Virus record (IMG/VR): IMGVR_UViG_3300023171_000001
Location: 1-55,453 of that record
Direction: 5' to 3' (one strand)
DNA: 55,453 nt
Source of the DNA: a virus
Lineage: Duplodnaviria; Caudoviricetes
Both the position numbers and the translations under genes were made by a program. The notes beneath the pieces were generated by a model. That model was not told the DNA's origin, ran no database searches, and saw only the letters and a program-made list of their open reading frames with translations. Shown here piece by piece: positions 1-55,453 of the stretch; positions within the stretch are counted from its first letter, which is position 1, and every line of letters starts with the position of its first letter.

Positions 1-127
1 CGCACGAATTCAATTATTCTTTCAAACTTAAACTTGAAGGTTTTGAAAATCCTTTTGAATATGGTTTTAAACTTCAGTTTGCCGAAATGCCGCATTTTCA
101 TTATGTCACTAAGTTCCAGCAACTAAT
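1..127. repeat. 127-bp direct repeat of the contig end (copy 1); circular assembly overlap
   Basis: Bases 1-127 are identical to 55327-55453, and an ORF reads in frame across the join. Confidence 0.97.
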
Positions 128-177
128 CATTAATGAAATGTCCCAAAACGCCAACAACCAAAACGCCTATCTGGGAA

Positions 178-471
178 ATGAAAAACCGACACAAATCAAC
201 GGAAAACTGGCAAGGGATAACTAAGCAGCTAAAGGATTATTTTGCGACTATCCAACTACCTGAAAAGTTTGCATTAGATGCTGGCAGCGTTGTTGTAGAC
301 CCCGCAAAATTCATAGACAGGCATTTGGCCGTGGTTGAAAATAATAACGGTGTACCGACCTACAAACCCTATTTGGAGCGACTTATTAAGGCAAAGGACG
401 TGCTGACCAATTTGGAGAAACAAAAGCGTTTGGCGGCAAATTTGCAGATCGGGCAAAATGGTTTGCGATAG
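178..471 (+). CDS. Conserved Bacteroidetes phage protein (DUF6965-like)
   Basis: YFATIQLP...DPAKFIDRHL...N..PTYKPYLERL pattern recalled for this family; start placed at ATG 178. Confidence 0.55.
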   Translation: MKNRHKSTENWQGITKQLKDYFATIQLPEKFALDAGSVVVDPAKFIDRHLAVVENNNGVPTYKPYLERLIKAKDVLTNLEKQKRLAANLQIGQNGLR

Positions 472-673
472 CTGCGAAAAGGAAACCAGGCCAAAGTTTA
501 TGTGGAAGGTTTTCTTGCCTAATGGTGGCGGCATAATTTGCGAACATATTGTTTGTTTTGAATGCATCAAAAACAGCATTGCAGAACAAAAAGAAAATCC
601 CTGGTTAGATTTTTATGTAGAAATAGTATTGAATTTAAACGAAAAAAGAACGCATGAACCAAATTTCAAATGA
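458..673 (+). CDS. Small Zn-finger-like protein
   Basis: CDSC...CEH..CFEC Cys/His pattern; overlaps neighbours in operon fashion. Confidence 0.55.
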   Translation: MVCDSCEKETRPKFMWKVFLPNGGGIICEHIVCFECIKNSIAEQKENPWLDFYVEIVLNLNEKRTHEPNFK

Positions 674-1010
674 CGGCCAATTGGGTCGACTATCTCAAAG
701 ATTCATTCTTACAGTAATTCATGTTGCTACACTGGTAGACAATCACCGCTTTCGTGAAAATTCTAAGATTCAACAAACTATCGAAGGTTTTGAAGAATCT
801 TTTTCAATAATTTCAGACAACGAAACAATAAGTTATTCAGTCTTTGAAACAACTGAAGACCGTGAATCGGTCAGTTTTATGATTCTGCTTTTGCCTGGTC
901 AGGAAACTGTTTTTACGGCTTCTATCGCAATAGATGTGCCTTTTGATGTGGTGAAAAAGACCATAAAAGAAGCTATACTTGATTATCCCGCCAATATCTT
1001 AAACAAATAA
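654..1010 (+). CDS. Hypothetical protein
   Basis: 118-aa ORF preceded by the conserved leader AAACGAAAAAAGAAC (637-651). Confidence 0.75.
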   Translation: MNQISNDGQLGRLSQRFILTVIHVATLVDNHRFRENSKIQQTIEGFEESFSIISDNETISYSVFETTEDRESVSFMILLLPGQETVFTASIAIDVPFDVVKKTIKEAILDYPANILNK

Positions 1011-1016
1011 ATATAC

Positions 1017-1514
1017 ATGGAATCAGTAAAAATTCAAATCAATAGCCTGGAAGCACTAGAAAGGCTAATAGGTGGTGAAGCAGAACTTGAAATTGAACTT
1101 CGCCACAGTGTGGCCGCTGCGTTCGCCAAAAGGTACCTGGGAAGTGCTATTTCTGAAGAAGTGAAAGACCAGGTTGACAGAAAAATTAAACTGGAAGTTC
1201 AGGAAGCTTTTCTAAAGAAAATTCAAGGTTATTCAAATACTTTTGAATTAAAAAGCGATGTCAAAGATATGATTACAGAAGAACTGAACCTTAAAGGACG
1301 GTCTTTAATTGGTGAAATTGTTGCAGAATCTTTAACCAAAAAACACATAATTATAAAAGAGGTTGAGGATAAAATGAAAACAAATCTGGAACAAGTTGAC
1401 AAGGCTATTAGTATAGCTGCGACCAGAATTGCAAATGATCTATCAGAAATAGTATTAACTAAACGCATTGACGCACTTGTTGACGTTCGTATAAAAGAAA
1501 AGCTTGGATTATGA
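1017..1514 (+). CDS. Hypothetical helical/coiled-coil protein
   Basis: 165-aa ORF in a tightly packed operon. Confidence 0.75.
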   Translation: MESVKIQINSLEALERLIGGEAELEIELRHSVAAAFAKRYLGSAISEEVKDQVDRKIKLEVQEAFLKKIQGYSNTFELKSDVKDMITEELNLKGRSLIGEIVAESLTKKHIIIKEVEDKMKTNLEQVDKAISIAATRIANDLSEIVLTKRIDALVDVRIKEKLGL

Positions 1515-1849
1515 ATCTATTAATATACGGCCTGTTTGACAATACAATTGTCTTGAAAACCCCTTTAAAAGAAATTAAAATAAAGGTTGGTACCGATGAA
1601 GCAAAAAGAGGTGTAAATATTCGATGCTCTGACGAAACCGCACTATTTGCCAGGTTCTACGCTGGTGTATGGGAAATGACCCTGGTAAACACTGGCTATC
1701 ATTTTAAATGCCAGTATTCGCCAGACTTAACCCGTGCAACCCCTAGGGAAGTTGAAGGCCTGGAAACCTCAAACCGTTCATTTGTTGCGGTGTTCAAAAT
1801 GATTGTGCTGGTTTTTGTTCAGAATAAAACCTATAGAATCAATGATTAG
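1511..1849 (+). CDS. Hypothetical protein
   Basis: ATGA overlap with the upstream gene. Confidence 0.7.
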   Translation: MNLLIYGLFDNTIVLKTPLKEIKIKVGTDEAKRGVNIRCSDETALFARFYAGVWEMTLVNTGYHFKCQYSPDLTRATPREVEGLETSNRSFVAVFKMIVLVFVQNKTYRIND

Positions 1850-2066
1850 TGAACAACACCTTGACCGAATTTTAAGAAGAATGCTTTGGATATTTTTAGG
1901 ATTTTGGTTTACCTTTTTTCTCCTGGTAATACTCACAAAAGATATTAATTTCTTCGCCTATTGTTGTGCTGTTTTGTATTGTTATTGGTACGAATTCTTT
2001 CCACAGTCGGCAGCATTGTCTTTTTACCTGGCTTATCTTATCACAGTAAAACACTTTAAAAAATGA
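1842..2066 (+). CDS. Small membrane protein
   Basis: Hydrophobic segments; ATG 1842 overlaps the upstream stop. Confidence 0.6.
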   Translation: MISEQHLDRILRRMLWIFLGFWFTFFLLVILTKDINFFAYCCAVLYCYWYEFFPQSAALSFYLAYLITVKHFKK

Positions 2067-2299
2067 GTAAATTTTTAAAAGTTCTATTGTTTAATATCAT
2101 TATAGTGAATATGCAAATACTAGGGGCTATTGTTGTTATTATTGGCCTGAAGTATGATATAAATTTTATTTTGAATCTATTAAAAACAAATCTTAATCTA
2201 ATTCAAGATATAATTGCCTGTAGTGGTTTTGCTTCTGGTCTTATCGGTTTTCATGCAACAATGGGAAGGTATTACAATGGAGAAGAAATCGCTAAATAA
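2063..2299 (+). CDS. Small membrane protein (2 TM)
   Basis: Two hydrophobic stretches; ATGA overlap. Confidence 0.65.
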   Translation: MSKFLKVLLFNIIIVNMQILGAIVVIIGLKYDINFILNLLKTNLNLIQDIIACSGFASGLIGFHATMGRYYNGEEIAK

Positions 2300-2681
2300 A
2301 ACCGTCCAGTGTGCAAAATGCCCCTGGAAGGTAGGCACCAACCCGTACGAAATTCCGAACGGATATGACGAAGAAAAACATAAGGCCTTAGCAAGAACTT
2401 GTTCTTCAGGTATTGAACATTTGGGGGTTGGTGTCTTGCCTGTAATGTCTTGCCACGAAACGCATAATGACTATTGTGTTGGCTGGTTGCATAATCAACT
2501 GGGAAACGGCAACAACATTGCCTTACGTGTCAAAATGATGGGCTATACGCCTTTTAAGCTGGTGGTGATTGGTAAGCAGCACAAAGTTTTTGCCGACACC
2601 TTACCAACTGCGAAACATTTGAATGATTTTATTAACTCAAAACGGAAAAGCAATGCCGAAAATAAAAAGCTGGTCGCCTAG
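2277..2681 (+). CDS. Cys/His-rich conserved phage protein (DUF6283-like)
   Basis: CAKCPW...MSCHE....CVGWL..Q....NNIALR motif. Confidence 0.6.
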   Translation: MEKKSLNKTVQCAKCPWKVGTNPYEIPNGYDEEKHKALARTCSSGIEHLGVGVLPVMSCHETHNDYCVGWLHNQLGNGNNIALRVKMMGYTPFKLVVIGKQHKVFADTLPTAKHLNDFINSKRKSNAENKKLVA

Positions 2682-3309
2682 AATTTATCATAAAAATGGC
2701 GAACGTCATTTTGATATTAATCTAATGTATGATTCAGAAGTTGGTTTTTATTGTAATGTTCCCGCAGAATTTGCGGAAGTTATTCCCATACTTTCAGATG
2801 AAGTAAAAAAAGAACTTTGTATTAATCGCATTTATAAACGTGGTTCCTATCACGATATAATTGTTGCAAAAACAGAAAATGATTTTTATGGTACGGCACC
2901 CAAAGCATTGACTGCTTTATTGGAAGCTGCGGTTGTAAGAAAACAAGTTATTATTCTTTATTTTGAGAAAGAAGGCCAGAGTAATATTGATAATGATTAC
3001 AATAAGGAACACCAAAAAACAGGTGTTAAGTTGGCAATAAAATACTGTACAGAATTAAGCATTGGCGACAAAAAGGACTATGCAGAATTTACAATGGTTC
3101 AAAGGTTTTCACAACTGGAAGAAGATAGAATAAATGTTTACCCAGGAAGAAAAGGCCATGTTGTTTTAGATGATACGCCAGAAAATAGAATCTTTGTTGA
3201 GGATTTTTACAATAAATTGAAGCAACTATCTGAATTACTTTCTGATATTATTATGCAACCTGGAAGATTACTTGAAGTCATTTCTTCCAATCAAAAACTT
3301 CTAAACTAA
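2653..3309 (+). CDS. Hypothetical protein
   Basis: 219-codon ORF from ATG 2653, preceded by the leader AAACGGAAAAG. Confidence 0.75.
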   Translation: MPKIKSWSPRIYHKNGERHFDINLMYDSEVGFYCNVPAEFAEVIPILSDEVKKELCINRIYKRGSYHDIIVAKTENDFYGTAPKALTALLEAAVVRKQVIILYFEKEGQSNIDNDYNKEHQKTGVKLAIKYCTELSIGDKKDYAEFTMVQRFSQLEEDRINVYPGRKGHVVLDDTPENRIFVEDFYNKLKQLSELLSDIIMQPGRLLEVISSNQKLLN

Positions 3310-3947
3310 TGTCTGAAACCTATAAACCCATGCTTCACCCCGAACAATTTGCAAAAGTTGTCGGGTTGTTTTGTTCAATAAGGAAGACTAAAAAGTTTGA
3401 TCTTACTAAGCCGTTTATCAATGGTGAATATTTGGTTGCAACAAACCAAAAGTCCCTTGTTGCGTTAAGGCTGGATTTGCTTGATATTGAAGGAATGCAA
3501 AAGGATTTCTTTTCTAAGAAGCGGCCAAATAATGCTTTGGTAAATCTCCCTATCGGTTATACTGACATGGACATTGATTGCAATAGGCTTAGAAAATACG
3601 TTGATTCAAGCCTTGCTTCTGGCTATGATTATATTTACAGGCCTATTCCTTGCGATTACTCCAAAACTAAAGAAACCATTCGGGAGTGTAACACAAGTCG
3701 TTACTATGGCTGCGAGTGTATTAATAAAATGCGATTTAGCCAGCTTGATAATAGTACGATCAAGATTGATGGCCAATTCTTTTTTGCTTATCAATTACGG
3801 GCTATGCTGACGGTTTGTGATACCTTAGAAGTCCCCCTGGTTGGACTGAAGTTGTCCAAAGGACTTGAACCACATCGTTTTAATATCGGTGAATCAATTG
3901 TTTTAATTGGCGTTGTTCCAGTGCCTAAAAACTTCGATAGATTATGA
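3309..3947 (+). CDS. Putative sliding-clamp (DNA pol III beta)-like fold protein
   Basis: PF.NGEYLVATN..SLV at the N-terminus, IKIDGQFF...L..ML internally and PHRF...VLIGVVP at the C-terminus resemble beta-clamp-like phage proteins. Confidence 0.4.
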   Translation: MSETYKPMLHPEQFAKVVGLFCSIRKTKKFDLTKPFINGEYLVATNQKSLVALRLDLLDIEGMQKDFFSKKRPNNALVNLPIGYTDMDIDCNRLRKYVDSSLASGYDYIYRPIPCDYSKTKETIRECNTSRYYGCECINKMRFSQLDNSTIKIDGQFFFAYQLRAMLTVCDTLEVPLVGLKLSKGLEPHRFNIGESIVLIGVVPVPKNFDRL

Positions 3948-4246
3948 AAAAGACTTCTTATGAAGAACTGAAAGCACTTGAACACGGTGCTATTTTCTGG
4001 GCTTATACAGGGGTTACTTTCGGGTTTGTGCCTTTTGTTTTCTGTTGTGTTAATCCAACCTCTGACAGTATTATTGTCTTGGAAGAAAAGGCAAATCATT
4101 CATTACTTACCACCGTTTCAAAAGCTGCACATTGTTCAAGTATTTTTTACGTTGGGAAATATGATAAGAATTTCTTAAAACAAGAAACTTGGAGGCTGGC
4201 AGATTTGGCTTTCAAAAAAATGGAAGAAACTAAAAACCAACTATGA
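3944..4246 (+). CDS. Hypothetical protein, paralog family B
   Basis: MKK..Y.ELK.L..GA.FWA..G...VPFVF shared with 4243..4608. Confidence 0.75.
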   Translation: MKKTSYEELKALEHGAIFWAYTGVTFGFVPFVFCCVNPTSDSIIVLEEKANHSLLTTVSKAAHCSSIFYVGKYDKNFLKQETWRLADLAFKKMEETKNQL

Positions 4247-4608
4247 AAAAACTAACATTCCAAGAAATCAAAAAATTACCTCCTGGTGCTATGTTTTGGG
4301 CATTTGATGGCAATATGTATGTGCCTTTTGTATTTGTCAAGGATTACCCACCAAGTCCCGACGTTATTATTTGCACAGAATCGTCAAATGATTGTTCAAA
4401 TACTGTTATATTTTTGATCTCTCAAAATCAAGATGCAACTGCCTATCGTGCAAAAATGAGTAGTGATTTTATAAAATTTATGCATGATTCTTTGCATAAT
4501 GCTGACGACGAAAAACACCCTTATTTAATTTATTCTAATACCGCACCCTATCCCGACTGGCTTGAAGAATTGAAAAAGGAATATCACCGAAACCAAACAG
4601 AAATATAA
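4243..4608 (+). CDS. Hypothetical protein, paralog family B
   Basis: MKKLTFQEIKKLPPGAMFWAFDG..YVPFVF. Confidence 0.75.
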   Translation: MKKLTFQEIKKLPPGAMFWAFDGNMYVPFVFVKDYPPSPDVIICTESSNDCSNTVIFLISQNQDATAYRAKMSSDFIKFMHDSLHNADDEKHPYLIYSNTAPYPDWLEELKKEYHRNQTEI

Positions 4609-4609
4609 T

Positions 4610-4927
4610 ATGGAAACTCCCGTAAGATGTGGCTATTGTTGGAAAGACTTCGATATGAATGAAGGTTATGGTGCTGATATAATCCAGCCTAAAGACGAAA
4701 TCATTTGCCCCGACTGCCATAATATTGATGCCAGGTATGAACAAGTTAAGCTTGACTATGAAGAAATATCTGAAGAAATGTCTGAAGCTATCTATACTAT
4801 CAAGCAATACGAAGCTTCATTAATGAAAAATAAGCAACGCCTTCAAGACTTGATTAAAGAAAATATTGAGGCCTTTAACTTTTTGAGGTCACATAAATTT
4901 ATTGAAGAACCTGTAATTCCTGAATAA
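4610..4927 (+). CDS. Zn-ribbon plus coiled-coil protein
   Basis: CGYC...CPDC followed by a heptad-rich helix. Confidence 0.7.
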   Translation: METPVRCGYCWKDFDMNEGYGADIIQPKDEIICPDCHNIDARYEQVKLDYEEISEEMSEAIYTIKQYEASLMKNKQRLQDLIKENIEAFNFLRSHKFIEEPVIPE

Positions 4928-4928
4928 T

Positions 4929-5189
4929 ATGCACGGAAACCCCAAAGTCAAGTCTATCAGCAAGATAGAAGGAAAGGTTTACTTAGAACTTACAGAAGTG
5001 GAGGCTAAAGCGTTGTATAATATGACTGTATACGGCACAAAGCCGTTTCTGGAATGGTTCTACAGGAATCTAGGGAAAGTCTATCTACAACAACATGAAG
5101 CGGGCATAATAAGCTTGTTTGATACGGTTCGCAACGAACTACCGCAGCACATTGAAAAAATAGATAATGCCCGTAAACTTTTAAAATAA
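4929..5189 (+). CDS. Hypothetical protein, paralog family C
   Basis: LELTEVEAKAL...FL.....D.VRNELP..I.KI aligns with 5576..5830. Confidence 0.7.
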   Translation: MHGNPKVKSISKIEGKVYLELTEVEAKALYNMTVYGTKPFLEWFYRNLGKVYLQQHEAGIISLFDTVRNELPQHIEKIDNARKLLK

Positions 5190-5191
5190 GT

Positions 5192-5338
5192 ATGGAAATA
5201 GGCGACTTGGTTTATTGTACCAAGAACAAGTTTCAAGGTATAATTACAAAAATAAAGCATGGTCAGTTTGGTTATATTATTATTGAAAAAGGCAATATTA
5301 TTTGTCATACAACACTTGAAACCCTTATAAAACAATAG
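5192..5338 (+). CDS. 48-aa SH3/KOW-like mini-protein (not in ORF track)
   Basis: MEIGDLVYCTKNKFQGIITKIKHG...; fills the gap exactly between two genes and matches the C-terminal domain of the 48016 and 49702 proteins. Confidence 0.7.
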   Translation: MEIGDLVYCTKNKFQGIITKIKHGQFGYIIIEKGNIICHTTLETLIKQ

Positions 5339-5339
5339 T

Positions 5340-5603
5340 ATGGAAATAATACAAATACAATTCAACGAAATCCAGCCTTCTGATCTAATCACAATCAAAT
5401 GGTTTGCCGATGGCAAGCCGCTTGAATTCTTGGTTGCTGCAATAATGGGTGTAGATCGTGCTTTGAATGCTAATATTGAAGTTCCACCGCACCAAATCAA
5501 CCTAATGAATGCCAGGTTCTGCGGCTGGCTGGATTTTGATAAATTAGAAGTTTTACAATTAAAAAAGAAATCAGAATGGCAAAGAAATTTAAGCCTGAAG
5601 TAG
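5340..5603 (+). CDS. Hypothetical protein
   Basis: ORF in operon. Confidence 0.65.
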   Translation: MEIIQIQFNEIQPSDLITIKWFADGKPLEFLVAAIMGVDRALNANIEVPPHQINLMNARFCGWLDFDKLEVLQLKKKSEWQRNLSLK

Positions 5604-5830
5604 AAGTAACTTTGAAAGTAACGGTTCAATTGAACGAACAAGAAGTTCGTGGCCTGTCTTTATTTGTGTCGGCTTATGCTGACCATTTCCTTAAATTTTG
5701 TCAAACACAGGAACCACGTTTGGCAGCCTATGAAGTTGACACACAGGTTTTTCTTGATAAGGTGAAAGAAGAATTTCCTGCTATAATTGACAATATTAAC
5801 CGAATTAAGAAAGCCACAAAATTTGAATGA
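5576..5830 (+). CDS. Hypothetical protein, paralog family C
   Basis: Similar to 4929..5189. Confidence 0.7.
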   Translation: MAKKFKPEVEVTLKVTVQLNEQEVRGLSLFVSAYADHFLKFCQTQEPRLAAYEVDTQVFLDKVKEEFPAIIDNINRIKKATKFE

Positions 5831-5831
5831 T

Positions 5832-6017
5832 ATGAAATACTTAGTTTTGTTTATCTACCTGGCTATTTTGTTGAATCAAATTGTCAATCTAGTTCTGGCA
5901 ATTGCTGAATCTATTTTAGATGCCAGAATTGAAGCTTCTAAGAAACGGCTTCGAGAGGTTGAGCAACAAAGGAAGGATTTGATCAAAACAATTATTCAAT
6001 CCCTTTCACAGAATTAA
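5832..6017 (+). CDS. Small TM plus coiled-coil protein
   Basis: N-terminal hydrophobic helix, then SKKRLREVEQQRKDLIK; similar to the next gene. Confidence 0.65.
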   Translation: MKYLVLFIYLAILLNQIVNLVLAIAESILDARIEASKKRLREVEQQRKDLIKTIIQSLSQN

Positions 6018-6027
6018 TTTGACTGAT

Positions 6028-6228
6028 ATGGAAAAGACAGGTAGTGATATTTGGCTGGCTTTGTTTTATGCGTCAATGATAGCTTTTATTATCCTTGTTG
6101 TGGCTATGATTTTATTAACTCATTTCTATAAACAGGGAAGTAAAAGTTTGAAAGAAAGTGTTGACGACATTAAAGACGAAAGGAAGAAAATGATTAAAGC
6201 CTTAGTTGAATCATTTTTGCGTAAGTAG
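6028..6228 (+). CDS. Small TM plus coiled-coil protein
   Basis: TM helix, then SLKESVDDIKDERKKMIK. Confidence 0.65.
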   Translation: MEKTGSDIWLALFYASMIAFIILVVAMILLTHFYKQGSKSLKESVDDIKDERKKMIKALVESFLRK

Positions 6229-6261
6229 TTGATTATTAGTTCATTTAGAATCTGTCATAGG

Positions 6262-6492
6262 ATGATTTACACCGACAAAACCCATTTAGTAGCCGAAAAT
6301 CTGGACATTCTTCACGACTTTGCAAAGGTCATTGGCCTAAACAGGTGTTGGTTTGAAGGTACCAAGAAAGGACACCCGCATTATGATATTCCACCAGGCA
6401 AAAAGCAGCAAATACTTTCCTCCCCCCTGGTTAAGATTGTATCTAGTAGGGAAGTGTTGGCCATATCGAAAAAAAGCTTGAAAAGTCTTTGA
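6262..6492 (+). CDS. DUF4031-like protein
   Basis: HLVA..LD.LH.FA..IGL.R.WF......HPHYD motif. Confidence 0.75.
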   Translation: MIYTDKTHLVAENLDILHDFAKVIGLNRCWFEGTKKGHPHYDIPPGKKQQILSSPLVKIVSSREVLAISKKSLKSL

Positions 6493-6545
6493 ATGTAAAT
6501 ATAATTTGACTTACATTTGCATACCAAAATCAAAACGAAAAAGAA
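6488..6545 (+). promoter_or_regulatory. Bacteroidetes-type promoter with TGTAA-N12-TTACA operator and conserved leader
   Basis: TTTG (-33), TACATTTG (-7, 6512-6519), TGTAA 6494-6498 / TTACA 6511-6515, and leader AAACGAAAAAGAA 6533-6545. Confidence 0.7.
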
Positions 6546-6546
6546 A

Positions 6547-7305
6547 ATGACTATCAACGCAAAAAACAGCTTCAAAGAAGGGTGGATTATGCTGCACCAG
6601 CCTTTCGAGTTTGGCGAACTATCAAAGCCAATTCAAATGAAAACCGTTCTGTATGCCTATTCTGAAAGGCCTTTGTTCGATATAGAATTAACGCCTGAAG
6701 GGCGTGAAATACTTGACCATGCTGCGGAAGTGTTCAATTATGCAAGCCCGTTTAGTGGTGGGGCTGAATTGGTCGGTGGCTATCGTTGGGGGAAATATAT
6801 CGGAGAAGACCAGGACAAGTATGAAGACCGCTTTGTGTCACAGTATGACGAAATAACCAAACAGCATTGTATTGTGGAGGTTCACAAAGGCAATGCCGTA
6901 CAGTGTTTTATTGAAAAACAAACGGCTCGTTTCTATCCGAAAGAATATAGTGTTCTAAGCCGTGAAAGTTTTGAAACTGTACTTAATTCTGATGATTATT
7001 TCTTTATGGTGGAGAATGAAGAAGCCTTCAATTATAAACATATTCAAGATAAGGTTCATTATTTAAAAAGTCGTGGCGTTCCTAAGCACCTGGCAGAACG
7101 CTTTTCAAGTGCTGAAATGAAAGACAATGTTTGGTTTAAACCCAAACCCCCCATTCTTTCGATGTTTGCCCGTGACCATGAAATTTATTTGCCCGACCCT
7201 GATTATACCAAGTATTTTGAAGGGTACGGGATGGAATGCCCTAAATCTTTTTCAGCGTTCTTTGCTGAACATGGTATTGAAGTAGTTGAAGAAATGATTT
7301 TATAA
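6547..7305 (+). CDS. Hypothetical protein with a SufB/SufD-like C-terminal helix motif
   Basis: 253-codon ORF; DKVHYLKSRGVPKHLAERF resembles the (L)FYLxSRGI motif. Confidence 0.55.
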   Translation: MTINAKNSFKEGWIMLHQPFEFGELSKPIQMKTVLYAYSERPLFDIELTPEGREILDHAAEVFNYASPFSGGAELVGGYRWGKYIGEDQDKYEDRFVSQYDEITKQHCIVEVHKGNAVQCFIEKQTARFYPKEYSVLSRESFETVLNSDDYFFMVENEEAFNYKHIQDKVHYLKSRGVPKHLAERFSSAEMKDNVWFKPKPPILSMFARDHEIYLPDPDYTKYFEGYGMECPKSFSAFFAEHGIEVVEEMIL

Positions 7306-7315
7306 CCCTACCACC

Positions 7316-7645
7316 ATGACAACGTTTGAAGAATATAAGATTTATCTACTGGCTAAAAACGATTTCAAAAACAGTACCGAAATAAATAAAGCTATAACAA
7401 AAAAGCTTTTAAAAACTGATGGCGGATTCTGTTATTATTTTTGTCAAAAGCATGGTGTATGCTTTCCTGAATTGCCTATTCTTTTTGATATGTTCGCAAA
7501 ATCTAAAGTTAAGGCAAAGATTTTCGGCTTCTGGTTTAAACCAGGTGATACAAAGGCAAGGTATGAAAAACTACTGATTGCCATTAAAAAATGTGAAAAA
7601 CTTATTAAAAATGAACAATTTTCAAAGACAAGAACCGCACCTTGA
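7316..7645 (+). CDS. Hypothetical protein, paralog family A (GFCxYF...FWF)
   Basis: GFCYYF...HGVCFPEL..LF...GFWFKPG....RYEKLLIAI. Confidence 0.8.
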   Translation: MTTFEEYKIYLLAKNDFKNSTEINKAITKKLLKTDGGFCYYFCQKHGVCFPELPILFDMFAKSKVKAKIFGFWFKPGDTKARYEKLLIAIKKCEKLIKNEQFSKTRTAP

Positions 7646-8075
7646 TTTGCACCTGAAAGACCTTGACGGGGAATTGTGGCGTAGTGTGGTAGGTTACGAA
7701 GGCCTTTATTCTGTATCTAATTTGGGTCGTATTAGGTCGGAATCTCGAATGAGGCCACATAGTGGTTTCATATTAGGCCGAATAATGAAGTATAAGGACA
7801 ACGGAAGAAAATGTGTTTTCCTTAATCTTAGTAAAGATGGTATCAAGCACAGTCGAAATATACCTGGCATTGTTGCGGATGCGTGGATTGAAAAAAAACG
7901 GGATGGTCGTTTTCTGGTTGTCATGCATAAGAATAAAAATCCATTAGATAACAGGGTTGACAACCTGGAAATAGTCACCAGAAGCGTATCAAGAATAAGG
8001 GACTTAGAATTAAATCTAATCCCCTATACTTCACTAAGTAAAGCAGAAAAAGCAAATGGAAATCCAACGCCTTGA
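7611..8075 (+). CDS. NUMOD4-HNH homing endonuclease
   Basis: ELWRSVVGYEGLYSVSNLGRIRS (NUMOD4) and VMHKNKNPLDNRVDNLE (HNH). Confidence 0.9.
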   Translation: MNNFQRQEPHLDLHLKDLDGELWRSVVGYEGLYSVSNLGRIRSESRMRPHSGFILGRIMKYKDNGRKCVFLNLSKDGIKHSRNIPGIVADAWIEKKRDGRFLVVMHKNKNPLDNRVDNLEIVTRSVSRIRDLELNLIPYTSLSKAEKANGNPTP

Positions 8076-8307
8076 CTTTGTAAAAATTACACCTGTACCA
8101 GCTGGGAAGTACATGGTGATTATTAGTGATTATCCCAAAGACAAGAATGAACAATTCCTTGACCAAAACAACATTCCTTTACGCAAGTTCTGGCGAAGGA
8201 AAAGGATTTTCAAAGGCTTCAAGAATGCACAAAAGCATTTTGATAAGCTTAAAAATCAAGCATGGTCGAAGTTCTTTGTTGATAACAATATCATTCATCA
8301 AAATTAA
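8056..8307 (+). CDS. Hypothetical basic protein
   Basis: ORF in operon. Confidence 0.6.
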   Translation: MEIQRLDFVKITPVPAGKYMVIISDYPKDKNEQFLDQNNIPLRKFWRRKRIFKGFKNAQKHFDKLKNQAWSKFFVDNNIIHQN

Positions 8308-8311
8308 AATT

Positions 8312-8596
8312 ATGGCTTATTTATGTAGTGATTTCAAGCCTGAAGAAATTGAAATATTAAAGAAAAACTTTGAGGGTACCAAGTTCAAAAACCTTCACTT
8401 CAGGAAGTTCGGCTTGGTTGTAGAAATTGAACAAATTGTCACGCTTCCAGGTAGAAGGGAACCTGTTTTTGCAATGCTTCCAATTGAAGTTTCTTTTCTT
8501 CAGCCTATTTTGTACGAAATAGATATTGACAAAGGAACCATTCAAAAAGAGGCCATAATTAAGGCTAATGCTGAATTTAGAATAATTGACCTATAA
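8312..8596 (+). CDS. Hypothetical protein
   Basis: ATG 8312 after an A-rich leader. Confidence 0.65.
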   Translation: MAYLCSDFKPEEIEILKKNFEGTKFKNLHFRKFGLVVEIEQIVTLPGRREPVFAMLPIEVSFLQPILYEIDIDKGTIQKEAIIKANAEFRIIDL

Positions 8597-8616
8597 TCTT
8601 TCACCTTAATCAATCA

Positions 8617-8865
8617 ATGAGTAAAGACAAACAAATGCTTGTCCGTTTGGTAGCGGCCACAAGCATCAAAGGCGGGGACACAATCCTTAAACCTATTTCT
8701 ATTATCTATCCTGGCGAACGTGGCAGAGAGGTTGACACGGTTGAATATAAAGTTCTCTATGCCAGTGATGTAGATATAATTGCCTACAGTATGGGAAGCC
8801 GTCAAGCCTTTCCAATCTACAACGACCAAAGACAGGAACAAGTTTACATTCTAAAAATCAAATAG
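8617..8865 (+). CDS. Hypothetical protein
   Basis: ORF in operon; A.SIK.GD.ILK weakly resembles the 9093 gene. Confidence 0.65.
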   Translation: MSKDKQMLVRLVAATSIKGGDTILKPISIIYPGERGREVDTVEYKVLYASDVDIIAYSMGSRQAFPIYNDQRQEQVYILKIK

Positions 8866-8866
8866 T

Positions 8867-9100
8867 ATGCCCGAAAAACCAGAAGTTCCAACCCTTGAAG
8901 ACGCATTAATGGAATTGCGTCGGGAGGTAAAAATGAGAATGCGAGTTTATCCGAATTGGATAAGTAGCGGCAGGATAACAAAAGAAGCTGCCGAACGTCA
9001 AAACGCCAGATTGCAAAAAGCAATTGATTTGCTACAAGGTTTAAGACCTAAAACGATTGATATTTTCGCACAAGTAGACCCCGACCTGAATCATGCCTGA
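8867..9100 (+). CDS. Conserved phage hypothetical protein
   Basis: ELRREVKMRMRVYPNWI..GRI....A motif, recalled from many phages. Confidence 0.75.
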   Translation: MPEKPEVPTLEDALMELRREVKMRMRVYPNWISSGRITKEAAERQNARLQKAIDLLQGLRPKTIDIFAQVDPDLNHA

Positions 9101-9542
9101 AAAACTGAAATTTGTGACAGAAGTCGTAAAAACAGCTTCATTTTTAAAGCCTGGCGACATGATAATAAAATACGTGTCTGAAAATAACTATTGCGGAAAA
9201 GCTACTATTAGGAGGACTTACTTAGAAGTTTTGTCTATAGGTGAAAAAAGCGTATTAGTTAATAATCATAGAGTTATTCAAGGAATAGATCGCCATTTTA
9301 ACTATGTCGGAAAGCAGTACTTGAAAAGGTTTGACAAGTATGACAATGAAGTCGTTTTTCTTGTGGAAACCACCAGCGACGGCAAAACCGATGAAGTACT
9401 TGAAGACATAGAACAAATCAAACTTATGATACGTACTATGAAGCTAGGCGGTTCAGACTGGCCAGCTTTTGCAAACACCTTACAAAAACTTTACAATTTT
9501 GAAACCTTAGAACCGAATGAAACCAAACCGAATCCTGTCTAA
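9093..9542 (+). CDS. Hypothetical protein
   Basis: 149-aa ORF overlapping its neighbours. Confidence 0.7.
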   Translation: MPEKLKFVTEVVKTASFLKPGDMIIKYVSENNYCGKATIRRTYLEVLSIGEKSVLVNNHRVIQGIDRHFNYVGKQYLKRFDKYDNEVVFLVETTSDGKTDEVLEDIEQIKLMIRTMKLGGSDWPAFANTLQKLYNFETLEPNETKPNPV

Positions 9543-10026
9543 AAGTCAAGGACAAATTACCCAGGCACAGATTGATTTTGAACCCGAAATTAGGGCTTTG
9601 TGCTGGAAGAATCCCTTTGCCGCTGGTATGATTGCGGGAAAAATTGAAACGAGAAACAGGCCTACCAATGTACGGGGATTTGTCTTGATAGTTGCCACCG
9701 AAAAGCGGTATAATAATGAACAACTTTTTCAAATTACAACACATTCTTTGTATTTGAAAATGATGGAAAAAATGGCAAAAACGTTTGGTTGTGATGAAAA
9801 TTATTCAAATGGAAAAGCGGTAGGTATTGCAAAATTAACAGACTGCCGACCAATGACACCAGAAGACGAAGAAAAGACTTTTGTGAAATACCAGCCTGGC
9901 AAGTGGTGTTGGATATTTGAAGACGTTACGCCAATAATTCCCTTCAAGCTGAAGGGCTTCCAGGGATGGAGGATATTAAAAGAATCTATAAAACGCCAAA
10001 TCCTTATAAATGAACCAGGTAGATAA
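9517..10026 (+). CDS. ASCH-domain protein
   Basis: ALCWKNPFA..IAGKIETRNR.T..RG.VLI ... GKAVG...L.DC ... WIFEDV..I.PF.LKG.QGW. Confidence 0.9.
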   Translation: MKPNRILSKSQGQITQAQIDFEPEIRALCWKNPFAAGMIAGKIETRNRPTNVRGFVLIVATEKRYNNEQLFQITTHSLYLKMMEKMAKTFGCDENYSNGKAVGIAKLTDCRPMTPEDEEKTFVKYQPGKWCWIFEDVTPIIPFKLKGFQGWRILKESIKRQILINEPGR

Positions 10027-10411
10027 ATACATAGAAAATCTTTGTACCTCAATCATTGACAGGATTCTGGAAAACAAGATTTTCAACAAGACGGAAGCGT
10101 TGAAAATTATCAATCCCCTGGTTAGGTCAGCTTTGTTTGATGTTTCAGGTATGCAGATCAGTTCGGTAGAAGCTAGGCTTGAATACTTAAGGGTTAAGCT
10201 GCCACAAGTTGACGGTGTGCAAAAACAAGTGCTTCAGGCAGAGATTTCAGGACTGAAGGCCGAAAGGAGGCACCAGAATAAACTTCGTACTGAATTAGAT
10301 TATAGACAAAAGTACTTTGCTTTGGATGCCTACCTGAAAGAAAGGCTATCTGATGAAGAATATCAAGAAATTATCAAAATAAAAACCACCTTCTGGAAGG
10401 AAGAAGAATAA
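10010..10411 (+). CDS. Hypothetical coiled-coil protein
   Basis: ORF in operon. Confidence 0.7.
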   Translation: MNQVDKYIENLCTSIIDRILENKIFNKTEALKIINPLVRSALFDVSGMQISSVEARLEYLRVKLPQVDGVQKQVLQAEISGLKAERRHQNKLRTELDYRQKYFALDAYLKERLSDEEYQEIIKIKTTFWKEEE

Positions 10412-10438
10412 ATTTAAAACCTCAAAACAAATAAAATA

Positions 10439-11008
10439 ATGCACAAAGAACTTGCTGAAAGGTTTCACGAATGGATTAATGATGCTCCCCTTTTACCATT
10501 TGTTGAACTGAAAAGAATTGCCCATTCAATACTTATACAGGACAAAAGAATTGAAACCATTAAAATTCCTTTTGTTGGTGCGGTTTCAAAGGAAGTCGCA
10601 GAAGGCCACCCAATATTTGAGGCTTTTAAGATTGATTTCTCATTAGATTCAGAAAGTAAAAGGCTGGTTGCTGATAATAATTTAATTGTTAACCCTGACA
10701 AGTCTTCTATAAGCAAAGACCCTGAAGTAGATTCTTATATTAATCACTGGAAACAGATAATGAAAATTATTAATGAAGAACAAGCAATTGAAAAAGGCTA
10801 TAAAAGGAGCCGCATTAGGTACCCTGGCGTTTCTATCGAACTTTATTCGATGCCGCATTATGAAGCCTGTAGAAGTTTGATAATTTATTATTTTGTTGAA
10901 AATGATGGCAATGCAGCAGGCGGTATTACTTCTTTTGTTAATATCTATGACCGCAAAGAAGACAATGAAAAACAAGAAAAATTTCCTTTTAACATTCACG
11001 ATAATTAA
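10439..11008 (+). CDS. Hypothetical protein
   Basis: 189-aa ORF with an A-rich leader. Confidence 0.7.
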   Translation: MHKELAERFHEWINDAPLLPFVELKRIAHSILIQDKRIETIKIPFVGAVSKEVAEGHPIFEAFKIDFSLDSESKRLVADNNLIVNPDKSSISKDPEVDSYINHWKQIMKIINEEQAIEKGYKRSRIRYPGVSIELYSMPHYEACRSLIIYYFVENDGNAAGGITSFVNIYDRKEDNEKQEKFPFNIHDN

Positions 11009-11238
11009 TGAAAATTGACTTCTGGAAACTTAGGAGCCTAAAAGCTGGTGAAGTGTTCTTTAGAAAAAAGGGTGATGAAGTTATAATGTTTGCATTTTTA
11101 GCTTGTCACCCTGTTATAACTACTGCGGTTATTGCTATAAATCGCTATGATTCGCAGTCTGTAGAGGTAATTAATCTTAGTAATTTTGCCACATCGGACT
11201 TTTTCGACCATACTTATTTAGTAGTTAATCCAGAATAA
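11008..11238 (+). CDS. Hypothetical protein, distant member of paralog family B
   Basis: F.KLRSLKAGEVFF...G.....FAF...HP.....VI. Confidence 0.6.
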   Translation: MKIDFWKLRSLKAGEVFFRKKGDEVIMFAFLACHPVITTAVIAINRYDSQSVEVINLSNFATSDFFDHTYLVVNPE

Positions 11239-11310
11239 TATTCTGCTTCACAGCTGGGAAGTAAGCAGTTACACGAAATTATATTTTGCAAAACATTTAA
11301 AAACTTTATA

Positions 11311-12018
11311 ATGAACGATAATAGATTTAATTTACATGAAGGCGATCACCTTCGCACCTTTTCAGGCTTATACATTGACGTGTTCAACCCTAATGTTGAC
11401 ATGGTTTCAATGATTGACATTGCACACGGCCTTAGCAATGTGTGCCGTTTTGCTGGCCAGTGTTCAAGGTTTTATTCAGTTGCACAGCATAGCGTTCTTG
11501 TTGCCGCTGATGTAATTACAGGTGAAAGAAAAATTAAACAGATGGCAATTTTGCATGATGCCAGTGAAGCGTATATTGGTGATATGCCAAAGCCAATCAA
11601 GAAACATTTTCCAAACTACCAGGCAGTTGAAGAAAATCTAATGTATGTTATTTTCGAGAAGTTCGGCCTTTCTTATGCTGAATATCTGAACGTTTACAAG
11701 CCGATGATAAAAGAAGCTGACAAAAAAGCTTTGGAGTTTGAACACAAAACCGTCATGCTTAATGAAAATAATATGATGCATATTTGGAAGCCTGAAGAAG
11801 CAAAGCAAAGGTTTATGAATAATGTAAGCCAGCTTTTTAATGAACCGTTTACTATTGATTATGCCGTTGCTTATACACACCCAATAAGCAAAGGTGTAAT
11901 AAATTTACAAGCCTGGAGCGAATACGATGCAGTTGAGGCCGTCAAACATCAATTATCATACAACCGTACAATCCCTTTACATACCTATGAATTCAGAACC
12001 GAAAAAAATCAAAGATGA
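11311..12018 (+). CDS. HD-domain phosphohydrolase (YfbR/YfdR-like 5'-deoxynucleotidase)
   Basis: DIAHGLS..CRFAG....FYSVAQHS...LHDASEAYIGDMPKPIK. Confidence 0.9.
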   Translation: MNDNRFNLHEGDHLRTFSGLYIDVFNPNVDMVSMIDIAHGLSNVCRFAGQCSRFYSVAQHSVLVAADVITGERKIKQMAILHDASEAYIGDMPKPIKKHFPNYQAVEENLMYVIFEKFGLSYAEYLNVYKPMIKEADKKALEFEHKTVMLNENNMMHIWKPEEAKQRFMNNVSQLFNEPFTIDYAVAYTHPISKGVINLQAWSEYDAVEAVKHQLSYNRTIPLHTYEFRTEKNQR

Positions 12019-12304
12019 AGTTGAAAAACTTAGCAAAACCCTAGCCAAACAGATGAAGGATGAAGGCCTAAAAGGATTTGTTGCACAGGCATTAAAACGT
12101 TTTCCAACTACTTATTCAGAAAAGGAAAATACAAAGCTTTTGAACGCTGATCTGTACAATAACTTTGCTATATTTTGCAATATGGCCAACAACAAACAGA
12201 AAGGTCAGATCAATAACGGGTTGAAGTTATTGGTCAAATACATGGCGGCAAATCCTGACTGTGACATTCAAGGCTTCAGGGTAGGTATTATAAAAAAAGA
12301 CTGA
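11987..12304 (+). CDS. Hypothetical protein
   Basis: ORF from MNSEPKK overlapping the end of the HD gene. Confidence 0.65.
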   Translation: MNSEPKKIKDEVEKLSKTLAKQMKDEGLKGFVAQALKRFPTTYSEKENTKLLNADLYNNFAIFCNMANNKQKGQINNGLKLLVKYMAANPDCDIQGFRVGIIKKD

Positions 12305-12367
12305 CCTTTTTTGATTGTTCTTTAATTTTTCATACTTTTAATTTTTTAAACCCCCAAATTTCGTACT

Positions 12368-12679
12368 ATGGCACCTTCACATTCAATGCGAAAACTTTTG
12401 ATTATCAGCTTTGCGGCTGGTGTTGCCTATTTTTTTTCAACTTGCGTTTATGATCTAAATCAATTAGAACACCGACAGCGTACAGTTTTAGCATACAATT
12501 TAAGCATTTTCGTCCCTTCTGAACTTCATATTCAAGAATATGCAATTGAAGAAGTTCAAGACAATCAAGCCGTTTCTTGTGTCCAAAAAAACTTTGGCAC
12601 TGAATATGTGAACCGCAAAAACGTAAAAGTTTACGGTTCTGACCAGCTGATTTTCTATTATAATAGTAAGATCAGTTAG
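12368..12679 (+). CDS. Putative exported/membrane-anchored protein (moron-like)
   Basis: MRKLLIISFAAGVAYFFSTC signal-like N-terminus; stand-alone gene followed by a terminator. Confidence 0.5.
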   Translation: MAPSHSMRKLLIISFAAGVAYFFSTCVYDLNQLEHRQRTVLAYNLSIFVPSELHIQEYAIEEVQDNQAVSCVQKNFGTEYVNRKNVKVYGSDQLIFYYNSKIS

Positions 12680-12723
12680 TTGCATAAAAAAGGTTATGAT
12701 TAGTCCAGATGGAAAAATACAAT

Positions 12724-12766
12724 AAAAAGAAGCGGTAACTGATTCACAGTTGCCGCTTCTTTTTTG
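12724..12766 (+). terminator. Rho-independent terminator (bidirectional)
   Basis: AAAAAGAAGCGGTAACTG-attca-CAGTTGCCGCTTCTTTTTT. Confidence 0.85.
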
Positions 12767-12833
12767 TTCAAATATGTATTTTGAAGTAAAAACGTTATTT
12801 TTGAAGGATTTATAAACATTCAATAAACATTTT

Positions 12834-13370
12834 ATGGATAACTCTGAAAATATTCCAAACGACGTAGAAAAGAAAATTGGAGGCATACAAAAAAGAAGGC
12901 CGAATGTTAAAAAAGAAATCTGTGAATATATTGCGGATGGCTTGAACTTCAAACAGGCAATGGCAAAGGCTGGTATTTCACACCAAACTTTCAACAATTG
13001 GCAACGGGACGACGCTGTTTTTACGGCTGCGATCAACACCGCTTTGTTGGCTCAAAACAGTGCGATAAGGGCTTATGCACGTGCTAGTCTTGTGTATCTG
13101 GTACAAATCCAGGACGTGGAAGAAGTTACTTCTGAATTTGATATTGGCAAGGATAAGGACGGGAAAGACGTTGAAGTCTTGACTAAAAGAAAGGTTACTA
13201 GGAAAAAGATGTTGCCACCAGCTGCACTTATTCAATATGCATTGAATAATCTTGAACCTGAAACTTTTGCGGATAGACATGATCTAACCTCAAAAGGTGA
13301 AGGCATCAACAACGGTTTCTTAGAATTGTATAAACAAGCCATGAATGCCAATGACAAACCAGTTAAGTAA
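12834..13370 (+). CDS. terS: Terminase small subunit
   Basis: N-terminal HTH (ICEYIADG....A...AGISHQTFNNW), KKMLPP.A...Y.LNN..PE.F.DR and DLTSKG motifs; directly upstream of terL. Confidence 0.8.
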   Translation: MDNSENIPNDVEKKIGGIQKRRPNVKKEICEYIADGLNFKQAMAKAGISHQTFNNWQRDDAVFTAAINTALLAQNSAIRAYARASLVYLVQIQDVEEVTSEFDIGKDKDGKDVEVLTKRKVTRKKMLPPAALIQYALNNLEPETFADRHDLTSKGEGINNGFLELYKQAMNANDKPVK

Positions 13371-13389
13371 AAAGAAAGATGATAGATCA

Positions 13390-15027
13390 ATGAATTACAA
13401 TCAAATGATCTCATCTCAATCCCAAAAAACCAATAGGGTAAAAAAAGCTAATGGTACCATTACACAAGAACTTTTGAATGATTTTATACGCCAGAAGTGG
13501 CGGCAGTGGAAAAATGACTGGGTACTATTTGCAACTGAAGTTTTTGGCGTGGTACTTGACCCTGAACAAGCTGAAATTCTTCGAGCCGTACAAGTTTACC
13601 CTATGGTTTCGGTTACTTCAGGGACTTCAAGGGGAAAGGACTTCGTTTCTGCCATTGCGGGTTTGTGCTTTATGTATTTAACGCCAGAATTTGACGATCT
13701 GATGAATATGGTGAAAAATACGAAGGTGGCCATGACTGCACCAACCCACAGGCAAGTCAAGAATATCATGCAGCCTGAATTCTCCCGCAATTTCAAGGCC
13801 GCAGCCCGTCGGGGATTTCCTTTAAATGGTCGCTTGGTTGGGTCTGATATTCGTACTAATTCAGAAGAATGGTTTCTAACTGCCTTTACTGCCGATGCTA
13901 ACAATGAGGAAGCCTGGTCTGGTTTCCATGCTGCCAATACTATGTTCATTGTTACAGAAGCTTCAGGTATTTCAGACAAAACATTTGAAGCTATTGAAGG
14001 AAATTTGCAAGGTAATTCCAGAATCCTTTTGGTTTTCAATCCTAATAATTTGACGGGATATGCTGCCAAATCTCAAAGGGGTGACAGGTGGAAGAAGTTT
14101 AGGCTTAATTCTTTGAATGCTCAAAACGTTATTGCAAAAAAGGAAGTTATTACTGGTCAGGTGAATTACGAATGGGTAATTGACAAACTTACTGCCTGGT
14201 GTACGCAGATTACAAAAGAACAGTTTTCTGATGAATATGATGATTTCGTTTTTGAAGGAAAATATTACAGGCCTGAAGACATTTTTCGGAGGAAAGTATT
14301 AGGCAAGTTTCCAAAGGTTTCTGAATCAAAACTTATTCCTGAAAGCTGGATTCTGGCGGCAAATAAACGCTGGCTTGAATACAAAGATTTAGATAATTTG
14401 TCAAGCAAGCCTTTGACGTTAGGCGTTGACGTTGCTGGTAATGGTCGGGATAATTCCCTTTATGTGAAGCGTTACCAAAATTACGTTGCTTCCTTCAAGG
14501 TACTAAACTTTAAGCTGGAAGAAATTCACATGGCCTTTGCTGGAATGATCTTGAACGAACTAAGGCAGCATTCTAATTCAATAGCACATATTGACAACAT
14601 AGGGGAAGGTGCTGGTGTTTATGCCAGATTGATAGAAATGCTAAAAGAATGGGGTTCAGGTAATGAAGGAAGGGCTTATTCATGCAAATATTCACATTCT
14701 GCTAAAGATTCTGAAGGCCGTGAATTAAGCGACTACCTCAACCAGTATAATTTCGAGAACAAAAGAGCATATCTTTTTTGGGCAGTGCGTGACTGGCTTG
14801 ACCCTAGAAACGGCATGAATGCCATGCTACCACCAAACGAACTATTCCTTGAAGAAGCGATGGAAATTGAATACTTCTTTAAATCTAACGGGAAAATTGC
14901 AATAGAACCAAAGGACGACATCAAAAAACGCCTGGGTAGATCAACGGATTATTTTGACGCATTGGCTAATAGTTTCAATTCTGACAGTAAAAATGTACTT
15001 ACAGATAACATTTTAGATTACTTTTAA
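13390..15027 (+). CDS. terL: Terminase large subunit
   Basis: Walker A-like SGTSRGKD, TAPT..QV, Walker B-like FIVTEASG, NP coupling motif, RNaseH-like LGVDVA..G.D and STDYFDALA. The start may be 13345. Confidence 0.95.
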   Translation: MNYNQMISSQSQKTNRVKKANGTITQELLNDFIRQKWRQWKNDWVLFATEVFGVVLDPEQAEILRAVQVYPMVSVTSGTSRGKDFVSAIAGLCFMYLTPEFDDLMNMVKNTKVAMTAPTHRQVKNIMQPEFSRNFKAAARRGFPLNGRLVGSDIRTNSEEWFLTAFTADANNEEAWSGFHAANTMFIVTEASGISDKTFEAIEGNLQGNSRILLVFNPNNLTGYAAKSQRGDRWKKFRLNSLNAQNVIAKKEVITGQVNYEWVIDKLTAWCTQITKEQFSDEYDDFVFEGKYYRPEDIFRRKVLGKFPKVSESKLIPESWILAANKRWLEYKDLDNLSSKPLTLGVDVAGNGRDNSLYVKRYQNYVASFKVLNFKLEEIHMAFAGMILNELRQHSNSIAHIDNIGEGAGVYARLIEMLKEWGSGNEGRAYSCKYSHSAKDSEGRELSDYLNQYNFENKRAYLFWAVRDWLDPRNGMNAMLPPNELFLEEAMEIEYFFKSNGKIAIEPKDDIKKRLGRSTDYFDALANSFNSDSKNVLTDNILDYF

Positions 15028-15041
15028 GCTATCTTTGTGCA

Positions 15042-15128
15042 AAGACTACTATGCGGTTCATTACTAAATGGCTGTTCTTTTTCGTTTATAGAATGATTAA
15101 AAGCCCCGTTTCCTAAACAGGGCTTTTT
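15042..15128 (+). ncRNA. Candidate small RNA antisense to the conserved early-gene leader
   Basis: Own -7 promoter TATCTTTG (15030-15037) and terminator hairpin 15099-15128; no + strand ORF of note. Core GTTCTTTTTCGTTT (15074-15087) is complementary to 8 leaders. Confidence 0.5.
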
Positions 15129-15129
15129 T
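15099..15129 (+). terminator. Rho-independent terminator
   Basis: AAAAGCCCCGTTT-cct-AAACAGGGCTTTTTT. Confidence 0.8.
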
Positions 15130-15184
15130 GCGTTTAATCAATTGCGTTGTTTTTTTTCTTTTCTTTGTTAAAAAAAACATTCAA

Positions 15185-16705
15185 ATGAGAATTTCAGAAA
15201 TACAAACCAAACTAGGGAAAGAACCAGGCGAAACAATGATTTCAATTCTGGAACGAAACAAGGTAGTAGAAGTATTACCACTAGCCAGCCCCCAAGTACT
15301 AGATACTACGGTTGTTTATGGTGACAGCAAGAAGGAGGCAAAAAAACAATATCATGTCCAAAGCCATGAAGTTTTTAGTCGAACCAAACGCCAGGACAAG
15401 CTTGTAAAAGCCAAAGACGACAAAGGCGTTGAAAATATGAAAATTATTTCTGTCAATCGTATAGGTGTAGCTATTCAGAAAAAGATTGTAAATACTTCAG
15501 TTTCTTTTCTGTTTGGAAATCCTGTAAGCGTATCGGCTAATACTGAAAACGATGGCCAGGTTGCTATATTGGCAGCACTCAAAAAAGTGTTTAGCAAAAA
15601 CAGAATAGATACCTTCAACCGTGCCGCAGCCAAAGACCTTTTCCGATCTTGTGAGATTGCAGAAATTTGGTTTACTATCAAAGAAAAGGAAAAAAATACT
15701 TATTACGGCTTTCCTTCTGACTGGCGAATTAAGGTAAAACTGGCATCAAATTGGCTTGGTGATGAATTATATCCTTTGTTTGATGAAAATCAAGAAATGA
15801 TTGCTTTTGGCCGTAGATATACAGAAAATAATGACCAGGTTTTTGAAATATACACTTCTGACGAAATTGTCAGGATGAAGAAAACAAACGATTCTACAGA
15901 TTGGAAACAGGATGCAAAAATTGAAAACCAATTTAAAAAAATCCCTGTCAATTATGCAGTACAGGAGAATGTAGAATGGGCAGATGTAGAATCTTCTATT
16001 TGTAGATTAGAAATGGTTATGTCAAACTTTGCTGATACAAACGACTATCATGCAAGCCCGAAAATATTCATCAAAGGCAAGCTTGAAGGGTTCAGTCAAA
16101 AAGGTGAAACTGGTTCAATCCTTCAAGGTGGTATTGATTCAGATATGAAATACGTGACCTGGGAAAATGCACCACATTCAGTCAAAACAGAAATAGAAAA
16201 TTTGTATGAAATAATCTATTCTATGACGCAAACCCCGAACCTGTCATTTGAGAATTTAAAAAAGCTTTCAATTGGAAATGTTAGCGGCAAAACTCTGGAA
16301 TTCTTGTTCCTGGATTCACAGTTGAAGGTGATGGAGAAAAGGGAAATCTTTGACGCTTATCTTGATCGCAGAAATAGTATAGTTTTATCAATCCTTACAA
16401 GTATCAACCCAGCCTTTAAAAAAGAAGTTGATAACATGGAAATACAGGCTTCTATTGTACCATTCACTATTTTGGACAAAGCTGCGGAACTTGAATTCCT
16501 TCAAAAAGCTAATGGCGGCAAAAAGGTTTTGTCACAAAAATCCAGCGTTCTATTAGCTAATATTACCAGCGACCCAGAGGAAGAATACGAATTAATTCTT
16601 GCTGAAGAAAAAGAAGAAGCTGAAGCAGCTGCGAAGGTTGCGGCAGAAGCTGCAAAGGCCGCATCATCGAAGAAAAAAGAAGAATCAGTAATAGAAGAAA
16701 AATAG
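15185..16705 (+). CDS. Portal protein (SPP1 gp6-like)
   Basis: KKIVNTSVSFLFGNPV, KIPVNY, SNFADTNDYHASP, KYVTWE and SGKTL.FLF motifs; follows terL. Confidence 0.92.
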   Translation: MRISEIQTKLGKEPGETMISILERNKVVEVLPLASPQVLDTTVVYGDSKKEAKKQYHVQSHEVFSRTKRQDKLVKAKDDKGVENMKIISVNRIGVAIQKKIVNTSVSFLFGNPVSVSANTENDGQVAILAALKKVFSKNRIDTFNRAAAKDLFRSCEIAEIWFTIKEKEKNTYYGFPSDWRIKVKLASNWLGDELYPLFDENQEMIAFGRRYTENNDQVFEIYTSDEIVRMKKTNDSTDWKQDAKIENQFKKIPVNYAVQENVEWADVESSICRLEMVMSNFADTNDYHASPKIFIKGKLEGFSQKGETGSILQGGIDSDMKYVTWENAPHSVKTEIENLYEIIYSMTQTPNLSFENLKKLSIGNVSGKTLEFLFLDSQLKVMEKREIFDAYLDRRNSIVLSILTSINPAFKKEVDNMEIQASIVPFTILDKAAELEFLQKANGGKKVLSQKSSVLLANITSDPEEEYELILAEEKEEAEAAAKVAAEAAKAASSKKKEESVIEEK

Positions 16706-16774
16706 TATTTTCTTGGAATTACAAAAAAAGCAGTATTTTCGCATTTAATTCTCAACCAAAAAAAGATTTCCAAT

Positions 16775-17428
16775 ATGTCTTTACAACAAGTTTTATACGC
16801 AGTTAGGAACAAATATGGCCATTTGGGTCTTGCGGAAAGTGTACTTGTTAAGTTAGCAGAGCAAATAATGAAATCAACAAAAGCTGAAACTACCAATGAA
16901 GAATTGGATACAGTTGTTGCCGAATATTTGCCGCTAGCACAATCATTTCAATCTGAAACTGATCGACGTGTTACCGAAGCAACTGCGAAAGCCAAACTTC
17001 CGCAGGAGCAAACGAAAACAGTCGTACAAGGTTCAGAGGCTCAACCAGCAGAAAAAGACGCACCCCCAGCGTGGTTTTCAACTTTCGCTTCAGAAATCAA
17101 AAGCGAAATAGCAGGAATCAAGGGGACGCAAACGTTGGGAAGTCGTGAAAAGCAATTGAATGACGTTCTGGCGGGTGCAAATGAAATCTTCAAATCAAGT
17201 ACCTTGAAAAGTTTTTTACGTATGAACTTTAAGGACGAACAGGATTATTTGGCGTATCTCGAAGAAGTAAAAGCTGACGTTGCAGCAAACCCTTCACAGG
17301 CACAAGAAAAGGTTGAAAAACCTGGCGGTGGCAATAGTTTTGTCCCTGGTGGTGGCACTGGTGGAGGGGGTGGAAAAGCTGACGTGAAAGCAATAGATGC
17401 TACAATTGCGGCCTGGGCTAAAGAATAA
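16775..17428 (+). CDS. Capsid scaffolding protein
   Basis: FQSETDRRVTEA, PPAWF and a Gly-rich C-terminus; sits between portal and capsid genes. Confidence 0.7.
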   Translation: MSLQQVLYAVRNKYGHLGLAESVLVKLAEQIMKSTKAETTNEELDTVVAEYLPLAQSFQSETDRRVTEATAKAKLPQEQTKTVVQGSEAQPAEKDAPPAWFSTFASEIKSEIAGIKGTQTLGSREKQLNDVLAGANEIFKSSTLKSFLRMNFKDEQDYLAYLEEVKADVAANPSQAQEKVEKPGGGNSFVPGGGTGGGGGKADVKAIDATIAAWAKE

Positions 17429-17485
17429 GGGCAGACAGAAAAACAATACAAGGGCTATTTATTAACCCTTTTATTTTTTTCTCAA

Positions 17486-18082
17486 ATGAGTTTAAAATTA
17501 ACGACAGTTAAGGGAACTGCGGGCAAAGTAGTATTTCAAGAAGTGATCGAAACCGTTCAAGGTGGACATACTTTGGTGATTACTGATCTTACCGTTGGTG
17601 AAACCCTTCCAGCTGGTACCATTATAGGTGCAACCGCAGCTGATGAAACAGATCGCAAGTGTTCTGTTATTAAAGGTGCCATTTTGAATGCAGATGCAGG
17701 AAACTCGGCAGTCGACTACCAAGTAAAAAAAGGCCACAGCTTTAAAGTAGGGAATTATTTTGCAGCCATTAAAGGTGCAAAAGCTTATCCAATCACCGCA
17801 ATTGACACGGCTAACGTGAACTATGATGTGATTACAATTTCAACAACTTTAGGAGTTGCATTGACAGCTGGTCAGGCTTTTTTTCAATCAAGTGCGACGG
17901 GTGCAAGTGCTGCGGCCTTCATTCGTCCTTTGGGTCTTCTTTACAATGATACATTAGTTGAAGTAAACGCAAATGTTGCTTTGGTTAATCGTGGAACTGT
18001 CTACGCTAGAAGGGTTACAACAGGCTTAAATGCTGATGTAATGCTGGCCTTGCCAACCGTAATTATTTCTAACTCGTACTAA
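17486..18082 (+). CDS. Head decoration/head fibre protein
   Basis: LPAGT.IG ... P.GLL.ND ... RGTVY; immediately upstream of the major capsid gene. Confidence 0.7.
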   Translation: MSLKLTTVKGTAGKVVFQEVIETVQGGHTLVITDLTVGETLPAGTIIGATAADETDRKCSVIKGAILNADAGNSAVDYQVKKGHSFKVGNYFAAIKGAKAYPITAIDTANVNYDVITISTTLGVALTAGQAFFQSSATGASAAAFIRPLGLLYNDTLVEVNANVALVNRGTVYARRVTTGLNADVMLALPTVIISNSY

Positions 18083-18152
18083 ATTACCTTAACCCTGGGA
18101 AGCCTGGGTTTTTGTCGTTTAGTCCATTTTACACCATTTACTTCTTTTTAAA

Positions 18153-19247
18153 ATGAAATTAGAAACGATTTTTGGTGCATACGGTCAACGCTTACAAGTC
18201 TTAATTGACAGCAGTATGGCCAGATTTGCACCCAATGTATACCAAGACTTTTTTGACTGGTCGCCAGCACAAATGTCTTTGGAATATACCAGTGTAGTAG
18301 GAGAAGCCCGAATTGAAGCAGCCGCTTCAGTTGTGAACCGTGATGCAAAAACTCCTTTGCGTTCACGTCCTACAATTGACAAATTGACTGGTACTATTCC
18401 AGCAATTCGTGAAATGTTCACAATGAAAGAAAGCAATTATCGCGAGTTTTTAATGTTGCAACAAATGCAGGTTGCTGATTCGACAAAAATGAAGCAATTG
18501 TTGTCGTTTTTGTTTGATGATGTTAAAAAAGCAGCTGAATCCGCACATTCGCGTTTGGATATTTTTTGTTTAGAAGGTTTGTCTACTGGACAAATTACCC
18601 TAAGCACAACAAATAATCCTGACGGTGTAGTTTTAACAACTGCACTTGATTTGCAAATGCCTTCTGCAAATAAAACAAATGCTTCAGTACTTTGGTCGAA
18701 TGCCGCAGGTGCAAAACCTTTGGACGACATCAACACTGTGGTAGATGCGTTTGCCGCTAAAGGTGTTACTATTGCTGAAATATTGATGTCGAAAGTTTTG
18801 TTCAATCAGTTCAGAGCCACGGCACAAATGGCTAATACTTTGGCCGCTTTCTTCTTCATTAAGCCCGCTTCAATGAACAACCCAACAGCCGTAACAACAT
18901 TGACAAACATTAATGAATACATGGTTGCACAGGAATTGCCAATTATCAAAATCATTGACAAACCTGTGGGCATTGAAAAAGATGGCGTTATTGGAACGTA
19001 CCAGCCGTTTCTTTCAACTGTGGCCGTATTTAAGCCAGCTGGTAAAATTGGTACTATCAAAAACGCTATGGCTATTGAATCAATGAAGCCAGTAGAAAAT
19101 GTTAGTTATGGTGTTTATAATAACGCTTTAATCTCAAAATGGTCGTCAAACGAACCGTGGCAGGAACATACTAAAGTGGAAATGAACGCAATGACTTCGT
19201 TTGATAACATCAAATATTGTCATATTTTGACTTGTACAGGATTCTAA
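18153..19247 (+). CDS. Major capsid protein (gpE-like family)
   Basis: AASVV..DAKTPLRSR, G.IPAI, W.....KPL.DI; 364 aa; synteny. Confidence 0.9.
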   Translation: MKLETIFGAYGQRLQVLIDSSMARFAPNVYQDFFDWSPAQMSLEYTSVVGEARIEAAASVVNRDAKTPLRSRPTIDKLTGTIPAIREMFTMKESNYREFLMLQQMQVADSTKMKQLLSFLFDDVKKAAESAHSRLDIFCLEGLSTGQITLSTTNNPDGVVLTTALDLQMPSANKTNASVLWSNAAGAKPLDDINTVVDAFAAKGVTIAEILMSKVLFNQFRATAQMANTLAAFFFIKPASMNNPTAVTTLTNINEYMVAQELPIIKIIDKPVGIEKDGVIGTYQPFLSTVAVFKPAGKIGTIKNAMAIESMKPVENVSYGVYNNALISKWSSNEPWQEHTKVEMNAMTSFDNIKYCHILTCTGF

Positions 19248-19266
19248 CAGTTTAATTTGAGAAACT

Positions 19267-19596
19267 ATGACTATTGCCGCTTATATCCAATCAATGACTG
19301 GAAAATTTGGAATCGCTGTTAATGACAACGAACTAACTGCTTTATTCATTGATCTGGATATAAGTGAAAGTGAAGTATATTCAAAAACCACTTCACAAAA
19401 GGCAAAAAAGGCCTTAGTTTCTCTTTTAAATCAGTTGTTATTAGCTGCAAAAACGGTAAAAGAGGGGGATATGAGTATTTCTAATGCTGACCAGGATGGT
19501 ATCATTGCATTTTGCAAGATACTATGCAAGGAAGCAGGGATTGAAAACCCTTTTGAAGCTTCAATAATCGTCGAAGACAAATCTTATTTATGGTAA
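19267..19596 (+). CDS. Head-tail adaptor (DUF6706-like)
   Basis: VKEGDMSIS ... LCKE.G ... W terminus; synteny. Confidence 0.7.
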   Translation: MTIAAYIQSMTGKFGIAVNDNELTALFIDLDISESEVYSKTTSQKAKKALVSLLNQLLLAAKTVKEGDMSISNADQDGIIAFCKILCKEAGIENPFEASIIVEDKSYLW

Positions 19597-19925
19597 AAGC
19601 ATTTTCTTTTTATCCTTACAGGCTTGAAAAGCTTACAAAGGATGCATCAACCCAAAACACAAATGGTAATTTCGTAACGTCTTCAGGAAGTTACGAATTT
19701 GTTTGTTTGTGCAGGGACAAGAAAAGTGTGGCCAACAATACGATAGTTATAGACGAAGGCAAAAGAACAAAGACCAGAACCATATCAATTTATTGTCCTT
19801 TTGGAACCGTGGCTTTAACGCCTGGAACTATTGTAAGGGTAGTTGATGAAAATGGAACAATCCGTTCTTCAGGCGAAATAGTTGAATCAGAATCTAACCG
19901 TTTGCACACAGTACAATGGCTTTAG
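19590..19925 (+). CDS. Head closure/stopper protein
   Basis: Size, synteny, CRD and IYCP...L.PG..VRV. Confidence 0.6.
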   Translation: MVKAFSFYPYRLEKLTKDASTQNTNGNFVTSSGSYEFVCLCRDKKSVANNTIVIDEGKRTKTRTISIYCPFGTVALTPGTIVRVVDENGTIRSSGEIVESESNRLHTVQWL

Positions 19926-20359
19926 GAGGCGTAAAATTTATAACTAAACAATCAGAAATCAACAAAGTCTTAAACGGCTTTACTGACAGGGTTGGACAGG
20001 CCTTTTTAAAGTGCCTTATTTTTCTAGGTGACGAACTTGTTGCCAGGGCGAAAGCTAACGGACAATACAACAATGTAACTTTCAGGCTTAGAAGTTCAGT
20101 AGGGTACCAAGTAGGGGTTTATGGAAAAGTTGTAAGATCGTCGTTTTCTACAGGTCGTCGTGAAGGTGCAATGGAAGGTAGGAATCTTGCTACTTCCATT
20201 ATTGCGGCTAATTCACAACATGAATTTATACTTGTTGTTGTGGCTGGAATGAATTACGCGAAGTCAGTAGAAGCACGTGGTAAAGATGTTTTAACCTCCA
20301 CCGAAATCTTTGCAAACCAAAGAATTCCTTCAATGCTCAAAGCCTTAAATATTTCGTAA
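19916..20359 (+). CDS. HK97 gp10-like neck protein
   Basis: Y...T..LRSSVGY and LVVVAGMNYA..VEARG.DVL. Confidence 0.8.
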   Translation: MALGGVKFITKQSEINKVLNGFTDRVGQAFLKCLIFLGDELVARAKANGQYNNVTFRLRSSVGYQVGVYGKVVRSSFSTGRREGAMEGRNLATSIIAANSQHEFILVVVAGMNYAKSVEARGKDVLTSTEIFANQRIPSMLKALNIS

Positions 20360-20763
20360 TGCAAAACACGGCAGAACTTTTAACTGCACTCTACAAGATT
20401 GCAGAAGACAAGAATTATAAAACCCTCCTAAGTGGTGGTATCTATAAGAATGAAAGGCCTTTGAATTCTGAATTTGAAGACATGGTTCTTAATACTCTGG
20501 GGGCGTTTGAAGATAACTTTTCACAAGGAATTGCTAATGTTAATGTTTACGTTCCAAAGGCTGAATATTTGATAAAAGGGAAGCCGACGAAGTTGCGAAA
20601 CGGTGAAAGGTGCGACATGATTATTGCAAAAATGCGTGACGACTTCAAAAGGAATTCAGGTGCAGGGTTCAATATTTGGACACAATCGCACCAAGAATTT
20701 ACAGACCCAGATTCTGGGGATATTATGATTAATTTTCGTTTAGAATTTAGAATATTTATTTAA
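20359..20763 (+). CDS. Tail terminator/completion protein
   Basis: LSGGIYK..RP.NS..ED.V.N, NVNVYVP and INFR; synteny. Confidence 0.7.
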   Translation: MQNTAELLTALYKIAEDKNYKTLLSGGIYKNERPLNSEFEDMVLNTLGAFEDNFSQGIANVNVYVPKAEYLIKGKPTKLRNGERCDMIIAKMRDDFKRNSGAGFNIWTQSHQEFTDPDSGDIMINFRLEFRIFI

Positions 20764-20778
20764 TTTTTTTATAAGATT

Positions 20779-21291
20779 ATGGCAAATGTAACCACTACGG
20801 GTCTTGTCGCATTCCAGTCTTCAGCAATTGCAGTTGATGGCGGTTTTGGTACAACTTTTACAGAAGTTGGCCTTGTTAATGCCGATTCTGTAGTTTTAGA
20901 TACTTCAGACCCAGAATTAACCCAGTTTTTTGCCGAACAGGTTGACGACGCAGTTTATGAGAGTTCAAGAAAAGGTACTACAACTTTAGAGTTGGATTTG
21001 GGTTTTGCTGATTTGGCACAAATTCAAAAATTCTTAGGTGGTACAATTACAGGTTCTGGTGATGATGCCGTTTGGAACGCACCGTTGACACCTCCAAATA
21101 TTGAACTTTCGTTTAAGCTTGTTCCTACCGTTGGGTATGTCCTTAACGTTGTTAGAGGAAAAGTTACGGCAAAGATCACAGGCGGATTTATCAAAACAGA
21201 TAACATGAAAGTTCATTTATTGATTACTTTCTTGTTGCCGAAAAAAGCAGCAACAGCCCCTTATTTTTTCACTTTGGTGGAAGCTGAATAA
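20779..21291 (+). CDS. Major tail tube protein
   Basis: 170 aa, FFAEQ.DD and FLGG; synteny; followed by a terminator. Confidence 0.8.
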   Translation: MANVTTTGLVAFQSSAIAVDGGFGTTFTEVGLVNADSVVLDTSDPELTQFFAEQVDDAVYESSRKGTTTLELDLGFADLAQIQKFLGGTITGSGDDAVWNAPLTPPNIELSFKLVPTVGYVLNVVRGKVTAKITGGFIKTDNMKVHLLITFLLPKKAATAPYFFTLVEAE

Positions 21292-21318
21292 GAATCTACT
21301 GGCTAATTTATTAACCTG

Positions 21319-21347
21319 AAGCCCTCGAATATTCGGGGGCTTTTTTT
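21319..21347 (+). terminator. Rho-independent terminator
   Basis: AAGCCCTCGAA-ta-TTCGGGGGCTTTTTTT. Confidence 0.85.
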
Positions 21348-21358
21348 CTAAAAAAGAC

Positions 21359-21886
21359 ATGGCAAAGAAGAAATTAACAGAAGAAGAAAAGATTAAAATT
21401 GAACAACAGGAAGCAAACAACCTTGTTGAAAGTGGTATGCACTTCATGGTTCGCAAAAAATCCGCATTAAGTATTTTTTCTAAGAACAAAGAAAGAAAGT
21501 TTATTATTCGGCAGCCATATCTTGGTGCATTAGATTTGATGTGTAAAGAATTTCTTAAACTTGAATTTGATGAAGAAGAAGCAAAGCTTGATAGTTTGAA
21601 TTTGATGAAAAAAATTGCTTCTAGGAATATGGACGTGCTTTGCAATATTGTCGCCATATCAGTTTTAGATTCGGAATGGAAAATTAAATTATTTAAAAAA
21701 TATCTGGCTTATTATATCAGATGGAGGGTAACACCTGAAACACTTTTGAACCTATCCATTATTATCTTGCAGCTTTGCAACCATGAGGATTTTATGCACT
21801 CTATCAGATTTCTAAGAGTGGTGCAAACCACAAGGCCGCAGCTGATAGAGAACGACAAAGCGGCCTTAAATCCACCTATGGAGTAA
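21359..21886 (+). CDS. Tail assembly chaperone (gpG-like)
   Basis: Lies between the tail tube and tape measure genes; I.QP.LG.LD. Confidence 0.75.
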   Translation: MAKKKLTEEEKIKIEQQEANNLVESGMHFMVRKKSALSIFSKNKERKFIIRQPYLGALDLMCKEFLKLEFDEEEAKLDSLNLMKKIASRNMDVLCNIVAISVLDSEWKIKLFKKYLAYYIRWRVTPETLLNLSIIILQLCNHEDFMHSIRFLRVVQTTRPQLIENDKAALNPPME

Positions 21887-22125
21887 GAGGGGCAATTTTA
21901 GCACATTTTGGCTGGACGTACCACTATTTAGTTTGGGGAATAAGATGGTCTATTGTCCAAAAAATGCTTGCCGATGCCCCAAGCTATGACTATTCAAATA
22001 ATGATGCTGAACAAACTTCAGCGACAAAAGAAGTACAGAAGCCAATAACCAAAAAAGGCCTGGCTTTATTCAAAGATCAAAACGACGCAAAAGTAAAAGA
22101 GTTTATTTTGAAAAATTCTAAATAA
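21787..22125 (+). CDS. Tail assembly chaperone -1 frameshift extension (gpT-like; no own start)
   Basis: The -1 frame is open 21787-22125 (…GLKSTYGVRGAILAHFGWTYHYLVWGIRWSIVQKMLADAPSY…). Candidate slippery sites are G_GAT_TTT 21787-21793 and C_TTA_AAT 21865-21871. Confidence 0.8.
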   Translation, partial: GFYALYQISKSGANHKAAADRERQSGLKSTYGVRGAILAHFGWTYHYLVWGIRWSIVQKMLADAPSYDYSNNDAEQTSATKEVQKPITKKGLALFKDQNDAKVKEFILKNSK

Positions 22126-22132
22126 TAAATCA

Positions 22133-25100
22133 ATGTCAGCACAAGGAACACTTGCTTTCGATTCTTATATTAATACAGCCCCGTTTCTGAATGGCATTAA
22201 CCAAATACGGGCTGGTATCAATACTTTGCCACGTATTACCAACGCTTCACTAGGTTCTGTTAACTCCCAGTTTGCCACGGGTTTCGGAAGTATTGGAAAG
22301 CTAATAGGCGGTTATCTGGCTTTTTCTCAACTCAAAGATTTAGGCAAGCAAATTATCAACGTACGTTCAGAAATGCAGTCATTAGATATAGCATTTCGTA
22401 CAATGCTTAAATCTAAGTCGGCAGCTGATAAGATGATGAAGCAAGTGATTGATTTTGCTGCAAAAACACCTTTCAATGTAATGGAAGTAGGGGCTGCAAC
22501 CAAAAGTCTTTTGGCTTACGGTTTTGCGGCTTCCGATGTATTCAAAACACTAAGAAGGCTGTCTGATATTAGTTCAGGTCTAAAAATACCTCTAAATGAT
22601 TTAGTGTATTTGTATGGTACTTTGAGAGTACAAGGCCGTGCTTATGCCCGTGACATTACCCAGTTTGCACAACGTGGGATTCCTATTTACGACGAATTGG
22701 CGAAGGTATTAGGCGTAAATGTGGACAAGGTGAAGGAACTGGTTTCTTCTGGAAAAGTCGGCTTCAAAGAAGTTGAACAAGCCTTTGCAAACATGACCGC
22801 AGCGGGTGGCCAATTCTTTGATCTAACTGCGAAGAATTCGCAAACACTGAACGGCTTAATTTCAAATCTTGGTGATAAGTTCATTAAGATGTTCAATGAA
22901 ATTGGTGAAAGTCAAGAAGGTGTAATTATCGACGGAATCAAAGGTTTGTCAACCCTGGTAGATCACTATGAAGACGTTTTAAAGGTTCTTGCTGCAATAG
23001 TTGCGGCTTATGGTGCTTATAAGGCTGCCTTGTTCCTAATAAACAATGCAAATACAATCGGTACAATAGTAAGATCAACACAGGCATACATTGCACAAGC
23101 TTTGGCGATTAGAAGCGTTGCACAGGCACAGGCGTTTTTAAGTGCTACAATGACAGCCACCAGTTGGGCATTGGTTGCTGGTGCAATTATTGGTGTAGTT
23201 ACGGCATTAGTTTTATACTCCGATAAATTACTTGATTTGCGTTCAACACAAGAAAAAATTAATGAAGCCAATGAAGAATTTGCACAAGGTTTGGATAAGA
23301 TCAAACAAAGTTCGCAGGAATATCTTGGTATAATTAATGATGAAGCTTCAACCCGTCGCCAGCAAATAGCGGCCTTCAATGCTTTGGCCAAACTGTATCC
23401 GCAGGCCTTGAAAAACCTTGATCTGGATACATTCAAAAGAAAGTCTTCTACACAGGCACAAAAAGAATTGAATGAAGCTTTCGACCAGTTCAATATTGAT
23501 GGCTTGAATGATAGATTGAAGGCAGCACAGGGAGAATTGAAAACTTTTGAAGAAGCAGCAAAACGGGCAACTGATGCGGCAAGAATTTCACCTGAATCCG
23601 CTGAACAGGCTGCGATCTATGGCCAACAGGTGGAGGAATCGAAAAAGAAAGTTCAAGACCTTCAGGAACAGGTTGAAGAATTCAACAAAACACAGCTGGC
23701 AGCATCGCCAGTGCTGGTTCAGATCGGATATTATAATGATTTGGTTAATAGCCTGAAGGAAAGAAAGCAGAAGTTACTTGAAGCCATTAGGAGCGAAGAA
23801 AAAATGGTTCAGGTCGGAGAATCGTTGAAAATAATATTTCAACAAATGAGCCTAAAAGACCTGAATAGACAGATTATTGATGCCAATACGTCGCTAGAAA
23901 ACCTTAAAAAAACCGCTTCAGAAACCAAACTTGACGGAACATACAAGGACTTTCAGGATATGAAAAAGGCAAACGAAGAATTGCTTCAGAATATCAAAAC
24001 AGTTAACGGTAAAACCACCACAAAGGAAGACGCTGAAAATTGGAAGTTATATTCAAAGAATATTCTATTGGCTCAAAAAGGTCTTGACGCTTACAATATC
24101 ACCAAAAAGGAAAGTAAAAAAGACGAAGTTTTTACGCCTGGCAGCTTGAAAGCGTACGATCAAGCAGCTACTAAAGCAAAGGAAGCCTTAGAAAAAACTA
24201 ATACTTCCAACGTTGCACAAATTCAGCGTTACAACCAAATACGCTTTGAAAATGAAGAAAAGGCAGCGGAATTAAGGAAAAGCTTAGAAATCCGAAGCTT
24301 TGAAGAAGAACTTGAATATAAACGTAAAGAATATCAAAAATTCAGGTCTTTTGCTGTCAATGTAAGCGAAGAAGCAGCCCGTGAAAGTTATCAAAGTTTA
24401 ATCAGTGAGGGCAAAAGCTATCTTGATTATTTGCAAGAACAAGCTGAAAGATTAAGGCAAAAAATTGACAGCGGTACGGATAACAGCAAAGATAGGGCAA
24501 ACTTTTTCTTGGTTTCTGAAGCAATTGAAGACGAAACACAAACCTTTGAAAAGTACAAAAGCAAAATTGATTTAGCAAAAGAATCAGTTGCTACGCTTAC
24601 TGATTATTTGGTTTTATTACGTCAGCAACAAGCCAAATTAAATCAATCTGATATTGAAAGGACTAATTTTATTTCTGGGAAAATTCTTGAAGTGGAAAGG
24701 GAAAGAAACGCCTTGCTTCGTGATTTTCTGGTACAAACTAACGCTGGCGGGGCTGGGATAGACAATATCAAAAAGTATTATGATAGCATTAGAAAGACGA
24801 TCTATGATAATGCAAAAAAGACAATAAGCCCAACAGCTGGTTTAGGCATGGCCGTTCTTGCTGCGGTACAACTCAAAGAAGTGACCAGGGCAGAAGGCAA
24901 GGCAGTAACAGAAATGTCAGTTGATACCGTTCGTAAAACCTCTCAAGCCTATAAGGAATTGAATCGTGTAATATTGGGAGATCAGAAAAAAGTGCTACGT
25001 GAAAGGCTACAGCAATTACAGCGATACAAAGAAGACCTTTCTGCAAAAGGTATCAATGACGGTGATGAATTCAACCAAGTAACAGATGATATTTTGGTGA

Positions 25101-26494
25101 TGCAGAAAGAACTTGAAAGTGCAACCTTCCAGGGTTACAACGACCTTCTGGGAATTGTTCAAAATATCGGTGGAGAATTTGAAAACATTGACGGTGTTTT
25201 GGGGCAAATTGGAAGTGCCTTGTCAGGTCTGTCAGGTGCTGGCGGTTCTTTCTTGCAGGCGATTCAAGGCATCGCCAGCGGAAACCCAGTTCAGGCAATT
25301 GGTGCCGTTGTGAATGCACTAGTTGGAATGTTTACAGCTATTGCGAAGAATCGCCAGGAGAACAAGGAATTCCTGAAAGATAGAGGTTTGGCAATTGCTG
25401 CACAAAAACGTCAATATAATGAATTAGTTCGGGAGGAAAGAAGGCTTGCATCAATCGAAAACGGCAACCCTTTCGTTAAGAATTACAAAGGCATTATTAA
25501 AGACGGTTCTAATGCCTTAGCAGCTGCATCAAAGGACTATGAAGCCAGTCTGAAGAAGCTAAAAAACGGCATTGCAAAATCTGGTACTAAAGATTATATG
25601 GACGTAAAGGACTTATTCAAAGGCCTTGTTCTGGGTGCGGTTGGTGTTTTTGCAACGGGAGTATTAGGAAAGAAAACAACAGATGCTTATTTGCCATTAT
25701 TGAAACTTTACCCTAACCTTGTCAAAACATTACAAAATGGTAAGCAGGAATTTGACACCAAACTAGCACAAAGCTTGATTGATAATGATCGTGTAGACGA
25801 CGCAACAAAACAGCTATTAGAAGAAGTTATTGCGAATGTCAAAGAAATGGACGCGGCCAAAGAACAGATTCTTGATGTTATTGTTGATCTGGCTGGCGGA
25901 ATTGGCGATCAGTTACGGGATAATTTGGTTAATGCGTTCAAAGAAGGTGGTTCAGCTGCCGTTGCCTTTGGTCAAACAGTTAGCCAGGTAATTGAAGAAG
26001 TGATTTCAAAGGCTTTGTTTAGTGCTATTTTTGGGCAGGCCTTCGACGCTTTGACCGATGATTTTAAAAAATCTATGGACGTGGCCGTTGGCGGTGACGG
26101 GAAGCTTGACGACGATCTTGTAAGATTTTTTAAGACTTATCCACAGCTTGCAGAAGTGTACTTCAAAGGCCTTGCTGATGCAAAAAAACAGGCGGAATCT
26201 TTAGGACTTGACATTTTTGGAAGTACTTCAGGAACAAACGGTTCAGGTAATAGCCTAAGCGGTTCAATCAAAGGTATAACTGAACAAACCGCTGGTCTAT
26301 TGGCTGGCCAAATGAATGCCATACGCATTTACGTTGCCCAGGGTGTTGATATTAATCGAACGCTATTAATTGAAACTACAGCCATTCGGCAAAGTATTGT
26401 CACTTATTTACCATATTTGCAAAGCATTGACGCAAAACTTGGAGCCATGACCACCACCGACGGATTAAGGGCAGGCGGAATTAAAAACTTCTAA
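22133..26494 (+). CDS. Tape measure protein
   Basis: 1453 aa; tape-measure N-terminal domain (FAAKTPF....A.K.LLAYG, QFAQRGIPIY.ELAK); long helical body. Confidence 0.95.
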   Translation: MSAQGTLAFDSYINTAPFLNGINQIRAGINTLPRITNASLGSVNSQFATGFGSIGKLIGGYLAFSQLKDLGKQIINVRSEMQSLDIAFRTMLKSKSAADKMMKQVIDFAAKTPFNVMEVGAATKSLLAYGFAASDVFKTLRRLSDISSGLKIPLNDLVYLYGTLRVQGRAYARDITQFAQRGIPIYDELAKVLGVNVDKVKELVSSGKVGFKEVEQAFANMTAAGGQFFDLTAKNSQTLNGLISNLGDKFIKMFNEIGESQEGVIIDGIKGLSTLVDHYEDVLKVLAAIVAAYGAYKAALFLINNANTIGTIVRSTQAYIAQALAIRSVAQAQAFLSATMTATSWALVAGAIIGVVTALVLYSDKLLDLRSTQEKINEANEEFAQGLDKIKQSSQEYLGIINDEASTRRQQIAAFNALAKLYPQALKNLDLDTFKRKSSTQAQKELNEAFDQFNIDGLNDRLKAAQGELKTFEEAAKRATDAARISPESAEQAAIYGQQVEESKKKVQDLQEQVEEFNKTQLAASPVLVQIGYYNDLVNSLKERKQKLLEAIRSEEKMVQVGESLKIIFQQMSLKDLNRQIIDANTSLENLKKTASETKLDGTYKDFQDMKKANEELLQNIKTVNGKTTTKEDAENWKLYSKNILLAQKGLDAYNITKKESKKDEVFTPGSLKAYDQAATKAKEALEKTNTSNVAQIQRYNQIRFENEEKAAELRKSLEIRSFEEELEYKRKEYQKFRSFAVNVSEEAARESYQSLISEGKSYLDYLQEQAERLRQKIDSGTDNSKDRANFFLVSEAIEDETQTFEKYKSKIDLAKESVATLTDYLVLLRQQQAKLNQSDIERTNFISGKILEVERERNALLRDFLVQTNAGGAGIDNIKKYYDSIRKTIYDNAKKTISPTAGLGMAVLAAVQLKEVTRAEGKAVTEMSVDTVRKTSQAYKELNRVILGDQKKVLRERLQQLQRYKEDLSAKGINDGDEFNQVTDDILVMQKELESATFQGYNDLLGIVQNIGGEFENIDGVLGQIGSALSGLSGAGGSFLQAIQGIASGNPVQAIGAVVNALVGMFTAIAKNRQENKEFLKDRGLAIAAQKRQYNELVREERRLASIENGNPFVKNYKGIIKDGSNALAAASKDYEASLKKLKNGIAKSGTKDYMDVKDLFKGLVLGAVGVFATGVLGKKTTDAYLPLLKLYPNLVKTLQNGKQEFDTKLAQSLIDNDRVDDATKQLLEEVIANVKEMDAAKEQILDVIVDLAGGIGDQLRDNLVNAFKEGGSAAVAFGQTVSQVIEEVISKALFSAIFGQAFDALTDDFKKSMDVAVGGDGKLDDDLVRFFKTYPQLAEVYFKGLADAKKQAESLGLDIFGSTSGTNGSGNSLSGSIKGITEQTAGLLAGQMNAIRIYVAQGVDINRTLLIETTAIRQSIVTYLPYLQSIDAKLGAMTTTDGLRAGGIKNF

Positions 26495-26501
26495 CACCAA
26501 A

Positions 26502-26531
26502 ACAACCTTCATAGATACTATGAAGGTTTTA
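26502..26531 (+). terminator. Hairpin/terminator-like palindrome between tape measure and Dit genes
   Basis: AACCTTCATAG-ata-CTATGAAGGTT-TT. Confidence 0.6.
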
Positions 26532-26542
26532 ACATTTTTAAA

Positions 26543-28105
26543 ATGGAAGAAATACTTGACGAAATAGTGGGAACAGAAGCCCCGCTGGTTTGGAAAATTA
26601 ACGACGTTGATTTTATTGATTATGGTGTTTATGTTTCTGCTTCTAAAAATCTAATGGAAGCACTAGAAATGAAAGACCCAGAAGTAGAAAAATGGGCTGG
26701 TCAGCATGGCGAATTTCTTGATCTGACGGCACCACGATATGAAGCCAGAGTAATAGAATTAGAATGCTTTCTTGCTGGTCAAGGCAAGCTTGATTTCTTC
26801 AATAAAGTTCGTGCATTTGTGCAGGCTATTCAAAAGAAAGGTCTTCAAAAGTTTACCGTTGAAACTTCTGATAAGCCTTTGATTTTTATGGTAGTTATGC
26901 AAAATTCTATGGATTTAGATAAAAAATGGAATGAAGAAGAAATGGTTGGTACTTTTTCTATAACACTTCGTGAGCCTCAACCTATCAAACGACTGTTAAG
27001 ATACGAACATACAGGGGACGGTTCAATTGATAATTCTGGAATAGATGCTACATGGAACGCTGTTACCTTTGGGAATGGCGTATTCGTGGCCGTGGCTAAT
27101 AGTGGCGTTACGTATGTAATGACTAGTACAAACGGAATCTTGTGGACTGCCAGGCTTGCAGCTGCAACTTCAGACTGGTACGCTGTTACATTTGGTGCAG
27201 GCAAATTTGTTGCCGTGGCAAGCAATGGAACACAGAATGTAATGACTAGTACGGACGGCATTACATGGAGCCTTCAAACGGCTGCTAATGGCAATTCATG
27301 GAACGGGATTTGTTATGGTGCAGGCCTTTTTGTAGCGATTTCTTATGATGGGACTTTAAACCAGGTAATGACCAGCCCCGACGGTGTTACATGGACTGCA
27401 AGGGTAACACCTGAAAACAATCAATGGCGATCTATTGTTTTTGCCAATGGACTATTCGTTGCCGTGGCCGATTCTGGTACCCATAGGGTAATGACTTCAC
27501 CCGACGGTATTACGTGGACAACAAGAACCGCTTCAGCTGCTTCAGAATGGTACAGTATAACGTTTGGGAATAGCACTTTTGTTGCCGTGGCTTATTCAGG
27601 TTCTACCAGGGTAATGACTTCACCCGACGGTATTACATGGACTTCAAGAACGGCACCAGCCCAAAGTTGGGCTTCTGTTACCTATGGGAAAGGTTTATTT
27701 GTAGCGGTTGGTTTTAGCGGTTCAGGAAATCGTGTAATGACCAGCCCCGACGGTGTGACCTGGACAAATAGAACTTCTACTGAAGACAACAATTTTAGAT
27801 CAGTTGTTTTAGGAAATGGCAAATTTGTTGCCGTGGCCAGGGACGGCACCCATAGGGTAATGTCTTCTTCTGATGGTATTGACTGGATTGACAATTCAAC
27901 GCAGCCGTTTGAATTATCCTTTAATTCGCCTAACGCAGTGAATATTTTCTGGGGTGACGGATTGATTGATTATGATGTGTATGGCGAAGCCGTCGTAAAC
28001 CATGAGTATGAAGAAGAAGGTGTGTATTACATCTTAATTGCTGGCGTAATTGAAGAAATAACCGATTTTGTAACAACCGCAGAAATAATTTGGAATAAAT
28101 ACTAA
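26543..28105 (+). CDS. Distal tail (Dit)-like protein with an inserted beta-propeller
   Basis: N-terminal DF..YGVYVS, W....G...DL..PRYE.R.I.L.C and LREP.P; ~7 repeats of W..V.FG.G.FVAV..SG..RVMTS.DG.TWT; C-terminal NIFWGDG...GVIEEI. Confidence 0.8.
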   Translation: MEEILDEIVGTEAPLVWKINDVDFIDYGVYVSASKNLMEALEMKDPEVEKWAGQHGEFLDLTAPRYEARVIELECFLAGQGKLDFFNKVRAFVQAIQKKGLQKFTVETSDKPLIFMVVMQNSMDLDKKWNEEEMVGTFSITLREPQPIKRLLRYEHTGDGSIDNSGIDATWNAVTFGNGVFVAVANSGVTYVMTSTNGILWTARLAAATSDWYAVTFGAGKFVAVASNGTQNVMTSTDGITWSLQTAANGNSWNGICYGAGLFVAISYDGTLNQVMTSPDGVTWTARVTPENNQWRSIVFANGLFVAVADSGTHRVMTSPDGITWTTRTASAASEWYSITFGNSTFVAVAYSGSTRVMTSPDGITWTSRTAPAQSWASVTYGKGLFVAVGFSGSGNRVMTSPDGVTWTNRTSTEDNNFRSVVLGNGKFVAVARDGTHRVMSSSDGIDWIDNSTQPFELSFNSPNAVNIFWGDGLIDYDVYGEAVVNHEYEEEGVYYILIAGVIEEITDFVTTAEIIWNKY

Positions 28106-28110
28106 TAACT

Positions 28111-31100
28111 ATGCAAGTTGAAAATATCATTATTACCAGGAGGGACGGAAGTATTGAACCGCTGGTTTCTTACCTGGCAAATACCGTTATCACCACCGCA
28201 GAACAAAGGAAGGCTTTGTTGGGTGAAGACGTGATTGTTATTGAAGTTGTTTCTGCTACCGAACGGGGTTTTGGTATAGGCGACAAAATGGAATTTGGTG
28301 GCGAAGTTTATAAAATTAACCAACTTCCAACCCTTACAAAACTACAAGAAAGGAGGTTTAAATATACCTTGATTTTTGAGGGTGTCCAATATGATTTGAT
28401 TAGAGCTATTTATTTTAATGATGATGTTTCACATTTTAATACGTCTTCTGAATTCAATCTTATTGGTGATATGAAAATGTTTTTGGACTTAATTATTAAT
28501 AATGCCGAACGTGTTTTTGGAAGTGGTAGTTGGGTGTTAGGCGGTTATCCTTTAGGAACTGAAACCAAAAATCTGTCATTCTCAAAAGAAAACAGCCTGG
28601 AAGTACTTCAGAAACTTTGTGAAGAATACAATCAGCAATTCAGTATTCAACGCTATGCTGGTTATAATATCCTAAGTGTGTCAAATATTGGTGATCTGGT
28701 AGACTTGACTTTTGAATTCGGCAAAGGAAAAGGTTTGTATGAGATCACTAGAACAAAGGTTGACAACTCTAATTTAGTTAACTACTTATACGCATACGGT
28801 TCGGAAAAAAACCTGAAGTCAGATTATAAGAATTATTCAAACCGTTTGGTATTAGGTGACGGAATAACACCTTCAGCAATTTTTGACGCTGACAGTATTG
28901 CGGCTTATGACAAGTTTGAAGGTATTATTACTTTTGATGATATTTTCCCCAACCGTACGGGGTCAATCACTGGCATCAATGCCAATAAAAATATCTTTGT
29001 TGATTCAACTTTTGATTTTGATATTAATGCTACTTCAGGCGGTACCACTACCTATTTGATTGCTGGAAATGCTGCAAAAATCCACTTCAATACGGGAAAT
29101 CTCGCAGGCTATGAATTTGAACTGGCCAGTTACAACCATTCGACTAAAACATTCACTTTGAAGCCATACAAAGATGAACGTTCAATGGTTTTTCCTTCGC
29201 CTACAGAATCCGCTTTTCAAATGCAAGTTGGTGACGAATATGTAATTCTTGACATAATGTTGCCTAGCAGCTATGTTGATGCCGCTGAAGATTTACTTCT
29301 TGCAAAAGCAACTGAATATTTAGATGCAAACAAAAACCCGCTGGTACAATATGAATTAACTATTTCAGAAGACTTTCTTGAAAAGAAAGCTGACGATTTC
29401 AACGTTTTTAAGCTTTCGGATAGCGTCAGAATCATTGACAATGATATGCTGATTGACGATTATATTAAGATTATCGGCTTCACTAGAAGCGTATTAAGGC
29501 CATACAAATACAAACTTTCTATTTCTGACCTCCCAGACACAAGTTCTATTTTGTCCCTGGTAAGAGAAACCAAAACTTTGAAAGCACTTGCCAGGCTTAA
29601 CAAACTTGAAGACGCTAACAAGGCAAAGCAAAACTGGAAAACTGACAGCCAAATCAATACTGACTTCAGCAATGCGTTGGCTGACCTTGATGTGTGGTAT
29701 GTGGACGGCAACGACATGACCGTCAAACAAACAATAGGCGGAAAAACAGGAAATTTTGATTTTGGAATATTAAGAAATGGCGTTGAAAAGGTAACTGTAA
29801 AGTCAACTTTGGTTGAATTTGCCGACGCTATCAAAGCAACCAACCCAGCACTGGCCACGGCATTAACAAAAGTATTAGTTGATGATTCTGGAACCTTAAA
29901 AACCAGAACATTAGCCCAGTTGATAAGTGACACAGCCGCCTGGATTAATGGCGGCATCATATTAGCAGCCAAAGGGTTTTTGGGTAGTTCTTCAGGTGCT
30001 TATGATATTGGAATTGTGCGGGCAAACTCTGAAAAAATAACAATCAAGGCCGCACAGGTTGAAGTTTTGACAGAATTAAAAGCGGTGAATCCAGCAATGG
30101 CCACAACACCAACAAAAATTGTAATTGACGACGGTGGAGTTTTTAAGACACGAACACCCGCACAAATATTAACCGATATAGGTGCAGGTTCTGGTTCTTC
30201 TGGTTCTCCTGTAGTTGGCGGGGCAATAGTGCCAACAAAAATAGTTGCAGCCTCCAAAAGTGTTGAAGCTTTGACTGGTATGCCAGTTGTAGGAGGTGCA
30301 AGTTTGAAGCCTGACGATCTTGTTTTATTAATGGGTCAATCAACAAAATCTGAAAATGGTATTTGGCAAGTTGGAAGCAGCTGGCAAGGAAGAACTTTTT
30401 CTTCAAGTGGACTTGCTGGATTAAGCTTTTCAAATGGACTGTTTTTTGCCATGCCTAGTGCTTATACAGCGGGGTTTGTTTCAAGTCCTGATGGAATTAA
30501 TTGGACTGGTAGAACAGTACCCTATACTGGATTTTGGCTAGATGTTAATTATGGTGCAGGAGTTTGGGTGATTGTTGGAAGCAGTTTCCCTTCTTGTATA
30601 GCGACAAGTACCGACGCTATAACATGGACACCTAGAACACACCCAACCGCAGCGGCTTACAACAGTATTGCTTTTGGTGCTGGGTTATTTGTAACGGTAA
30701 CGGCTTCAGCTGTTACGAATAGAATTGCAACAAGTCCTGACGGAATCACGTGGACGGATAGAATGGCCGTGGAGAATTCACCCTGGGCAGATATAATTTT
30801 TGCAGGCGGCCAGTTTGTTGCAGTAACAGAAAGTGCAGTAACATACACCGTAATGACCAGCCCCGACGGTATTACATGGACGGGAAGGACGGCACCTGAA
30901 TTAACTGGTTATCAAGAAATAACTTATGGCAACGGTCTTTATGTTTTAGTTGGTTATTCTGGAAGCAATAGAATAATGACAAGTCCCGACGGTATTACAT
31001 GGACAGTAAGAACCGCACCAGCCTTAAATAACTGGGGTGGACTTGCTTTTGGAAACGGTTTGTTTGTTGCTGTTTCTAGTACTGGAACTACTAGAAGTAT

Positions 31101-31581
31101 GACAAGTGTAGACGGTATTACATGGGTTCTAAAAGCTGCTTCTGCGGCAAATCCCTGGGATGGTTGTGCTTTTGGTAATAATATATTTGTGTCAACTTGT
31201 GCTACTGGAACTAATAAGATTCAAACCTTAGATGGTGCATGGATTAGACCAGCTGCACACGATTCTGATGCAGAATTAAGAGGAAAATATTATCAGATCA
31301 CAAAAGGCGACTTCAAAGACTTGCTGTTTAAAAATTCAAATACTTCAACAATAGCTGTTAATACAACTGACATTACCTATATTGATTATCTGAACGCTGC
31401 GGCTTATAATCTTGCGGCAGCTTTAGTTGATTCAAATGGTGATTTGCGAGTTTTAAACTATACTTCTACTGAAAAAGCTGCATTAGTAAGCCCGCAAAAA
31501 GGGAAAGTTGTTTTTGACACAACAATTAATAAACTTTGTGTTTATACTGGTTCTGCCTGGGAAACAATCACAAGTACTTAA
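28111..31581 (+). CDS. Baseplate hub/Tal-like tail protein with a C-terminal beta-propeller adhesin
   Basis: FEFGKGKGLY.I.R, YAYGSEKNL, FDDIFP.RTG and HFNTGNLAGYEF, then ~7 TSPDG.TWT repeats. Confidence 0.85.
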   Translation: MQVENIIITRRDGSIEPLVSYLANTVITTAEQRKALLGEDVIVIEVVSATERGFGIGDKMEFGGEVYKINQLPTLTKLQERRFKYTLIFEGVQYDLIRAIYFNDDVSHFNTSSEFNLIGDMKMFLDLIINNAERVFGSGSWVLGGYPLGTETKNLSFSKENSLEVLQKLCEEYNQQFSIQRYAGYNILSVSNIGDLVDLTFEFGKGKGLYEITRTKVDNSNLVNYLYAYGSEKNLKSDYKNYSNRLVLGDGITPSAIFDADSIAAYDKFEGIITFDDIFPNRTGSITGINANKNIFVDSTFDFDINATSGGTTTYLIAGNAAKIHFNTGNLAGYEFELASYNHSTKTFTLKPYKDERSMVFPSPTESAFQMQVGDEYVILDIMLPSSYVDAAEDLLLAKATEYLDANKNPLVQYELTISEDFLEKKADDFNVFKLSDSVRIIDNDMLIDDYIKIIGFTRSVLRPYKYKLSISDLPDTSSILSLVRETKTLKALARLNKLEDANKAKQNWKTDSQINTDFSNALADLDVWYVDGNDMTVKQTIGGKTGNFDFGILRNGVEKVTVKSTLVEFADAIKATNPALATALTKVLVDDSGTLKTRTLAQLISDTAAWINGGIILAAKGFLGSSSGAYDIGIVRANSEKITIKAAQVEVLTELKAVNPAMATTPTKIVIDDGGVFKTRTPAQILTDIGAGSGSSGSPVVGGAIVPTKIVAASKSVEALTGMPVVGGASLKPDDLVLLMGQSTKSENGIWQVGSSWQGRTFSSSGLAGLSFSNGLFFAMPSAYTAGFVSSPDGINWTGRTVPYTGFWLDVNYGAGVWVIVGSSFPSCIATSTDAITWTPRTHPTAAAYNSIAFGAGLFVTVTASAVTNRIATSPDGITWTDRMAVENSPWADIIFAGGQFVAVTESAVTYTVMTSPDGITWTGRTAPELTGYQEITYGNGLYVLVGYSGSNRIMTSPDGITWTVRTAPALNNWGGLAFGNGLFVAVSSTGTTRSMTSVDGITWVLKAASAANPWDGCAFGNNIFVSTCATGTNKIQTLDGAWIRPAAHDSDAELRGKYYQITKGDFKDLLFKNSNTSTIAVNTTDITYIDYLNAAAYNLAAALVDSNGDLRVLNYTSTEKAALVSPQKGKVVFDTTINKLCVYTGSAWETITST

Positions 31582-31594
31582 TTATCAATTCAAT

Positions 31595-31948
31595 ATGAGA
31601 AAAGCAACTGAATTTATTGCCAATTTATCACACAGCACCGTCAAACTTTTTTTGATTGGTGCTTTGTTTGTTTCTACGGTGGCTAATATTGTGAATTATA
31701 TCAAGCGAACGAAAGCGTTTGAACGTGGACATATTTCAGGATATGCCGCAGGCCTTGCAAAAGGAAATAGTGATTGTGCGTATAAAATTCAAACCTCCAA
31801 CCAAACAATTCAAAAGGATGCAGAAGAAAAGACAAAGATTTTTTCTGAACCCGCTTCTGATGCTTATAAGCGTTTTAAGCTTAATACAGGTTCAAAAGAC
31901 ACAGGCACAATTTTTCGTGACGGAACAAGAATTAAGAAGGGCAAATGA
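31595..31948 (+). CDS. Putative inner-membrane spanin-like protein
   Basis: Single N-terminal TM, then a periplasmic helix; overlaps the next gene in the lysis region. Confidence 0.45.
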   Translation: MRKATEFIANLSHSTVKLFLIGALFVSTVANIVNYIKRTKAFERGHISGYAAGLAKGNSDCAYKIQTSNQTIQKDAEEKTKIFSEPASDAYKRFKLNTGSKDTGTIFRDGTRIKKGK

Positions 31949-32162
31949 TGCCTTCAGGCAAAGGGATTCTTGTGAAGCTGCGGGTTTTTTGTTAAGCGTA
32001 AAAACCAAAGAACTTGACAATAAAAACAAAGCCCTAACTGATTCCGTTGAAGTTAAAAACACCAGAATTCTAAAGCTGGACAAGAAATTAAGCACTGGCA
32101 AAAAAATTGTCAGTGTTTCTGTTTTAGGTAACATTATTTTACTTTTAATCATACTCTTATGA
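31818..32162 (+). CDS. Putative spanin partner (signal peptide, coiled coil, C-terminal TM)
   Basis: LLMLISVLSLIQVQKTQAQ signal, a coiled coil and a C-terminal VSVLGNIILLLIILL. Confidence 0.45.
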   Translation: MQKKRQRFFLNPLLMLISVLSLIQVQKTQAQFFVTEQELRRANDAFRQRDSCEAAGFLLSVKTKELDNKNKALTDSVEVKNTRILKLDKKLSTGKKIVSVSVLGNIILLLIILL

Positions 32163-33037
32163 ACTTATCAGATTTAAAAAAAATGGAAGACATAGATAAT
32201 ATGTATCTATGTTTCAAACGCAAAGACGGGGTTGACGCTTTTTACAAAATTATTAGTGATGGTACCCTTGTTTATATTGATGAAGCCACAATTGCCCGTT
32301 GGATAACTTGCGACAGTGCCACCGATTTCGCAGGCTTTGGAAAGTCACAGAATCTAACCTTTGATGTTTTCAGTTTAGTTGCACGTCCTGGCGATACTAC
32401 ACAAAACCCTGTCAACAATGTCCCCCAAAATTCAGGGATGAAACAATTGTTGATTCAGGGAATTGACCCAGAACACCCACGCAAAGCAATTGCAGACATT
32501 TCACGCTTTTTTATTGGCGGTTCTGATCTACAAGTGAAGTCTGAAGACAAACTTGAAATCCAGGCCTGTACACATACAATTACAATAGGTGAAGACGTGG
32601 TTTCAACAAAACTGCGGGGCATGGTTCAATACTTGATTGAAGAAATTGAAAGCGGTAGAATCTTAGTAGGGGTTGAGCAAACAGGCACCACAGTACAAGG
32701 TATTTTTGGTGGCCAGTATGGAAATAATCACCCTAGTAAAACATATTTACATAATCTTACTGAAGATTCTACTATTTATACTGAAATCAAGGATTTGCGT
32801 ATTAGAGTGAAAAACAAGGGCAACTTGCCAATTGATTGCTGGATTATGTTTCCAGACACAGAAGAAGGCGAACCAGAAAGGCGTATTTTACGCACTGTTA
32901 TCCCTGTGCAAAACCCAGGAGAAGATAACGAACACGTTATTGATCTGAATGCTAGTGATCTTAATTTAAAAAGTTTAAGTTTTCCTAAGCGTGCTATTAA
33001 AATAAATTTCAATACGGTTCCCCTAAAAGAAATCTAA
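32159..33037 (+). CDS. Hypothetical protein (292 aa) inside the lysis module
   Basis: Long ORF with ATGA overlap; no recognisable motif. Confidence 0.75.
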   Translation: MNLSDLKKMEDIDNMYLCFKRKDGVDAFYKIISDGTLVYIDEATIARWITCDSATDFAGFGKSQNLTFDVFSLVARPGDTTQNPVNNVPQNSGMKQLLIQGIDPEHPRKAIADISRFFIGGSDLQVKSEDKLEIQACTHTITIGEDVVSTKLRGMVQYLIEEIESGRILVGVEQTGTTVQGIFGGQYGNNHPSKTYLHNLTEDSTIYTEIKDLRIRVKNKGNLPIDCWIMFPDTEEGEPERRILRTVIPVQNPGEDNEHVIDLNASDLNLKSLSFPKRAIKINFNTVPLKEI

Positions 33038-33038
33038 T

Positions 33039-33647
33039 ATGAAAACATTAACGATTGACAACTTCATAGATGCCGCCAGGGAACTGGATTGTGAAGTTGC
33101 AATGATAATGGCCTTTGCAGAAACTGAAGCCCCTTCTGGGGGCTTCGATGCAAAAGGCCGTCTTACTATTTTGTTTGAGCCGCATATTTTTTGGCAGCAA
33201 TTGCAAAAGGTTGGAATCAACCCGCAAAAGTTGTTAAAAGATCACCCTGAATATGCTAAGTTTTTATACCGAACGCAAGGTTTGCGGCCTTATCCTGGCA
33301 GTTCAGACGGTGTTTATAATCAGCTTTTAGCAGCTGAAAAAATTCATAAAGAAGCTGCTTTTCGTTCGACTAGTTGGGGGAAGTTTCAATGCATGGGTTT
33401 TAATGCTGAAGAAATCGGCTATAAAGATGTTTTTGAAATGTGGGATGATTTTAAGAATGGCGAAGACGTTCATTTAAAAGGTTTTATAAAATTTATTGTT
33501 AAAAAAAATATTCAAGTACCTTTACGAAATTTAGATTATAAACGGTGTGCTTTGTTGTATAATGGTAAGAAGTATTATGTAAACAAGTATGACGAAAAAA
33601 TCAAAGCAAATCGCCTAAAATACCTGAAGTACAATCACCTAAAATAA
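33039..33647 (+). CDS. Endolysin, N-acetylmuramidase (DUF3380 family)
   Basis: AA.EL.CE.A...A.AETE..SGGF, ILFEPHIF, STSWGKFQ.MGFN, YNG..Y..N.YD.K. Confidence 0.92.
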   Translation: MKTLTIDNFIDAARELDCEVAMIMAFAETEAPSGGFDAKGRLTILFEPHIFWQQLQKVGINPQKLLKDHPEYAKFLYRTQGLRPYPGSSDGVYNQLLAAEKIHKEAAFRSTSWGKFQCMGFNAEEIGYKDVFEMWDDFKNGEDVHLKGFIKFIVKKNIQVPLRNLDYKRCALLYNGKKYYVNKYDEKIKANRLKYLKYNHLK

Positions 33648-34222
33648 TGAATATTCACTTTTTTGTTGTAATTCTAACTATTTTACAAATGCTTATTATA
33701 AAAAACGTCCTCGCAACCTGGAAAATAATTCTTCAAGTAGCTTCAAATGACAAACCAGTTGCCATTTTCTATATCGTGCTTAGTGCTTTGTGGAATATGA
33801 TTGCCAGGAATCTACAGGTAGATTCTTTTTTGTTTTTAATACTTTTTATCCTGGTCGGGATTGATACCCTTTTTGGTGCATTGTTGGCAAAAAAAATGAA
33901 AACTTACGACTGGGATATTTTGAGAAAGAAGGCATTTGTCAAGATGCAGGGTTATATTTATTTTCTACTTTCTTTGTTTTTAGTTACAGCAATGATATTC
34001 ATAGTAAGCTTGAAGGATGGCGAACCCTTCCTTTCGGAGTATATTATGAATATACCAATTACAACAACTTTCTTGTTTTTCGGTGCAATTGAGTTTATTT
34101 CAATAAAAAACAATATTGTCGCACATAGTGGGATAAAAACACCAACTTCTGTAGTTGACAAATTTGAAGCTTTCGTAAAGACGCAAAACCCTACTGAACT
34201 TTTAGACAACAAAAAAGAATGA
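33647..34222 (+). CDS. Holin
   Basis: Several TM segments, ILVGIDTLFG and IEFISI.NN; adjacent to the endolysin. Confidence 0.75.
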   Translation: MNIHFFVVILTILQMLIIKNVLATWKIILQVASNDKPVAIFYIVLSALWNMIARNLQVDSFLFLILFILVGIDTLFGALLAKKMKTYDWDILRKKAFVKMQGYIYFLLSLFLVTAMIFIVSLKDGEPFLSEYIMNIPITTTFLFFGAIEFISIKNNIVAHSGIKTPTSVVDKFEAFVKTQNPTELLDNKKE

Positions 34223-37200
34223 ATACTAAAATTACGATGATTGAAGGTTCACAAAAAAATGTGATTTTCAAATTTCCCTCGCAAGTGGTTAATGTAAGCC
34301 TTTACAATTTTATTTTTGAAATACGCTCTAAAATTCAACGTGATCTTATTGCGAGATTTTCAACTGAAGAAGGTACTTTGCAGAAAAGTGGAAACAATGT
34401 TATCCTATTTATCCCAGCATCAAAAACCAGGGGAATAAATGGTGAGTTTTACAGTCAAATGGGTTTTTTTATAGAGCCTGACGATCTTTTTAAGTTAGAT
34501 GCTAACGACTTCATTATTCAAAAACAGGTACTTGATGATGATTCCGAACCAAATGGCGATTCTGTGTATGATGCCTTACTAGAACAAGAAGTTGACATTA
34601 CAATTCAAGGCGGTTCAGTTGCTACATTGCAAATTCTGAACTTTGGTCTTTTTGGCGGTGGCAGTGGTGGCGGTACTGGTGGGTTAAGTTTTTCTACATT
34701 ACCACCTGGTTACAGCGACATGAACACTGAAATAGCAGTATATCACGTCAGAGAAATAGAAGATGATTCTGCGGCTAATATTATTGTAAACGATTTCTTG
34801 GGAAATGAGTTTTCATGGATTTTTATTGCTGATGCAGAAATTAATTTTATGCGTGCTTATGAAAGCGAAGGCGGTGGAGAAGCTTATGAAGTACTTTGTA
34901 ATTTACCGAAGGGTGGCGTATACTTAGTTTATACAACCGTTTCAAATCTTGTTATTTCTGAAGTACTAGGAGGTGGCGAAGGTGGCAGCACAACAGCATG
35001 GACAAGTGGAACAACAGTTCCTACAGGTGGTAATGATGGCGATTTTTATCTAAGAACCTCAACCTATGATATTTATAAAAAAACTTCGGGAACGTGGAAT
35101 ATTATAATGAACATCAAAGGCGTACAAGGTGATACTGGTGCAGCTGGAACACCTGGAACAAACGGGGCAACATGGTCAAGTGGTTCAATCGTTCCTACAG
35201 GTGGCAATGATGGTGATTTCTATCTGAAGACTGATAATTATGATGTTTACAAAAAAGCCTCTGGTACATGGTCGGTTTTGTTAAATATCAAAGGCGTTCC
35301 TGGTGTTAATGGTGCTACTTGGACAAGCGGAACTTCCGTACCAACTGGTGGAAATAATGGTGATTTTTACCTGAAAGAAGACACGGACGATATTTATAAA
35401 AAAACTTCAGATACCTGGGATATAATTACAAATATCAAGGGAGAACAAGGAGAACCAGGAGAACCAGGAAGTGGAAGCGGTGGAACTGTTTTGTTTGAAC
35501 CTTATCCTGTTACCAGGCAAGTAATAGGCGGTGTAAAAGATACAATCATTGATTATGATGCCATTGAGGTTTACGAAGACTATGAAGAATATGAAGAACC
35601 TAATTTGCTTGAAGCCGTCTTTTTTGATGTGACTTTCAAAGCAAAAGAAGTACCTTATAAAGTATTGAATCCAAATCAAATTCAGCTTCTTTTATTGACA
35701 GGTCAAAGTTTTACTGGATATACCACTATTAGATGCTTGCCTACTCCAATAGGTGGAGCAATTACACCACCAGAAACGCTTTTATCAATTTTTGACACGG
35801 GTGGCAGTTTATTAGATACCGATTCATTAACTGAAGCATTAGAATTTTTGGCCAGTCATACATTTGCTTCAAATACTACTTTTCAGTTCAACACCTCCGA
35901 TGAATACATTATTGAAGAAAAAATTACTATTGACTTTGATAATGGAATTTACGACTTCATTATTAAGAGTATAGAAGGGGAAAAGGCTATTATTGATGCA
36001 GAAAACGCTTTAGGGACATTGATAGAAATTAAAAGTTCTAATGTTAAGATGTCGCAATTGAAACTTCAAAATGCTGATGTTACTAATACGTCAGGTTGTA
36101 TTGTTAGGGTTGATTCAAATACCGAAAATATTGAACTGGATTATATTCACTTCAAGCGGGGTTACTGTGCAGTTAGGGCAACAGGTGTACAAGATGGCGT
36201 TGGTAATGCCGTAACAATTATCGACGGTCTTACAATTACTAATTTCATCGTTGAAGACACCGTGAACGGAAGTTTCCGCTTAGGTAATGGCGTAACCTCC
36301 GACCCCGACAATTTGAACGAAGACCTTGCAAGCAGAACAGATAGCTGGTATGATATGAAAAATGTCACGATTGCAAACGGTGAATTAATTGACAATTTTT
36401 CAAAAGGCAATATCACAGGGACTTCAAGCAAATTCCACGGCCTTTTATTACTCAAAAAGATTCTAGGATTAAGTGTAGAAAACGTTGTTTGTAATAATAC
36501 GGCAGAAGGCTTGATAGTCATAGAAAGTTCTTCTAATGCGGTGGTTGATGGAATCCTTGTTGATGCTTTTGGAACGGCTGGAACCTCAAACATAAGCGGT
36601 ATAAGTGCAAACTATACTGACGGCTTCACATTAATCAATGCTTGTCCAACGGCAAACGCTGACGGTATTGACAAAATTTTGCTTTATGCTACAAAAACCG
36701 ATAACATAAGGCTATATTTTAACACCCTGGTAGCAAATAATTCGGGTGATGTTCCAGCCTCTCTTTTTGAATGTAAGAATTTTGGACACGTTGGAAACTT
36801 ATACAAAAACGTAAATTCTTCACCGTTTAATTTGTATTTAAGGACTGACTTTGGCCATACGCCTAGTATGTCGGACGTTTTGGAAGATCAGTACAATGTA
36901 TATTGTTCGGGTGGCGAATACAACGTAAACGGGTCAATTAAATCGCCTGGTGATGTTGTCAACGTGGAACTAAGAAACAATACAGGCGGGGGACGTTACA
37001 CTATTGCCACGTATTTCGCAGCTTTTGGACTTGGAAACGGAAGTTTGATACCTACGGGGACAGATGTTTTACTTGGTACCAGAACAGACCCAGATACAAC
37101 AACAAGCAAGCCTTATTATTTGACAGCTGGAAGTGTAGGCCGAAACATAGTGCCAGCCGCACAACATTCTATACTAGCTGATGCAAGGGGATATGCAAGA

Positions 37201-37254
37201 ACCTTCCCTTCAGACGCTGGTGCATTGGATAGGGATGCAACCGTTTTAGCTTAA
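34219..37254 (+). CDS. Tail fibre/spike with collagen-like repeats and a C-terminal parallel beta-helix
   Basis: BppU-like N-terminus, three GGNDGDFYL...YD.YKK.SG.W....NIKG repeats with G-X-Y triplets, an Asn/Ile-rich beta-helix and a terminal DARG..R....DAGA motif. Confidence 0.75.
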   Translation: MNTKITMIEGSQKNVIFKFPSQVVNVSLYNFIFEIRSKIQRDLIARFSTEEGTLQKSGNNVILFIPASKTRGINGEFYSQMGFFIEPDDLFKLDANDFIIQKQVLDDDSEPNGDSVYDALLEQEVDITIQGGSVATLQILNFGLFGGGSGGGTGGLSFSTLPPGYSDMNTEIAVYHVREIEDDSAANIIVNDFLGNEFSWIFIADAEINFMRAYESEGGGEAYEVLCNLPKGGVYLVYTTVSNLVISEVLGGGEGGSTTAWTSGTTVPTGGNDGDFYLRTSTYDIYKKTSGTWNIIMNIKGVQGDTGAAGTPGTNGATWSSGSIVPTGGNDGDFYLKTDNYDVYKKASGTWSVLLNIKGVPGVNGATWTSGTSVPTGGNNGDFYLKEDTDDIYKKTSDTWDIITNIKGEQGEPGEPGSGSGGTVLFEPYPVTRQVIGGVKDTIIDYDAIEVYEDYEEYEEPNLLEAVFFDVTFKAKEVPYKVLNPNQIQLLLLTGQSFTGYTTIRCLPTPIGGAITPPETLLSIFDTGGSLLDTDSLTEALEFLASHTFASNTTFQFNTSDEYIIEEKITIDFDNGIYDFIIKSIEGEKAIIDAENALGTLIEIKSSNVKMSQLKLQNADVTNTSGCIVRVDSNTENIELDYIHFKRGYCAVRATGVQDGVGNAVTIIDGLTITNFIVEDTVNGSFRLGNGVTSDPDNLNEDLASRTDSWYDMKNVTIANGELIDNFSKGNITGTSSKFHGLLLLKKILGLSVENVVCNNTAEGLIVIESSSNAVVDGILVDAFGTAGTSNISGISANYTDGFTLINACPTANADGIDKILLYATKTDNIRLYFNTLVANNSGDVPASLFECKNFGHVGNLYKNVNSSPFNLYLRTDFGHTPSMSDVLEDQYNVYCSGGEYNVNGSIKSPGDVVNVELRNNTGGGRYTIATYFAAFGLGNGSLIPTGTDVLLGTRTDPDTTTSKPYYLTAGSVGRNIVPAAQHSILADARGYARTFPSDAGALDRDATVLA

Positions 37255-37287
37255 TCATTTATTTCTTACTTTTAATATTTAATAGTT

Positions 37288-37557
37288 ATGTCAGTAATAG
37301 CAAAAATGCAAGTTGTTTCAGCTTTTCAAGCTACACCAGGCAGTGATTTAGTCACTGTAGAAATGATTCCAGTTTATTCAAACGACCCGAACGACATCAA
37401 CAAGGCGTTTAATGATGCAACCCCGTCAGGTCATTGTAAATTGAATATCCAGGAAGATAAGCCCGCAGCCAAATATTTTGAAGTAGGGGATGAAGTTTTA
37501 ATTAACTTTACGAAGATTGAAAAGAAGGTGCAGAATTTAGAGGAGCCAGTAAGCTGA
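37288..37557 (+). CDS. Conserved phage hypothetical protein
   Basis: V.AK..V ... PVY......N..F..ATPSG...L.I....A..YF..G.E..I.F motif. Confidence 0.75.
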   Translation: MSVIAKMQVVSAFQATPGSDLVTVEMIPVYSNDPNDINKAFNDATPSGHCKLNIQEDKPAAKYFEVGDEVLINFTKIEKKVQNLEEPVS

Positions 37558-37584
37558 TAATTTATATTGATTAGTGATTTTTTT

Positions 37585-37617
37585 AAAAATAGCCCAGATT
37601 GTTGGGCTATTTTTTTT
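37585..37617. terminator. Bidirectional terminator where the two arms converge
   Basis: AAAAATAGCCCA-gattgt-TGGGCTATTTTTTT. Confidence 0.85.
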
Positions 37618-38095
37618 GTCTGTAAGATAAGTATGATAAGTCTATATTATTGCCTTGTAGGTAGTTTTCTATAATGTGTAGGCAATGATTATATCCAACC
37701 CCGAATTCTGCCACAAATCCCTTTTTCCTAAGTTCTGCCAGGCTGTTTTCTTGTTCCTGTATTTGTTCGTCTTTCAGAAGTTCTTCATGTTTTACTTTGA
37801 AGGGTGAATTTACTTTGATTTCAATATAACAGCTATGAAAACGACCAACTGGTTCGTGAATAAGTAAGTCGGGGGTTTTAAAACCGTGCTTTTGTATTAA
37901 GAAGTTCCTAATTTGTTGTGCCTTGCTTAGTTCTACAAAAGCAATAGTATCTGAAGAAAAAAACACTTTTGGATACTTGATTCCAATATACTTGCAGACC
38001 GCTTTTTGAAGTTCAAATTCGGGATAAGTTCGGACTTTCTTGATCTTGACAATTTCGCCAAAAAGATTTGTATCTGGTTCTTTTATCTGTTTCAT
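37607..38095 (-). CDS. VRR-NUC family nuclease (putative Holliday junction resolvase)
   Basis: E..LQ.AV..YI, G...PDL.I.EP......YIEIK, Q......LR..GF. Confidence 0.8.
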   Translation of the reverse strand: MKQIKEPDTNLFGEIVKIKKVRTYPEFELQKAVCKYIGIKYPKVFFSSDTIAFVELSKAQQIRNFLIQKHGFKTPDLLIHEPVGRFHSCYIEIKVNSPFKVKHEELLKDEQIQEQENSLAELRKKGFVAEFGVGYNHCLHIIENYLQGNNIDLSYLSYRQKK

Positions 38096-38099
38096 ATCG

Positions 38100-38137
38100 A
38101 AAAAAAACGGGACTGCAATTGAATCACAGCCCCGTTT
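38100..38137 (-). terminator. Terminator-like hairpin
   Basis: AAAAAAAACGGG...CCCGTTT, giving a U-tract on the - strand. Confidence 0.55.
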
Positions 38138-38142
38138 GTTGA

Positions 38143-39000
38143 TTAAATATTAATTACAGTAATATCAGAAAAGGCTTGAATATATTCTTCAAAAATCCTT
38201 TTTTTGATAACTTCCTGAATATTTTCGAGTTCAGGACAATAGAGCGAACAAATCAAAACGCCTTTGTCTGTATAGTCAATTTCTGTAATAAAATCTAGTT
38301 TAACCTTTTCCGTTCCATTAAAAACAGCGAATTCCAGTGAAAAGTCTAAACCGTGTTCACTGGTAAGTTTTCTTACAATTGAGTTGGCCACGCCTCCCTT
38401 TTTGTCGTTTGACTTATCAAATTCTGTAACAAATTGACCTTTAAATTCGTTAAGATTTTTGCACACCAGGTCGAATTCTGCAAGATTATCGGCTAAATAT
38501 CTATACCTTCTAAGTTTTTTGCAAAGGTCTTTTGGCTCCAAATAGGTGTCTTGATTCAACTGAAGATCAGCAATGATTTTATGTGGCCTTATCCTCCCTT
38601 CAATACGGTGCTGGTAAGGGTTGTTTTCATCAACTACCAAAACAACAATGCCGTTTTCTTCATTAATCGTTAAGTAACATTTGTCGGGATGATAAGCAAC
38701 CAGTGAAGGTTCTTCAACTACCAGGGTTGTATTTATTTCTGGCATATTGTCAAAAGAAACACCTTCTTTTGTCGTGCCTCTACCTTTGTTTTTTTCTGGA
38801 TTGGTTGGTAAATCCTTTTCGACTGGTTCCAAAAAAAACAAGTGCTTCCTGGCTTTGAAAAACTGCAATGGTGCAAATATTTCCCCAACAATTGCAATTT
38901 GTAGCAAGTCTTTCAACGGTATAGCAGCACCATGACGAATAACTATTTCCCCTTTTTCAGTTGTGGAATCAACGTTGATATTTATTTGGTCTTCCTTCAT
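38143..39000 (-). CDS. Conserved Bacteroidetes phage protein (DUF2303-like)
   Basis: EIVIRHG.A, I.G.I.AP..F...R and F.LE..VF.G; recalled as paired with the upstream 126-aa gene in related phages. Confidence 0.5.
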   Translation of the reverse strand: MKEDQININVDSTTEKGEIVIRHGAAIPLKDLLQIAIVGEIFAPLQFFKARKHLFFLEPVEKDLPTNPEKNKGRGTTKEGVSFDNMPEINTTLVVEEPSLVAYHPDKCYLTINEENGIVVLVVDENNPYQHRIEGRIRPHKIIADLQLNQDTYLEPKDLCKKLRRYRYLADNLAEFDLVCKNLNEFKGQFVTEFDKSNDKKGGVANSIVRKLTSEHGLDFSLEFAVFNGTEKVKLDFITEIDYTDKGVLICSLYCPELENIQEVIKKRIFEEYIQAFSDITVINI

Positions 39001-39059
39001 AAGATTTTTTAAACGTTTACGAAATATTGATTAAAAAAAAGATATTCAACTTAAAAAAA

Positions 39060-39440
39060 TTAACTAGCACTCATTTGGAAACCATTGCTTCCACCTCTCA
39101 ATTCTTTGCTAGTCATTGCACGACTGTCAACTTCTTCGCCAGTGGCTGGGTCAATATAGCTGACAGTTCTGGCTTCAAAATCTTCCTTGACAATTACACG
39201 GCCAGTAAAATCTTTAAATCCTTGATTAAGTGCCGTACGAAGTTCAAGTTCTTCAGCTTTTACATTGTCAATTTCAGTTGTTAACACCTTGATCTGTAGC
39301 TTTTTATTTGCTGTCAGCTTATCAATTTTGTTGTGCAACTGTACTGTTTCGGCACTGATTTGGTGCTTTTCATCGTCGTTAAGATAATGCCTCCATTCGT
39401 GTTCCACAGTACCCATAAGGTCAATTTGTTTCCCTTCCAT
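39060..39440 (-). CDS. Hypothetical coiled-coil protein
   Basis: Coiled coil, then Y.DP.TGE.V.SR.MT..E. Confidence 0.7.
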   Translation of the reverse strand: MEGKQIDLMGTVEHEWRHYLNDDEKHQISAETVQLHNKIDKLTANKKLQIKVLTTEIDNVKAEELELRTALNQGFKDFTGRVIVKEDFEARTVSYIDPATGEEVDSRAMTSKELRGGSNGFQMSAS

Positions 39441-39473
39441 TTGTTAGAAAATTTAAAATGTGATTAAAAAAAA

Positions 39474-40235
39474 TTAATATAGTTCTCCTTTCAAAATTGA
39501 TCTGGCTATTTGCTTTGTATTGTTCGCAAATGTCGCTTCACGAATTAACCATTCCAGATAACTTTTTTCAGACGAAGCCGCTTTATCTTTGTGCTTTCCC
39601 TTAGTGAAAATAATAACTCCGTCGTCACTAAGACCGAAAAAGCCAGATAAGTCAATGATAGGTTTGCCGTAATTGCTAAATATTGCGAGTTCTTCTATTG
39701 AGGTGGGAAGTTCTTCGTTTTGGTTAATCATGGCCATAAACACCTCAATAGTACCTTCAATATCAACGTCAGCGTCGTGGGCATCTTGTAGCGTTTTGCC
39801 AGTGTAATCTTGATAGGCAGCCCCCAACGTTCTAGGCTTCAGCTGAACGTACATATTACGGACATCAATAAAGCTTTTGCCCAGGATAGAAAAAATAATA
39901 TTGCACCGAACAAATTCTTCAATTATCAAAGGCACGTCAAATAAATTACTGTTAAACCCGCCAATGTCGCTATCATTGATAAATTCGTAAATCTCTATCG
40001 CAAAGTGTGAAAACTTTGGCTGATCTTTCACTATTTCGTCAGTGATCTTGTGAACCGCAGTAGCTTCAGGCGGAATCGGACAACCTGGATTAATTAAAAA
40101 CTTTTTCTTCACATATTCGCCTGAAGAAAGGATTTTGATAAATGCGGCCTGTACAATTCTTGATTTGTTAATGTCTGTACCAGTTGTTTCCAGATCAAAA
40201 AAAACAATAGGTCTTTTAAGGTTGATTGTTCTCAT
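39474..40235 (-). CDS. DEDDh 3'-5' exonuclease (DnaQ/epsilon-like)
   Basis: FFDLETTG, GFNSNLFD.P, HDADVD and C-terminal F.KGKHK. Confidence 0.93.
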   Translation of the reverse strand: MRTINLKRPIVFFDLETTGTDINKSRIVQAAFIKILSSGEYVKKKFLINPGCPIPPEATAVHKITDEIVKDQPKFSHFAIEIYEFINDSDIGGFNSNLFDVPLIIEEFVRCNIIFSILGKSFIDVRNMYVQLKPRTLGAAYQDYTGKTLQDAHDADVDIEGTIEVFMAMINQNEELPTSIEELAIFSNYGKPIIDLSGFFGLSDDGVIIFTKGKHKDKAASSEKSYLEWLIREATFANNTKQIARSILKGELY

Positions 40236-40875
40236 TTTTAAAATTTTGAAAGGTTTGATAAAAACTAAGTGCGTCTTTTTGTGCCTGGGATTCTTGCCTT
40301 TCTAAATTTTGACGTTGCTGGTGTAGGTGTGCGGAATTCTCCCTGGTGTTAACGCTTCCGTCAACTGTAGCTTTGAAAGTTTGAAGTTTACTTTCAATAG
40401 AAGCGTATTTTTCATCAAGATAACGACAGAAATACTCGAAAATAATTTGTGTATCAACCCTATTGTAGTTCTTTCCCAGCTTTCCCATATTGACAAGCTT
40501 CAGGCATAAGATCAAATCACTTGCTGATTCATGCGGATAGTTTTCACAGAAAAGTGTTGCTGTTTCAAATATCTGTATGGCTGTCATGCGTTTAGAAACG
40601 TTCAAGGTTTCGTTGAACCGACAAATGACCGCACAAATTATTTTTTCTGCAAGTTTCTTGTCAACCTGGAAAAGCTTTTGAGAATCCTGTACATTATCAA
40701 ATGTGATCGCATTCTGAACCCTAATAAGGTTTTTTTGTTGTTCTTCAGGCAAATTTGATGCTTCTGACATTGAAGCATTATTCAAAAAGTGCATCAAGTT
40801 TTTTCGATACGTCAGTACGGTATTTGCTTCTGTCGTTATTACTTTTGTTTCCGTCGTTTGAATTTCCTGTTTCAT
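40216..40875 (-). CDS. Putative replication helper (helicase-loader-like)
   Basis: NV...MT..QI.ETA......Y......DL.LC.K....GK.GK.YNR.D..II.E.F; overlaps the initiator gene. Confidence 0.5.
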   Translation of the reverse strand: MKQEIQTTETKVITTEANTVLTYRKNLMHFLNNASMSEASNLPEEQQKNLIRVQNAITFDNVQDSQKLFQVDKKLAEKIICAVICRFNETLNVSKRMTAIQIFETATLFCENYPHESASDLILCLKLVNMGKLGKNYNRVDTQIIFEYFCRYLDEKYASIESKLQTFKATVDGSVNTRENSAHLHQQRQNLERQESQAQKDALSFYQTFQNFKNENNQP

Positions 40876-41434
40876 TGGATGAATTAATTGGATAGGGTGC
40901 TTTCCAACCCCTTGATATTGAATGATAGATAATTTCAGAGGCTAACGAAATACTAGAATTTGAAAGCCGTTCTAAATGTCTGAAAAACATTTCAAAACCT
41001 AAAGTGGTAGGCGGTTTAATACCTTTTTCCTCCGAGTGCCTACACCATTTTATCCATGCGTCGTCAAAATCTACTTGCGAGAATGGCCACGGCCTGTTTA
41101 ATTGTACTGCCAGTTGCCAGGGTGATTTTTCTTTTTCTGGCTTGGGTTTTTGCGGTTTAGCCACCACATAAGCCGAATAACTTGTTTTTTGTCCGTAACC
41201 TTTTCCGCCTTCTACAATACTGATTAATTTGGCATCTAATAAGCGTTTCCTGCATGGCTTAAAGGTGTTAATGCTCATTCCCACATTTGCAGCTAATTTT
41301 GGGTCTGAAGCTATAAAAGTGCCGTCTTCTGATTCACCTATTAGTTTGACAATGTAAAAATAAAGCTTTGCTTCCCAGCCTGTAAAGGCGTGCCGTTCGT
41401 CAGCTTTCCAGAAGTTGGATAAAAGTTCTTTCAT
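40778..41434 (-). CDS. Putative replication initiator (N-terminal wHTH)
   Basis: FW......FT..EAKLYFY, LAA.VGMS.NT....RKRL....LI and C-terminal F..AW.KW...I.HSI..GW. Confidence 0.7.
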   Translation of the reverse strand: MKELLSNFWKADERHAFTGWEAKLYFYIVKLIGESEDGTFIASDPKLAANVGMSINTFKPCRKRLLDAKLISIVEGGKGYGQKTSYSAYVVAKPQKPKPEKEKSPWQLAVQLNRPWPFSQVDFDDAWIKWCRHSEEKGIKPPTTLGFEMFFRHLERLSNSSISLASEIIYHSISRGWKAPYPINSSNETGNSNDGNKSNNDRSKYRTDVSKKLDALFE

Positions 41435-41437
41435 TAC

Positions 41438-41683
41438 TTAATTATTTGCTAACCAGTTGTCTATGTCCGTTTTTTTAAATTGAAGGTTGCGACCTTTTCG
41501 GGTGTGCGGTATAGTTTTTATATTGTTATAAAAAAACTGTCTTGATCTGCCTTTTGGGTCGTATTCAACTAGCTGGTCAAGTGAAAAAACCGTTTCTTCA
41601 CCTTCAGGAAAAAGCATATTTTCCAGTTCAATTAAGGCGGCACGAATAACGTTGAATCGGTATAATATTCGGCTTTTATTCAT
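41438..41683 (-). CDS. Excisionase-like (HTH_17/MerR-like) DNA-binding protein
   Basis: SRQFFY....IPHTRKGRNLQFKK.DIDNWL. Confidence 0.7.
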   Translation of the reverse strand: MNKSRILYRFNVIRAALIELENMLFPEGEETVFSLDQLVEYDPKGRSRQFFYNNIKTIPHTRKGRNLQFKKTDIDNWLANN

Positions 41684-42824
41684 TGTCTTCAAATGTTTTA
41701 AATCCATTATACGCAGAACTAGGAAGGTTTGCCGCAATGATGCCCGTTTTTGAAAGGTAATCATACCCAGGCCAATGCTTTAAGTTTTTCGACTTGAAAA
41801 GCTTTAGCATTTTTAATGAATTCTTGTACTTTAAAAGTCCTAGATTCAAGTCTTCAGCACTCCACCAGAAAACAGCTGGCAAGAAAGGGGCATTGCTTTG
41901 TATCATTATTGTAATGACTGTATTGAAGTTACGGCCAGTCATGTCAGACAATACTTTAATGTACATTGATTCGCTAACCTCATAGGCATATTTCGCTGAA
42001 TCATGCCAGAAGTTTTTCAGGCTGTTTGCATTTGAAGTTTTGAAACTTATGACAGCATTTACGCCAATATTTTCTTCAATGTTGAAAGCGTCAGGCCGTA
42101 CTTTAACATCAATCCCCGTTTCCTTGTCTACGGTGTAAAAGGAGGTTTCAAAGGCTGCACCCTTCAGCAACTTAGGGATTAGTCCGTTGCCGTATGCATT
42201 GTAATTTTCTTCAATCAACTGAATCTTTTGATAAGAATCAATATCAAGAAAGGTCTTGCCAGTTATTGCCCGTGCAATATCAACAGCTTGTTTTAGGTCG
42301 GGTAGTTTTTGACTTTCAAACGGAATGCCATAATCCATGCAAATCTTGGTAAATTCCTTGCTTTGACGCTTATTAAAAAAACTTCTGTAAAAGTTGAGTG
42401 CTGCGGTCTGGTCAGCGGTTGTGGTGCGGGAAAAACTGGTTTCTTTAATTACTCTTTTAAACATTTTCGGTTCCAAAAATGCTTGATGGCAAAAGGTGCC
42501 AAATTCAAAATGGGAAGCTGTTTTTTTAGGAAGCATTTCTTCCTTATAAACTTGATAATGACGGGGTGTAATCAACAATTGCTTCAATGAACTTGATGAA
42601 TTTGCTCTGTCAGAAAGATATTCTTCAAAACTATCTTTTCGAGCAATACCAGCACCAGGAACCAGTAAGTCATTCAAGTCAATCTTTGTAGCTTTTCGAC
42701 GCTTATTGATATAGTTTGAAACTAAGTCAGGGGTCGCATACTTGGAAGCATCAAAGGCAAAGGGGTTTAAATCCCCTTCACCTTCAAGCATTTGCGAAAT
42801 ATCGGGCAAATTTTTTAAATCCAT
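41676..42824 (-). CDS. PD-(D/E)XK exonuclease (RecE/DUF3799-like)
   Basis: SSSSLK, F.FGT.CH.A.LEP, ETSFY..D..TG..VKVRPD and ISFKT. Confidence 0.85.
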   Translation of the reverse strand: MDLKNLPDISQMLEGEGDLNPFAFDASKYATPDLVSNYINKRRKATKIDLNDLLVPGAGIARKDSFEEYLSDRANSSSSLKQLLITPRHYQVYKEEMLPKKTASHFEFGTFCHQAFLEPKMFKRVIKETSFSRTTTADQTAALNFYRSFFNKRQSKEFTKICMDYGIPFESQKLPDLKQAVDIARAITGKTFLDIDSYQKIQLIEENYNAYGNGLIPKLLKGAAFETSFYTVDKETGIDVKVRPDAFNIEENIGVNAVISFKTSNANSLKNFWHDSAKYAYEVSESMYIKVLSDMTGRNFNTVITIMIQSNAPFLPAVFWWSAEDLNLGLLKYKNSLKMLKLFKSKNLKHWPGYDYLSKTGIIAANLPSSAYNGFKTFEDNE

Positions 42825-43315
42825 TATTTCGCAGAATCTTTGATTTGACGGATTAATGGCTTAACCTCCCAGGCATCGGACTGGAAGTTATTTGTCGAAT
42901 TCTTTCTTTTGCCTAAGTACTTAACTGATAGGCCTGAACCTATAGAAACCGCACCAGAATTAAAAGCGTTTTCAATGGTAGCGTATAGACGCTTTGAACC
43001 ATTTACCAGTTTTTGAACTTTAAGGCTACCGTCTTTTTCCTTCACTTGTTCAATGAAAGCCACAACAGGAAGTTCCACAGGTTCGCCAGATTGAAGGCTT
43101 TGAACTGTATCAACCTGAAACCCAGCGAAGAACAAACGCTTTGTTTCATTCGGTGCCGTTGGTGTCCAATAAGAGGCATTCAACGAAACAGGGGCTTCGG
43201 CTGTTTCGTCTAAATTTGGTAATTCTTCCATTGCATCGAAATCAACTAAAACGGTTTCGTGCGTTCTCTTTTTTTCGACCTTGTTGTTTTGGTCGGTTGT
43301 TGCTAAATCTGCCAT
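42824..43315 (-). CDS. Putative ssDNA-binding/recombination protein
   Basis: YWTP....E.KR..F, NGSKRL...IE and Y.GK.KN.TN.F..D.W.V.PL; coupled to the exonuclease gene. Confidence 0.5.
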   Translation of the reverse strand: MADLATTDQNNKVEKKRTHETVLVDFDAMEELPNLDETAEAPVSLNASYWTPTAPNETKRLFFAGFQVDTVQSLQSGEPVELPVVAFIEQVKEKDGSLKVQKLVNGSKRLYATIENAFNSGAVSIGSGLSVKYLGKRKNSTNNFQSDAWEVKPLIRQIKDSAK

Positions 43316-43335
43316 AATAAGATGTAATTAATTGA

Positions 43336-43671
43336 TTATAAAGAAGTTATTTGAAACGTATGAAAACTAATGATAGAATCTTTTTCAAGGTCTGTCACTC
43401 TGATTAGGTCGTCTTTAGGTGCAGCATTTGAAAGTGCTTTTATTCTGCGGGTTGTGATTTCTCCCGTTTTGATTTTCGCAAACGTAACAACACCAGCTAT
43501 TAAAGCCTTAGTTGCTTTCCAGCTTTCACGAAGTGCATTTCTCCAAGTTTCAAGGCTTCTTTCAAAACCTTCCTTGATAAGACGGGTATAAATAAAAACC
43601 GCACGTTTTGCAGAGTTTGAAAGGTTAATTTGGGCTTGTTGTAATTTAGTTAACTGAATTGAAGTTTCCAT
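43336..43671 (-). CDS. WYL_2/DUF2693-like SH3-fold protein
   Basis: ALR.SW...K.L..GVV.F.K..TGEI..R ... DLEK....SF; first gene after the 43.7 kb promoter. Confidence 0.55.
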   Translation of the reverse strand: METSIQLTKLQQAQINLSNSAKRAVFIYTRLIKEGFERSLETWRNALRESWKATKALIAGVVTFAKIKTGEITTRRIKALSNAAPKDDLIRVTDLEKDSIISFHTFQITSL

Positions 43672-43677
43672 TTGATT

Positions 43678-43733
43678 GTTCTTTTTTCGTTTTGGTGATG
43701 TAAAATAAGTAAATAAAAAGTAATTGTACAAGT
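43678..43733 (-). promoter_or_regulatory. Promoter and conserved leader for the recombination/replication operon
   Basis: On the - strand, cTTG-N20-TTATTTTA has the same spacing as the other early promoters; leader AAACGAAAAAAGAAC at 43692-43678. Confidence 0.55.
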
Positions 43734-43783
43734 AGTTGTTGAATTATTTTTTTTAAACTTCTAAAAATTATTATCTTTGTCAA

Positions 43784-43862
43784 CTTGATTGCCATTGAGT
43801 GGATTTAAAATGCTTGTCTTGCAGAAGTTTAGCCCCGTTTGCGGATTCGGGGCTTTCTTTTT
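43784..43862 (+). ncRNA. Candidate small RNA (second promoter-terminator cassette)
   Basis: TATCTTTG at 43772-43779, ~50 nt without a plausible ORF, then AGCCCCG...CGGGGCT-TTCTTTTT (43831-43862). Confidence 0.4.
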
Positions 43863-44029
43863 GCCCCAAACTTTAAATACTGTGTTTTTAAGCCCTTTAA
43901 GACGTTATTTTAGTTTCAAATGTCCAAATACTTGTCAGAGCCACGAAAGTGTCTAAAATGCGTGTGTTTGATACCTTATTTTTGATTTCTCAATCATGTT
44001 TGTGTTGCATAATGCTCGTTTTTACAGAA

Positions 44030-44555
44030 ACGGGCATTTTTTGTTTTTTCTTTAAAAAAAATATTTCTTTTTTATTTGATTTTTCAAAATATGGGTTTTC
44101 TCACGTGTGTACGTGTACGCCTGCGTTTTTGTGTATAATAAAATATTTTAAAGAAAAAGATTCTCTTTTTCTTTTTCTTCTCTTGGTTAGTTCTCTTAGC
44201 TTCTTCTTCTTTTGGTTACTTTTCTTCTTCTTCGTTTCTCTTATTAACCTTCTCTTTTTTTCTTTGTCTCTTTTAGCTATAAAAAACATGAAAAATTTGA
44301 CTAAAAAACCAGCTTCAAGGCCTGTCAAAAACGTAGCAGCTTGAAACTAAAGAAACTCGCTGATTATCAACCAGTTAAGCCCTAAATAAAAGCAATAAAA
44401 AGTCAGACCTAAAACCAAAAGAACCGTCAATATTTGAATCAATCTAGGTGTCAAATTTTGGGTACCTAGATTGACATTCTTCAAAGTTATCCACATTTTG
44501 AAGTTGCCATGTTTGCAAACGACCTTGCAAATGTACATTGCAAACGTGCAAAGCA
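44030..44555. other. Putative replication origin
   Basis: Perfect DnaA box TTATCCACA 44487-44495, an 11-bp inverted repeat (44439-44449/44464-44474), GTCAA-W-rich-TTTG iteron-like elements, and an extreme pyrimidine/AT-rich tract 44030-44280. Confidence 0.55.
44511..44553. repeat. TGCA repeat cluster; left arm of an inverted repeat
   Basis: TGCA at 44514, 44526, 44539 and 44547. TTGCAAACGTGCAAA (44538-44552) is the exact reverse complement of 45359-45373. Confidence 0.85.
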
Positions 44556-44556
44556 T

Positions 44557-44587
44557 AAAAAAAGACGACCTTAAAAAGTCGTCTTCA
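44557..44587 (-). terminator. Rho-independent terminator
   Basis: AAAAAAAGACGAC-cttaaaaa-GTCGTCTT. Confidence 0.75.
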
Positions 44588-44616
44588 TTGTGATCTGTGA
44601 TTTTGAAAGGTTGATG

Positions 44617-45327
44617 CTAATTAAATGCGTCTTCGTTCTTGATTGCATTTGCAAGAATTATATCAACCTGCTGGTCACTGTATCCAAAGAATCTATTCCA
44701 ACTTATGCAAGCCATACGGCATTCTTGTTCGGTACTGTAGACGTGTGCAAATGGTGGCATAAGTAAAGAATATGGTGTTACATAAACACCGACATAGCAG
44801 CCTGGAACCATGTCTTCCACACAAGGCAAAGAACCGTACAGGCCTTTTCTAATCCTTAAAATATGGCTATTCATTAATTGAAAAGGTTTTCTTATAAATA
44901 CAGGCCTTCCTTCTTCGTCCTTTTTTGGATAATCCCTAAAAGTAGAATATACTTTTTCTACTGAAGGAATTCTTCCTTCTTCAGAAACTAAGCAAAGATT
45001 AATACTAGCCTTTTCCAGCGGCTCAATAAGTTGGTAGTAACTAACCGCATTATTAGGAGGTATTAATTTGCGAAGTTGAAAGTTGTAAATGGCTTGACGA
45101 TTTACTTGAAAAACCCTTTCAGTAAGGCTAAACCCTTCTATCTTGGTATTTTTGAAACAAAGATAGGCGGGACTTGCTGCACCGTTAACAGCCTCAAAAT
45201 ACAAGTGTTCTTGAAGTACTATAGGCTGCAAAAGATAAAATTCTTTCACTTCTTCAGGCGTTGCCATTCTTTTGAGGTCGTAGAACTTCTTTGTATAATT
45301 TAATGATTTATGAATAAGGTGTTGCAT
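44617..45327 (-). CDS. Hypothetical protein (236 aa) flanked by inverted TGCA repeats
   Basis: Stand-alone ORF with its own promoter-like region and terminator. Confidence 0.75.
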   Translation of the reverse strand: MQHLIHKSLNYTKKFYDLKRMATPEEVKEFYLLQPIVLQEHLYFEAVNGAASPAYLCFKNTKIEGFSLTERVFQVNRQAIYNFQLRKLIPPNNAVSYYQLIEPLEKASINLCLVSEEGRIPSVEKVYSTFRDYPKKDEEGRPVFIRKPFQLMNSHILRIRKGLYGSLPCVEDMVPGCYVGVYVTPYSLLMPPFAHVYSTEQECRMACISWNRFFGYSDQQVDIILANAIKNEDAFN

Positions 45328-45356
45328 AATAGTATGTTAAGTAATTGATAATAAAT

Positions 45357-45410
45357 CGTTTGCACGTTTGCAAAGTACGAATGCAAATAAGGAATGCAAA
45401 CGTTTTTGCA
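45357..45410. repeat. TGCA repeat cluster; right arm of the inverted repeat, overlapping a - strand promoter
   Basis: TGCA at 45361, 45369, 45382, 45395 and 45407; the - strand reads TTTG...TACTTTG. Confidence 0.85.
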
Positions 45411-45418
45411 CTCGTTAA

Positions 45419-45763
45419 TTATGAAGAAACTGGAATTACTACAGGAAGGGTTTTTGCATACTCCCGTTTTATCCTGGCATCTATCAAACTGATTGCCATT
45501 GTTAATCTTTGTCTTCTTTCTACTAATTCGCCTTCTTTGAACCAGAAACCAGTTGAGTTTTCAGCGTTGTCTTCAAATAAAAACATTTCATAAAGTGTTA
45601 CCAGATCAGAAAAATTTACCCCTTGCCTGGCAGCGAAGTACCAACAAAAACCAAAGCCTGTCTGTAAAGGGGTGAAATAGTGTTTTGTATAGTCCCTTTC
45701 GATTGCTGCATTGTAATCTTGCAAAGCCGATACGTAATGCATCTTTTCTTCAATTAGTGTCAT
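45419..45763 (-). CDS. Hypothetical protein, paralog family A
   Basis: GFCWYF...GVNFSDL.TLY...GFWFKEG....R..RL..AI. Confidence 0.8.
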   Translation of the reverse strand: MTLIEEKMHYVSALQDYNAAIERDYTKHYFTPLQTGFGFCWYFAARQGVNFSDLVTLYEMFLFEDNAENSTGFWFKEGELVERRQRLTMAISLIDARIKREYAKTLPVVIPVSS

Positions 45764-46043
45764 TTTTGATTTCTTCTTTAAGTTGTACAATTGCCCGTCT
45801 TAATCTTGTTATCCTCCCAGATGTTAAACTAGGACTGAACCAGAAAATGTATTTCGTTTCAGTACTGTACATGAAATACAATGTTTTTAGTTCGCTGAAC
45901 ATTACCCCGTGCTTGCTAAAGAAATACCAGCAAAACCCGTTATCAATTCGGGCATTTTCCTTTTCAGTTGGTGACATCTTTCGGACAGCTTTGTAATCTT
46001 TCAAAGCAAGCTTATAATATTCAAGTTCTTCCAGCTTTGTCAT
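45750..46043 (-). CDS. Hypothetical protein, paralog family A
   Basis: GFCWYF..KHGVMFSELKTLY...FWF......RITRLRRAI. Confidence 0.8.
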   Translation of the reverse strand: MTKLEELEYYKLALKDYKAVRKMSPTEKENARIDNGFCWYFFSKHGVMFSELKTLYFMYSTETKYIFWFSPSLTSGRITRLRRAIVQLKEEIKNDTN

Positions 46044-46351
46044 TTTGAGTATTTCGCTTTTTGAATGTTAAACTTTTCTATGTCAGTACTTCCGAAAATC
46101 AACCGACCAGCGGCACGTACATTGCAATACAAGAAAATGCCACCAGCGTAAACAGCTACCAGTGTAAATTCGTTATACCTCCAAGATTTGAATTCTAAGG
46201 CCTCCAATGATCTATTGTACTGGTCTTCTGTTATCTGACAATGAATGTCTTCAATAATGCCAGCTTTACGCAAAAACTGCAACACTGGCGTAGAAGTCTT
46301 AACATGATCTAAGGCCTCTATTTTTTCGGATTTGGTTTTAAGAATTTCCAT
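46040..46351 (-). CDS. Hypothetical protein
   Basis: Coupled ORF in operon. Confidence 0.7.
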   Translation of the reverse strand: MEILKTKSEKIEALDHVKTSTPVLQFLRKAGIIEDIHCQITEDQYNRSLEALEFKSWRYNEFTLVAVYAGGIFLYCNVRAAGRLIFGSTDIEKFNIQKAKYSK

Positions 46352-46658
46352 TTTGCTTTTGTAGTTTTTTGATTTTCCTTTCTACGATTTTCTTTGAAGC
46401 TAATAATTGGTTGCATCTTGGAAGGTATTGGCCTTTCTCAAACCAATAGGCACCTTTTGCTTCTTTCGTGTACCTTTTCCACAAAGTTGTAACTTCCGAA
46501 AAGTCAAGCTTGTGCCGAATCCTGAAATACAAGCAAAATCCGCTTTGTGTAGCTATTAGAATGTTTGTGTCGGCCATTCCGTTCCAGGCCTTTAAATAGT
46601 CTTCTATTGCCAGGTTGTAGAAGATTAATTCTGTTTCTAATGTCATTCGTTTTGTCAT
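46338..46658 (-). CDS. Hypothetical protein, paralog family A
   Basis: GFCLYF..RH...FSEV.TLW...AYWFEKG....R...L; preceded by the leader AAACGAAAAAGGAA. Confidence 0.8.
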   Translation of the reverse strand: MTKRMTLETELIFYNLAIEDYLKAWNGMADTNILIATQSGFCLYFRIRHKLDFSEVTTLWKRYTKEAKGAYWFEKGQYLPRCNQLLASKKIVERKIKKLQKQNGNS

Positions 46659-46814
46659 TTCCTTTTTCGTTTTTTATTGTGTTTATAAATAATGTATCAT
46701 TACAACTGTTTTTTGTGTTACTAAATAGTTGATATTCAATGACTTAGTGTTTGAATGATAGAAAATAATGTACAATTACATCACTTAAAATCAAACTGAA
46801 CAAATGCATGACCG

Positions 46815-47771
46815 TTATATTGCCCCGCAGCCTTCACCAAATGCACCAGGTGGCAATTGCCACACGTCGGTAAATATCGGTAAATAGTAAATGGTTGAAG
46901 TAGCCGCAGCGATTAATTCAGGTGTTAAGAATTGATAAGGCACACCTTTAGATATTAATTCAGAAAGCGATTCTGTACGCTTCATAGTTACGCCAAAACC
47001 TTTTTCGTAATTGATAAGTATTTCAGCTTTTGAAGGTGATATTGCGGCAGCTGTAGCAAACTGATCTTTGTTACCAAAAATACAGAATTTGCAGCTGCAA
47101 CGACTGAAGCCCAGATAATAACAAGGGTGTACTAAGATTTTCCAACGTTCAATAATTGCCCAAACTTCACCTTCCAACCAGTCACGTACAGGACGGCAAC
47201 GGTATACTTCACGATTCTTGCCAAATGTTCTATCTGGTTCAAATGTTTTGTACTTCGCACGTGCAGGACTTTCTTCACCACGTTCGCCAGATAACACCAA
47301 AGTTCTGATTCCTTTGAATCGTTCCTGGTTAACAATAGCAGCGGCACACGGGTCAATTTTGAGGTATGGCGAACAATATCTGGTCTTTAGGTCAGGCGAT
47401 ATTTGCGGGAACTTCCTTCTGGTAGATAGTTTTCCCCTGGTACCTCCGATTTGCATACGGCCTTCAGGCGTTTCAAATACTGTAGGGGCTGTTAGGCTGT
47501 TTTCTCTCAACATTTCACGCTCAAACCCGCCAACCTTCCAAGAAAAATAAATGGGAACGCCAAAAGCTTCTGCAAATTTTCTGCAATAGTCTTCTGTGCA
47601 TTCCCAGTCAAATAATATTTTACCTTCACCGTCAACTAAATGGTGCCACAACTCTATTTTAGATTTGTCAACGCCATTTTCTAACAGCCATAAAAAAGAA
47701 GCAATTGAATCTTTGCCAGCACTAAAAGTAACAAGATATTTGTCAAAGGAATTTAGTTCTAACAGGTTCAT
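46815..47771 (-). CDS. PAPS reductase/DndC-like (PP-loop, Fe-S) family protein
   Basis: FSAGKDS PP-loop, RYCS..LKI, GERGEES.AR, HPCY.LG.SRCSC.FC. Confidence 0.9.
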   Translation of the reverse strand: MNLLELNSFDKYLVTFSAGKDSIASFLWLLENGVDKSKIELWHHLVDGEGKILFDWECTEDYCRKFAEAFGVPIYFSWKVGGFEREMLRENSLTAPTVFETPEGRMQIGGTRGKLSTRRKFPQISPDLKTRYCSPYLKIDPCAAAIVNQERFKGIRTLVLSGERGEESPARAKYKTFEPDRTFGKNREVYRCRPVRDWLEGEVWAIIERWKILVHPCYYLGFSRCSCKFCIFGNKDQFATAAAISPSKAEILINYEKGFGVTMKRTESLSELISKGVPYQFLTPELIAAATSTIYYLPIFTDVWQLPPGAFGEGCGAI

Positions 47772-47830
47772 TTTCTTCTTCGTTTCGTAATAATGAAACA
47801 AAGTAAGTCAAAAAGGCATTACAAAACAAG
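47772..47830 (-). promoter_or_regulatory. Early promoter with operator and conserved leader
   Basis: The - strand reads cTTGttttgtaatgcctttttgacTTACTTTG; operator 47802-47823; leader AAACGAAGAAGAAA. Confidence 0.75.
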
Positions 47831-47837
47831 TAAAAGG

Positions 47838-48053
47838 TTAAAAATTTAGTTGTTCGTCCTCCCAGGTGTTTAGCTTGTCAAGGTATTTGCCTTTTATACC
47901 TCCTTTGGCTATGCCTTTTCTGACCTTTTCCAGTGCCTTGTTCCTGGCTTCTGTGGCGGTTCTGCCTTTCACAATCATTTGTTGTGATTCAATTGCAATT
48001 TGTACTTTGAAGGTTCTAAGACTTCCCTTTTGCCCACTTTTCAATTTCTTCAT
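47838..48053 (-). CDS. Small basic hypothetical protein
   Basis: V.GRTA.EAR.KAL; overlaps the upstream gene. Confidence 0.65.
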   Translation of the reverse strand: MKKLKSGQKGSLRTFKVQIAIESQQMIVKGRTATEARNKALEKVRKGIAKGGIKGKYLDKLNTWEDEQLNF

Positions 48054-49671
48054 ATCCTTTTGATTTTTTATTTATGTCCCAAATTGATTTGTAAATTTCG
48101 TTTTGATAATCGTCGGCCTTTGCGATCAACTGAAGGTATACAGGTGAAGCACTGCGGAAAACTGGGTTTGGAAAGTGTTTTAATTTGGTGGTGCATTTTT
48201 CACCAGTATTTGGGTGTAAAAGATTTACAAAGGTTTCCCCGTCAGTGATACTAAACCCTGTAATTACACCTCGAAAATTATTGTAATGGCATTGTACTAT
48301 GTCACCCTTTTCAAAGGTCAGTGTGGCAGTTTCTGGTACCACTGGCGAAGGTTTAGATTCGTCGGGAACTTCAATAAACAAGGCTTCCCTACGTGAAAAA
48401 TTTTGCAGCAAATCAAAAAGATACTTTGTGTAACCTATAGGGGTTCGTTTTCCTGTAGAATCAGTTATAACAATATCTTGACTATTCCAGTCAAGATTAA
48501 ATGCAACTGATTTTTCATTACCTTTTGGGAAGTTACGGACATAAATAGAAGTCGGCCTGTAGTTACCAATAATGTCAACAAAAGCTTTGTATGACGACAT
48601 AAGCCCGTCAGGGAATAGTATAATTTGCTTTGGCGGGTTCGCTGGTGCTTCTTTGGTCGCTGGCTTAACTTCAAAATACTTTTCATTGTCCACTAAAATG
48701 TATAGGTTTTTGTGGCCTTCATCTTGTCTTATATCGTGAAAGAATTCAGTATAAGATTGAAAAATAGAAATTTGATTAAAAAGCTTTTTATCAATCTTTA
48801 ATTTTCCAGATTCATTTTCAAGTATTTCAACAACTGGGTTGATTTCAAGTTTATTGAAAATGTATTTAGGTTTCGTTTTAAGACACATTATAAAATGCTT
48901 AATTAATATTTCTTCATGGCTGTCAAACAAAAACACCTTAGTTTGATTTGCTTCTGCCAGTTCAGCTTTTTCAAGTTCGTCAGCAAATGATTCTACTTTT
49001 TCAAGTTCTTCTTCAGAAGGATTGATTTTTGCAGGCCAAACATAAAGCGTTTTCATGTCATAGTCTTTTTCCAGGTCTTTGTATAACCCATAAATTGACC
49101 CTGTTTTGTTGCCTTTTTTATCGTTGTTTAAAATATATTCAATAACTTCTTCATCTATGTATTGAAGGATTTCGGCAACAACATAGTCTTCTTCCTTGTC
49201 GGTAAATATCAACCCTGGTTGTATTGTTAGAATTGTATTGACGAAATCCAAAGCTGTGTCTACTTTCCTTTTCTTCAAAAGGTAAATACGTTGTTCAGGC
49301 ATTCTTTCAGGCTCAATATTTTCTTCAGCTTCTGGGATATTGTTGTAAGGTGCTGGTTCAATCTTTTCGTCGTTGCCTGTGATATTGATATTGAAGAAGA
49401 CTTTCCCCAGATCGTACAACCCGTTAATATTCTTATACAAGTGTTCTAAGGTTGAAGCCCTATTAGTCGAAGAAACACCGCCTTTTGTTATGGTATAATC
49501 AATGCTGTCTTCCTTCATACTGATCTGTACAACTTCCTTTACATCCCCGTTAATATCCTCAATCCAAAGAACGGTTGGTTCGTGTTCTTTCAATCGGTGA
49601 ATTGCGGTTAAAAGTGGTGGTGTGCGTGCCGTCGCACCTTCTGCTTTGTCTACTAGATAAATTCTTTCCAT
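48016..49671 (-). CDS. Repeat-domain protein with a C-terminal SH3-like domain (551 aa)
   Basis: About 4 internal [KR].[IV]YL...P..I[FY] units; C-terminal FEKGDIVQCHYNNFRGVIT...YLQLIAKADDYQN. Confidence 0.8.
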   Translation of the reverse strand: MERIYLVDKAEGATARTPPLLTAIHRLKEHEPTVLWIEDINGDVKEVVQISMKEDSIDYTITKGGVSSTNRASTLEHLYKNINGLYDLGKVFFNINITGNDEKIEPAPYNNIPEAEENIEPERMPEQRIYLLKKRKVDTALDFVNTILTIQPGLIFTDKEEDYVVAEILQYIDEEVIEYILNNDKKGNKTGSIYGLYKDLEKDYDMKTLYVWPAKINPSEEELEKVESFADELEKAELAEANQTKVFLFDSHEEILIKHFIMCLKTKPKYIFNKLEINPVVEILENESGKLKIDKKLFNQISIFQSYTEFFHDIRQDEGHKNLYILVDNEKYFEVKPATKEAPANPPKQIILFPDGLMSSYKAFVDIIGNYRPTSIYVRNFPKGNEKSVAFNLDWNSQDIVITDSTGKRTPIGYTKYLFDLLQNFSRREALFIEVPDESKPSPVVPETATLTFEKGDIVQCHYNNFRGVITGFSITDGETFVNLLHPNTGEKCTTKLKHFPNPVFRSASPVYLQLIAKADDYQNEIYKSIWDINKKSKGYEEIEKWAKGKS

Positions 49672-49701
49672 GTTTTTGATTTTGATTGATTGTTAAGACA
49701 A

Positions 49702-51315
49702 TTATTTATTTGAATCGCCAAAAACCGCCATGTAAGCGGCATTTTGATAGTCTTCTGCTTTCGCTATTAGTTGTAAATATTTTGGATATAGAAAATCCTT
49801 CCTAAAATGCTTTGAATGCGTTACACAAGTCTTTCCGCTTTTCGGGTCACGAAGAAATATTTCCACGTTTTCAAATTCTGTACCGTCTTCAGAATCGCCA
49901 AACTTTGTGATTATACCTCTGAAGTTGTGAAAATGACAGTGTACAACGTCGCCAACTTCAAAATAATGCGGGATTCTGCCAACTTTTGAAAGTTCCTTCT
50001 GACCTTTTAGGAATTCTTGAAGCTTTTCGGAATCTATGGTTAAATCAAATTCTAAAGTTTCTATTCGCTTCCTGGTTGGTTTAAATTTAGGTTTTTCAAT
50101 CGGTGGTAGTGGTTTGAGAATCTCTGAAAAATCGTTCAAATGAGAAATTACCTTTTTAGGTTTCGGCACAGGTTCAGAAAATTCTTGTATTTCTTCAATG
50201 ATTTCTTCAGGACTATCTTGCAACCTAAGCCTGTTTGTTCTCCTGGCCTCACGCTTTTCTTCTTTCTCCTTTTCGGTAGCTTTGACTTTATTGGCTTTCT
50301 CCCTGGCTTCCGCTTCTTCACGTTCTTTGGCTTCTTCTTCACGCACACGTTTTTTAAGTTCTTCTTCTTCCTTTTTGAAGTCGGCATGGTATTGTTTTAG
50401 CGGATAAACCAGGTAATAGAATTGCATTAGGTTGAATTCGGCAGAACCGTAAACATTATGATAGAAATCAGTAAAGCTGTCAATATATTCGGCTTTGGTT
50501 TCGTTTTCAATGAATCGAACCTGGTCTTCAGTGATTTCCTTAATCATGTATACCAGTTTAGCGTTTTTGGAAGCATCTGAAAATATTTCTTCAGGCAAGT
50601 ATTTCTTCAAGCTATGCTTTAAAATATCGCTTCCCAGTTCGTGCGTTAACCGTGGCTTAGGAAAGATGAATTCTTTCTTTTTGGTCGCAGCTTTTTCACG
50701 GTCTTCAACGAATATTTCAGTCTTGACCCAAATGTGGGTTATCTCTGAACAAACTTCATTAAACCACTTAAATAAATCACTGTACGATTCTTGATAGACC
50801 AAACCCGCTGTCTGTCTATAAACAACCCTTTCGTCATTGATTTCTAAAACGTCAGCAATTTTATATTCCTTGAATTTACTTTTGGATATATCACAAAAAA
50901 TCTCTTTTGGTAGCAATGTTTTTAACTTTTGCTCGGTTTCAATATCAAAATAATCCTTTGTTTTTCTTCTTTTAACGTCGTTTCCTATTCCAGTGACAAA
51001 ATACATACTTTCAAAAAGATATTTCTTTGTATAATCACCTTCCTGAACTTCTTCTTCAGGCACGTTAATAAATAGCGTATAGAAATAACTAAGAGTTAGA
51101 AGCTTTCTAACAAATTCGTCTTTTTGTGCTGAAACTGTTTCACTGGAATTTCTGCCAGCACAAAAGCGTATAGTGTTTTGATTATAACCAAAAATTGAAA
51201 AAGTCGGGTGTTCGGTATCTGGAACAGAAAAGATTTCTACAGGCTTATATTTATAAAGCTTTTCCAAAAAGTATTTCGGTTCTGGCTTTGTCGGGTCAAA
51301 CAAGTAAACTTTCAT
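49702..51315 (-). CDS. Repeat-domain protein with a C-terminal SH3-like domain (537 aa), paralog of 48016..49671
   Basis: About 3 units (Y.P.EIF), a charged linker, then FEVGDVVHCHFHNFRGIIT...YLQLIAKAEDYQN. Confidence 0.8.
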   Translation of the reverse strand: MKVYLFDPTKPEPKYFLEKLYKYKPVEIFSVPDTEHPTFSIFGYNQNTIRFCAGRNSSETVSAQKDEFVRKLLTLSYFYTLFINVPEEEVQEGDYTKKYLFESMYFVTGIGNDVKRRKTKDYFDIETEQKLKTLLPKEIFCDISKSKFKEYKIADVLEINDERVVYRQTAGLVYQESYSDLFKWFNEVCSEITHIWVKTEIFVEDREKAATKKKEFIFPKPRLTHELGSDILKHSLKKYLPEEIFSDASKNAKLVYMIKEITEDQVRFIENETKAEYIDSFTDFYHNVYGSAEFNLMQFYYLVYPLKQYHADFKKEEEELKKRVREEEAKEREEAEAREKANKVKATEKEKEEKREARRTNRLRLQDSPEEIIEEIQEFSEPVPKPKKVISHLNDFSEILKPLPPIEKPKFKPTRKRIETLEFDLTIDSEKLQEFLKGQKELSKVGRIPHYFEVGDVVHCHFHNFRGIITKFGDSEDGTEFENVEIFLRDPKSGKTCVTHSKHFRKDFLYPKYLQLIAKAEDYQNAAYMAVFGDSNK

Positions 51316-51336
51316 ATTGATTGCTTTTAAATGGTG

Positions 51337-51359
51337 AAAGCCTGGTGTGTACCAGGCTT
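51337..51359 (-). terminator. Hairpin terminator
   Basis: AAAGCCTGGT-gtgt-ACCAGGCTT. Confidence 0.7.
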
Positions 51360-51364
51360 ATAAA

Positions 51365-51658
51365 TTATAAAGATTCTAGTTCCATTTCCAGTAGAACCAG
51401 TTCGGCTTTGTGGAGGACAATTAAAGCTTCTACAAAGTGCATTGCCAAATCTTTGAACGGCTGTGTTTTGATTTCAAAATAATAAGAAGAACTATCAGAA
51501 ATTGAAACGCCAGTAACACGGGTTGATTTTACACTTGTCCTTTGTTCGTCGTCAATTTTTTCGGGTTCGTTGAAAGATTCTAACAGCTGAAGAATACTTT
51601 TCTTTCTGTCAATGTGGGCATTAACTTCTAATGCCCGTTTTAATGATGCTGGTTTCAT
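51365..51658 (-). CDS. Hypothetical protein
   Basis: 97-aa ORF with an A-rich leader. Confidence 0.65.
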   Translation of the reverse strand: MKPASLKRALEVNAHIDRKKSILQLLESFNEPEKIDDEQRTSVKSTRVTGVSISDSSSYYFEIKTQPFKDLAMHFVEALIVLHKAELVLLEMELESL

Positions 51659-51671
51659 TGATATTTTGATT

Positions 51672-51833
51672 TTAAATTGTTACTGAATAAATACTAGCCT
51701 CCCCGTAAAAGGTCGCTTCTTTGGCCGTAAAAAAAATGCTGGTGGTTTTTAGGAACTTGCGTTTTTGCGGTTCCTTCTGGTTTGCAAGATTGCAAAGTTG
51801 TATTGCAATGCTGCGTTTTTGCGTGTTGCTCAT
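51672..51833 (-). CDS. 53-aa early protein (not in ORF track)
   Basis: MSNTQKRSIAIQLCNLANQ...; lies directly after the promoter and conserved leader 51837-51851. Confidence 0.65.
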   Translation of the reverse strand: MSNTQKRSIAIQLCNLANQKEPQKRKFLKTTSIFFTAKEATFYGEASIYSVTI

Positions 51834-51836
51834 GTT

Positions 51837-51897
51837 GTTCTTTTTTCGTTTTGTAATAATGAAACAAAGTAAGTCAAAAAAGAATTACAAGTCAAGC
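51837..51897 (-). promoter_or_regulatory. Early promoter with operator and conserved leader
   Basis: The - strand reads cTTGacttgtaattcttttttgacTTACTTTG; operator 51868-51889; near-identical to the 47.8 kb promoter. Confidence 0.75.
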
Positions 51898-51905
51898 TTT
51901 TTTGT

Positions 51906-51936
51906 AAAAAAAATAACCAGGTGGCGGCCTGGTTAT
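51906..51936 (-). terminator. Rho-independent terminator
   Basis: AAAAAAAATAACCAGG-tggcgg-CCTGGTTAT. Confidence 0.8.
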
Positions 51937-51948
51937 CTGCGAAGCTTG

Positions 51949-52458
51949 TTATTTTTTTAAATCCAAAAAAATCATTGTAAAGTCAGCTTCTGATTTTCTG
52001 GATTTTACTATTTTTAGATAGTCTGGATTCTCGGTTTTCAATACTTCCTTGATTTCATCTAAATTATAATTCTTGCCATTTATGTACCTATTTCCTTTTG
52101 TAGAATGAAAGCCATAAACATGAAAACTTGGGTTAAATCTTGAAAGCTGGCATATTTTCAAAAACGTTTCAGTGTTGTTAAGATGTAAGCAGCCATAAGC
52201 ATCAAAAGCAAGTTTTTCTTCCTTAATGGGTTTGACTTCCTTGTTAGGATTTTCTTCAGAAAACTGTTTTTCATAGTACAATACAGAAAGCCGTGCATAT
52301 TCTTCTGGGTCAATCAAGTCACGCTTAAAAAGCCAATCCTTAAAGCTTATTCTTTGCGGGTGCAACATTATCCCGTCTGACATAATGAATTCACTTTGAT
52401 ACATCGAACGAAGAATTAATTCCAAAGATTTTGAGTAATTAAAGGTTGTTTCACGCAT
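51949..52458 (-). CDS. Hypothetical protein
   Basis: 169-aa coupled ORF. Confidence 0.7.
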   Translation of the reverse strand: MRETTFNYSKSLELILRSMYQSEFIMSDGIMLHPQRISFKDWLFKRDLIDPEEYARLSVLYYEKQFSEENPNKEVKPIKEEKLAFDAYGCLHLNNTETFLKICQLSRFNPSFHVYGFHSTKGNRYINGKNYNLDEIKEVLKTENPDYLKIVKSRKSEADFTMIFLDLKK

Positions 52459-52984
52459 GATTTTCGGGTTGATAAATGTTTTCTAAATTAAAATTACAGA
52501 CCGCATTGTGAAGGTCTTTTGCATAGAAATTGTAAATTTCCTTCATGTTTACATCAAACAATAAGTAAAGGTGTAATGATGTAGCGAACCAGGCATTTGA
52601 TTCTTCAATTTCTTTGGTGTTACATGGTACTGAAAGGGTAAATGCTTCTTCCCATTCTGAAATAATCATACCTGTGTACAAAGGACTATTCAACTTGTAT
52701 TTTTCAACGAATGCATTTGCATTACACCAGATACAAACACAAATCTTTGTCCTAAGCAGCTGCACGAAACTTGAATCAATTAAGGTTCTCCTTTGATAGT
52801 CACCGCACAAACCCTTTTCATAGCCATGACCTAAAAAAACAATTCTATCATACTGGGAAATGATTTTTCTAAGCTTTCCCCGACTGATTTTATTATCAGT
52901 AATGCGATCAAAAAATAAACCCTGGTAGGCTTTCATTAGAAAGTCTGTACTTTCATCTTTGGGGTGAATTATCAGGGTTTTCAT
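52451..52984 (-). CDS. Putative caspase/gingipain-fold (clan CD) cysteine peptidase
   Basis: IVFLGHG....L followed about 30 aa later by CVCIWCNA, matching His-Gly and Cys dyad spacing. Confidence 0.5.
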   Translation of the reverse strand: MKTLIIHPKDESTDFLMKAYQGLFFDRITDNKISRGKLRKIISQYDRIVFLGHGYEKGLCGDYQRRTLIDSSFVQLLRTKICVCIWCNANAFVEKYKLNSPLYTGMIISEWEEAFTLSVPCNTKEIEESNAWFATSLHLYLLFDVNMKEIYNFYAKDLHNAVCNFNLENIYQPENHA

Positions 52985-53220
52985 ATTATCTCGAATTCTT
53001 CAATTGATAATTTACTTGTTTGGTTCTGAAAAAAATACGGGTCGTGTTTGCTTGTTGCCTTCCAGCGTTCCCGCTTTGGGTTGTCTGATAGCCTGGAATT
53101 ATCTTCTTCAACACGAATTAAAATCCTTTTCTGTGCGTCTTCAAGCTTGTAGAAAAAGGGTTGTTCATACATTGGTGCATCATAAGGCATTTCTTCAGAA
53201 ATTGCATAAATCTTTTCCAT
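52981..53220 (-). CDS. Hypothetical protein
   Basis: Coupled ORF. Confidence 0.65.
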   Translation of the reverse strand: MEKIYAISEEMPYDAPMYEQPFFYKLEDAQKRILIRVEEDNSRLSDNPKRERWKATSKHDPYFFQNQTSKLSIEEFEII

Positions 53221-53256
53221 TTTGATATTAACCTAATATTAGGTCTATGTTTAAAG

Positions 53257-53517
53257 TTAAATAAAATACAGGCATGGAAAACCGTTCTGAACATACAAGT
53301 GAATTGTCGCAAATCCTGGTAGGTTTCTGACCAGCTTATTACAAACAAATACGTTTTCATAGCCTTCTTTTTGCTTAAACTGAACTGTAACGGCCTGGCC
53401 TAATTCTGGGGCATCGTCTTGAAAGTTTTGCACTGTGACGTTGAAAGGTGCAATTGTTTCGTCTTTTGAAAATGTCGCAAGGTACATTTCGAGTAATTTT
53501 GTTTCTCTGGGTGTCAT
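53257..53517 (-). CDS. Hypothetical protein
   Basis: 86-aa ORF. Confidence 0.65.
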   Translation of the reverse strand: MTPRETKLLEMYLATFSKDETIAPFNVTVQNFQDDAPELGQAVTVQFKQKEGYENVFVCNKLVRNLPGFATIHLYVQNGFPCLYFI

Positions 53518-53531
53518 TGGTATGAAAGATT

Positions 53532-53553
53532 AAAGCCCTCACTGGGAGGGCTT
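53532..53553 (-). terminator. Hairpin terminator
   Basis: AAAGCCCTC-actgg-GAGGGCTT. Confidence 0.65.
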
Positions 53554-53557
53554 GAAA

Positions 53558-54076
53558 TTATTTGATTAAAAATCTATAATGTGGCTTCTGAATATCACCC
53601 CAGGCAAGGATTGTGAAGGCGTGAACCGTTTTTGTACCGTCGCTTACAAAACAATCAAGGTTTTGATTTAGAAAGTTTGTTGTGATTGACAAAACTTTGT
53701 CAGTGAAAAGGCCTTTTTGTACTATGCGATAGGTTAATTTCTCAATTGACGCTTTATAATGTTCTTCCCCGTTCTTGACCTCTTTTTCGACAAATGCAGC
53801 TTCACCCATTTTTGAAAGCCTCCAAGATTTGCTTCTTAATGCGTCACCAGCTTTTGAAATTGTCCTGTAGCTTTCACGAACACCTGTAAGTTTGAAATTA
53901 TAGTTTACAGTTACCCCGTGTTTCTCTAACCATTCCTGATTCGTATAATTGGCAAGTGATTTATATCTTGCAAATTCTTTAATGGCGTGTTCTGCTACTT
54001 TCACCAGATACAAAGCTTTGAAATCCTGGGTTTGCTTAATAATCTGGTTGTAGATTGGTAATTCTTTTTCGTTCAT
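53558..54076 (-). CDS. Conserved phage hypothetical protein
   Basis: C-terminal FTILAWG.IQKPHYRFLIK motif. Confidence 0.75.
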   Translation of the reverse strand: MNEKELPIYNQIIKQTQDFKALYLVKVAEHAIKEFARYKSLANYTNQEWLEKHGVTVNYNFKLTGVRESYRTISKAGDALRSKSWRLSKMGEAAFVEKEVKNGEEHYKASIEKLTYRIVQKGLFTDKVLSITTNFLNQNLDCFVSDGTKTVHAFTILAWGDIQKPHYRFLIK

Positions 54077-54112
54077 TGTAGTAAGTATAAAAAGGGGCTT
54101 TCACCCCGTAGA

Positions 54113-54376
54113 TTAATAAGCTAATTGTGAAAGGTAATTGTAACAAGCAATTGCATCCGCAAAAGCGTCTTCAATGAAAGAAACGATTTCTTCAATCGTT
54201 GTGCTTTCTGTGATATTTGCGAAGTCTGAAAACGGCATTACATCACCGTTTGATATAGAAGAAGGATATTCAACTACAACGTTATTGTCTACTAACTCGC
54301 AAACAAATCCGTCTACTGAAGAAAGATTAAATTCTACTTGATTTTTTGCTTCTTGAAATAATGTAATTGCGTTCAT
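54113..54376 (-). CDS. Small highly acidic early protein
   Basis: 87 aa with about 14 D/E against 1 K; first gene after the leftward early promoter. Confidence 0.75.
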   Translation of the reverse strand: MNAITLFQEAKNQVEFNLSSVDGFVCELVDNNVVVEYPSSISNGDVMPFSDFANITESTTIEEIVSFIEDAFADAIACYNYLSQLAY

Positions 54377-54525
54377 GTTCTTGTTTCGTTTAAATGATGA
54401 TACAAAGTAAGTCAATTAATACTTACAAGTCAAGGAATATTTGATTTATTTTTCAAAATAAATGTAATTCAAAAAAGTATTACATTTTACTTGTTTTGTA
54501 AGTCTGTTTTTGTTTACATTTGCAA
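54377..54525. promoter_or_regulatory. Divergent early promoter region with three operator-like palindromes
   Basis: Leftward cTTG-N20-TTACTTTG and rightward TTG..TACATTTG (54515-54522); (T/A)GTAA-N12-TTACA at 54406-54427, 54463-54484 and 54497-54518. Confidence 0.75.
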
Positions 54526-54562
54526 AATAAAAAAAGTAATTACCAATCTTAAAATCAATTTC

Positions 54563-54811
54563 ATGGAAAAAACAATTCCTATGCCGCCAAATGGGGCATA
54601 TCTTAATGAATTCGCTTCAGCTATTCGTGCTGAAGAAGAACTTTCACAAGCAGAAATGGCCAGGAAGTTAGGATTGAGTGCAAGACAAACCTATTACAAT
54701 ATTGAAACAGGACGCAAAGCAATGGGTTTGAACTTCCTGTCTAAAATTTGCAAAACGTTTGGGTATTCGATTTCTATCACGATTAAAAAAGACGAAAATG
54801 AAGGCAGCTAA
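54563..54811 (+). CDS. XRE-family (Cro/C1-type) HTH transcriptional regulator
   Basis: IRAEEELSQAEMARKLGLSARQTYYNIETGRK..GL..L.KI. Confidence 0.9.
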   Translation: MEKTIPMPPNGAYLNEFASAIRAEEELSQAEMARKLGLSARQTYYNIETGRKAMGLNFLSKICKTFGYSISITIKKDENEGS

Positions 54812-55453
54812 AGAACAATTCACTGTAGAATTCCAGGGTCGGCACATAAATTTCAATTCAGTTGGAATTGCATCTTCTTTGTGTAGTGAAATCTTTAAAG
54901 AAGGTATACCTGAAGACTTTGCTAAAATATTTTCTAGTCATTTGAATGGTGCTTATAAAGATCAAAATACTTTTGATTTTTCAATTGCAAAATTTAGTCT
55001 TTCAGAAAATTCAGAAGACAAAAAGGCTATTTTCTTGAAATTTAATATTTATTTCAAAGGAAAACCTTTTATGACTAGGCATATTGAAATGACTGAAGAA
55101 ATGGTTTTGCAACTTTTGGACGCTTTCAGGATTTGTTCCCAAAATTACCAGGGTGAAAACTTTACGGCTTTTATGGTTGGTGTTTATATGGCTGGCCAGG
55201 CTGAACAACTTAAATTTGTTTGTTTGCTAATGACAAAGCTTTGTGAGGTTTGGAACGCTGGAATAGAAGCTTCAGAAGTTGGCATGACTTGCATTTGTAC
55301 TTCTTTCAAAATGGAATTAAAGAAGCCGCACGAATTCAATTATTCTTTCAAACTTAAACTTGAAGGTTTTGAAAATCCTTTTGAATATGGTTTTAAACTT
55401 CAGTTTGCCGAAATGCCGCATTTTCATTATGTCACTAAGTTCCAGCAACTAAT
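54798..55453 (+). CDS. Hypothetical protein (~250 aa) spanning the circular junction; ends at TAA 222-224
   Basis: ATG at 54798 overlaps the end of the HTH gene. The frame is open to the window end and continues through bases 3-224 (HEFNYSFKLKLEGF...ARDN*). It is absent from the ORF track because the junction splits it. Confidence 0.85.
   Translation, partial: MKAAKEQFTVEFQGRHINFNSVGIASSLCSEIFKEGIPEDFAKIFSSHLNGAYKDQNTFDFSIAKFSLSENSEDKKAIFLKFNIYFKGKPFMTRHIEMTEEMVLQLLDAFRICSQNYQGENFTAFMVGVYMAGQAEQLKFVCLLMTKLCEVWNAGIEASEVGMTCICTSFKMELKKPHEFNYSFKLKLEGFENPFEYGFKLQFAEMPHFHYVTKFQQL
55327..55453. repeat. 127-bp direct repeat of the contig start (copy 2)
   Basis: Identical to 1-127. Confidence 0.97.

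Follow-up and report, generated by a model that had tools for sequence, protein, structure and literature searches.

Does the spacer between the large terminase gene (terL) and the portal gene of this phage encode a small regulatory RNA (sRNA) that silences other phage genes? The first-pass annotation proposed such an sRNA at this locus, antisense to a translation-initiation leader that is shared by at least eight early or middle genes. Here, we describe the spacer and the leader motif, weigh the proposed RNA against three other readings of the same sequence, and compare it with known phage regulators.

Genome organization and host

The window is the whole stretch of DNA that was analysed, a complete virus record of 55,453 bp with direct terminal repeats of 127 bp. 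Genes are located on the plus strand from about position 130 to 37,557 and again from 54,563 onward, and on the minus strand from 54,376 down to 37,607. The gene models are crude longest-ATG calls with two starts corrected by eye, and all counts given out of 83 depend on them. Neither tRNA nor tmRNA genes were found in the window. A search of the whole window against Rfam 15 returned no match at the gathering score, and the five weak matches around the terL–portal spacer are all far under the thresholds. A 24-nt inverted repeat, 92% complementary, connects the terminal repeat (33-56 and 55359-55382) with an internal site (8200-8223).

The named homologues of the terL protein belong to Fibrella, Emticicia, Pontibacter, Chryseobacterium and Prolixibacteraceae. 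Because all of these are Bacteroidota (lineages checked for two), the host of the phage is very probably a member of the Bacteroidota as well. The closest terL homologue among 5.8 billion proteins shares 64% identity, and the phage is therefore a singleton at the DNA level. No blastn match for the phage was found in the phage collection. Searches with terL in viral contigs and metagenomes, with DNA patterns from the spacer and from the promoter cassette described below, and with a 537-aa early protein revealed no close relative.

Architecture of the terL–portal spacer

The stop codon of terL at 15027 and the portal start at 15185 are separated by 157 non-coding nucleotides. The region comprises the following features.

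13345..15027, plus strand: terL (large terminase), a 560-aa ORF with 2036 homologues; the spacer starts past its stop codon
15030..15037, plus strand: TATCTTTG, candidate promoter box that fits the Bacteroidota -7 consensus TANNTTTG at every position
15051..15116, plus strand: 21-codon ORF covering the anti-leader, without homology or other support
15055..15061, plus strand: GGTTCAT, complement of ATGAACC at some gene starts
15074..15087, plus strand: anti-leader core GTTCTTTTTCGTTT, reverse complement of the leader consensus
15099..15129, plus strand: intrinsic terminator, with a hairpin at 15099-15127 (one internal mismatch) and six U at 15124-15129
15142..15167, plus strand: T-rich stretch with TTGNNTTG and TTTTCTTTG (the latter at 15159), candidate portal promoter
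15185..16705, plus strand: portal gene (Pfam SPP1_portal, E = 2e-42)

The coordinates and strings of the first-pass annotation were all correct when rechecked in the sequence. The terL protein has no match in Pfam, and one of its homologues carries the source annotation 'phage terminase large subunit-like'. The N-terminus of the portal protein is similar to the portal starts of two relatives, L014 and L030.

Folding bears out the intrinsic terminator that had been placed behind the candidate RNA. The GC-containing hairpin has a fold energy of -12.4 kcal/mol (z = -3.2), is present in a longer fold too, and its 3' arm runs into the six U. The hairpin folds on the minus strand as well, but just four U follow there. 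This terminator was identified by folding, and a simpler, stricter terminator scan had not listed 15099-15129. It lies 12 nt downstream of the anti-leader core, while the -7 box lies 37 nt upstream of the core. The body between TATCTTTG or the terL stop and the hairpin, 61-71 nt in length, shows no structure above chance (z = 0.12). The 21-codon ORF is probably not a gene, as such a length would be expected by chance in an AT-rich spacer. The likeness of the T-rich stretch at 15142-15167 to the repeated cassette was judged by eye only.

A sequence-specific leader precedes eight start codons

The motif to which the anti-leader core is complementary is enriched in the window, with 28 matches at two or fewer mismatches compared to 10.8 ± 3.1 in shuffled sequences, of which none in 100 reaches 28. 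Eight sense-oriented copies of this leader end 0-6 nt ahead of an ATG. They had been reported in the first-pass annotation, and all their positions and gaps agree with the sequence.

637..651, plus strand: leader of g654, 2 nt from the ATG at 654
2640..2650, plus strand: leader of g2653, one A-to-G change, 2 nt from the ATG at 2653, frame confirmed
6533..6545, plus strand: leader of g6547, 1 nt from the ATG at 6547, cassette upstream
43678..43692, minus strand: leader of g43671, 6 nt from the ATG at 43671, cassette upstream
46659..46672, minus strand: leader of g46658, abuts the ATG at 46658
47772..47785, minus strand: leader of g47771, abuts the ATG at 47771, PAPS-reductase-like gene, cassette upstream
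51837..51851, minus strand: leader of g51833, 3 nt from the ATG at 51833, cassette upstream
54377..54391, minus strand: leader of g54376, one A-to-C change, abuts the ATG at 54376, cassette upstream

With the exception of g47771, the leader genes have no family match (seven of eight). We infer from their position and promoter type that they are early or middle genes.

Five substitutions occur among the leaders. The first-pass annotation had described the internal deviations as A-to-G changes, which still allow G-U pairing, or as one extra base. This applies to three of the five substitutions, A-to-G at 2645, 46661 and 47778, which are compatible with G-U pairs and to that extent favour an RNA partner. 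The remaining two, at 2651 and 54383, are A-to-C changes that break the pairing and count against such a partner. Purine-keeping transitions would also be tolerable for an A/G-rich ribosome-binding element.

The start regions of this phage are generally rich in A and poor in G, with 27-58% A and 1-14% G at the individual positions from -20 to -1. At least ten A are found between -16 and -1 in 21 of the 83 start regions, and the eight leaders have 9-12 A there. According to the available part of a ribosome profiling study of Flavobacterium johnsoniae, initiation in this species makes no use of Shine-Dalgarno pairing and is favoured by adenines at -3, -6 and -11 to -14 (PMC6847099). Measured against that partial account, the eight leaders resemble a Bacteroidota start region in being A-rich over -1 to -16, G-poor and without a Shine-Dalgarno sequence directly before the ATG (PMC6847099). 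They differ from it in that specific C and G positions are kept in all eight copies. The leader takes the A-rich Bacteroidota start region to an extreme and is sequence-specific, with fixed C and G positions. Because A-richness alone needs no fixed C or G, some sequence-specific reader, be it a protein, an RNA or the ribosome, may exist.

On the minus strand, a purine-rich low-complexity stretch with AAGAAG repeats is located at 44160-44240. Within it, 13 nt of the g47771 leader recur in sense orientation away from start codons, a chance-like match.

A repeated promoter cassette accompanies the leader

Most leaders lie next to a promoter cassette, about 45 nt long, that recurs in the genome and combines a pair of TTGACTT-like words, spaced by roughly 20 nt, with a TTACTTTG or TACATTTG box.

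6493-6532, plus strand: cassette copy with leader
43693-43745, 47786-47837, 51852-51905 and 54392-54445, minus strand: cassette copies, each with leader
54480-54522, plus strand: cassette copy without leader, before an HTH regulator gene

With their TTG and TTACTTTG or TACATTTG boxes, the cassettes resemble the Bacteroidota -33/-7 promoter, as far as it is set out in the available part of the source (PMC6847099). In the alignment, the leader lies downstream of a cassette in five of eight cases (g6547, g43671, g47771, g51833 and g54376), and g654, g2653 and g46658 keep the motif without a cassette. As the motif begins 11-13 nt past the -7 box in four of the five cassettes, the leader would have to form most of a short 5' UTR. 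Conservation is higher in the motif than in the segment that joins it to the box, and three leaders stand without a cassette; the leader is thus a separate functional unit. In this genome, the evidence is firmer for the leader and the promoter cassette than for the sRNA reading of the spacer.

The segment 54377-54811 is a divergent control region in which cassette promoters point both ways. To its right lies the gene of an 82-aa HTH regulator (PHROG transcriptional regulator/repressor families), to its left the leader gene g54376.

The spacer as the proposed end of one transcription unit and start of the next

The best explanation of the spacer, which we regard as standing at about an even chance, is an ordinary terL 3' region followed by a terminator and a portal promoter, with a non-functional complement to the leaders. 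The terminase message would then reach into the spacer with its 3' UTR. The terminator at 15099-15129 would end or attenuate this message, and transcription of the portal gene probably starts anew from the T-rich stretch at 15142-15167. Bacteroidota ribosomes prefer A-rich start regions that lack a Shine-Dalgarno sequence, and the eight leaders are a real, sequence-specific variant of these. The 13-14 nt complement in the spacer would do no regulatory work and would be either fortuitous or an inherited match between U-rich and A-rich sequence.

The terminator after terL is not special in this respect, because the same kind sits in several late-region spacers on the plus strand: at 12726-12766 (-24.2 kcal/mol), 17448-17480 (-5.3 kcal/mol), 21314-21350 (-17.6 kcal/mol) and around 26500. 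Given these terminators, late transcription must repeatedly restart or read through. Two features of the layout count against this ordinary reading. The distance of 71 nt from the terL stop to the hairpin is longer than the roughly 22-47 nt in the other terminator spacers, and the -7 box, the unstructured body and the terminator make up a coherent unit of about 85 nt.

A possible anti-leader RNA as the alternative

The coherent unit would be accounted for by a functional anti-leader RNA that ends at 15129, pairs with positions -1 to -20 of the eight messages and blocks 30S binding. We consider such an RNA unlikely, and give the same standing to the accompanying proposals that it starts near 15043 or is cut from the terL message, and that shut-off sets in once the packaging genes are transcribed. 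The full regulatory claim, in which a late-expressed RNA (an sRNA of about 85 nt or the tail of the terminase message) jointly silences eight early or middle genes through the 14-nt motif, is decidedly unlikely. For the spacer as an sRNA gene, our verdict is that this reading is unproven and on balance unlikely. Of the features that define an sRNA, the terminator, which gives a predicted 3' end, is the one clearly present. The evidence on either side comes from the antisense match itself, the pairing energies, the promoter and the relatives.

The complementarity is real. As first described, the spacer core is the reverse complement of the leader motif over 13-14 nt of the consensus, and the leader core recurs without mismatch over 13 nt on the minus strand at 15075-15087. 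Under Markov models, the exact leader 13-mer is expected 0.007-0.04 times, and any 13-mer from the eight leader strings 0.16 times on both strands. When the leader class is held fixed, the expectation from shuffling for a 13-nt antisense spacer match to the eight leader start regions is 0.010, with two observed, and two such matches were obtained in none of 5000 shuffles. The expectation is 0.014 at the overall rate in the real sequence of relatives (2.68 million nt-strands), and leader-class words have no match in the 165,572 non-coding nt-strands of these relatives. The significance depends on the null model, however. For any spacer against any start region, a 13-nt antisense match arises in 17% of within-spacer shuffles and two matches in 1.6%. 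Allowing for the post-hoc choice of the motif, the antisense match corresponds to about p = 0.02-0.07, which is suggestive, not compelling.

The second of the two matches lies at 12311-12323 on the plus strand, in the spacer before g12368, and covers 13 nt (14 by eye) against positions -13 to -1 of g43671. It is counted in favour of an anti-leader RNA and may represent a second, gene-specific anti-start sequence. Because it covers mainly the gene-specific part of the g43671 start and lies in a T-rich stretch that appears cassette-like by eye, it is not strong independent support.

Matches of this kind are common in the genome. Among the 75 non-leader start regions, an exact antisense copy exists in the transcribed strand for 37 at 11 nt, 12 at 12 nt and 2 at 13 nt. 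A scan of the 55,414 transcribed 14-mers found 140 that reach at least eight start regions with at least ten contiguous pairs (maximum 16), and more than ten separate loci equal or beat the eight start regions of the candidate, which counts against it. The window contains 132 inverted repeats of at least 14 nt. Moreover, the ability to pair with many targets follows automatically, because the eight leaders resemble each other. Since U-rich spacers often pair with A-rich starts in such genomes, complementarity by itself says little in favour of an sRNA.

Pairing energies of the candidate RNA

An IntaRNA/RNAup-style check was approximated by duplex energies combined with opening energies. The 24-nt core region has a mean duplex energy of -15.8 kcal/mol over its top eight targets, compared to a shuffle mean of -12.3 kcal/mol, and none of 500 shuffles reaches this value. 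When the 61-nt RNA is paired with the 83 start regions, the top four duplexes all involve leader genes, and all eight leader genes rank among the top 12. Both results support a functional RNA. The mean energy of the candidate is equalled by 16 of 2310 24-nt windows of the genome, and about half of the 15 best windows listed simply consist of a start region in antisense.

The duplexes between core and leaders have energies of -10.8 to -14.0 kcal/mol in one calculation and of -9.9 to -13.6 kcal/mol in the one that yielded the net values below. Opening the 14-nt core would cost 4.5-6.7 kcal/mol, depending on the assumed 5' end. With both opening costs included, the net pairing energies are -8.3, -8.0, -6.5, -6.0, -5.7, -3.6, -2.6 and +1.5 kcal/mol. 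Three of the eight are weaker than -4 kcal/mol, and the modelled values are weak for an eight-fold regulation without a chaperone. To our knowledge, Hfq is absent from most Bacteroidota, which also counts against the RNA. The leader of g47771 (47772-47816, minus strand) is predicted to be sequestered, with an opening cost of 10.6 kcal/mol compared to 0.5-3.5 kcal/mol for the other seven.

An additional contact had been suggested between GGUUCAU, upstream of the core, and AUGAAC(C) at gene starts. The string is present at 15055-15061, but it adds little: ATGAAC starts nine of the 83 called genes, three of which are leader genes, and the flank alignments do not reach significance (g654, p = 0.17; g54376, p = 0.31).

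Promoter evidence at 15030

The perfect -7 element reported at 15030-15037 is present and, together with the terminator, is counted in favour of an anti-leader RNA. The consensus for the -7 element of the Bacteroidota -33/-7 promoter, taken from the available part of the source, is TANNTTTG (PMC6847099). Its weight as a promoter is another matter. The TANNTTTG pattern occurs at 68 sites in the window on both strands, compared to 81 ± 8.8 in shuffled sequences, and because it is no commoner than in these shuffles, a perfect box carries little weight. Neither TTG nor TTTG was found in 15000-15029, the 30 nt ahead of TATCTTTG. A Bacteroidota sigma-A promoter comprises a -33 TTTG and a -7 TANNTTTG at proper spacing, and of these the -7 element alone is present at 15030. 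The phage's own repeated cassette is likewise absent ahead of this box. A sigma-70 promoter scan is uninformative for this type of host. The box at chance frequency without a -33 TTG counts against a functional anti-leader RNA.

The spacer in related phages

The set of relatives consists of 80 loci with a terL identity of 54-61%, of which 71 have a portal match. The gap between terL and portal is at most 50 nt in 68 of these 71, often 8-35 nt or an overlap. Judged by these loci, the 157-nt spacer is specific to this lineage, and since nearly all relatives have the short gap, an RNA gene of this kind is not an ancestral trait. That 68 relatives lack the spacer and nothing similar recurs in the family counts against a functional RNA. 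The remaining three carry inserts of 530, 539 and 2447 nt between terL and portal.

L014, 10342-10876, plus strand: insert with two small ORFs, one Cys-rich
L030, 11515-12064, plus strand: insert with two small ORFs, one Cys-rich
L043, 7038-9231, minus strand: 2.4-kb gene block, two of its genes HTH-like by eye

These inserts identify the terL–portal junction as an insertion site. The leader is absent from the 80 distant relatives, with 17 matches at one or no mismatch in 1.34 Mb compared to eight in the 55-kb window. The 76 contigs with a leader-ATG pattern have one match each, consistent with chance. Among 38 dereplicated relatives, no excess of within-genome anti-start matches was found in spacers, with two in total, or 0.053 per locus compared to 0.033 across loci.

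A possible operator, relic or attenuator

The 13-nt copy could also be a feature at the DNA level or a historical one, namely an inverted operator for a phage DNA-binding protein that would recognize the motif where it stands between -7 box and ATG in early genes, or the relic leader of a minus-strand insert. We consider this improbable. The fixed distance of 11-13 nt between the -7 box and the motif in four cassettes would suit an operator as well as a leader, but the motif is not palindromic and its eight other copies all have one orientation relative to the gene. For a relic, the junction is a suitable place, as it takes up inserts in L043 (2.4 kb of minus-strand genes) and in L014 and L030 (about 0.5 kb each), and an ATGAACC follows 12 nt past the minus-strand copy. 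However, the sequences on either side of this copy resemble neither the cassettes nor the gene starts (lowest p among 16 tests 0.036, without correction), the minus-strand hairpin lies just 11 nt upstream of the copy and leaves no room for a promoter, and the minus-strand ATG opens a frame of 10 codons that is not a gene. A functional leader on the minus strand at 15075-15087 was rejected on account of this hairpin and the 10-codon frame. As a relic of a promoter-leader cassette, the minus-strand copy is unsupported, the flank alignments being non-significant.

A leader-attenuator for the structural operon, modelled on the lambda late promoter with its 6S RNA, in which a short RNA from a promoter at 15030 stops at the terminator unless a phage antitermination factor acts, would fit the order of -7 box, about 85 nt, terminator and long late operon as well as the further late-region terminators that must be read through too, but is very improbable, as the support for the promoter does not exceed chance, a search of the gene set brought up no antiterminator, the promoter-like stretch at 15142-15167 past the terminator makes read-through unnecessary, and the anti-leader match is left unexplained.

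Comparison with known regulators

Functionally, the closest analogue of the proposed RNA would be RegA of phage T4. RegA is a 122-aa protein that, according to the available part of the source, competes with the ribosome at the A-rich, unstructured starts of about 30 earlier messages (PMC3014915). The proposed logic is alike, with one late-acting phage factor addressing many A-rich initiation regions, as far as this partial account describes it (PMC3014915). Unlike RegA, the candidate here would be an RNA.

Mechanistically, the closest analogues would be the phage antisense RNAs such as P1 c4 and P4 CI, together with the terminator-proximal seeds of enterobacterial and lambda sRNAs. P1/P7 c4, P4 CI, lambda OOP and P22 sar are short phage RNAs with intrinsic terminators that pair with phage messages; c4 and CI work in trans and at more than one complementary site. 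Phage antisense immunity RNAs act on one operon, usually within lysogenic immunity. In contrast to the candidate, the targets of c4, CI, OOP and sar are not a start-region motif common to eight dispersed genes. The candidate shares with the enterobacterial and lambda sRNAs a seed just upstream of the terminator hairpin, the targeting of ribosome-binding regions and a possible origin from the 3' end of an mRNA. Enterobacterial sRNAs depend on Hfq or ProQ, and their ends are experimentally mapped. The candidate, by comparison, has an AU-rich seed, a weak net energy and a predicted 3' end. Base-pairing phage sRNAs of lambda are described in the available part of a preprint (10.1101/2024.10.31.621285).

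Limited keyword searches of the open literature found no multi-gene RNA regulon for translational shut-off in Bacteroidota phages. If the proposal were true, this phage would be the first of the Bacteroidota phages described to shut off the translation of several genes through an RNA. Such an RNA would correspond to the T4 RegA protein, but in a Bacteroidota host that does without Shine-Dalgarno sequences, and it would show how pairing regulates initiation where ribosomes ignore these sequences. The solid result is a singleton phage with a repeated early promoter cassette and a sequence-specific A-rich leader on eight genes.
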